The position numbers and the translations under genes are program-made. A stretch of DNA of 41,902 nucleotides from Deinococcus sp. Its GTDB lineage: Bacteria > Deinococcota > Deinococci > Deinococcales > Deinococcaceae. Positions 1 to 41,902 of this stretch are shown here, piece by piece; the stretch's first letter is position 1, and every line of letters begins with the position of its first letter. The notes below the pieces were generated by a model. That model saw only the letters and a program-made list of their open reading frames with translations. It ran no database searches and was not told where the DNA came from. The stretch is taken from NCBI GenBank assembly GCA_025351205.1, contig JANXWI010000095.1, forward strand, positions 1 to 41,902, written 5' to 3'.

Positions 1-562
1 CCTATTTCAAACTCCCCGCGCGGCACGCCCTATGTGGGGCGCATCTGCTGCGTGAACTGCGAGGTCTGGCAGAGAACCACGGTCAGGTCTGGGCGGGGGA
101 ACTCCGGAACGCGCTGCGCCTGGTGTACCACCAGCAGAAAAGCGGCACTCTGACGCCCGAGATCGAGTCGGCCTTCAATCACCGATTCGACGCCCTGCTG
201 GCCGCAGGGCTTCAGGCCAATCCCGCATCACCGCCCATCCCAGGGCGACGAGGCCGGACCAAACAGACGCCGGGACGGAATCTGGCGCTCAGGTGTCAGC
301 AGCACCGCGAGGCGGTGCTGCGCTTCCTGCATGACGAAGGTGTGCCGTTTGACAATAACCAAGCTGAACGTGATGTGCGTCCCTGGTGTGTGAAGCGCAA
401 AGTCTCAGGAGGCTTCCGATCTGAGGAAGGTGGCCAGCACTTCGCCCGAATCCGGAGCTACATCTCGACCTGCCACAAGCAAGGATTGAATGTCTGGCAT
501 GGACTGGTTAGCATTTTTCGAGGCGATGTTATCATGCCTGACTTCACCCGCTGAGCAGTTAC
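1..562 (+). mobile_element. Right end of an IS66-family element; terminal repeat ...GCTGAGCAGTTAC ends at 562
   Basis: The transposase stop (552-554) lies inside a sequence whose reverse complement begins GTAACTGCTCAGC. IS66 ends characteristically start with GTAA. Confidence 0.85.
3..554 (+). CDS. IS66-family transposase, C-terminal part (5' truncated by the window edge)
   Basis: Frame is open from base 3. It contains [12 protein letters not shown] and [13 protein letters not shown]...[10 protein letters not shown], which are characteristic IS66 transposase motifs. Confidence 0.92.
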
Positions 563-581
563 CATTTAGGTTCCTATGCTT

Positions 582-658
582 CCTCACCCTTGAGGGGGGA
601 CTGGGACAGCTCGCAGAGAGGGCTGGGGAGGGGGTGAGCGGGCCGGGCACCCGAGGCG
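582..658. repeat. REP-like dispersed repeat, copy 1 (CCTCACCCTTGAG...GAGGGGGTGA)
   Basis: Shares CCTCACCCTTGAG, CTGGGAC and a 31-nt tail (about 25/31 identical) with 29189-29263; imperfectly palindromic. Confidence 0.7.
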
Positions 659-741
659 CATTTTGTTGATGACCTGCCTTGATCAGTTGACGGCGCAACA
701 GGACGAACGCTGCCCACCCGGCCACTTATTCTGCCAAGTCG

Positions 742-1338
742 TCACTCTGGTTCCCCCTCCCAGTCCGTCGGTTCCTCCTGTGCCTCCTGCCCGGCTGCCT
801 GCTGTTCGGCCAGATACTCGGCGGCCACCTCGCGCAGCAGCGGCCAGATCAGACTGCTGCTGTAGCCGCGCCGCAGCATGAAGGCAAACGCGCGCCGCTG
901 GGGGTCGGGCGCGCGCTGAAAACTGGGCCAGCGGCGCGCCAGCAGGGTGCGGGCGTCTTCGGCCTCGTCCACCGGGTCACGCTCGGCGAGAACCTCCTCG
1001 ATCAACGTGTTGTCCACCCCGCGCTGACGCAGCTTCTGACGCACCCGCCCGCTGCCCACGCCGCGCCTGCGGGCCTCGGCCTGCGCCACCTGTTCGTCGT
1101 TGAGGTAGCCCAGCTCCCTGACCCGCTCCAGCACCCCCTGTACCAGCTCCGGGTCGGGTTGCCGCCTGAGCATCCGGCCCCGCAGCTCGGCCTCGCTCAG
1201 CGCCCGCTGCCCCAGCGCCCTGAAAGCGTACATCAGCAGCTGTTCGCGCTGCTCGTCTGCGCTCAGCACGCGCGGCTCAGGCTTCACGTCCGGGGCTTCG
1301 CCCTCTGAACGGGACCTGTACTTGCGCCGGGAAGTCAT
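742..1338 (-). CDS. recX: Regulatory protein RecX
   Basis: YAFRALGQRALSEAELR, GYLND, G..RVRQKLRQRGV and FMLRRGY are RecX repeat motifs. Confidence 0.93.
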   Translation of the reverse strand: MTSRRKYRSRSEGEAPDVKPEPRVLSADEQREQLLMYAFRALGQRALSEAELRGRMLRRQPDPELVQGVLERVRELGYLNDEQVAQAEARRRGVGSGRVRQKLRQRGVDNTLIEEVLAERDPVDEAEDARTLLARRWPSFQRAPDPQRRAFAFMLRRGYSSSLIWPLLREVAAEYLAEQQAAGQEAQEEPTDWEGEPE

Positions 1339-1553
1339 GGCCCCATTGTGGCACTTGCCCCGTACACAGTCAGCCTGTACACTCTTAGAGTTGTCTGCTC
1401 ACCGCAGGCCACGCCTCGCCGGCACCTGTCAGGGTCCAGCAGGCCGCGCAGACCGCAGCAGCCAGTTCCGGCAGGTTTCTGGCAGGTCTGACGCTCGCGT
1501 TCCTTCCAGACAGGCGGGAACCGCCCCGGAAATCCGGGAGAAGGAGTCACCAC

Positions 1554-1841
1554 ATGGCCTTACGTCACAAATCCGCCCAGAAGCGTCACCGTCAGAGCCT
1601 CAAGAGGCGCGCCATCAACCGCAGCCGCAAGAGCACCGTCAAGACTTTTGTCAAGAAGGCCGTGGACGCCGTGCAGGCCGGGGCCGAGAACGCCCTGGAG
1701 ATGCAGCGCAGGGCCGAGAGCCTGATCGACAAGGCCGCCAAGGGCAGCACCATGCACAGGAACACCGCCGCCCGCAAGAAGAGCCGCCTCGCCAAGCGAA
1801 TCAACAAAGAAGTCGCCGCCCAGGCCGCCGCTCAGAAGTAA
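1554..1841 (+). CDS. rpsT: 30S ribosomal protein S20
   Basis: [22 protein letters not shown]...[18 protein letters not shown]; AAGGAG ribosome-binding site (RBS) upstream. Confidence 0.98.
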
Positions 1842-1860
1842 CCTTAACCTGTCCAGACTG

Positions 1861-1887
1861 AAAGCCATCCGTGCGGGTGGCTTTTTT
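1861..1887 (+). terminator. Intrinsic terminator after rpsT
   Basis: AAAGCCATCC-gtgc-GGGTGGCTTT hairpin followed by a T tract. Confidence 0.85.
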
Positions 1888-1988
1888 GTGGTTGAAATTT
1901 TTCTTACAGGGTGCGACGTCCGCTTGTTTGTGCGCCTGGATCGGTCATTAGAACTGCCCGTTTCTTCAGTGCCACGGGCCGAAACCGC

Positions 1989-2354
1989 TCAGCGGGTCAC
2001 GCTCAGATCGAGAATGCCGGTGTAATTGAGGTAGTCGATGGTCATGTGATAGGTACCGAACTTGGCCCTGTTGGACATGCCGATGGCCCAGGTTCCTTTC
2101 GGGCACTGCTGGCCGCCCACCTGGAGGCCGTCGGGGTCGGTCAGACGCAGGATCACCAGACCCCTGCTGGCCTCACATTGTCCTGAAATCTGCACCCCGT
2201 TGCCGATGTTGCGGTAGGAATACGTCGTTTCGCCCTGGGCGTTCCACATCCGGGTGGGCGTGACCATCACGATGCCCAGTTTGATACCGCCGTAGGTGTA
2301 GGTCAGGCCCAGAGCCACTGCCAGGATGAGCAGGAGTGCAATCAGGAATTTCAT
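1989..2354 (-). CDS. Hypothetical exported or membrane-anchored protein (121 aa)
   Basis: Starts [16 protein letters not shown] after an AGGAGAG RBS; beta-rich body with two Cys. Confidence 0.75.
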
Positions 2355-2681
2355 CTTCTCTCCTACTGTACCTGCTTCTCTTCCTGTCTGTGCCCTCTTG
2401 CAGTTGGTCACGCCCGCCTGGCTGCAACTGTTCCGTGTCTGCATGTCTTGGATCGACTCGTTCCCGCGCTGGACACGAGGCAGGACGTGAAACAGGCGGC
2501 GCTTCAGGCATCATGCAGAAGTGGGCGAGGCGTTGCCATGTGGTATTTCACGGTGGTCAGGAGAAGGTCGCGGCTGCCCCGGCACAAAGGCGGTCCAGAA
2601 CGCTGGAAACGCGGCCCGCGCGCCCGGGAATGGTCGGGTCGAACACCTGGCCTGACCCTGGACCGCTATACTCCGCAGCCG

Positions 2682-2810
2682 ATGCCCAACCTCCTGCTCT
2701 GCGCGTTTCGCCCGGCTCCAGTCTGCCCGGCTCCAGTCTGCCCGGCTCTAGTCTGCCCGGACCCGCCTTGTCTTGCCTTCATCTGCCCGGCACCTGCGGC
2801 CCGCGCGTGA
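2682..2810 (+). CDS. Candidate Cys/Pro-rich 42-aa leader peptide coupled to bshA
   Basis: TATACT at 2667-2672, ATG at 2682, stop TGA overlapping the bshA GTG (GTGA). Confidence 0.4.
2710..2760. repeat. 15-bp tandem repeat GCCCGGCTCCAGTCT, about 3.4 copies
   Basis: Seen directly. Confidence 0.9.
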
Positions 2811-3931
2811 AGATCGGTGTGCTGTGCCATTCGGGGGCGGGCGGCTCGGGCGTGGTCGCCACCGAACTGGGCCTGGAAGTGGCGCTGGCCGGACACGAGG
2901 TTCACTTCGTGGGCAACGCCGTGCCGTTTCGGCTGGGCGCGGGCCAGGGCATGCTGGGGCGCGGGCCGTATTTTCATCAGGTCAGCAGCTACGCCTACGC
3001 GCTGTTCGAGCAGCCCTACCCGGAGCTGAGCGCGGCCAACGCCCTGACCGAGGTGATCATGGAACACGGCCTGGACCTGACCCATGCCCACTACGCCATT
3101 CCGCACGCCACGGCGGCCATCCACGCCCAGGCCATCACCGGGCGCACGCGGGTCATCACCACGCTGCACGGCACCGACGTGACGCTGGTGGGGGCCGACC
3201 CCAGCTTTCTGCACAGCACCCGCCACGCCATATTGCGTTCGGACATGGTCACGGCGGTCTCGCGCTTTCTGGCCGAGCAGACCTGCGACGTGTTTGGCAT
3301 CGACGTGCCCATAAGGGTGATCTACAACTTCGTCGATACCCAACGCTTCCAGCGCAACCCGGACCCCGCCATGCGCGCGCGTTTCGCCCACCCCGACGAG
3401 GCGCTGCTGGTGCACGTCAGCAACTTCAGGCCGGTCAAACGGGCGAGTGACGTGATCGAGATTTTTGCCCGCGTGGCCTCCGAGCTGCCCGCCCGCCTGC
3501 TGATGATCGGCGACGGCCCGGAGCGGCTGGCGGCCTTCGAGCTGGCGCAGCGGCTGGGCGTGATGGGCCGGGTGCAGTTTCTGGGATCGTTTCCGGAGGT
3601 GCAGTCCGTTCTCGGCATTGCCGATTTGTTTCTGCTGCCCAGCAGCAAGGAGAGCTTCGGGCTGGCGGCCCTGGAGGCGATGGCCTGCGAGGTCCCGGTG
3701 GTGGCGGCCCGCGCCGGAGGCATTCCCGAGGTGGTCGTGGACGGCGTGACCGGCGTGCTGGCCGAGGTCGGTGACGTGGACAGCATGGCCCACGCCGCCC
3801 TGAACATCCTGCGTAACCGCGACGTGTACACCCGCATGGGGCAGGCAGCACGCACGCGGGCGGTGGAGCATTTCCACCCCAGCCTGATCGTGCCGCATTA
3901 CCTGGAGGCCTACACGGAGCTGCTGAAATAG
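2807..3931 (+). CDS. bshA: N-acetyl-alpha-D-glucosaminyl L-malate synthase (bacillithiol biosynthesis, GT4 family)
   Basis: [44 protein letters not shown] and [16 protein letters not shown]. Homology begins at GTG 2807. Confidence 0.95.
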
Positions 3932-3950
3932 CTGCCCAGACAACTCGCGC

Positions 3951-4550
3951 TCAGCGCTGGACGTTCAGGCTCACGTCGGCAATCCTGCTGCTCGTCGTGA
4001 CCTTGACCGCGCGCCCGACCTCGATCAGCAGGCCGTTCCAGCCCGCCTTCAGGTTGGCCTGGAATCCGCGCGCAGCACTGACCTGCGCCGGGCCGCTGGC
4101 GAAACTGACGAACAGCACGGCCTTGCCCACAAAGGGCGCGGCCTCCAGCAAGGCTTCGGTGTCGTCGCGCCTGCCGTTGCCGTTGCCGTCCTGGTACACG
4201 TAGAAGCGTAGCTCGGCGGTACTGACCTGCCCCGTCACGCTGACCGGCTCCAGCACGCCCGGCCAGAAGATGTTGTCGGCCCGCAGCTGCGAGAGAGAGC
4301 GCTGGGGCGGCAGCACGCTGGGAATCTCCAGGGCGAATCTCCCGCCGCTGATCGGCACGCTGCTCAGTTCTGCCACCGGCGCACCGTCGCTGCCCAGGGC
4401 AAACCCCCCCACCCTGGCCTGGGCCGGAAGCGCCCCGCTGACCGTGCCGCTCAGGGCCAGGCCGCTCAGCACGCTGCCCGCTCCACTGGTCTGGGCAGAA
4501 GAGAAGCTGGTCATGGCGGCCAGCAGCAGGGCCAGCAGGGTCTTGTTCAT
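3951..4550 (-). CDS. Secreted hypothetical protein with a DxNxNG Ca-binding-like loop
   Basis: Signal peptide MNKTLLALLLAA...SSA; YQDGNGNGRRD loop; leaderless TATACT-N6-ATG start. Confidence 0.8.
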   Translation of the reverse strand: MNKTLLALLLAAMTSFSSAQTSGAGSVLSGLALSGTVSGALPAQARVGGFALGSDGAPVAELSSVPISGGRFALEIPSVLPPQRSLSQLRADNIFWPGVLEPVSVTGQVSTAELRFYVYQDGNGNGRRDDTEALLEAAPFVGKAVLFVSFASGPAQVSAARGFQANLKAGWNGLLIEVGRAVKVTTSSRIADVSLNVQR

Positions 4551-4854
4551 GAAGCGAGTATAGGCCGCTCACCTTACGGCACCATGACGCAGCCCAAGCC
4601 TACACAGGCTGGATTCTCATGTCAGGCAGCCTGTCAACTGAGGCCAGGACGAGATGAGCCTGTGAGTTTATGAGAATGCTCGCCCCTGCTTGAGCTGCAT
4701 CCGGAACATTCGCCCAGGGCCTGGGAGGGGAGAGCGGCGTCAAGAGAGCCAGTTTGGCAGACCATAACCCGGAATCCAGGCGTGGGCGACCCTCACAGGC
4801 TTCAGCAGGCCGTGTGAGCCGACAAATTCACCCCGTCCAAAGCTCCTGCCCTGC

Positions 4855-6102
4855 TCAGAAGGTGTAGCCCTTGGGAACCACCACCACGCCGCTCTCGGTG
4901 ATCTTGAAGCCCCGCGCCTCATCTTCCGCCGGATTCACGCCGATGCTCACGCCCGCCGGCACCTCAACGTCCTTGTCGATGATGGCCCGCCGGATGTGGG
5001 CGTTTCTGCCGACGTCCACGTTGTCGAACACCACGCTGCTCTCGACCAGCGAGTGGCTGTGGGTGCGCACGGCGCGGCCCAGCACGCTGTCGCGCACGGT
5101 GCCGCCGCTGATGATGGTGCCGCCCGCCATGATGCTGTTGAAGGCCTGCCCCCGGCGCTCCGCCGCCTCGAACACGAACTTGGTGGGCGGTGAGAACTCG
5201 CTGCTGGTCCTGAGCGGCCACTGGGCGTTGTAGAGGTCGAACTCCGGCACCACGCTCACCAGGTCCATGTTGGCCTCGTAGTAGGCGTCGAGCGTTCCCA
5301 CGTCCTTCCAGTAGGTGTTGGGCACGCCCTCCTGGCCGGGAATCGGGTTCTTGTGAAAATCGTAGGCCTGCACTTTGTAGCCGTTTTCCAGGGCGTGCGG
5401 AATCACGTCGCCGCCGAAGTCGAAGCCCGCCCCGCTGCCGCCCATGTTGGTGTCGAGCAGTTCGTCGAGCGCCTTGCGTGAAAAAATATAGTTGCCCATG
5501 CTGGTTAAAGTCGTGGTGGGATCGCCGGGAATGCCGGGCGGATTGGCCGGTTTTTCCAGAAACTCGGTCACGCGCCACTGGTCGTCGATCTGCATCACCC
5601 CGAAGCGGTGCGCCTCGCTCTGGGGCATCGGGTAGGCGGCGATGGTTACGTCCGCTCCCGCGTCGATGTGCTGCTCAACCATGTGCCGGATGTTCATCTT
5701 ATAAATATGGTCGCCCGAGAAGATCGCCACGTAATCCGAATTGTTGTTGTCGATCAGGTGCATGTTCTGGTAGACCGCGTCGGCAGTGCCCCGGTACCAC
5801 ACCGGCCCCAGTTCCTCGAAGCGGTACATCTGGGCCGGCACCAGCGTAATGAAGTAATCGCTCAGGAAGGTGCCGAACCTCCAGCCGCGCTGAATGTGCT
5901 CGGTTAGACTCTGGGCCTTGAACTGCGTCAGAACGTAGATACTGAAGATATCGCTGTTCATGAAGTTGTTGATGGCGAAATCGATGATGCGGTACTTGCT
6001 GCCGAACGGCACGGCGGGTTTGGAGCGTCTCAGAGTCAGTGGTGAGAGGCGGCTGCCCTGCCCGCCCGCGAGAATCATGCCCAGAATGCGTGCTGATTTC
6101 AT
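4855..6102 (-). CDS. glgC: Glucose-1-phosphate adenylyltransferase
   Basis: [48 protein letters not shown]; C-terminal beta-helix. Confidence 0.97.
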
Positions 6103-6358
6103 ATCGTTCCCCCGCGTGGTCCGCTCCCTCTTCTGTCAGCAAACGGAACTGCTTTTCGCCGGACCCTGACCATGACGCCCACGCCTGCGCCACGGTTCCA
6201 GACGTTTTGACGCGTCTGCTGAACTGTCCCTGCCCGGTACGTTCAGCATAACGAAAATTGAGTGCCTGACTGCGGGGGCGCGGCTCACCGTTCACAATCC
6301 GTACCTGTGTTGCTGGGGACCACAACAGAACGGAACCTGATTCGAATTCCGGTCTGTA

Positions 6359-7584
6359 TCAGTTGCCGCCCAGCGCGTCGAGCAGGCCCAGAGCTTCGAG
6401 CAGCCGGTCCGCATGCACCCGGATGGCCGCCCGCAGCTGCTGGGCCTCGAACTGCACGCGGGCCAGCGACAGCGGATCGCCGCCAGCGCTGCTGAGCTGC
6501 GACACTCGGCGTTCGAGTTCTTGTGAGCGTGTCCGCAGCTGCGAGAACTGCATCTGGTGCTGGCGGGCGGTGTTGAGCGTGTCTTGCAGCAGATGCGCGG
6601 CCTCCTTCTCGACCTGGGCCAGCGCCTCCTGGGCCTCGCGCACCTTGGGGTCGGTGCTGGCGCTGTCTCCGGCCTGCCACTCGGCGTAGTTCAGGGTGTG
6701 ACGGGCGCGCAGCACGTTGGGGTGCAGCTGCACGCTGATGTTCAGGCGCTGCGCCTCCAGGTCGATCTCGGGCACCAGCGGGGCCACGTCGGCGGCCTGT
6801 TCGTCGGCCAGCGGCGCGAACACCGTCAGGAAGGCCCTGGTCTGGGTGAGCATCAGGCGGTTGTGGGCCAGCTGCGTGGACATGGAGGTGTTGCCCGGCC
6901 CGGCGCTCGGCTGGGTGCCGCGCCTGCGCGCCGCGTCGCTGAACTTCTGTTCGCCCTCCAGCTCGCGCACCGTCAGGTCGAGCAGCCGCTCCTGGGCGCG
7001 GGCGCTGCGCACCTGTTCGGCCATCTCGGCGCGGGCGTGCTCGGCCCGCATGCTGCTCAGGCGGTCCTCGGCCTCCCAGCGGCGCAGTTCGGCGTGGGTG
7101 GCCTGCACGTCCCACTCGGCGGCGCGCTCCAGCCCGCCCAGTTCGGGCGTGACCCGCACGGCGTCCAGAGACCGCAGGGCCGTTTCGTTGTGGACCCGCG
7201 CCAGCAGCAGCGGCAGGTCATGGGCGCGGCGTCCCCACCGCACCGGGGCACGCACCGGCTCCAGCGTTTCGGGCGTGACCGGAGCCGGGGCAGACTGCAT
7301 GAACACCGACAGCGACTGGGTGGCCGACTCCAGCCACTTGTCGGCGCGGGCGTCTCCCAGGTCCTCACGCAGGTGGCCGTACATGTCCTGAAGCACGGCC
7401 ACCACCTCGCGCGGCCCGAAGCGCTGCATGGCGGGCCAGTTCCTGCGGATCACGGCGGCCTGCACCAGCTGATCGGCGCGGCGCTCGCCCATTTCGGGTG
7501 TCAGGGTCTGCCGCAGCCAGTCGCGGTAGGGGTCGCTGCCCAGCCCCGACACGCCGCCTCCGGGCTTGCCCCGTCCAGCGCCGC

Positions 7585-7588
<4 letters not shown>
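6359..7588 (-). CDS. Hypothetical helical/coiled-coil protein (about 409 aa)
   Basis: GTG start overlaps the upstream methyltransferase stop (GTGA); host-like codon usage; A/E/Q/R/L-rich. Confidence 0.75.
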
Positions 7589-8451
<863 letters not shown>

Positions 8452-8516
8452 TGCGTCCCATTATGGCCGGGCCGCCATACAAAAGACCATCAGGCAGGCG
8501 GCCACCACGGAACGGA

Positions 8517-8554
8517 CAGCCCAGTACAGACCAATCCAGTGCAGACCAGCCCAG
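8517..8554. repeat. 15-bp imperfect tandem repeat in the divergent promoter region
   Basis: cagcccagtacagac / caatccagtgcagac / cagcccag. Confidence 0.75.
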
Positions 8555-8648
8555 CTCGGTGCAACCTGAACCGGTCCAGAATTCTGTCAGCGGCGCTCTG
8601 CTACCCTGAGCTACCTGCCGCTCGCTTTTTCTGTGCGGCTCACCGAAC

Positions 8649-9002
8649 ATGACCCGACCCGACCCGACTCTCCGTGCTTCACAGACGCGCTTTCAGGCCC
8701 TCTGGGCGCACGCGCTGGCGTCTCTGCTGCTGTCGCTGGCGGGGCTGCTGCTGGGCTGGCAGCTGAGTGAGTCGGGCCATTCGCGTCTGGCGTCGGCCAG
8801 TCAGACCGCCCCGGTGCTGCCGGAACTGCGCCCCGCCCCGGCACCGCAGAGCGCCGTGCAGGGCCTGGGGACCCTGACCGAGACGCCGTTTGCCGCGCCC
8901 CAATCCGGCTGGACGACACCTTCGTTGCCCATCGGCCCCGCCGTTCATCTGGCGTCCACCGACCTGACACTGCTGGGCCGCCTGAACCTCGATGGCGGCT
9001 GA
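8649..9002 (+). CDS. Small single-TM protein upstream of secDF (candidate arrest/monitoring peptide)
   Basis: 117 aa; hydrophobic segment at about residues 16-38; Pro/Ala-rich linker; ends LTLLGRLNLDGG; co-directional, 116 nt before secDF. Confidence 0.75.
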   Translation: MTRPDPTLRASQTRFQALWAHALASLLLSLAGLLLGWQLSESGHSRLASASQTAPVLPELRPAPAPQSAVQGLGTLTETPFAAPQSGWTTPSLPIGPAVHLASTDLTLLGRLNLDGG

Positions 9003-9118
9003 CCTCGGCGGCGGCTGAACAGGCATGACCGCTGAACCCTGGCGGTGTCCCCAGCCTGACGCTGACCCACGCACGGCTGTTCCTGTACCCACTTCCCACG
9101 CTCAGAACCGGAGTTTCC

Positions 9119-11401
9119 ATGTCGTTAATGAACCCCAACCAGAGGCGCAAACCCGCGCCCAAGCGCAAGGCGCCGCCCTCAAAAATTTCTCCGACCACCT
9201 CGGTCATGCTGCTCGCCGTGCTGCTGCTCTCGCTGCTGTTCGTGTGGCGGCCCTGGGAACACAGGCAGAACCTCTGGACTTTAAACAGCAGCGATTACCA
9301 GTTCGTCACCCTCGGTCTGGATCTGCGCGGTGGCCTGCGAATCGCGCTGTCGCCGGAAAGCGGCACGGCCAGCCGAGACCAGCTCGATCAGGTCAAGACC
9401 ATCATTGAAAACCGGATCAACTCGCTGGGCGTGACCGAACCCACCGTGACCGTGGCGGGCAACCGGCGGGTGGTGGTCGAGATTCCGGGGGCCACGCCCG
9501 CTCAGCAGGACCGCGCCCGCAGCATCATCCAGCAGCAGGCCAAGCTGGAATTCAGGATCGTGAACACGGCGGCCAAGCCGGGCGCCGCCGCCCGCGCCAA
9601 GAACCCCGACTCGGGCGGCTACGCCCTGAGCGACCTCGGGCCGGTGCAGGCCACCGGAGAAGTCGTCTCGAACGCCACTGCCGGAACCGACCAGGGCGGG
9701 CGCTGGATCGTGCAGGTGACCAACAACGCCAAGGGGGCCGACAGTTTCGGCAAGTTCACCGGCCAGAATGTGGGCCGCCTGATGGCCATCGTGCTCGACA
9801 ACCAGATCAAGAGTGTGGCGACCATCCAGTCGGCTCTGTACAACAACTTCCAGATCTCGGGCAGCTTCACGCAGGAACAGGCCAGTCAGCTGGGGCTGGT
9901 CCTGAAGTCGGGCAGCCTGCCGATCAAGATCAAGATCGACGAGGAACGCGCCATCGGGCCGAGCCTGGGCGCAGACGCCATCAGGAGCGGCGCGATTGCC
10001 GCCGTGGTGGGCATCACGCTGGTGTTCGTGATGCTGTTTTTCTACTACGGCCTGTGGTTCGGGCTGGTGGGCGCACTCGGGCTGCTGTTTTCCAGCGTCA
10101 TCATCCTGGGCATGCTGGGCGGCTTCGGGGCCACCCTGACGCTGCCGGGCATCGCCGGACTGGTGCTGACCATCGGCGCGGCCATCGACGGCAACGTGAT
10201 CAGCTTCGAGCGTATCAAGGAGGAGCTGAAGGCGGGCAAGGGCATCAAGAACAGCGTCCAGGCGGGCTACGAACACTCGACCATGACCATTCTGGACGTG
10301 AACGCCTCGCATCTGCTCTCGGCGCTCGCCCTGTACGCCTACGCCTCGGGGCCGGTCAAGGGCTTCGCGGTCACGCTGATCATCGGGGTGCTGGCCTCGG
10401 CCTTCAGCAACCTGGTGTTCGCCAAGTGGATGCTTCAAGTTCTCGCCCGCAGGCGCGATTTCGGTGCCCCGAAGCGTATCGGCGTGCCTAAGTACGACTA
10501 CATCAAGGTCGCCCCCATCGTGACCAGCATCTCGCTGCTGCTGGCCCTGGGCGGAGCGGTTCTGCTCGGCGTGCGCGGCCTGAACTACGGCGTGGACTTC
10601 ACCTCGGGCACCAGCATCACCGTGCGGGCCAATGCAAGCACCGACGTGGAATCGGTGCGCCGCGCCGTGACCGGGGCCGGAATATCGAGCGTCACGCCGC
10701 AGAACTCGACCATCCAGCGCAGCCTGACGCCGGGCATCGCCGGGGCGCAGTACACCGTCAAGGTGCCGCAGCTGAGCGACACCCAGATCAAGGCCATCAC
10801 CGCGAAGGTGATTGCGCTGCCCGGCGGGCAGGTGCAGCAGACCGAGACCGTGGGACCGGCGGTGGGTCAGGAGCTGACCACCCAGACCATCTACGCCGTT
10901 CTCCTGGGCCTGACGCTCATTCTGGCGTACGTCTGGTTCAGGTTCGATCTGGTGACGGGGGCGGGTTCGGTGTTCGCGGTGTTTCACGACGTCGCCATCG
11001 TGATGGGCCTGTACAGCCTGCTGCACCTTGAGTTCAGCATCGCCACGGTGGCCGCCGTCCTCACGGTGATCGGCTACTCGCTCAACGACTCGATCATCGT
11101 CTCAGACCGCATCCGCGAGAACCACAAGGTGATGCGCGGCCAGAGTTCGCGCAAAATCGTCAACGGCAGCATCAACCAGACGCTGTCGCGCACCGTCATG
11201 ACCTCGGTGTGTACCCTGCTGCCGCTGTTCGCCCTGCTGATCTTCGGCGGCCCGGTGCTGCGCGACTTTTCCATCGCCATGATCGTGGGCATCGTGGTCG
11301 GCACGTACAGCAGCATCTACATCGTGTCTCCGATGATCGTGTTTTTCGAGGAGCGCAACAGAGGGCAGGGCAAGGGCACGCCCGCGCCGATCAAGAGCTG
11401 A
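9119..11401 (+). CDS. secDF: Fused protein translocase subunit SecDF
   Basis: LGLDLRGG, IGPSLG, DGNVISFERIKEE, GVDFTSG, GYSLNDSIIVSDRIRE and GTYSSIY. Confidence 0.97.
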   Translation: MSLMNPNQRRKPAPKRKAPPSKISPTTSVMLLAVLLLSLLFVWRPWEHRQNLWTLNSSDYQFVTLGLDLRGGLRIALSPESGTASRDQLDQVKTIIENRINSLGVTEPTVTVAGNRRVVVEIPGATPAQQDRARSIIQQQAKLEFRIVNTAAKPGAAARAKNPDSGGYALSDLGPVQATGEVVSNATAGTDQGGRWIVQVTNNAKGADSFGKFTGQNVGRLMAIVLDNQIKSVATIQSALYNNFQISGSFTQEQASQLGLVLKSGSLPIKIKIDEERAIGPSLGADAIRSGAIAAVVGITLVFVMLFFYYGLWFGLVGALGLLFSSVIILGMLGGFGATLTLPGIAGLVLTIGAAIDGNVISFERIKEELKAGKGIKNSVQAGYEHSTMTILDVNASHLLSALALYAYASGPVKGFAVTLIIGVLASAFSNLVFAKWMLQVLARRRDFGAPKRIGVPKYDYIKVAPIVTSISLLLALGGAVLLGVRGLNYGVDFTSGTSITVRANASTDVESVRRAVTGAGISSVTPQNSTIQRSLTPGIAGAQYTVKVPQLSDTQIKAITAKVIALPGGQVQQTETVGPAVGQELTTQTIYAVLLGLTLILAYVWFRFDLVTGAGSVFAVFHDVAIVMGLYSLLHLEFSIATVAAVLTVIGYSLNDSIIVSDRIRENHKVMRGQSSRKIVNGSINQTLSRTVMTSVCTLLPLFALLIFGGPVLRDFSIAMIVGIVVGTYSSIYIVSPMIVFFEERNRGQGKGTPAPIKS

Positions 11402-11440
11402 ACCTGCCCAGAGCTGATCCTGCCCAGAGCTGACCCTGTC
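11394..11440. repeat. 16-bp tandem repeat AGAGCTGA(A/T/C)CCTGCCC x3 spanning the secDF stop
   Basis: Seen directly; the first unit contains TGA at 11399-11401. Confidence 0.85.
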
Positions 11441-11464
11441 GGAAGCCAAACCCGTCAGAAGTCT

Positions 11465-11495
11465 GGAGGCCCCCCGTCACCGTGCGGGGGTTTCT
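11465..11495 (+). terminator. Probable intrinsic terminator after secDF
   Basis: GGAGGCCCCCCG...CGGGGGTTTCT hairpin. Confidence 0.65.
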
Positions 11496-11593
11496 GCTGC
11501 AAACGTGCGCCCAGCGTGCTCATTCGGGGCTTATTTGCTGGTATCATGATGGTTCGGTCTGCCCCGAGCGCCTTCACCCCTGTTGAAGAAACC

Positions 11594-11623
11594 TTGACGG
11601 AACCGGCGGATGCACATTAAGCT
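11594..11623 (+). promoter_or_regulatory. Putative sigma70 promoter of the LysM-M23 gene
   Basis: TTGACG-N18-TAAGCT. Confidence 0.5.
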
Positions 11624-11781
11624 GCCATTCATTCAGAGGGGGCAAGATGTAGGCGGCATCACAAATACGCCGCGCATCCGGCCCACCGATGTTCACCCGC
11701 ACATGTTCGTGATCCGCCGGGCCTTCCGGACAAAACGCCTGGAAAGGTTGGGCGCTTTCAGATCACGCTTTGGAGAATTCT

Positions 11782-13224
11782 GTGATTCGAGCCTCTCTCG
11801 CCGCCGCTGTTCCGTCTGCTCCGCGCACGACCTCCTCCGTTCTGCTGCTCAGCCTGGGCCTGCTGTTTGCGCTGCCACACTCGCAGGCCAGTCCGGTGCA
11901 GGGCAATCCGGCCCAGATGCCTCAGTCGCTGCTGGAAAGCAGATTGCCTGCGGTGGTGTTGGGGCTTCCCGCGCAGATCACACTGAACCGGAGCGAAGCT
12001 GTGTCTGGTGAAGCTCTGCCCAGTGCGGCCCTGGTGTTGGCGCGTTCAGGCGACACCGGGCAGGAGATTGCCGACAGCTACGACGTGCCGCTCTCGGCGC
12101 TGTCGCCCAGCCAGCCGGGAACGCTGCCCTGGGGCGCGGTGATCCGGGTGTCTCTGCAAGGTGCGGCCCAGCCCGCAGAGGGCCGCCTGCCACCCGGCGC
12201 GAAGGTGTACACGGCGCGTTCCGGCGACACGCTGGCGGGCGTCGCCTACCGCCAGGGGCTGAGCGTCACCGAGCTGCTGAGCGCCAACCTGAGCCGTCAG
12301 ACGCTCGACAAGCTGGCTGTGGGTGAGCGCCTCTTCGTTCCGTCCCAGCCGGGCCTGATGGTCCGGATCAAGCCGGGGGAAACCGTGCAGGGCCTGGTCG
12401 AGTCGTACCGCGCCGACGCGCCGCAGGTTGCGCTGGCCAACGGCATCGGCCTGCCGAACGAGCTTGGCGTGGGCGATTATCTGCTGCTGCCGGGCGTGCT
12501 GGCGACGGGCTTCCAGCGCGAGCTGTTGGCCCGCCGGGAGCGTCAGCAGGAGGCTGCGCGGCTGGTCGGGGTGCAGCGCCAGTACGAGCGCTATCAGGCA
12601 TATGTTCAACAGGTGCAGGACAGCAGACTCAGGCGCCAGTACGCCCTTCAGGCCCAGTACGACAGATTTCTGGCCTACCAGAACAGCCCGGCCCGCCAGA
12701 AGCTGATCGCCCGCTACGAGGCGCAGGCCCGCTACGACGCCGCGCAGCAGACCCAGCAGGCACAGGCGCGCGCCCAGGCGAAAGTGCTGGCCGGCGTTCC
12801 GCGCGGTGTGGGCAGCGTGCGCTCTGCATCTGCGGCGTCGGAAGGTGGCGGGCTGTCGTGGCCCCTGCGCAGCTACCGCATCACCAGCCGCTTCGGAGAA
12901 GCAGACATCGAGTTTCACCGGCAGTATTTCCACGGCGGGGTGGACCTGGCCGCGCCCTACGGCACTCCGATCTATGCCGCCGCCGCCGGCACCATCACCC
13001 AGAGCGGCCCCGGCGACTACGGCAACAACGTCTACACCGACACTGGAGACGCCCTGATCATCTACGGCCACATGAGCCGCACCGCTGTGAGCGTGGGCCA
13101 GACGGTTACGCGCGGCGAGGTGCTGGGCTACGTCGGCTGCTCGGGCATGTGTACCGGGCCGCACCTGCATTTCGAGGTCAGGCTGAACGGGAGCGCCGTC
13201 GATCCGCTGGGCCTGCTGCCCTGA
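11782..13224 (+). CDS. LysM-domain M23 peptidase (cell-wall endopeptidase)
   Basis: LysM repeats (YTARSGDTLAGVA), Q/Y/A-rich helical linker, HGGVDLAAP and GPHLHFEV; GGAG RBS before GTG 11782. Confidence 0.92.
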   Translation: MIRASLAAAVPSAPRTTSSVLLLSLGLLFALPHSQASPVQGNPAQMPQSLLESRLPAVVLGLPAQITLNRSEAVSGEALPSAALVLARSGDTGQEIADSYDVPLSALSPSQPGTLPWGAVIRVSLQGAAQPAEGRLPPGAKVYTARSGDTLAGVAYRQGLSVTELLSANLSRQTLDKLAVGERLFVPSQPGLMVRIKPGETVQGLVESYRADAPQVALANGIGLPNELGVGDYLLLPGVLATGFQRELLARRERQQEAARLVGVQRQYERYQAYVQQVQDSRLRRQYALQAQYDRFLAYQNSPARQKLIARYEAQARYDAAQQTQQAQARAQAKVLAGVPRGVGSVRSASAASEGGGLSWPLRSYRITSRFGEADIEFHRQYFHGGVDLAAPYGTPIYAAAAGTITQSGPGDYGNNVYTDTGDALIIYGHMSRTAVSVGQTVTRGEVLGYVGCSGMCTGPHLHFEVRLNGSAVDPLGLLP

Positions 13225-13516
13225 AGCATTTATCAGCATAGCTTTTCTACTTTGTCCGGGTAGGCAGGTCCATTCTCGACCAAAACAGTGCCCATGATGA
13301 CGCTTGGGCGCTGCTGGGGGTCCGTTCTGCCTTAGTGGCGCAGTGTCGTCAATGGCGCTGTTCACGCCAGGAAAAACCATAGGGAGTGAATTTGGCGGGC
13401 AGTTGGGAAGCGGGCAAGGGTCGCCATCCTCCGGTACAGAGAAGGGAAGATCACTCAAGTCAAAGGAGGGGCCGCCCTGACTGTTCTCTCGTGCCGGAAT
13501 TCGGACAACTGTCCTA
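13222..13516. repeat. Modular repeat with terminal inverted repeats (MITE-like), diverged copy A
   Basis: Ends TGAAGCATTTATC ... GGAATTCGGACAACTGTCCTA. Internal GTCCGTTCTGC, GTTCACGCCA and GGAGTGAATTT are shared with copies B and/or C. Confidence 0.7.
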
Positions 13517-13575
13517 ACTGGTTCTATCCTCCGCCCTGAACTGGCCTGTTCAATAGGGCCAGTTTGCCTTATGCT
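13516..13575 (+). promoter_or_regulatory. Putative PdxR/MocR operator and leaderless promoter of pdxS
   Basis: AACTGG direct repeats (13516, 13539), inverted repeat AACTGGCC-N10-GGCCAGTT, then TATGCT (13570-13575) 7 nt before ATG 13583. Confidence 0.65.
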
Positions 13576-13582
13576 TTCTCAC

Positions 13583-14487
<905 letters not shown>

Positions 14488-14491
<4 letters not shown>

Positions 14492-15174
14492 TTGCCCTGC
14501 CATTCGGAGGGGCGACGGGCGGGAGCAGGCATGTGCAGGCCGGGGCTGCCGGACAAGGTCGGCGGGTCGGCGTGCTGGCCCTGCAAGGGGCCTTCCGCGA
14601 ACACCGCCGGATGCTGGAATCTCTGGGTGTAGAGGTGCGGGAAGTGCGGCTGCCCGCCGACCTGGAGGGGCTTGCCGGGCTGGTCATTCCGGGCGGCGAA
14701 TCCACGACGATGGGCAAGCTGATGGTGGATTACGGTCTGCAAGGCCCCATCCGCGATTTTCATGCGTCTGGCGGGGCGATCTTCGGCACCTGCGCCGGGG
14801 CCATTCTGCTCAGCCGCACGGTGCTGGGCGCGCCGCCGCAGTTCGGCCATCAGCCCAGCCTGAGCCTGATGGATATTTCGGTGCAGCGCAACGCCTTCGG
14901 GCGGCAGGTGGACAGCTTCCAGACCGATCTGAACGTGACGGGCCTGGACATACCTTTTCCGGCCATGTTCATCCGCGCCCCGGTGATCGGAGCCGTCGGA
15001 GCGGGCGTGGAAGTGCTGGCCCGGCAGGGTGAACAGGTGGTGCTGGCGCGGCAGGGCCGACTGCTGGCCTCCAGCTTCCACCCGGAGCTGACCGGCGACA
15101 CCCGGATTCACGGGCTGTTTCTGGACATGCTGCCCGCTGCGGCACAGGCGGCAGACCTTCAGCGTTCCGTCTGA
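14488..15174 (+). CDS. pdxT: Pyridoxal 5'-phosphate synthase glutaminase subunit (start uncertain)
   Basis: [35 protein letters not shown] and FHPE; GTGA overlap with pdxS. Confidence 0.95.
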
Positions 15175-15189
15175 GCGCCGGGCCGAGGG

Positions 15190-15237
15190 GCATTTGGGCA
15201 CGGTGGCATCTGGGCACAGTGATATCTGAGCACAGTG
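15190..15237. repeat. 16-bp tandem repeat x3 downstream of pdxT
   Basis: gcatttgggcacggtg / gcatctgggcacagtg / atatctgagcacagtg. Confidence 0.85.
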
Positions 15238-15330
15238 GGAAGAGACGGGGTCAGCCGGGCAAGGCGGCCCCGCCTTTTTGTATGCCTTCTGCTAAGCCCC
15301 AGCACACGCTTCCCTGCTAAGCTTCCGGGC

Positions 15331-16149
15331 GTGAAAGCGCCGACGTTGCAGGTCTACGCCTCCGGGCCGCGCCGACTGTACTACCGCCGCAGTGGCCTGG
15401 AGGCAGCGGGCGCGCCCCCAATCGTGCTGATTCACGGCCTGAGCGGGTCGCGGCGCTGGTGGCGCTCCAATCTTCCGGCGTTAGAACGCCTGGGAGCGGT
15501 GTACGTCGTGGAACTGGTGGGTTTCGGCTCGGTGCGTCGCCGCCAGCGCGCGCTGAGCATGAAAGACGCCGCCGCGCTGGTGTCGGAGTGGATGGACCAC
15601 CTGAACTTGCAGGGCGCGGCGCTGATCGGCCACAGCATGGGGGGACAGATCGCGCTGCGGGTGGCGGCGCTGCAACCGGAGCGGGTGTCGCGGCTGGTGC
15701 TGGCGGCGGCCAGCGGCCTGCTGCACCGGGCCTGGTGGCAGGTGGCGGCCCTGCTGCCCCAGGCCATGCGGCTGGGCAAGCTGAATTTCGTGCCGACCAT
15801 TCTGGCCGACGGGGCGCGGGCCGGGCTGCCCAACCTGGTGCGGAGCAGCCGCGACCTGCTGCAAGACGACGTGACGGGCCTGCTGCCCCAGATCATGCAG
15901 CCGACCCTGGTGATCTGGGGCGAACACGACGTGCTGCTGCCCCCCGATCTGGGACGGGCGCTGAGCGTCGGAATCGCCCGTTCCCGCTGGGTGCTCTTGC
16001 CGGGCGCGGGCCACGTGCTGATGGTGGACGCGCCGGAAGCCTTCAACCGCGAGGTGACGGCCTTTCTTGGGGAGGCTATCTTGGAAGAGGCGGTCCAGGC
16101 CAGCGCTACGGCCCCGGCGGAGCGGCCTGAGACCCAGGCGTCTGCTTGA
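15331..16149 (+). CDS. Alpha/beta-fold hydrolase
   Basis: LIHGLSGS, GHSMGG, WGEHD and GAGH; TAAGCT-N7-GTG start. Confidence 0.9.
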   Translation: MKAPTLQVYASGPRRLYYRRSGLEAAGAPPIVLIHGLSGSRRWWRSNLPALERLGAVYVVELVGFGSVRRRQRALSMKDAAALVSEWMDHLNLQGAALIGHSMGGQIALRVAALQPERVSRLVLAAASGLLHRAWWQVAALLPQAMRLGKLNFVPTILADGARAGLPNLVRSSRDLLQDDVTGLLPQIMQPTLVIWGEHDVLLPPDLGRALSVGIARSRWVLLPGAGHVLMVDAPEAFNREVTAFLGEAILEEAVQASATAPAERPETQASA

Positions 16150-16976
16150 GTCGCAGCGCTGCAACGTCCAGTTCTTACTCACACTTCCGCCGGGTGGGTG
16201 GCCTGATCCGTCACGCCCGCGTGTACCCTGGCCCGTCCCTGAGCGCTGGAGTGAAGGCGTCCGCCCAGCCCATCGTGATCGTGCCGGGTCTGGGCTGCGC
16301 GGCCTGGATGTATGGACGACTGGCGCGGCGGCTGGCCGTGCAGCGGACGGTCTGGGTGTACGACCACCCCGGCATGGGCCTCAGTCAGGCGCGGCTGCGC
16401 GACCCGGTTCGGATCGAACAGCTGACCGACCACCTCGCGGCCTGGATGCAGGCGCGCGGCCTCGTGGGGGTGCCGGTGCTGGGACATTCGCTGGGCGGCG
16501 AGGTGGTGATCGATCTGGCGGCCCGTTATCCGGCGCTGCCCGCCGCGCTGATCATGTGTGCCCCGACAGGGATTCCCGAAAACCCCAGTGTGAGCGCCCA
16601 GGTCGTCCGGTTTCTGCTGAACATGCCGCGTGAGCGGCTGGGGCTGCTTCCTCTCGCCACCGCCGCCTACCTCAGGACCGGGCCGCGCGCCTACTGGCTG
16701 GCCCGCGATCAGGACGCCCACCAGACCGGGCCGCTGCTGGCGCTGGTGGGCTGCCCGGCGCTGGTTGTGGACGGCACGACAGACCCGGTGATCCGCTCCT
16801 GGACGCTCGACGTGCTGTGCAGACAGCTGCCCCGCTCCCGCGCCTGTACCATCCAGGGGGGCACACACGCCCTGATGGACAGCCGCCCGGCAGAGGTGGC
16901 GCGCGAAACCCTGAGCTTCCTGCACGACGTGGACGCGGGGCGGTTCGCTGATCAGGACCGAGCCGGTGACGGCTGA
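16146..16976 (+). CDS. Alpha/beta-fold hydrolase
   Basis: VPGLG, GHSLGG, GTTD and GGTH; TTGA overlap with the upstream gene. Confidence 0.88.
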   Translation: MSRSAATSSSYSHFRRVGGLIRHARVYPGPSLSAGVKASAQPIVIVPGLGCAAWMYGRLARRLAVQRTVWVYDHPGMGLSQARLRDPVRIEQLTDHLAAWMQARGLVGVPVLGHSLGGEVVIDLAARYPALPAALIMCAPTGIPENPSVSAQVVRFLLNMPRERLGLLPLATAAYLRTGPRAYWLARDQDAHQTGPLLALVGCPALVVDGTTDPVIRSWTLDVLCRQLPRSRACTIQGGTHALMDSRPAEVARETLSFLHDVDAGRFADQDRAGDG

Positions 16977-17086
16977 CTGGGGGCCTGTAGCTTGTGGAAA
17001 GGGTGAGCAGCCTGAACAGAACCCGCAGTTCCCGGCCTTCCCTACAAGCCACAGGCCACACGTCCTCCTTTGCTACTCTTCCAGAC

Positions 17087-18892
17087 ATGACCTCCAAAGA
17101 CCCGCCTGCCCGCGCCGACCTTCCTGCCGAACAGACTTGGGCCATCGAGGCCATCTACGCCACGCCGGACGCCTGGGAGCAGGAGGCCGCCGCGTTTCCG
17201 GAATCGCTGAGCGTGCTGAGTGCCCACGCCGGGCGACTGGGCGAATCGAGCGAGGTGCTGGCCGGGTACCTGAAGGCCGACGAGCAGGTACGCCAGCGCC
17301 TGGGGCGGCTGAGCGCCTATGCGGGCATGCAGGCCAGCGTGGACGGACAGGACACCGTGGCCGCAGACCGCCGGGACCGGGCCAACATGCTGGCGTCGGT
17401 GTACAGCCAGGCCACCGCCTTCGACGCGCCCGAACTTCTGGCTCTCGATGAGCACATGCTGGAAGGCTGGCTGACCCGCCCGGAACTGACCGACTACGCC
17501 GTGATGGTCGGGCGGATTCTGCGGACCCGTCCGCACGTCCGCAGCGCCGAGGTCGAGGAGCTGCTGGGCGCGCTCGGCTCACCGTTCGGCAGCGCGCGCG
17601 GCATTCATCCCACCCTGGCTAACATGGACCTGGATTTTGGCAGCGTGAACGGCGTGAAGGTTGGTCACGGCAACATCGACGCCCTGAGCGCCTCGGCAGA
17701 CCGTGAGGAGCGCCGCGCCGCCTGGGAGCAGTATGCCGACGCCCACCTGAACGTGAAGCACGGCATGGCCGCCGCGCTGGCGACAGGGGTGCGACAGAAC
17801 GTCTTCACCGCCCGCGCCCGCTGCTACCAAGGCGCCCTGAGCGCCGCCCTGGACGCCACCTATATTCCCAGAACGGTATTCGACACCCTGATCGAGACCT
17901 ACAGGGCCAACCTGCCCACCTGGCACCGCTACTGGGCGGTGCGGGCACGGTGGCTGGGTCTGGAAAAGCTGCGCGAGTACGACGTCAAAGCCCCACTCAG
18001 CGCCGCGTCGCCAGCCGTCAGCTACGCGCAGGCGGTGGACTGGATCGGCGCAGGGATGGCACCGCTGGGGGTCGAGTACGGCGAGGCCATGCGCCACGGC
18101 CTGACAGGTGGCCGCTGGGTGGACTACGGCCTGAACCGCCACAAGCGGCAGGGAGCCTACAGCAACGGCGTGTACCCGGTTTCCCCCTTCATCTTCATGA
18201 GCTGGAACGACACCCTGGGCAGCATGAGCACCCTGGCCCACGAGATCGGCCACAGCATGCACACCCATTTCAGCTGGAAAGCGCAGCCTTACTCGCAGGC
18301 CCGCTACACGCTGTTCGCCGCCGAGGTCGCCAGCAACTTCAATCAGGCGATGGTCCGGCAGCACCTGTTTGCCACGCAGCCAGATACGGAGTTTCAGGTG
18401 GCGCTGATCGAGGAGGCGATGAGCAATTTTCACCGCTACTTCTTCATCATGCCGACCCTGGCCCGCTTCGAACAGGAGATTCATGCCCGCGTCGAGGCGG
18501 GGCGTAGCCTCTCGGCCCCCGACCTGAACACCCTGATGGCCGACCTGCTGGCCGAAGGCTACGGCGACGGTGTGCAGATGGACCGGGAGCGCAGCGGCGT
18601 CCTGTGGGGCCAGTTCTCCACGCACCTGTACAGTAACTTCTATGCCTATCAGTACGCCACCGGCATCAGCGCGGCGCACCAGCTGCTGGCGGGTTTCGGC
18701 GCCGACCCCGAGGCCGCCCGGACGCGGTACCTGACCTTCCTGAGCGAGGGCGGCAGGCTCGATCCCCTGGACGCGCTGCGGGCGGCGGGCGTGGACATGG
18801 AGAAACCTGAAGCGGTGGAGCAGACCTTCGGCGTGCTGGCAGGCTACGTGGACCGGCTGGAAGCGCTGCTGGGGGAGCGGGAAGCCCTTTAA
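17087..18892 (+). CDS. pepF: Oligoendopeptidase F (M3B)
   Basis: [16 protein letters not shown] and FYAYQYATG; TACTCT-N7-ATG start. Confidence 0.95.
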
Positions 18893-19026
18893 TAGATCAT
18901 GGTAGTTAGGGAGACGAAAGTTGCACTGTACAACGATGAAAACTCCGTTAGCATGAATGAGTTCACAACGGCTTTGAACCCGTCGGTCTTTTCCATGTAC
19001 TTTCGAGCCGTCTCCGAGGAGAATCT

Positions 19027-20262
19027 ATGCGTCACTTCCTGATCCTAAGCTTTGCCTTTCTCAGTTCTGCCCTTGCGGCTCCATTGGTGGTTACGCCAGC
19101 AACGCAGCAAGTCCCGCCCGGGGGACTCGTCATTCTTTCTGCCAGCGAGGAGGTGAACTGGTTTTCGAGCGGTGGCGCTCTCGGCAGTATGCGTGGCACT
19201 CGAATTGTTCTGGAAGCGCCCCGTACTGGTGGAAACGTCACCATCACGATTCAAGACCCAAAAGACGCTAGCAGAAAGGCGTTTGCTGTTGTGCAAGTAG
19301 CGATGCCCGCCACAAATGCAATTCCCTGGCGCGTCCACACCTTTGCAGCTGGGGCCAGCTTTAGTACGGCCATCAGTGCTGATGGGAGTCTATGGACGTG
19401 GGGGCTGAACGACAAGTTTCAGGTGCCAAGTGGTAAAGCTGGTAATGTTTTGATCCCCGTCAGGGCTGAAGGTTTGAGTGGATTGGTTAGTGTGGGAGCG
19501 GCAAAGTTCTTGGACGTAGATAACGCAGGTATCACTCTTGCAAAAAATGGCACTCTATGGTTATGGGGGAGATCGCACAAGAATCCTTCTGCTGTTGATA
19601 AAAATGTAATGTATGCTGACTATAGTACTTGCTTAGTAGTTTCGTCCGGAGACGGCACTTTTGCTGTGTCTGAAGGAAATGGACGCAGAAAAAACGATTA
19701 TAGGCAAATCGCTTACGTTACAAGCGGATACCGAAATAGCACTCAATTGGCTATTAGCCAGAACGGGAATGTTTTGGTGAGCGGTGAGTGTGGGAGAGGG
19801 CTAAATGTTGTCGATGGTCTTAAAGATGCCGTCGATATAACTCCTGTTGGGGACGATGTTGACATTGTCCTTAAGCAGGATGGATCTGTTGTGCTATTGA
19901 AGACATCGGAGTCGCCTGTCAACTTTCAAGAACTTGCGGGATTTTCGAACGTTCGCATTATTGGTAGTTCTAGCAGGCGTGGTGGTGGTGGTTGGGGTTT
20001 CGTGGTGATGAAAGATAATACGGTACGGGGTTTTGAATTGGACGACAGCAATATACCTAGCGTTCCTAAGCCTGTCGCTGGGCTGTCAGATATCATAGAT
20101 GTGAGTGTTTCCGGCTCTCATGCGCTCTTTCTTCGCAAAGATGGTACGCTCTTTGCCATCGGTCTGAACGATAACGGCGAGCTTGGCAACGGGACAACGC
20201 AGGATTCCAGCACTCCGGTGGAGGTCGTGGGCCTGAAAGTTATGCTCCCTCCGCCCCGCTGA
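19027..20262 (+). CDS. Secreted RCC1/BLIP-II-repeat protein with an N-terminal Ig-like segment
   Basis: Signal peptide; AAGASFSTAISADGSLWTWGLN and SHALFLRKDGTLFAIGLNDNGELGNG; visibly AT-richer than its neighbours. Confidence 0.85.
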   Translation: MRHFLILSFAFLSSALAAPLVVTPATQQVPPGGLVILSASEEVNWFSSGGALGSMRGTRIVLEAPRTGGNVTITIQDPKDASRKAFAVVQVAMPATNAIPWRVHTFAAGASFSTAISADGSLWTWGLNDKFQVPSGKAGNVLIPVRAEGLSGLVSVGAAKFLDVDNAGITLAKNGTLWLWGRSHKNPSAVDKNVMYADYSTCLVVSSGDGTFAVSEGNGRRKNDYRQIAYVTSGYRNSTQLAISQNGNVLVSGECGRGLNVVDGLKDAVDITPVGDDVDIVLKQDGSVVLLKTSESPVNFQELAGFSNVRIIGSSSRRGGGGWGFVVMKDNTVRGFELDDSNIPSVPKPVAGLSDIIDVSVSGSHALFLRKDGTLFAIGLNDNGELGNGTTQDSSTPVEVVGLKVMLPPPR

Positions 20263-20294
20263 ATCAAAACCTCGGAACGAGTTTAAACAGGAAA

Positions 20295-20332
20295 GAAGCG
20301 GGCGGCCTCTATATGCAGGGGCCGCCTGCTTC
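20295..20332. terminator. Hairpin between convergent genes (T tract on the minus strand)
   Basis: GAAGCGGGCGGCCTCT...AGGGGCCGCCTGCTTC. Confidence 0.8.
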
Positions 20333-20350
20333 GTCTGAAACCCGTGAAGC

Positions 20351-20809
<459 letters not shown>

Positions 20810-21003
20810 GGTGAATTCCTCCGGTGTTGGTCGGGACAGCGGTGATGCTTGAGACGGCGGTGCCGACGCTGGTGCTTTTCGGCTCAGTGGGATCAGGCCC
20901 GCTGTTCGCGCCCCTCGTTTTAAACCCGGACGATTCTACACCCTGTATGGGCGAAGCAGGCCGGATGGACGGCGAGAAGGCTCAGGGTCAGGACGCTCGC
21001 TGC

Positions 21004-21567
21004 TCACGGTTTGCGGGCGATCCGGAGCGTCACCGGGGCCACGCCCTCGCCCATGATGCCCAGCACGCGGGCCGCCGACGCCGACAGGTCGATGACCCGT
21101 TCGGGCCGCCCGAATGGCCCCCGGTCATTGATCAGCACCAGGACGCTGCGGCCTGTGCGGGCGTGCCGGACCTCGACCCAGGTGCCGAAGGGCAGCGTCA
21201 GGTGGGCGGCGGTCAGGACGCTGCGGCTGTCGTTTCGGCCAGGGTAGTAGACGGCCATGCCGTTCTGGTACACCGGGGACGTGGAAGGCTCTGACGTGGT
21301 GGGCGGCGTCGCCCCGAGCAGCGGACTGGTGGCGGCCCCTTCGCCCGCCGCTCGCCCCGGCAGCTTGATGGCCTGCCCGGCCCGCAGAAGGGTGCCGCTC
21401 AGCCCGTTGAGCCGCTTGAGCGCCCCCACGCTCGCGCCGCTGCTGCGGGCCAGACTGGACAGCGAGTCGCCCGGCTGCACCCGGTAGACCCGGTCCGCCC
21501 CGGCAGTTCCGAGCACCGTGAACGCCAGAAAGAGCGCGCCCAGGCTTTTCGCACCTGCTCCCTTCAA
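21004..21567 (-). CDS. LysM plus RlpA-like (DPBB) lytic transglycosylase
   Basis: [13 protein letters not shown] LysM; [15 protein letters not shown]...INDRGPF...RVIDLS; TTG start overlaps the upstream stop. Confidence 0.9.
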
Positions 21568-22655
21568 AGCTGCTCCTTGCCCGAACGCGACAGCAACTCG
21601 TACCCGTCCTCTGTCACCAGCACCAGGTCCTCGATGCGCACCCCGCCCACGCCCGGCAGGTACACGCCCGGCTCGGCGGTGACCACCATGCCCGCCTCCA
21701 GCACCTCGCTGCTCGCGGCCCGCAGGCCCGGCCCCTCGTGGACCGCCAGCCCCACGCCGTGCCCCAGCGAGTGCGCGAAGTATTCTCCCAGGCCGTGACG
21801 CGTCAGCACGTCGCGGGCCAGCCTGTCCAGATCGCTGCACTTTGCCCCTGGCCGGATGGCCTTCACCGCCGTTTCTTCGGCCTCCAGCACGGCGCGGTAC
21901 AGGCGGCGCAGTTCCTCGTTGGGGTTGCCCGTCGCCACGGTGCGGGTCATGTCGGAGTGGTAGCCGTTGACTTTTGCGCCGAAGTCTACGGTCACCAGTT
22001 CGTCGTTGCCGATCACCCGCGCCGAGGCGGTGCCGTGCGGCATGGCCCCGCGTGGTCCCGAGGCCACCGTGATATCGAAGGCCGAGGTCGCCCCGTGATC
22101 GCGCATGAAGGCTTCGAGCTGAGCGGCCACCCAGTCCTCGCGCACGCCCGCCACGATGCTGGGGCGCACGGCGGCAAACGCGAGGTCGGCGATGTCCTGA
22201 GCGGCCCGAATCTCGGCCACCTCGTCGTCTGTTTTGATGAGCCGCAGCCCTTCCACCAGGCCCTGGGTGCTGACCAGCGTGGCGGGCCGCTCGCCTGTCT
22301 GCCAGTGCTGGCGCAGATTTTCCAGCTCGCTGACGGTCAGGTGGTCGGCCTCGAAGCCCACCCGCAGGCCCGCCACCGTGCTGGCCGCGTGTTCCAGCGT
22401 GGCCGGGGGCCTTGCGATGTGGGCCGGGAAACGGCTCTGCTCTCCAGCCTGCACGGTATAGCGGGCGTCGGTGTAGAGCGTCGCCGCGTCCGGGAGCGCC
22501 AGCAGTTTGGCGTCCTCGCCGCTGGCAAAGCCCGACAGGTAGCGAATGTTTTCCGGGCGGCTGACCCACAGCGCGTCGATGCCGGAGCGCTGCATGGCGG
22601 CCCAGAGTGTTGCCTGTCTGGTGTCCCGCGCCGGAGCGGTCTGTTCTGTTGACAT
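21564..22655 (-). CDS. Xaa-Pro peptidase (M24 family)
   Basis: VDFGA...[26 protein letters not shown] and GVRIED; TAATCT-N7-ATG start. Confidence 0.95.
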
Positions 22656-22808
22656 GGCAGGCAGATTAACATGGGCCGCCATTCCGTCAGGCCGCAGTCC
22701 CAGGCCATGAACACGGCGGGCCACGGCGCTCGCCGGAGGACTCTGGTTTCCGCTGCGTCCACGTGTTCATCTGGAGCCGCTTTCATCTGAAGCCGCTATC
22801 GTGGCTGC

Positions 22809-24092
22809 ATGACGCGCCTGCCCTGCCTGTTCAAGTCTGTGACCTTCGCCCTGCTGCTGGGTGTTTCTGCCGGAACGGTGCCAGCTGGAATGGCGCAAGC
22901 TGGAATGGCGGCCACTCTCGTGTACACCGTCAGGGCGGGCGACACGCTGTACCGCATCGCCACCGAACGCGGCCTGAAACCTGAGGACCTGCTGCGCCTG
23001 AATGGCCTGGCCTCGCCCACGTTGAGCGTGGGTCAGACGCTCAAGATTCCGTCCGGAACGCCCGCCCCGAAAGCCATAACTGCTCAGCCAGCTGCCCCAG
23101 TTCAGCCTGCACAGCCAGTCAGGCTTGTTCAACCAGTCGCCCCTGTTCAACCAGTCGCCCCTGTTCAAACAGTCGCCCCTGTTCAACCCGTCAAACCTTC
23201 CCCAGCCGATGTTCAGCCGCCCCGGCCACCGTTGCCCGTGGTCTCGGTCAATCCAGCCCCCGTGACACCGAAAGCGGCACCGAACGTCATCGCGGGCGTG
23301 ACGGTGCGCGCGCCTTCCCGCCTGAAAATGGGCGACGCCTTCGTGCTGCGGCTGTCGGGCGAGAAGGCGGGCACGGCGACTGTCAGCTTTCCGAGCGAGG
23401 TCGGTGAGGACGTTCGCAAACCCGCCGAGGCCCTGACGCCCACCGGGGCAGCGGGCGAATACGTGGTGCTGGGCCGCGTGGTGCTGGGCAAGACCACGCC
23501 GCTGCGTTACAGCGTGACGGTGGGCCAGGACGTGTTCAGGGGTAGCATTCCGGTTACCGGCCTGGACCAGCCCATTCAGCACCTGACGCTTGCCAAATCG
23601 CTGACCGACAGACTGACCGCGCCCAACCGCCCGGCAGAGGAGAAGGTCGTGGAGGCCGGCTACGCGCTGCGGACCCCGCAGGCCTGGGTGCGCCCGTTTG
23701 CCGCGCCGCTGAGCAGCACCGCCGTGTCGAGTTCCTTCGGGCAGCCGCGCACCTATCTGGCCGGTGGCCCGGTGGCGTACCACTACGGCATGGATTTTCC
23801 GGCCCCGGTGGGCACGGCGGTGCGGGCGGTCAACGACGGGCGCGTGGTGATCGCGGGTACCTATCCGGTGCGCGGCGGGCTGGTCGCCATCGACCACGGC
23901 GCGGGGCTGCTGAGCCTGTATTTTCATCAGAGCAGCGTGCTGGTCAAGGTCGGGCAGACGGTGAAGCGCGGCGACGTGGTGGGGCGGGTCGGCACCACCG
24001 GCCTTAGCGCCGGGCCGCACCTGCACCTGGAGATGCGGGTGCGCGGCGAGGCGACGCTGCCCACGGAATACTTCAACCGGCTGTGGCCGTAA
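22809..24092 (+). CDS. LysM-domain M23 peptidase with a PVAPVQ-repeat linker
   Basis: YTVRAGDTLYRIA, HYGMDF and GPHLHLE. Confidence 0.93.
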   Translation: MTRLPCLFKSVTFALLLGVSAGTVPAGMAQAGMAATLVYTVRAGDTLYRIATERGLKPEDLLRLNGLASPTLSVGQTLKIPSGTPAPKAITAQPAAPVQPAQPVRLVQPVAPVQPVAPVQTVAPVQPVKPSPADVQPPRPPLPVVSVNPAPVTPKAAPNVIAGVTVRAPSRLKMGDAFVLRLSGEKAGTATVSFPSEVGEDVRKPAEALTPTGAAGEYVVLGRVVLGKTTPLRYSVTVGQDVFRGSIPVTGLDQPIQHLTLAKSLTDRLTAPNRPAEEKVVEAGYALRTPQAWVRPFAAPLSSTAVSSSFGQPRTYLAGGPVAYHYGMDFPAPVGTAVRAVNDGRVVIAGTYPVRGGLVAIDHGAGLLSLYFHQSSVLVKVGQTVKRGDVVGRVGTTGLSAGPHLHLEMRVRGEATLPTEYFNRLWP

Positions 24093-24198
24093 GGGGCGTG
24101 TGGTGCGTGGCCTGTTGCCCGTGGGGAGAACCAGGAATCCGGGAGTCGGTTCAGTCGGTCTGGCCGTTCCCACACGCCCCATGCCACGCGCCACAGGC
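24093..24198. repeat. Inverted pair of degenerate heptamer repeats (long hairpin)
   Basis: GGGGCGTGTGG...CCACACGCCCC (11-bp perfect match) plus TGTGGTGCGTGGC / GCCACGCGCCACA. Confidence 0.65.
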
Positions 24199-24212
24199 TC
24201 TACACTTCTCCC

Positions 24213-24650
24213 GTGAACGAACGTGACCTTCCCCCCTCCGAACTTCTGAATCTGGTCAACGAGCGCAGTGTGGGCCACCTGCCCGGGCTGATTGGCGTGA
24301 TTTTTACCGAACTGACCCCGCAGACGGTGCGGGCCGAGCTGACGGTGCGCCCCGTTCTATTGGCCCCCAACGGCTTTCTGCACGCGGCCAGCGTGATCGC
24401 GCTCGCGGACACCGCCTGCGGCTACGGCTGCCGCCTGCTGCTGCCGGAGGGCGCAAACGGGTTTACCACCATCGAACTCAAATCAAACTTTCTGGGCACC
24501 GCCAGAGAGGGCACCATTTTCTGCGAGGCGCGGGCCGTACATGCCGGGCGCACCACCCAGCTGTGGGACGCCGAGGTGAAGAACGCCCAGGGCAAACTGC
24601 TGGCGCTGTTCCGCTGCACCCAGGCCGTGCTGTACCCGCGCGGGGCCTGA
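24213..24650 (+). CDS. PaaI-family thioesterase
   Basis: NGFLHAASVIALADTACG, TIELKSNF and HAGRTTQLW. Confidence 0.92.
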   Translation: MNERDLPPSELLNLVNERSVGHLPGLIGVIFTELTPQTVRAELTVRPVLLAPNGFLHAASVIALADTACGYGCRLLLPEGANGFTTIELKSNFLGTAREGTIFCEARAVHAGRTTQLWDAEVKNAQGKLLALFRCTQAVLYPRGA

Positions 24651-24656
24651 GAACCT

Positions 24657-25274
24657 GTGGGGGCCGACACCTTTCTGAACCACCCCGACCCGCTGACCCG
24701 TGAGGTGGCGCGCGGCTACGCGGGCGGCTCGTTTCTGATGGACAACGGCCAGGGCCTCCAGTGGTACACAGTGAACACGCGGGCGCTCGTTCCGCTGGGA
24801 AGTGGCCTGCATGTGCCGCGCAGCCTGAACAGGCAGATCGGGCGCTTTCAGGTCGCCATTGACCTTAATTTTGAAGGCGTGCTGGCCGGGTGCCGGGACC
24901 GCCCGCAGGGCGAGACCTGGATCAGTGACGAGCTGGCCGAGATCTACCTGCACCTGCACAGAACCGGGCTGGTCCACAGCTTCGAGACGCATCTGGCCGA
25001 TGACGAGGGCACCTTGCAGCTGGCGGGCGGCGTCCTGGGGCTGGTGCTGGGCGGGGCCTTCATCGGCGAGAGCATGTTTCACAGTGTCACGCACGCCTCT
25101 AAAGTGGCGCTGGTGCAGCTGTCGCGCCATCTGAGCGCCCAGGGCTTCGTGCTGCTCGACGCTCAGATTCAGAACCCGCACCTGGAGCGCTTCGGCACCT
25201 ACGAGGTGGGTGGTGCGGCTTACCGGAGGCTGCTGAAGGAGGCACAGAAGATGGAGGTGAGCCTGCTGGAGTGA
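24657..25274 (+). CDS. aat: Leucyl/phenylalanyl-tRNA--protein transferase
   Basis: ETWI, HSFE, GGAFIGESMF, ASKVAL and LLDAQ..NPHL. Confidence 0.93.
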   Translation: MGADTFLNHPDPLTREVARGYAGGSFLMDNGQGLQWYTVNTRALVPLGSGLHVPRSLNRQIGRFQVAIDLNFEGVLAGCRDRPQGETWISDELAEIYLHLHRTGLVHSFETHLADDEGTLQLAGGVLGLVLGGAFIGESMFHSVTHASKVALVQLSRHLSAQGFVLLDAQIQNPHLERFGTYEVGGAAYRRLLKEAQKMEVSLLE

Positions 25275-25303
25275 CTCTGGACGTTCTACCATGCACCCAT
25301 TGT

Positions 25304-25322
25304 GGTAAAATTGTGTACACAA
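25304..25322 (+). promoter_or_regulatory. TA promoter -10 box (TAAAAT) overlapping the perfect palindrome TTGTGTACACAA (likely autorepression operator)
   Basis: 12-bp palindrome at 25311-25322, between the -10 box and the AGGAGG RBS. Confidence 0.7.
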
Positions 25323-25335
25323 AGGAGGATGACTT

Positions 25336-25626
25336 ATGTCACCACGTTCGACCAAATCCTCAACCTCGGTCCAAGCGTCACCAGACGTGGTGGGCATCCG
25401 GGAATTCCGTTCCAGGTTGCCTGAATATGTAACTGGAACTCGCACTATTGAAGTTCAGAGGCACGGCAAACCTGTGGCTGTGGTTGTTCCTGTACATCAG
25501 GCTCACACTCTGGCGGAACGGCAGGCCCTCCTTCGGGCCGCTTCTGACGCGTTTGCGCGGGTGCGGGTGACACTCAGGCTCACTGAAGACGAACTGGCGG
25601 CCCTGGTCAGCGGTAAGGTGGATTAA
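25336..25626 (+). CDS. Phd/YefM-type antitoxin
   Basis: VGIREFRSRL...IEVQRHGKPVAVVVP. Confidence 0.85.
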   Translation: MSPRSTKSSTSVQASPDVVGIREFRSRLPEYVTGTRTIEVQRHGKPVAVVVPVHQAHTLAERQALLRAASDAFARVRVTLRLTEDELAALVSGKVD

Positions 25627-25751
25627 GTACATCCTTGCTGCCGTTTCGGGTTTCCGCGAAGAGCGCTCCACCCCTACACTCTCGCCAGGACGTACCTCTG
25701 TCCTCTCTCATTCCACTCGGTAAAGCTAAAGCTTTACAAGGAGATACTCAG

Positions 25752-26204
25752 GTGGTTCTGAGACCAGGGCGCGTCGTGGTCGATGCGAACGTGGTCGTAG
25801 GTGAACTGACCAAACGCCCTGTTCTGGAATACATCGCAGCGGGCCATGTTACTTATTTTCTGACGCAACGGCAACGCTCGGAAGCGGAACACGAGGTTTT
25901 AAAACGGCTTCTGGTTGCTCAGGAACGGGGCGTCATCGACCCTTCGATGGTGAGCGTGTTTCTGGGCAACATCGACATCGCTCTCAGCGGCTTTGTACTC
26001 GTACCAGACGGCGTGTACGCCGATATGCTGACGCTGGCGGCACAGCATGTGCTGATTGACCCGGATGACCGTCCCACGGCGGCGCTTGCCCTTGCACTGG
26101 GCTGCGGAATCTGGACGTCTGACAAAGCTGCGTTCTGGGGCTGTGGTCTGCCGATCTGGACCTTTGAGACGCTTGGACGGGTTCATCCAGCGCCAGGCGT
26201 CTGA
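25752..26204 (+). CDS. PIN-domain toxin (VapC-like)
   Basis: VVVDANV, conserved E, DPDD...ALAL and IWTSDK; AAGGAG RBS before GTG 25752. An in-frame TTG at 25635 is an alternative start. Confidence 0.85.
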   Translation: MVLRPGRVVVDANVVVGELTKRPVLEYIAAGHVTYFLTQRQRSEAEHEVLKRLLVAQERGVIDPSMVSVFLGNIDIALSGFVLVPDGVYADMLTLAAQHVLIDPDDRPTAALALALGCGIWTSDKAAFWGCGLPIWTFETLGRVHPAPGV

Positions 26205-26293
26205 ACCGTCAGCATGATGACCCGGGAGATTCTCCACTCGTCCGCCCAGACAAATCCCTGCCTCGCCCCGGCCCACGCGCTACGCTTGAACGC

Positions 26294-27934
<1,641 letters not shown>

Positions 27935-28099
27935 CCGGCAGGTCGAGGAGTCTCTGAAGTGGAACTTTCAACGCCGACAGTTCTGGCGTTTGGTGGAGGG
28001 GACGCGGAGCGTTCTTGAAAGCATTTTCCTGATCCCTGAGCTTGCAACATCTCTGAGCTTGCAACGGGGAACGGTCCAAACCACTGATCGGAACCCTTC

Positions 28100-29065
<966 letters not shown>

Positions 29066-29188
29066 GACCGCAATCTAGAGCGCTCAGAGGTGCAGGATTC
29101 AGAGCAGAGATGCAAAGCGGGCGCGTCGATGGTTCGGACAGTCTTTGAAACGAGAAATTCAATGCCGATAAACACAACGCCTTTTGCC

Positions 29189-29263
29189 CCTCACCCTTGA
29201 GAAGGGAGGCTGGGACTGGCACAGCGCGAAGCGAGGGGGTGAACAGGCCAGGCATCCCAGACG
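29189..29263. repeat. REP-like dispersed repeat, copy 2
   Basis: Homologous to 582-658. Confidence 0.7.
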
Positions 29264-29414
29264 ACACTTTCAAGTTGCCCTCCACCATGTGCCAAATACC
29301 TTTCAGAACCCGTTGCCTCTTTCCCTGAGTGGTGGAAAGCCTGACATGAATCGTCACTATTCAATCGGGACGCCGAACCGATGACAGACCACCGTGCAGC
29401 ACTATCCTTTCCAT

Positions 29415-30272
29415 ATGCCCACAGGCCGTTTCGCTCCCAGCCCCACCGGCGAGATGCACCTGGGCAACCTGCGGACCGCGCTGCTGGCCTGGCTCCAGGC
29501 GCGCTCCGTGGGCGGGCGTGTCATCCTGCGCTTCGAGGACCTCGACACCGGGCGGGTGCGCCAGCCTGCCTATCAGAGTACCCGTGACGACCTGCACTGG
29601 CTGGGCCTGGACTGGGACGCCGAATACCGGCAGTCCGAGCGGCTGGACCTGTATGCTGCCGCGCTTGAGAAGCTGGACACCTACCCCTGCGCCTGCACCC
29701 GCAGCGAAATCCAGGCCAGCATCCAGGCGTCGGTGGGCGCGCCGCACGGTCCCGAAGCGGTCTATCCAGGCACCTGTTCAGATTTGAAGAACCGGAATCC
29801 AGACCGCCTCGCCGCGTTGCGCTGGCACGTGCCGGACGAACGCATCTGTGTTTCCGATCACTGGACGGGCGAAACGCTCTGCCAGAACCTGAAGTCGGAG
29901 GTGGGCGACTTCGTGCTGCGGCGCGGCGACGGCGTGTATGCCTATCATCTGGCCGTGGTGGTGGACGATTTCGAGATGGGCATCACGGACGTGCTGCGCG
30001 GCGCAGACCTGTGGACCGCCGCGCCGCGTCAGGCCGCTCTGCAACAGGCGTTGGGCTATCCGACGCCTGCCTACTGGCACGTGCCGCTGATGCAGGACTT
30101 TCGGGGTGAGCGGCTGGCGAAACGGGGCGGCGCTCCCAGCGTGCGGGCGCTGCGGGAGGGCGGAGCCGACCCGGCGGTGCTGCGGGCCGAACTTGCTGGG
30201 TCACTGTACGGGAAAACAGGTGAGCGAACGAGTCTGGATGAGCTGCTGGAACACTTCAGCCAGAACTCGTAA
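29415..30272 (+). CDS. gluQ: Glutamyl-Q tRNA(Asp) synthetase
   Basis: GRFAPSPTGEMHLGN, YHLAVVVDD, RGADL and RLAKR; no anticodon-binding domain; TATCCT-N6-ATG start. Confidence 0.92.
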   Translation: MPTGRFAPSPTGEMHLGNLRTALLAWLQARSVGGRVILRFEDLDTGRVRQPAYQSTRDDLHWLGLDWDAEYRQSERLDLYAAALEKLDTYPCACTRSEIQASIQASVGAPHGPEAVYPGTCSDLKNRNPDRLAALRWHVPDERICVSDHWTGETLCQNLKSEVGDFVLRRGDGVYAYHLAVVVDDFEMGITDVLRGADLWTAAPRQAALQQALGYPTPAYWHVPLMQDFRGERLAKRGGAPSVRALREGGADPAVLRAELAGSLYGKTGERTSLDELLEHFSQNS

Positions 30273-30352
30273 ATCCGAACCGTTAACGTTGCGCGACGCT
30301 GCCCGCTCCTTGGCTGCTCCACGGCACGGGCGCTTGTCCCTTTTGCTGGCCT

Positions 30353-30675
30353 TAAAGCATCTGTCAAAATGGCAGTTTCATTTTGACCGAGCGGGCAGGC
30401 GTCGTGTACGGTGTCCGTTCTGCTCAAGAACTGGAAGGAGTGAATTTAGTCGAGGATTTGGGAGGAGGGCAGGCGTGCTCAAGCGCGTATTGTCGTGAAC
30501 GGACGCCCATGAGGACGCCACTCCTCCCGTTCTGCCCAAGCGGCGTAGCGTCGCCAGCGCCCAGCCCCCATACGGGTGCGCGTTCTGGGCAAGAAGCGGC
30601 GGTGTTCACGCCAAGAAGACAATGGAGCTGACGAAAGGCTGTTATTTCGGCAGCGGAGTTCGGACAAATGCTCTA
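30353..30675. repeat. Modular repeat with terminal inverted repeats (MITE-like), copy B
   Basis: TAAAGCATCTGTC ... GACAAATGCTCTA (11/13 inverted match). Confidence 0.85.
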
Positions 30676-30888
30676 ATGGCGCGCCCCACGAAACGCCGGA
30701 TCACAACTTGAATCAGGCTGGCAGGGTTGCGTAGATTCAACTGATTAACAGAGACTTAACGGCGCTTTCATATACTGAGGCTGGGGATAAGGATCAGGCC
30801 CTTCAGAAGCGGTACATCCGGGCAGTTGTCGTTCGTCGGTCTCGCTGGATTGGACAATCCCTTCGTCTGAGAGGAAAGGAGTCATGAC

Positions 30889-31155
30889 ATGTCGCATATC
30901 ATCATCTTCGAGCACCGAAATCTGCACGGTGGACACAAACACGTCTTCGACTCGGAAGCCAATCTGAATGCAGGAGACGACAACTTCTTCAACGACCGGC
31001 TGTCGTCGTTCGTGATCCTCGACGGCAGGTGGCAGTTCTTCCGAGACTCCAACTACGGTAGTCCGGCCAGCCAGATTCTGGGACCGGGCATCTACCGCTG
31101 GGTCGAGGACCACGGCATTCCAAACGATTCGGTGTCGTCGTTGCGCTCGTCCTAG
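30889..31155 (+). CDS. Single-domain beta/gamma-crystallin, probably Ca2+-binding
   Basis: Two Greek keys (FEHRNLHG, FRDSNYG), NDRLSS and NDSVSS motifs, and GRWQFF; AAGGAG RBS. Confidence 0.9.
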   Translation: MSHIIIFEHRNLHGGHKHVFDSEANLNAGDDNFFNDRLSSFVILDGRWQFFRDSNYGSPASQILGPGIYRWVEDHGIPNDSVSSLRSS

Positions 31156-31397
31156 AGCATTTGTCAAAAAGGCTTTCTCTTTTTGACCGACTGGAGCGGG
31201 CAGGCGTGCCCAGGCGCGTCCGTTCTGCCCAAGAAGCGGGCAAGCGTGCTCAAGCGCGCTGTTCTGCCCAAGACAGGAGTGAATTTAGTGGAGCGTTGGG
31301 CATGCGGTCAAGCGTGGTCAACCGCGCTGCTCTGACCAAGAAGATGGAGCTGACAAAAGGCAGTTGTTTTGGCAGTGGAATGATGACAAATGCTCTG
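31153..31397. repeat. Modular repeat with terminal inverted repeats (MITE-like), copy C
   Basis: Perfect 13-bp terminal inverted repeat AGAGCATTTGTCA / TGACAAATGCTCT; begins in the crystallin TAG stop. Confidence 0.88.
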
Positions 31398-31560
31398 AAT
31401 GGTCCTGGAGGAAGCCGGATACACTCTGTGGAGGGTGTATCCGGCCTCCTCGTCACAATGTGCCCCCCATGTTTAAATATGTAAGCCAAGTCACCGGATC
31501 TATACCAGTTGTCTAAGTTTGCCCCTCACGCCGGGCGGGCGTCGGGATTAGGCTCTGTCT

Positions 31561-32810
<1,250 letters not shown>

Positions 32811-32814
<4 letters not shown>

Positions 32815-32924
32815 CCAATCTGACCGGAAACAAGTTGACCGGAAACAAGTTGACCGGAAACAGGTTGACCGGGGACATGCAGACGAATCCAGAGAAGGGA
32901 GCGCTGCAAGGGGTGCAGGCGTGA
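32811..32924 (+). CDS. Candidate 37-aa bridge ORF between trpB and trpA
   Basis: ATG overlaps the trpB stop (ATGA); its TGA overlaps the trpA GTG (GTGA); contains the 15-bp repeat. Confidence 0.45.
32821..32872. repeat. 15-bp tandem repeat TGACCGGAAACAAGT x3.5
   Basis: Seen directly. Confidence 0.92.
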
Positions 32925-33736
32925 CTGTTGTTGACAAGCCCAGCCGGGTGGGGCGCATCCACGCCGCCTTCGAGCGGGCTGCCAGCGAGGGCCGCGCCGC
33001 CCTGATTCCGTACATGACCGCTGGCTACCCCGACCAGGAAGGCTTTCCGGCAGTGGCCCAGGAGCTGCTGAAGCGCGCCGACCTGATGGAGATCGGGCTG
33101 CCTTACTCCGACCCGCTGGGCGACGGCCCGGTGATCCAGAAGGCGGGCGAGCAAGCCATCCTTCAGGGCACCAGCACGCGCCGCACCCTGCAATTCGTCA
33201 AGGAGCTGCGCCCGACCACCGACGTGCCGCTGCTGATCATGACGTACATCAATCCGGTGTACGCCGTGGGGCCGGAAGAGTTCATGCGCCTCGCTGCCGA
33301 CGCGGGCGTGGACGGCCTGATTCTGCCGGACTTGCCGCCCGACCAGGACGACGAGATTCGTGATCTGGCCACCCGCTACGGCCTGGGCCTGACCTTCCTG
33401 ATCGCGCCGACCAGCACGCCCGCCCGCGTGCAGATCGTGACCGAAGCCTGCACCGCCTTCGTGTACGCCGTGAGCGTGACCGGCGTGACCGGGGCGCGGG
33501 AAGGCGGCGCACTGAACGAGGTTCCGGCCCTGGTGGCGCTGGCGCGGCAGCACACGACGCTGCCGGTGGCGGTGGGCTTCGGTGTCAAGGACGCCCTGAC
33601 CGCCCGTAAGGTGGCCGTGGACGCCGACGCCGACGGCGTGGTGGTGGGAAGCGCCTTTATCGCGGCGGTGAAGGCGGGGCAGGACCTGGGGGCGCTGGCC
33701 GACGACATCAAGGGCGGGTGCGTGAAGGGAGGTTAG
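32921..33736 (+). CDS. trpA: Tryptophan synthase alpha chain
   Basis: EIGLPYSDPLGDGPVIQ, GVTGAR and VGFG; GTG 32921 follows AAGGGGTG. Confidence 0.95.
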   Translation: MTVVDKPSRVGRIHAAFERAASEGRAALIPYMTAGYPDQEGFPAVAQELLKRADLMEIGLPYSDPLGDGPVIQKAGEQAILQGTSTRRTLQFVKELRPTTDVPLLIMTYINPVYAVGPEEFMRLAADAGVDGLILPDLPPDQDDEIRDLATRYGLGLTFLIAPTSTPARVQIVTEACTAFVYAVSVTGVTGAREGGALNEVPALVALARQHTTLPVAVGFGVKDALTARKVAVDADADGVVVGSAFIAAVKAGQDLGALADDIKGGCVKGG

Positions 33737-34968
33737 GCCACTGCGTCCAGTCGCCGTAATCCGTTGCGCCGGACCCACAGCCACGCCATGATTCCGGTCA
33801 CTCCGGCCAGCAGCAGCACGGCCTGAATGCCCAAGCGCTGCGCCAGTGCGCCGCCGAGCAGGGCGCTGAGCGGGAACACGCCCCCGGCCAGAAAGCGCAC
33901 GCTGGCGTGCATCCGGCCCTGCAACGCGGGCGGGGTCTGCGACTGGCGCAGGGTGATGTGCTGCACGAAAAACATCAGGTTGCCGAAGCCGTACAGGAAA
34001 CGGGCCAGGATGAGCAGCGGAACGGCTGCTGCGCCAGCCACGCCTGCCAGCGGAACGATCAGCATGCCTGCTCCGGCCAGAAGTGCGGCCAGCACGGCGG
34101 CGCGGGCCGTGCCCATGTGCGTTGCCACCCGGCCAGACAGCAGCGCCCCCAGCACCGATCCCACGTTGCTGCCCACGAACACCAGACCGATCAACGCGGG
34201 CGTCAGGTTCAGGCTGCGGCTGAGGTACAGCACCAGCACCGCGTCCAGCAGCCCCTGCGCGGCGTTGAGGGTGGCCGCGCAGAGCAGCAGCGGACGAATC
34301 ACCGGGTGTGACCAGACAAAGGCCAGCCCTTCGCGCATTTGTCCCAGCATGGGCGGCGGTCTGCCCACCGGAGTGGGGCGTTCGCTCAGGGGCAGCCTGC
34401 CGATCAGCAGCGCCGACACCAGAAACGTGCCCGCGTTGATCCACAGGGCCGCCGCGCCTCCGACCAGCCCGATGACGCTTCCGGCCAGCCCCGGCCCCAG
34501 CACCTCGGCCCCGGCCCGCGAGGTTTCGAGTCTGCTGTTGGCATCGTTCAGGGCTGCCGCTGACACGATGTCAGGCAGCACCGACTGGTAGGCGACGTTG
34601 AAGAAAGCGCTGAAGCTGCCGACCAGAAACGCCACTGCGTACAGCAGCTCCAGCCGCAGGCCGCCGAGCAGCGCTGAGACGGGCACGAGCATCAGCGCCA
34701 GCGCCCGCAGCAGGTTCATGCCCACCATCAGCGGGCGGCGGGGAGAGCCGTCCACCAGCACGCCCGCAGGCAGGCTGAACAGCAGAAACGGCGCGGTCTC
34801 GCAGGCCATGAGAATCCCCATCTGCACCGGGCTGGCCTTGAGGCTCACGGCGGCCAGCAGCGGCAGCGCCAGCACGCTGAACTGCTGCCCCGTCACGGCC
34901 AGCGTCTCCGCGCCCCACAGCAGGTTGAAGGCCGGGATACGGGTGGCCCGGCGCTCGTCTGCTGTCAA
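33733..34968 (-). CDS. MFS transporter (MFS_3/DHA3-like)
   Basis: About 12 hydrophobic segments; AGVLVD..PRR and LQGR motifs. Confidence 0.9.
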   Translation of the reverse strand: MTADERRATRIPAFNLLWGAETLAVTGQQFSVLALPLLAAVSLKASPVQMGILMACETAPFLLFSLPAGVLVDGSPRRPLMVGMNLLRALALMLVPVSALLGGLRLELLYAVAFLVGSFSAFFNVAYQSVLPDIVSAAALNDANSRLETSRAGAEVLGPGLAGSVIGLVGGAAALWINAGTFLVSALLIGRLPLSERPTPVGRPPPMLGQMREGLAFVWSHPVIRPLLLCAATLNAAQGLLDAVLVLYLSRSLNLTPALIGLVFVGSNVGSVLGALLSGRVATHMGTARAAVLAALLAGAGMLIVPLAGVAGAAAVPLLILARFLYGFGNLMFFVQHITLRQSQTPPALQGRMHASVRFLAGGVFPLSALLGGALAQRLGIQAVLLLAGVTGIMAWLWVRRNGLRRLDAVA

Positions 34969-36848
34969 GGCCGGGCCGCAGCCACGTAGAAGTCCAGTAC
35001 TCCCTGGGCGATGGCCTGCGCGTAGGTGGCCCGCCCGGTGTCGCTCATCAGGCTTCTCAGGTTGCCGGGGTCGGTCAGGTAGGCCGTCTCGACCAGCAGC
35101 GAAATCTGGGTGCTGGGCCGCGTCAGGGCCAGGTCGGCGTCGGGGTGCAGGCCATCATTGCCGGGCTGAATCGGGCCGGGCTGACCGGGGCCGGGCTGTC
35201 CCTGGGCGGCCAGGGCGGGGCTGCCGACGATGGCTTTCAGGATGCTCGCGGCCAGCGGCTGTGCCTGCGGATTGGTGAAATACACCCCCGCGCCGCGCTT
35301 GCCACGCGGGTCGGTGCCGTCGGGCAGGGCGTTGGCGTGAATGCTGATCAGCAGGTCGGCGTCCGCCGCCTCGGCCAGCAGCGGGCGGCTGTACAGCGGC
35401 ACCTGCACGTCCAGGTTGCGGGTCAGGACCACGTTCGCGCCCTGCGCCCGCAGCAGCTCTGCTGCCTGGAGGCCGATGTTCAGCACGATGTCCTTTTCCT
35501 GCACCCGCAACGATCCGGCCCCGCCCAACTCGCTGCCGCCGTGGCCGGGGTCGATCACGATGGTGCGTCCCGCCAGCGGCTGCGCGGGGTCGGTGGGCGT
35601 GGGTGGCGGGCGGCGCATGTTGAGCAGCAGGGTCGTGCCGTCGAACGCCAGATCGTAGCCCCACTGCTGGCGGGTGTTCAAGCGGATGTCGGCCACCAGC
35701 GGGCCGGTTCCTGCCCTGCTCCAGGTCAGACTGCTCAGAAGCGGATCTGAAAAGAGCTGGGCGTTCAGGCTGGCCGGGTCTCCCTGGGTGTCGTACAGCG
35801 CCAGGGTCAGCCCGCCCGCCGTCTGCGTGACCTGCACCGGAACCCTCGCGCCCAGAGGCAACCGCAGCGCCAGGTGGTTGCCCGCGTCCTGAAGCTGCGG
35901 CGCGGCCAGGAAGGCGGACACGGGAACCGTTGCGGCGGGCAGGAGCTGCGCGGTGGAACGCGTGATTTCCAGCAGCGGCAGGCCGGGCAGGCGGGTCAGG
36001 AAGGCGCCCGTGGTCTCGCCCAGCACCTGAACGCGCGTGCCCTGCCGGGGATACAGCAGGTTCGGGCCGCCCGCCGTGGCCCAGCCCGCCAGGAAAGCAT
36101 TGACCCCCCGCCCGGTATCGGGGGCCGTGACCTCGATAAAGCGTGGCCCCGGCAACGAGCTGACGCTGCCCGGCGCGGTGGCCTGGGCGCGGCTGCCGCC
36201 GGGTGCAACCAGCAGAAACCTGACCTTTGCCGCGCTGAACGTCTCGCCCGCCCCCAGCGTGAAGCCGCCGCCGTAGCGTCCAGCAGCCGTCTCGGTCATG
36301 GCAAACGGCCCACGCTCCCCGGCCCAGAACATCGCCCGCCCTCCGGGGCTGCCCCGGAACGAGACCTCCAGGCGGCGGTCCTGAATGCCCAGGGTGTCCG
36401 CGCCGTAGCGAACCCAGGGGCCGTCCGGCATCAGGCTGCCCGGCACGATGGTGGCCGGAGCCACGGGCAGCCGCGCGGCCACGTTCGACGTGACGCTGTA
36501 GGTCAGGGTGCTGGTTTTGCCGCCCAGCACGCTTGCCAGGGTCAGGGTATTGACGCCCGGACTCAGCGGCAGCCACTCGCTGAACAGCCCGTCCGGGCCG
36601 ACATTCAGCGCCCGCCCGTTGACGCTCAGGCTGGCTCCCGGCAGCACGCTTCCCTCGAAGATGACATGATCGGCGGCCACCCTGTAGCCGTCTTTCGGGT
36701 AGGCCACAAAGATGGGAACGGCGGCCAGGGCGGCGGGAACCGTCAATGACGGCACAGCACCTTGCGGCGCGGGCGGCGTCTGCGGAACGGCCAGCGATTG
36801 AGCAGTGCCCCAAGCGAGAAGGAAGACAGTCAGCAGGGGGCGCAACAT
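34965..36848 (-). CDS. N-acetylmuramoyl-L-alanine amidase (Amidase_3)
   Basis: Signal peptide; IVIDPGHGG, EK, ISIHANA and LVETAYL. Confidence 0.93.
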   Translation of the reverse strand: MLRPLLTVFLLAWGTAQSLAVPQTPPAPQGAVPSLTVPAALAAVPIFVAYPKDGYRVAADHVIFEGSVLPGASLSVNGRALNVGPDGLFSEWLPLSPGVNTLTLASVLGGKTSTLTYSVTSNVAARLPVAPATIVPGSLMPDGPWVRYGADTLGIQDRRLEVSFRGSPGGRAMFWAGERGPFAMTETAAGRYGGGFTLGAGETFSAAKVRFLLVAPGGSRAQATAPGSVSSLPGPRFIEVTAPDTGRGVNAFLAGWATAGGPNLLYPRQGTRVQVLGETTGAFLTRLPGLPLLEITRSTAQLLPAATVPVSAFLAAPQLQDAGNHLALRLPLGARVPVQVTQTAGGLTLALYDTQGDPASLNAQLFSDPLLSSLTWSRAGTGPLVADIRLNTRQQWGYDLAFDGTTLLLNMRRPPPTPTDPAQPLAGRTIVIDPGHGGSELGGAGSLRVQEKDIVLNIGLQAAELLRAQGANVVLTRNLDVQVPLYSRPLLAEAADADLLISIHANALPDGTDPRGKRGAGVYFTNPQAQPLAASILKAIVGSPALAAQGQPGPGQPGPIQPGNDGLHPDADLALTRPSTQISLLVETAYLTDPGNLRSLMSDTGRATYAQAIAQGVLDFYVAAARP

Positions 36849-36972
36849 GGATTCAGTCTAGCGGCCTGCCCGGAACTGGTGCCCGGTACTGGAGCGCTCT
36901 GACAACCGGACCTCGCAACCGTGCCCGGCGACCTTCTGCCCCGGTTGGCAGGCGTGCTAGCGTGGCAACATC

Positions 36973-37755
36973 ATGGCGAAGTCTTCTCTCAAAACCCCCC
37001 GCGAAATAGAGGCTATGCGCCGGGCCGGGTCGCTCGTCGCCGAGACCTTTCAGATGCTCGAACCCTATGTGGTGCCCGGCGTGAGCGTGCAGGAACTCGA
37101 TCACATTGCCGAGACGTTTATCCGTTCACGCGGGGCCACTCCCGCATACATCGGCTACGGTCCGCGCAACAACCCGTTTCCGGCCACCATCTGCGCCAGT
37201 GTCAACGAGGTTATCTGCCACGGCATTCCCGGCCCGCGCAGGCTGCGCGAGGGCGACATCATCGGCGTGGATATCGGCGTCAAGCTGAACGGCGTGTACG
37301 GTGACGCCTGCTACACCTACACGGTGGGCAACGTGGCCCCGGGCGTCCGCAAACTGGTCGAGACGGCCCGTGACTGCCTGGACGCCGGGCTGGCTGCCGT
37401 TAAACCGGGAGCACGCATGGGCGACATCGGCGAGGCCATCCAGAAGCTGGCGGAGGGGCGCGGCTTCGGGGTGGTGCGCGAGTACACCGGGCACGGCATC
37501 GGCAGGAATCTGCACGAGGAACCCACCGTCTACCACCACGGCAAGGCCGGGACGGGGCTGCCGCTGCAAGCGGGCATGGTGTTCACCATCGAGCCGATGA
37601 TCAACCTGGGCAGGCGCGAAACCAAACTGCTGCCCGACGGCTGGACGGTGGTGACCGCCGACGGCAAACCCAGTGCCCAGTTCGAGCACACGCTGGTGGT
37701 GACGCCCAGCGGCTACGACATCCTGACGCTGCCGCTGAAGACGGTGGGGGCGTAG
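36973..37755 (+). CDS. map: Methionine aminopeptidase type I
   Basis: CASVNEVICHGIP, GHGIG..LHEEP, TIEPM and SAQFEHT. Confidence 0.97.
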   Translation: MAKSSLKTPREIEAMRRAGSLVAETFQMLEPYVVPGVSVQELDHIAETFIRSRGATPAYIGYGPRNNPFPATICASVNEVICHGIPGPRRLREGDIIGVDIGVKLNGVYGDACYTYTVGNVAPGVRKLVETARDCLDAGLAAVKPGARMGDIGEAIQKLAEGRGFGVVREYTGHGIGRNLHEEPTVYHHGKAGTGLPLQAGMVFTIEPMINLGRRETKLLPDGWTVVTADGKPSAQFEHTLVVTPSGYDILTLPLKTVGA

Positions 37756-37765
37756 GAGTCAGGAT

Positions 37766-38101
37766 CTAGACGTTTCCAACTCCCAGTAACAACCACCGGA
37801 CAGTGCCCAGCCAATCTATATCCGTGTCTTCTGGGATGGCCTGGAGCATGTTTTCAGGCCACCTTTCCGATGCCTTGAGTTTTTCAATGATCTTAAAAAT
37901 CCAGGCATTGTAATCGTCGCCGGGACGTTCTGGAATGATCCGCAGAATCTCGACCTCTTCGGCAGCGTTCCACTCCAGTTCGGTGGCAGCCTCCAGCGCG
38001 GGCCACCAGGGACTCCATACGGCGTCATCGGCGTTCGAGGCCGGAAGCTGACCGAGCGCGACCAGTTCCTGTAGTTCTGGGCGTACCAAGGATGTATTCA
38101 T
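37766..38101 (-). CDS. Hypothetical acidic, Trp-rich protein (111 aa)
   Basis: ATG overlaps the upstream stop; AT-richer than its neighbours. Confidence 0.65.
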   Translation of the reverse strand: MNTSLVRPELQELVALGQLPASNADDAVWSPWWPALEAATELEWNAAEEVEILRIIPERPGDDYNAWIFKIIEKLKASERWPENMLQAIPEDTDIDWLGTVRWLLLGVGNV

Positions 38102-39402
38102 TCTATACCCATAAACGCTGCGTCCAGCTTTTCCAGCAGTTCGTCGGCCTGTTCATCTGTCAGGCTCAGCGGTGGCCCCAGCAGCAGGTGGTCGCCGCGC
38201 ACGCCGTCTACCGCTCCCGAGCCGGGATAGGTGATCAGGCCCAGGCCGAACGCCGCCCTGCCGACGCGGGCCGCTGTTCCAGGCGTCTGGAAGCTCTGGC
38301 CCGTCTGGGGGTCGCCCAGCACCACGCCCAGCATCAGGCCACGCCCGCGCACCTCCAGCATCACGGGATGGCGGGTCTGCAACTCCCGCAGGCCACCGAG
38401 CAGCCGTGTTCCCAGCTCCCGGCTGCGGCGCAGCAGGTCTTCCTGTTCCAGCACGCCCAGCACTGCCGCGCCCGCTGCCACGCTGACCGGATGGCCCGCG
38501 TAGGTGAAGCCATGCTTGAAGGCCCCGCTGCCGCCCATGACTGCTGCGTATACCCCCGGCGAGGCGGCGATTCCGGCCAGCGGCGCGTACCCGGCGGCCA
38601 GCCCCTTGCCCAGCACCACGATGTCGGGGGTCAGCATGTCGGTCCCAGGGCCGCCCCACTGCCGCACGGCCAGCGGCGTGCCGCAGCGTCCCATGCCGCT
38701 CATCACCTCGTCGGCAATGAACAGCACGCCGGACTCGCGGCAGATGTCGGCTATGCGTTCGTAGTAGCCCGCCGCCGGGGCCAGCGCGGCGTCGGAGGCT
38801 CCCACCACCGGCTCGGCCATGAAGGCGGCCACCGTATCCGGGCCGAGCTGCCCGATCAGCGTCCGCAGCGCTTCGGCGTCCTGTGCCCCGTCTGCGTGCG
38901 GGTTAGGAGCGGCCAGCTTGGGCCAGGCGTCCTCGTTCATCAGCGGCGCATACAGCTCACGCCGCGCCCCCATGCCCGAGGCCGCCAGGCTGCCCAGGCT
39001 GGCCCCGTGGTAGCTGGGTCGCCGCGTGATGATCCGGAATCTGCCCGGTTCGCCGCGTTCGGCGTGATACTGCCTGCTCAGCTTGATGGCGCTCTCGGTG
39101 GCCTCCGAGCCGCCCGACACCGCCCAGAAGCGGTAGCCCGGCAGGTCCAGAAAGGCCATCAGGCGGGCCGAATACTCTTCGAGCGCCGGAGAGCTGAACT
39201 GCGAGCCGTGGACGAAGGCCAGCGTGCGGGCGGCCTGCGCCATGGCCTCGGCGACCTCGCCTCGCCCCTGGCCGATGTTGGCGACCAGCGCCCCGGAAGC
39301 GCCGTCGAGATAACGCCTCCCAGCCGAGTCCCAGAGGTAGGGGCCAGCGGCCTTCACGGCGACGGGGTAGGGGAGGGCGGAACGGTAGAAGACGCTCGAC
39401 AT
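38098..39402 (-). CDS. Class III PLP-dependent aminotransferase
   Basis: GGSEATE, SYHG, FIADEVMSGMGR, LGKGLAAGY and HGFTY. Confidence 0.93.
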   Translation of the reverse strand: MSSVFYRSALPYPVAVKAAGPYLWDSAGRRYLDGASGALVANIGQGRGEVAEAMAQAARTLAFVHGSQFSSPALEEYSARLMAFLDLPGYRFWAVSGGSEATESAIKLSRQYHAERGEPGRFRIITRRPSYHGASLGSLAASGMGARRELYAPLMNEDAWPKLAAPNPHADGAQDAEALRTLIGQLGPDTVAAFMAEPVVGASDAALAPAAGYYERIADICRESGVLFIADEVMSGMGRCGTPLAVRQWGGPGTDMLTPDIVVLGKGLAAGYAPLAGIAASPGVYAAVMGGSGAFKHGFTYAGHPVSVAAGAAVLGVLEQEDLLRRSRELGTRLLGGLRELQTRHPVMLEVRGRGLMLGVVLGDPQTGQSFQTPGTAARVGRAAFGLGLITYPGSGAVDGVRGDHLLLGPPLSLTDEQADELLEKLDAAFMGIE

Positions 39403-39413
39403 GGACAAGAACC

Positions 39414-40310
39414 TCAGGGCAGGAAACGGGTGGACGTACGGGGCGGCAGGAAGTGGGCGGGCAGGGCGAGCCATTCGCGCAGAGGCGGCACCCCTTCGAC
39501 CTCCAGCGCCCGCAGGATCAGGCGGCAGGCGGCGCGGTGGGCCATCAGGTCGGGAAAGGGCAGGAGGTCCGAGTATCCGGTCTGAAATTCGGCGGCCCCA
39601 GTGGGAGAGAGCAGAAGTTCCCACAGGCACAGGTCGAGTTCGGGCGGCGCGTACACTGAAGCTTCCACGTCCACCAGCGCGTAGGGCTGCCCACCGCGCC
39701 AGATAAACTGTTCGCCCGCCCAGTCGAGCAGCATCGGCACCGTCCACCTGGGCGTGGGAGCGTCTGTAAACAATGATCTGAATTCGTCCCAGCCTTCAAC
39801 GGGAAAGCGTGCCGTCAGGTCGTCCAGGATGCTCAGCGCGCGAGGATAGAAATCGTCCACGATCCAGCCACGCGTGCCTGTGTCGGTCAGCGGCCCAAAA
39901 TAATCCAGCGCGAAGCTGTGGGCAGCAGCCACACGCCGCCCCAGTGCGGAGGCGTCTGCATCGGCCAACTCGCGGCCCGCTTCGCCCCCGATGAATTCTA
40001 CCTTCAGGGCGGGTTCGCCGAGAACCTGGGTCAGGCCCAGCGTCTCCGGTACCCTCCAGATGTTCAGGCCGCGCCAGAACAAGTAGGCGGCGGCCACCGT
40101 CTCCAGCTCGCGCGGGTCCACGCCGAACAGGCCGCGCAGCCCGGCCATGAAGGGGCTGACCTCGGGGGTGGTCCACCACGGACGCCGGGCGATGTACGTT
40201 CCCTGCGGCCCGTCCACCCGCCAGACATGTGAGGCGCGGCTGGAGTTGCCCGCGTTCAGCTCGGTCAACCGTTCGCCGATCTTTGGGCCAATGATTCTCA
40301 GATCGCTCAC
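39414..40310 (-). CDS. APH/choline-kinase-like phosphotransferase (divergent)
   Basis: VPETLG..VEFIGG, LGRRVAAAH and LLDWAGEQF...LVDVE....PPELDL; GTGA overlap with the upstream DinB gene. Confidence 0.7.
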   Translation of the reverse strand: MSDLRIIGPKIGERLTELNAGNSSRASHVWRVDGPQGTYIARRPWWTTPEVSPFMAGLRGLFGVDPRELETVAAAYLFWRGLNIWRVPETLGLTQVLGEPALKVEFIGGEAGRELADADASALGRRVAAAHSFALDYFGPLTDTGTRGWIVDDFYPRALSILDDLTARFPVEGWDEFRSLFTDAPTPRWTVPMLLDWAGEQFIWRGGQPYALVDVEASVYAPPELDLCLWELLLSPTGAAEFQTGYSDLLPFPDLMAHRAACRLILRALEVEGVPPLREWLALPAHFLPPRTSTRFLP

Positions 40311-40816
40311 CACGTATCTCCGCCCCCCGGCGGCGGCCACGCTCCGATCAGCTGCCGTACGGTCACCACCTGGCCCAGATGGTACAGGCCGTGCCCGGCG
40401 AAGCTGGTCAGCGGCACGATGCGGAACCGTCCCTGGGGGTCGTGGAGCTGCATGAACGCCTCGTCCTGAGCATACGCGGCGAGCGAATCCATGTCGCGCA
40501 GGAGGCTGAGTTTCATGGCTTCCCAGTCCTGTGTCTGCTGTGCTTCCGAGGTGTGGATCGGGCCGCCCGGCCAGCTCTCGGCGGCGCTCTCCACCCAGTC
40601 CGGGTCCTCGCCCCGGAACACGCCCAGCAGATACCGCTGCCAGAACTGCACGTGCGCCACGATGTCGGACACGCTGTGCGGCAGGCCCGCCGGAACCGTG
40701 CTGGCCTGCTGGGCGCTCAGGCCGTCGAGCGCCCGTTCCCAGCTGACGTTGGCGTTGCCGCCGTGAAACAGCGAAGACACCGCGTCCAGCGTCGTTACCT
40801 GGGGGGCGTTCACCAT
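40307..40816 (-). CDS. DinB/YfiT-superfamily protein
   Basis: PHSVSDIVAH and HGLYHLGQ His triad. Confidence 0.88.
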   Translation of the reverse strand: MVNAPQVTTLDAVSSLFHGGNANVSWERALDGLSAQQASTVPAGLPHSVSDIVAHVQFWQRYLLGVFRGEDPDWVESAAESWPGGPIHTSEAQQTQDWEAMKLSLLRDMDSLAAYAQDEAFMQLHDPQGRFRIVPLTSFAGHGLYHLGQVVTVRQLIGAWPPPGGGDTW

Positions 40817-41301
40817 GTGTCGCCCCCACTGGCAGGCGGCCAGGCATGGATCAGCTGCCGCACCGTGATGATCTGTCCGAAATGGTGGGCGGTGTGCAGC
40901 GCGAAGTCGGCCAGCAGTTCGCCCAGCGTCTCGTCGTGGTTGACCGGGCTTTGCAGGTCGGGCCGCGAGGTGTGGGTGTCTACGCGGGCCAGCAGCCGGT
41001 AGAACTCGGATTTCAGACGTTCCCAGTCGGCGGCAGTGGCGGCGGGCCAGGTATCGGCAGCGTGGGCCGGGTAGGGGGCCGCTGCTCCGGTTTCCACCAC
41101 CTCCAGCATCCAGGCCAACCACCAGTTGATGTGCGCCAGCAGCCCCGCCACCGAGTGCGGCAGCCCTGCCGGGCGCGTCGCGGCCTGCTCGGCGCTCAGG
41201 TCGGACAGGCTGGCCTCCACGCCCACATACGCCTGCCCGCCCCGGTACAGGCGCGGCAGCAGGCGGGCAAAGGCGAGTTGAGAAAGGTTGGGATTGGTCA
41301 T
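40810..41301 (-). CDS. DinB/YfiT-superfamily protein (tandem paralog)
   Basis: PHSVAGLLAH and HTAHHFGQ; same AWPP..GGDTW C-terminus as its neighbour. Confidence 0.88.
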   Translation of the reverse strand: MTNPNLSQLAFARLLPRLYRGGQAYVGVEASLSDLSAEQAATRPAGLPHSVAGLLAHINWWLAWMLEVVETGAAAPYPAHAADTWPAATAADWERLKSEFYRLLARVDTHTSRPDLQSPVNHDETLGELLADFALHTAHHFGQIITVRQLIHAWPPASGGDTW

Positions 41302-41356
41302 GGGAGTAGTGTCGCAGAATGCGTGTCGGAGGTGAACTGTGGCGCGCGAGGGTGAA

Positions 41357-41689
41357 ATGAACATCAGGAGTGCCGCCTCGCTGGGGCTGCAAATCGACGG
41401 TCTGGAAGACATTCAGGGGCTGCTCGGTGCGGCCTACCATCTGGACGGCCTGATTCTGCACGAAGCTGAGCTGGGGCCGGAGTTTTTCCGGTTGAGCAGC
41501 GGCGTGGCGGGCGAACTGTTTCAGACCTTCGTGAATTTCCGCCTGCCCGTCGCCGTGGTGATCGCAGACTTTTCGGCCCACGGGGAACGGTTTGCTGAGC
41601 TGGCCTACGAACATTCCAGACACCGGGGTGTGCGCTTCGTTCATACCGAAGACGAGGCGCGTTCATGGCTGGAAAGCCTTGTTCAGTAA
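41357..41689 (+). CDS. DUF4180-family protein
   Basis: L.PEFFRLSSGVAGELFQTFVNFR...ELAYE...A..WL pattern. Confidence 0.8.
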   Translation: MNIRSAASLGLQIDGLEDIQGLLGAAYHLDGLILHEAELGPEFFRLSSGVAGELFQTFVNFRLPVAVVIADFSAHGERFAELAYEHSRHRGVRFVHTEDEARSWLESLVQ

Positions 41690-41695
41690 CGCTGC

Positions 41696-41902
41696 TCAGT
41701 AACGCTGCGCCACCGTCTTGGTCTGCAAGAACCAGAACAGGTAGTCCGGCCCGCCGACCTTGGCGTTGGTGCCGCTCATGCCAAAGCCGCCAAAGGCGTG
41801 CGTGCCGCTCATAGCCCCGGTGCATTTGCGGTTCACGTACAGGTTGCCGACGTGAAACACCCGGCGGGCCTCCGCAATCTTGTGCGGGTCGCGGCTGTAG
41901 AA
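41696..41902 (-). CDS. pruA: 1-pyrroline-5-carboxylate dehydrogenase, C-terminal part (runs off the window)
   Basis: Manual translation: [40 protein letters not shown]...QTKTVAQRY*. Confidence 0.9.

What the first reader, a model, noticed from the sequence alone, without database searches (positions are those of the whole stretch)
8649..9121. Candidate new ribosome-arrest 'monitoring substrate' upstream of secDF, ending LGRLNLDGG-stop
Seen: a 117-aa ORF on the same strand, 116 nt upstream of secDF, with no obvious intrinsic terminator between them. It has a basic N-terminus, one hydrophobic TM/signal segment (about residues 16-38), a low-complexity Pro/Ala/Ser linker of about 65 aa with no recognisable fold, and a compact tail TDLTLLGRLNLDGG. 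A GCCGCC/GGCGGC hairpin covers the last codons. The spacer is C-rich, and a weak ACTTC/GGAGT pairing could cover the secDF RBS. Known: SecM (secA), MifM (yidC2), VemP (secDF2) and ApdA/ApdP (secDF) share this layout of localization signal, spacer longer than the exit tunnel and C-terminal arrest motif, and they feedback-control the downstream translocase gene. Inference: this ORF may be a Deinococcota equivalent. It has no RAPP/RAGP-type motif, so any arrest chemistry would differ, possibly acting at termination.
Basis: partly seen in the sequence, partly recalled or inferred. Interest (0 to 1): 0.85.

Follow-up and report, generated by a model that had tools for sequence, protein, structure and literature searches.

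The report
Phylum-wide stalling-type leader before secDF
A small membrane-targeted gene sits just before the protein-export gene secDF in nearly all Deinococcus-Thermus bacteria examined and keeps the same last few amino acids right at its stop codon, so it is likely a new kind of ribosome-stalling sensor of protein export, although stalling is untested and the usual RNA switch is not predicted.

Summary
The 117-aa ORF (8649-9002) is a real, conserved gene. It lies upstream of secDF in 109 of 109 same-genus genomes with a secDF match and, with its tail at the stop, in 42 of 50 secDF loci from other genera, spanning all five families of the phylum. Members keep one hydrophobic segment, a fixed spacing to the C-terminus (86-97 aa) and the tail L-x-x-L-G-R-x-Q/N-L/T-D/E-G-G-stop (penultimate-position Gly in 176 of 176; tail dN/dS 0.11 vs linker 0.47). 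A conserved extended -10 box precedes the ORF and almost never the spacer. It shows no similarity to YajC and matches no Pfam/NCBIfam family; the paper searches run found nothing on it. Best reading (0.7): a new secretion-monitoring arrest peptide, probably stalling at or one codon before its stop, closest to uDF_DGMK-stop and LudP but in a different register. Stalling and regulation are untested. This scan reported the same family before on other DNA.

The parts
8599..8607 (+). Extended -10 promoter-like box TGCTACCCT (TGnTAnnnT), predicted promoter of the uORF-secDF unit
   Evidence: the motif lies 300-470 nt before the stop in 107 of 173 homologues, in 3 of 173 within the last 300 nt of the ORF and in 3 of 139 spacers. 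Not mapped experimentally.
8649..9002 (+). uORF, 117 aa, candidate secretion-monitoring arrest peptide; single copy in the genome
8700..8762 (+). Hydrophobic signal/anchor segment (about residues 18-38), basic flank on the N-terminal side (N-in orientation predicted)
   Evidence: (dN/dS 0.25)
8811..8831 (+). P-x-L-P-E-L-R motif (residues 55-61), conserved in Deinococcus and most other genera of its family, 56 residues before the C-terminus
   Evidence: P58 98%, E59 95%, R61 93%; dN/dS 0.15 for residues 56-64
8958..9002 (+). Conserved tail TDLTLLGRLNLDGG plus stop; family consensus L-x-x-L-G-R-x-(Q/N)-(L/T)-(D/E)-G-G-stop
   Evidence: Gly at -2 in 176/176, R/K at -7 in 166/176, D/E at -3 in 175/176; dN/dS 0.11
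9003..9118 (+). 116-nt spacer, G-poor and C/U-rich near the Shine-Dalgarno GGAG (9110-9113); predicted open, not a sequestering stem
9119..11401 (+). secDF, fused SecD-SecF, 760 aa; one match per genome in almost all relatives

Best explanation
The ORF is a conserved leader gene of secDF whose peptide likely stalls its own ribosome at or just before its stop codon until the Sec machinery pulls it free, and would thereby tune SecDF output to export capacity. Shown: the gene, its phylum-wide position, protein-level selection on the tail, the fixed distance from hydrophobic segment to tail, one promoter motif upstream of the pair, and sense RNA reads running across the stop into secDF in one relative. 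Inferred: (1) the hydrophobic segment targets the ribosome to SecYEG with the N-terminus inside; (2) the last 13 residues, partly helical, bind the exit tunnel and block peptide release, either with the stop in the A site or with the invariant Gly in the P site and Gly/Ala/stop in the A site; (3) the 86-97 aa spacing lets a short loop reach the far side of the membrane, where SecDF would pull, and the PxLPELR motif may set that dependence as Arg-85 does in VemP; (4) coupling to secDF is probably not by an SD-hiding hairpin. More likely the parked ribosome keeps the C/U-rich spacer from Rho or keeps it open as a 30S landing site; the spacer was never shorter than 50 nt, roughly room for a parked ribosome plus an initiating subunit.
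For: Synteny: 109 of 109 genus genomes with a secDF match; 42 of 50 secDF-selected loci in other genera. The ORF stays with secDF although the gene further upstream differs (infB in Thermus-like and other lineages, a divergent SpoU methylase gene here). All 15 of 51 collection-wide pattern hits that are followed by secDF are hydrophobic-segment ORFs ending at the motif: 11 are named Deinococcota and 4 are unnamed bacteria. Tail conserved as protein: wobble positions vary, all three stops are used (TGA 92, TAG 58, TAA 26 of 176), dN/dS 0.11 vs 0.47 in the linker over 45 disjoint pairs. Centre of hydrophobic segment to C-terminus 86-97 aa (5th-95th percentile, n=173) despite 21% mean column identity. 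62 of 68 library hits end in D/E-G-G, D/E-G-A or D/E-G. Precedent: secDF uORFs that stall at their stop (uDF_NAP-stop, uDF_DGMK-stop) and LudP with an essential Asp in DGEK. Rho present in 5 of 5 genomes tested. The 25 nt before the SD are 75% C/U on average (n=123) against a 95th percentile of 72% for 774 SD-bearing genes of this genome.
Against: No stalling data of any kind. No conserved RNA switch: masking the ribosome footprint changes RBS opening energy by a median of 0.1-0.2 kcal/mol (n=142); SD accessibility does not rise; footprint-spacer pairing is no better than shuffled or swapped partners (z -0.2, -0.1) and anti-SD pairing is weaker than shuffled (z +0.67). The Asp is at -3 (or -2) from the stop, not at -4 as in DGMK-stop and LudP; in CliM a penultimate Gly relieves termination arrest, so known chemistries do not transfer. 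The motif is not depleted inside this genome's proteins (small counts). 6 of 50 non-genus loci lack it and 2 read through the motif for about 25-30 more residues. In this window the tract before the SD is only 64% C/U. RNA-seq in G053 shows 5-10 times fewer reads over the 5' part of the ORF than over its 3' end and secDF, which an internal start could explain, though coverage follows GC content.
Confidence: 0.7

Rival explanations
1. It is a small accessory subunit of SecDF that acts in trans, standing in for YajC: the hydrophobic segment packs on SecDF/SecYEG and the conserved tail binds a partner such as the P1 head.
For: It occupies the position yajC has before secD in E. coli, has the same size and one membrane segment, and no YajC above the Pfam cut-off was found in 41 Deinococcota genomes. 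No RNA switch was found.
Against: No sequence relation to YajC: 0 of 61 members hit PF02699; profile versus E. coli YajC probability 0.3%. Opposite charge asymmetry: the basic flank is before the segment in 80% of 173 members and after it in 2%, whereas in YajC it follows the segment. No folded domain. Conservation peaks in the last 13 residues, ending at the stop.
Confidence: 0.13
2. The free C-terminal Gly-Gly is the functional group: a ubiquitin-like conjugation tag, or a handle by which an inner-membrane tether of fixed length is linked to the cell wall (Deinococcus and Thermus peptidoglycan has Gly-Gly bridges; recalled, not checked here).
For: The stop follows the motif at once in nearly all members; terminal Gly in 170 of 176; L-x-L-x-G-G in Thermus-type members resembles ubiquitin-type tails (recalled); the spacing is fixed.
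Against: No beta-grasp or other fold; Ala or Cys ends in 6 of 176 and single-Gly ends in 4; predicted N-in orientation would put the tail outside the cytoplasm, away from ATP-dependent activation; the constant neighbour is secDF, not an E1-like enzyme or transpeptidase.
Confidence: 0.05
3. It is an arrest peptide of the classical SecM/MifM/CliM design after all, with species-specific SD-hiding stems that equilibrium folding of these GC-rich RNAs fails to predict; or the stall serves only to hold the secDF mRNA at the translocon or to stabilise it.
For: Long hairpins from the last codons to near the SD appear in single predictions for several homologues, more often in Thermus-like families (z about -1 in two families). 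The tract before the SD becomes more open when the footprint is masked (0.48 to 0.63 unpaired, control 0.40 to 0.45).
Against: The effect is explained by base composition (shuffle and swap controls) and is absent in this window.
Confidence: 0.12

Closest known systems
uDF_DGMK-stop (Bacillota; Fujiwara et al. 2024, PMC10987492; passages and methods section read)
   Same: Small uORF before secDF with an N-terminal localization signal, a proline-free tail containing Asp-Gly, and a stop codon directly after the motif; shown there to stall with the stop most likely in the A site.
   Different: Six sequences from Bacillota versus a phylum-wide Deinococcota family; Asp at -4 versus D/E at -3; tail D-G-M-K versus R-x-Q-L/T-D/E-G-G; no direct sequence comparison was made here.
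LudP (Lacrimispora; bioRxiv 10.64898/2026.10.26.761930; introduction, passages and discussion read)
   Same: Upstream of secDF, signal-dependent release, about 15-residue helical arrest element with an essential Asp followed by Gly; can also arrest at a stop.
   Different: LudP stalls in elongation with Lys136 in the P site, three residues after Asp133; this family ends two residues after its D/E, so the same register is impossible.
[quoted passage not shown]
   Same: Arrest at the termination step of a localization-gene uORF.
   Different: NAP/NSP end in Pro; CliM uses a bulky penultimate Leu, and Gly there relieves arrest, whereas here that position is an invariant Gly; CliM controls yidC through a demonstrated stem-loop.
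VemP (Vibrio; PMC7793623, passages)
   Same: Monitors SecDF-dependent pulling upstream of secDF; has a conserved Arg outside the ribosome that sets SecDF/PpiD dependence, comparable in idea to PxLPELR.
   Different: Elongation arrest, cleaved signal peptide, controls a second secDF paralogue; here secDF is single-copy in almost all genomes and no cleavage was tested.
TnaC (E. coli; search listings only, rest recalled)
   Same: Stall at a stop codon coupled to the downstream gene through Rho rather than an SD hairpin, the coupling proposed here.
   Different: Senses tryptophan, 24 aa, no export signal; no Rho dependence has been shown for this locus.
YajC (PF02699)
   Same: About 110 aa, one membrane segment, gene directly before secD.
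   Different: No detectable similarity, opposite charge asymmetry, no folded cytoplasmic domain.

Membership tests
Sec/YidC monitoring substrates (criteria of Fujiwara et al. 2024) | Small uORF of unknown function directly upstream of a sec/yidC gene, same strand | tested here: met
Sec/YidC monitoring substrates | N-terminal signal or transmembrane segment | tested here: met
   Hydropathy peak (median 2.2-2.5 per family) with basic N-flank; helix 13-41. SignalP-type cleavage prediction not available.
Sec/YidC monitoring substrates | C-terminal motif conserved among homologues | tested here: met
Sec/YidC monitoring substrates | Spacer over 30 aa between signal and motif end | tested here: met
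   81-116 aa from segment centre to C-terminus, n=173
Sec/YidC monitoring substrates | Motif-dependent ribosome arrest | not testable with these tools
   No ribosome-profiling run was offered; needs toeprinting or a peptidyl-tRNA assay
Sec/YidC monitoring substrates | Arrest released by translocation | not testable with these tools
   needs signal-deletion and SecDF-depletion experiments
SecM/MifM/VemP/CliM type | Stem-loop that hides the downstream SD and is opened by the stalled ribosome | tested here: not met
   Predicted folding only:
Sec/YidC monitoring substrates | Co-transcription with the downstream gene | tested here: inconclusive
   Sense reads continuous from the ORF's last third across stop and spacer into secDF in G053 (2 runs, 1 study), but a zero-coverage GC-rich gap splits the ORF; promoter motif upstream only
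RQH/RAPP family (SecM, ApcA, ApdA, ApdP) | (R/Q/H)-(A/G/D)-(P/G/S)-(P/G) at the arrest site | tested here: not met
   D-G-G fits positions 2-4, but position 1 is L/T/S, never R/Q/H among the top residues (motif)
uDF_DGMK-stop / LudP | D-G-x-K with Asp three residues before the P-site Lys | tested here: not met
   The family ends D/E-G-G-stop or E-G-stop (definitions)
YajC | PF02699 match; basic residues after the membrane segment; folded C-terminal domain | tested here: not met
Ubiquitin-like modifiers / sulfur carriers | Beta-grasp fold with C-terminal Gly-Gly | tested here: not met
   GG present in 166 of 176, but no fold predicted and no Pfam hit

The most novel reading that the evidence does not exclude
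An ancient, phylum-wide secretion monitor with a new proline-free chemistry (R-x-Q-L/T-D/E-G-G) that blocks peptide release at its own stop, reads SecDF pulling through a fixed-length molecular ruler, and controls the cell's only secDF by a TnaC-like Rho or landing-site mechanism instead of an SD hairpin. It would be a native force-sensing arrest peptide for Thermus and Deinococcus, the organisms whose ribosomes and SecDF are structural workhorses.
Probability: 0.3. Interest if true: 0.88.

Novelty: new variant of a known kind. Interest (0 to 1): 0.72.

Why it matters
Known Sec/YidC arrest peptides are patchy and mostly narrow in range; the 2024 survey of 30,175 genomes names none from this phylum in its text. 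This family is nearly universal in Deinococcota and has a motif unlike any described, so it would add a new arrest chemistry and probably a new way of coupling a stall to the downstream gene. Thermus and Deinococcus ribosomes and SecDF are standard structural systems (recalled), so force-dependent release by SecDF could be studied with all-native parts. Many members begin with a TTG codon a few bases after the -10 box, which may explain why annotation-based screens missed them (inference).

Tried and rejected
SD-sequestering switch: four computations gave no support; group p-values are not used because kin are not independent and the controls (64 gene pairs) come from one genome. YajC homology: rejected; the two weak N-terminal YajC hits are not next to secDF. 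Paralogues in the own genome: none. Relocated copies in five genomes lacking the uORF (77-99% complete): not found with alignment A1. Members outside the phylum: none among 36 non-secDF hits of one exact pattern, which covers only the GRLQL(E/D)GG form; the 4 of 10 looked-up clusters that carried names were Deinococcota or plain 'hypothetical protein'. Depletion of the motif in the proteome: none, underpowered. ESM Atlas with homologue P0020: unnamed small-protein clusters at 0.91 and DUF2946/LpqS at 0.87-0.88 with few shared features, leads only. RNA-seq step inside the ORF of G053: confounded by GC content, no 5'-end pile-up at the predicted start; contigs of RNA runs X8 and X12 show presence only. 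Literature: no paper held 'arrest peptide'+'secDF'+'Deinococcus'; searches found none on this family; the locus tags were recalled and may be wrong. In PMC10987492, supplement 9 (a uORF table; the rows shown are secA uORFs) has no 'Deinococc', supplement 10 (row shown is a yidC uORF) was cut when stored, and MOESM1 and MOESM6, probably including the secDF table, could not be read, so a listing there is not excluded. No complex prediction or fold search was run.

Full report
Observation. The ORF, its tail and the 116-nt gap to a fused secDF are as described. No terminator-like site lies in the gap. The ORF matches no Pfam family, and none of 61 aligned members has a meaningful Pfam or NCBIfam hit. 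The window is taken to be Deinococcus because a 72% identical protein is named Deinococcus sp. and other members are named D. radiophilus, D. lacus, Meiothermus sp., Thermus scotoductus and Trueperaceae.

Distribution. I located secDF first and then read upstream, so these counts are not motif-selected. Of 111 genus genomes, 109 had a secDF match, and all 109 carry the ORF; two are cut by contig ends but show the tail. Of 50 secDF loci from other genera (40 with the best scores, fetched, plus 10 hand-picked), 42 have the ORF with the tail at the stop, 2 (G168, G169) have the motif followed by about 25-30 extra residues, 1 (G236) has a degenerate ORF, and 5 (G123, G219, G268, G281, G334) have no such ORF between infB and secDF. 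The other secDF loci were not examined. Motif-selected loci added Thermus-type and other members; every hydrophobic-segment ORF ending in the motif was followed by secDF, except one on a contig that ends too soon. A pattern scan of all GTDB species gave 51 hits; the 15 followed by secDF are such ORFs (11 named Deinococcota, 4 unnamed), and the other 36 are not followed by secDF and look like chance matches. The own genome holds one copy.

Anatomy. Over 176 members the tail reads L/F/Y(-12), L/Y/W(-9), G(-8, 133), R/K(-7, 166), Q/N(-5, 166), L/T/S(-4, 170), D/E(-3, 175), G(-2, 176), G(-1, 166; Ala 5, stop 4, Cys 1), then a stop of any type. Third codon positions vary freely. dN/dS over 45 disjoint genus pairs is 0.11 in the tail, 0.15 in PxLPELR, 0.25 in the hydrophobic segment and 0.47 in the linker, so the constraint is on the peptide. 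AlphaFold2 gives a helix at 13-41, an extended linker and a short helix at 106-111. Of 68 profile hits in the 1.84-billion library, 62 end in D/E-G-G, D/E-G-A or D/E-G.

Transcription. An extended -10 box precedes the ORF in 107 of 173 members, against 3 of 173 inside its last 300 nt and 3 of 139 spacers (the windows differ in length: 170 nt, 303 nt and 87 nt on average). In many Deinococcus members an in-frame TTG lies 8 nt after the box, fitting the short-leader mRNAs reported for D. deserti (PMC4007540, abstract start only). In two 2026 RNA runs of one study laid on G053, sense reads run unbroken from the ORF's last third across the stop into secDF (depth 130-290) with few antisense reads; the 5' part has depth 6-46, and 1151-1234 has none. 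Low coverage coincides with 79-85% GC, so this supports co-transcription of the 3' end and says nothing firm about an internal start.

RNA coupling. The spacer is 50-292 nt, median 68. Masking a ribosome at the stop barely changes RBS opening energy (median 0.1-0.2 kcal/mol, n=142) and does not free the SD. Footprint-spacer duplexes equal shuffled and swapped controls, and anti-SD pairing is weaker than shuffled (n=97). What is conserved, mainly in Deinococcus, is a G-poor, C/U-rich tract before the SD (mean 75% versus 57% in 64 control pairs; the 95th percentile of 774 genes is 72%). Rho is present in 5 of 5 genomes tested. I therefore reject the SD-hiding switch as predicted and propose Rho occlusion or an open landing site, both untested.

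Rivals. No YajC above cut-off was found in 41 phylum genomes and this gene sits where yajC does in E. coli, so an accessory-subunit role is a serious rival; but there is no similarity, the charge asymmetry is reversed and there is no folded domain. A C-terminal Gly-Gly tag or wall tether would also explain the fixed stop, but Ala, Cys and single-Gly ends, the predicted orientation and the gene context argue against it.

Comparison with known systems. Fujiwara et al. 2024 (PMC10987492: first part of the text, passages, one methods section, supplement searches) define four criteria, all met here, and describe termination-arrest uORFs before secDF (NAP-stop, DGMK-stop). Their text never mentions Deinococcus or Thermus although such genomes were screened; their screen relied on annotated genes; one large table could not be read. 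LudP uses an Asp three residues before the P-site residue; this family's D/E is two before the end, so the register differs. In CliM a penultimate Gly relieves arrest. VemP offers a precedent for a conserved Arg outside the ribosome. It therefore works like a monitoring substrate by layout, but is not a member of any named family. Searches found no paper on it.

Stall site. Invariance of Gly(-2), with Gly, Ala, Cys or a stop tolerated next, fits arrest with that Gly in the P site; the near-fixed stop fits arrest at termination. Sequence cannot decide between them.

Earlier scan notes. Eight notes on other genomes describe the same family; I had stated my reading before seeing them and do not count them as support. 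One proposes an SD-occluding stem in its genome; my family-wide test does not find one conserved.

Verdict. Real, phylum-wide and apparently undescribed in the literature searched; arrest-peptide function about 0.7 (about 0.8 with the classical-switch variant); mechanism of coupling open. Interest 0.72; new variant of a known kind.

Noticed in passing
L013, L015-L017, L019-L023, L027, L029, L030 and many of L099-L150, about 340-380 nt before the uORF stop: A conserved TGnTATGCT box followed 8 nt later by an in-frame TTG: a short-leader mRNA apparently starting at UUG, which would make the uORF weakly translated and often unannotated.
   Followed up: partly
L063 (G168), L066 (G169), L061 (G167): One genus shows the tail changing to QLEGC-stop, then losing the stop (QLEGC or QLGGC plus about 25-30 residues): natural variants for testing whether the stop is needed.
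   Followed up: no
L014, L025, L026, L089: Four Deinococcus genomes end GRWQLEG-stop, one Gly shorter; useful for fixing the stall register.
   Followed up: partly
41 genomes: No YajC above the Pfam cut-off in any Deinococcota genome searched, including the window's own (85% complete).
   Followed up: partly
L042, L053, L057, L206, L209: Scattered lineages have infB followed by secDF with no uORF, suggesting repeated loss from an ancestral infB-uORF-secDF order.
   Followed up: partly
L014:1378-1410: Short tandem repeat (CTGAGCTCTTTTCG-like, about three copies) in the uORF-secDF spacer of G053.
   Followed up: no
window 8490-8560: Several imperfect CCAGT(A/G)CAGA(C) repeats between the divergent SpoU methylase gene and the uORF promoter.
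   Followed up: no
window 6359-7783 (-): 474-aa ORF with no Pfam family above cut-off, helical-looking, downstream of the SpoU methylase gene.
   Followed up: no
window 11770-13224 (+): LysM plus M23 peptidase gene after secDF, separated by a terminator-like hairpin at 11471-11490.
   Followed up: no
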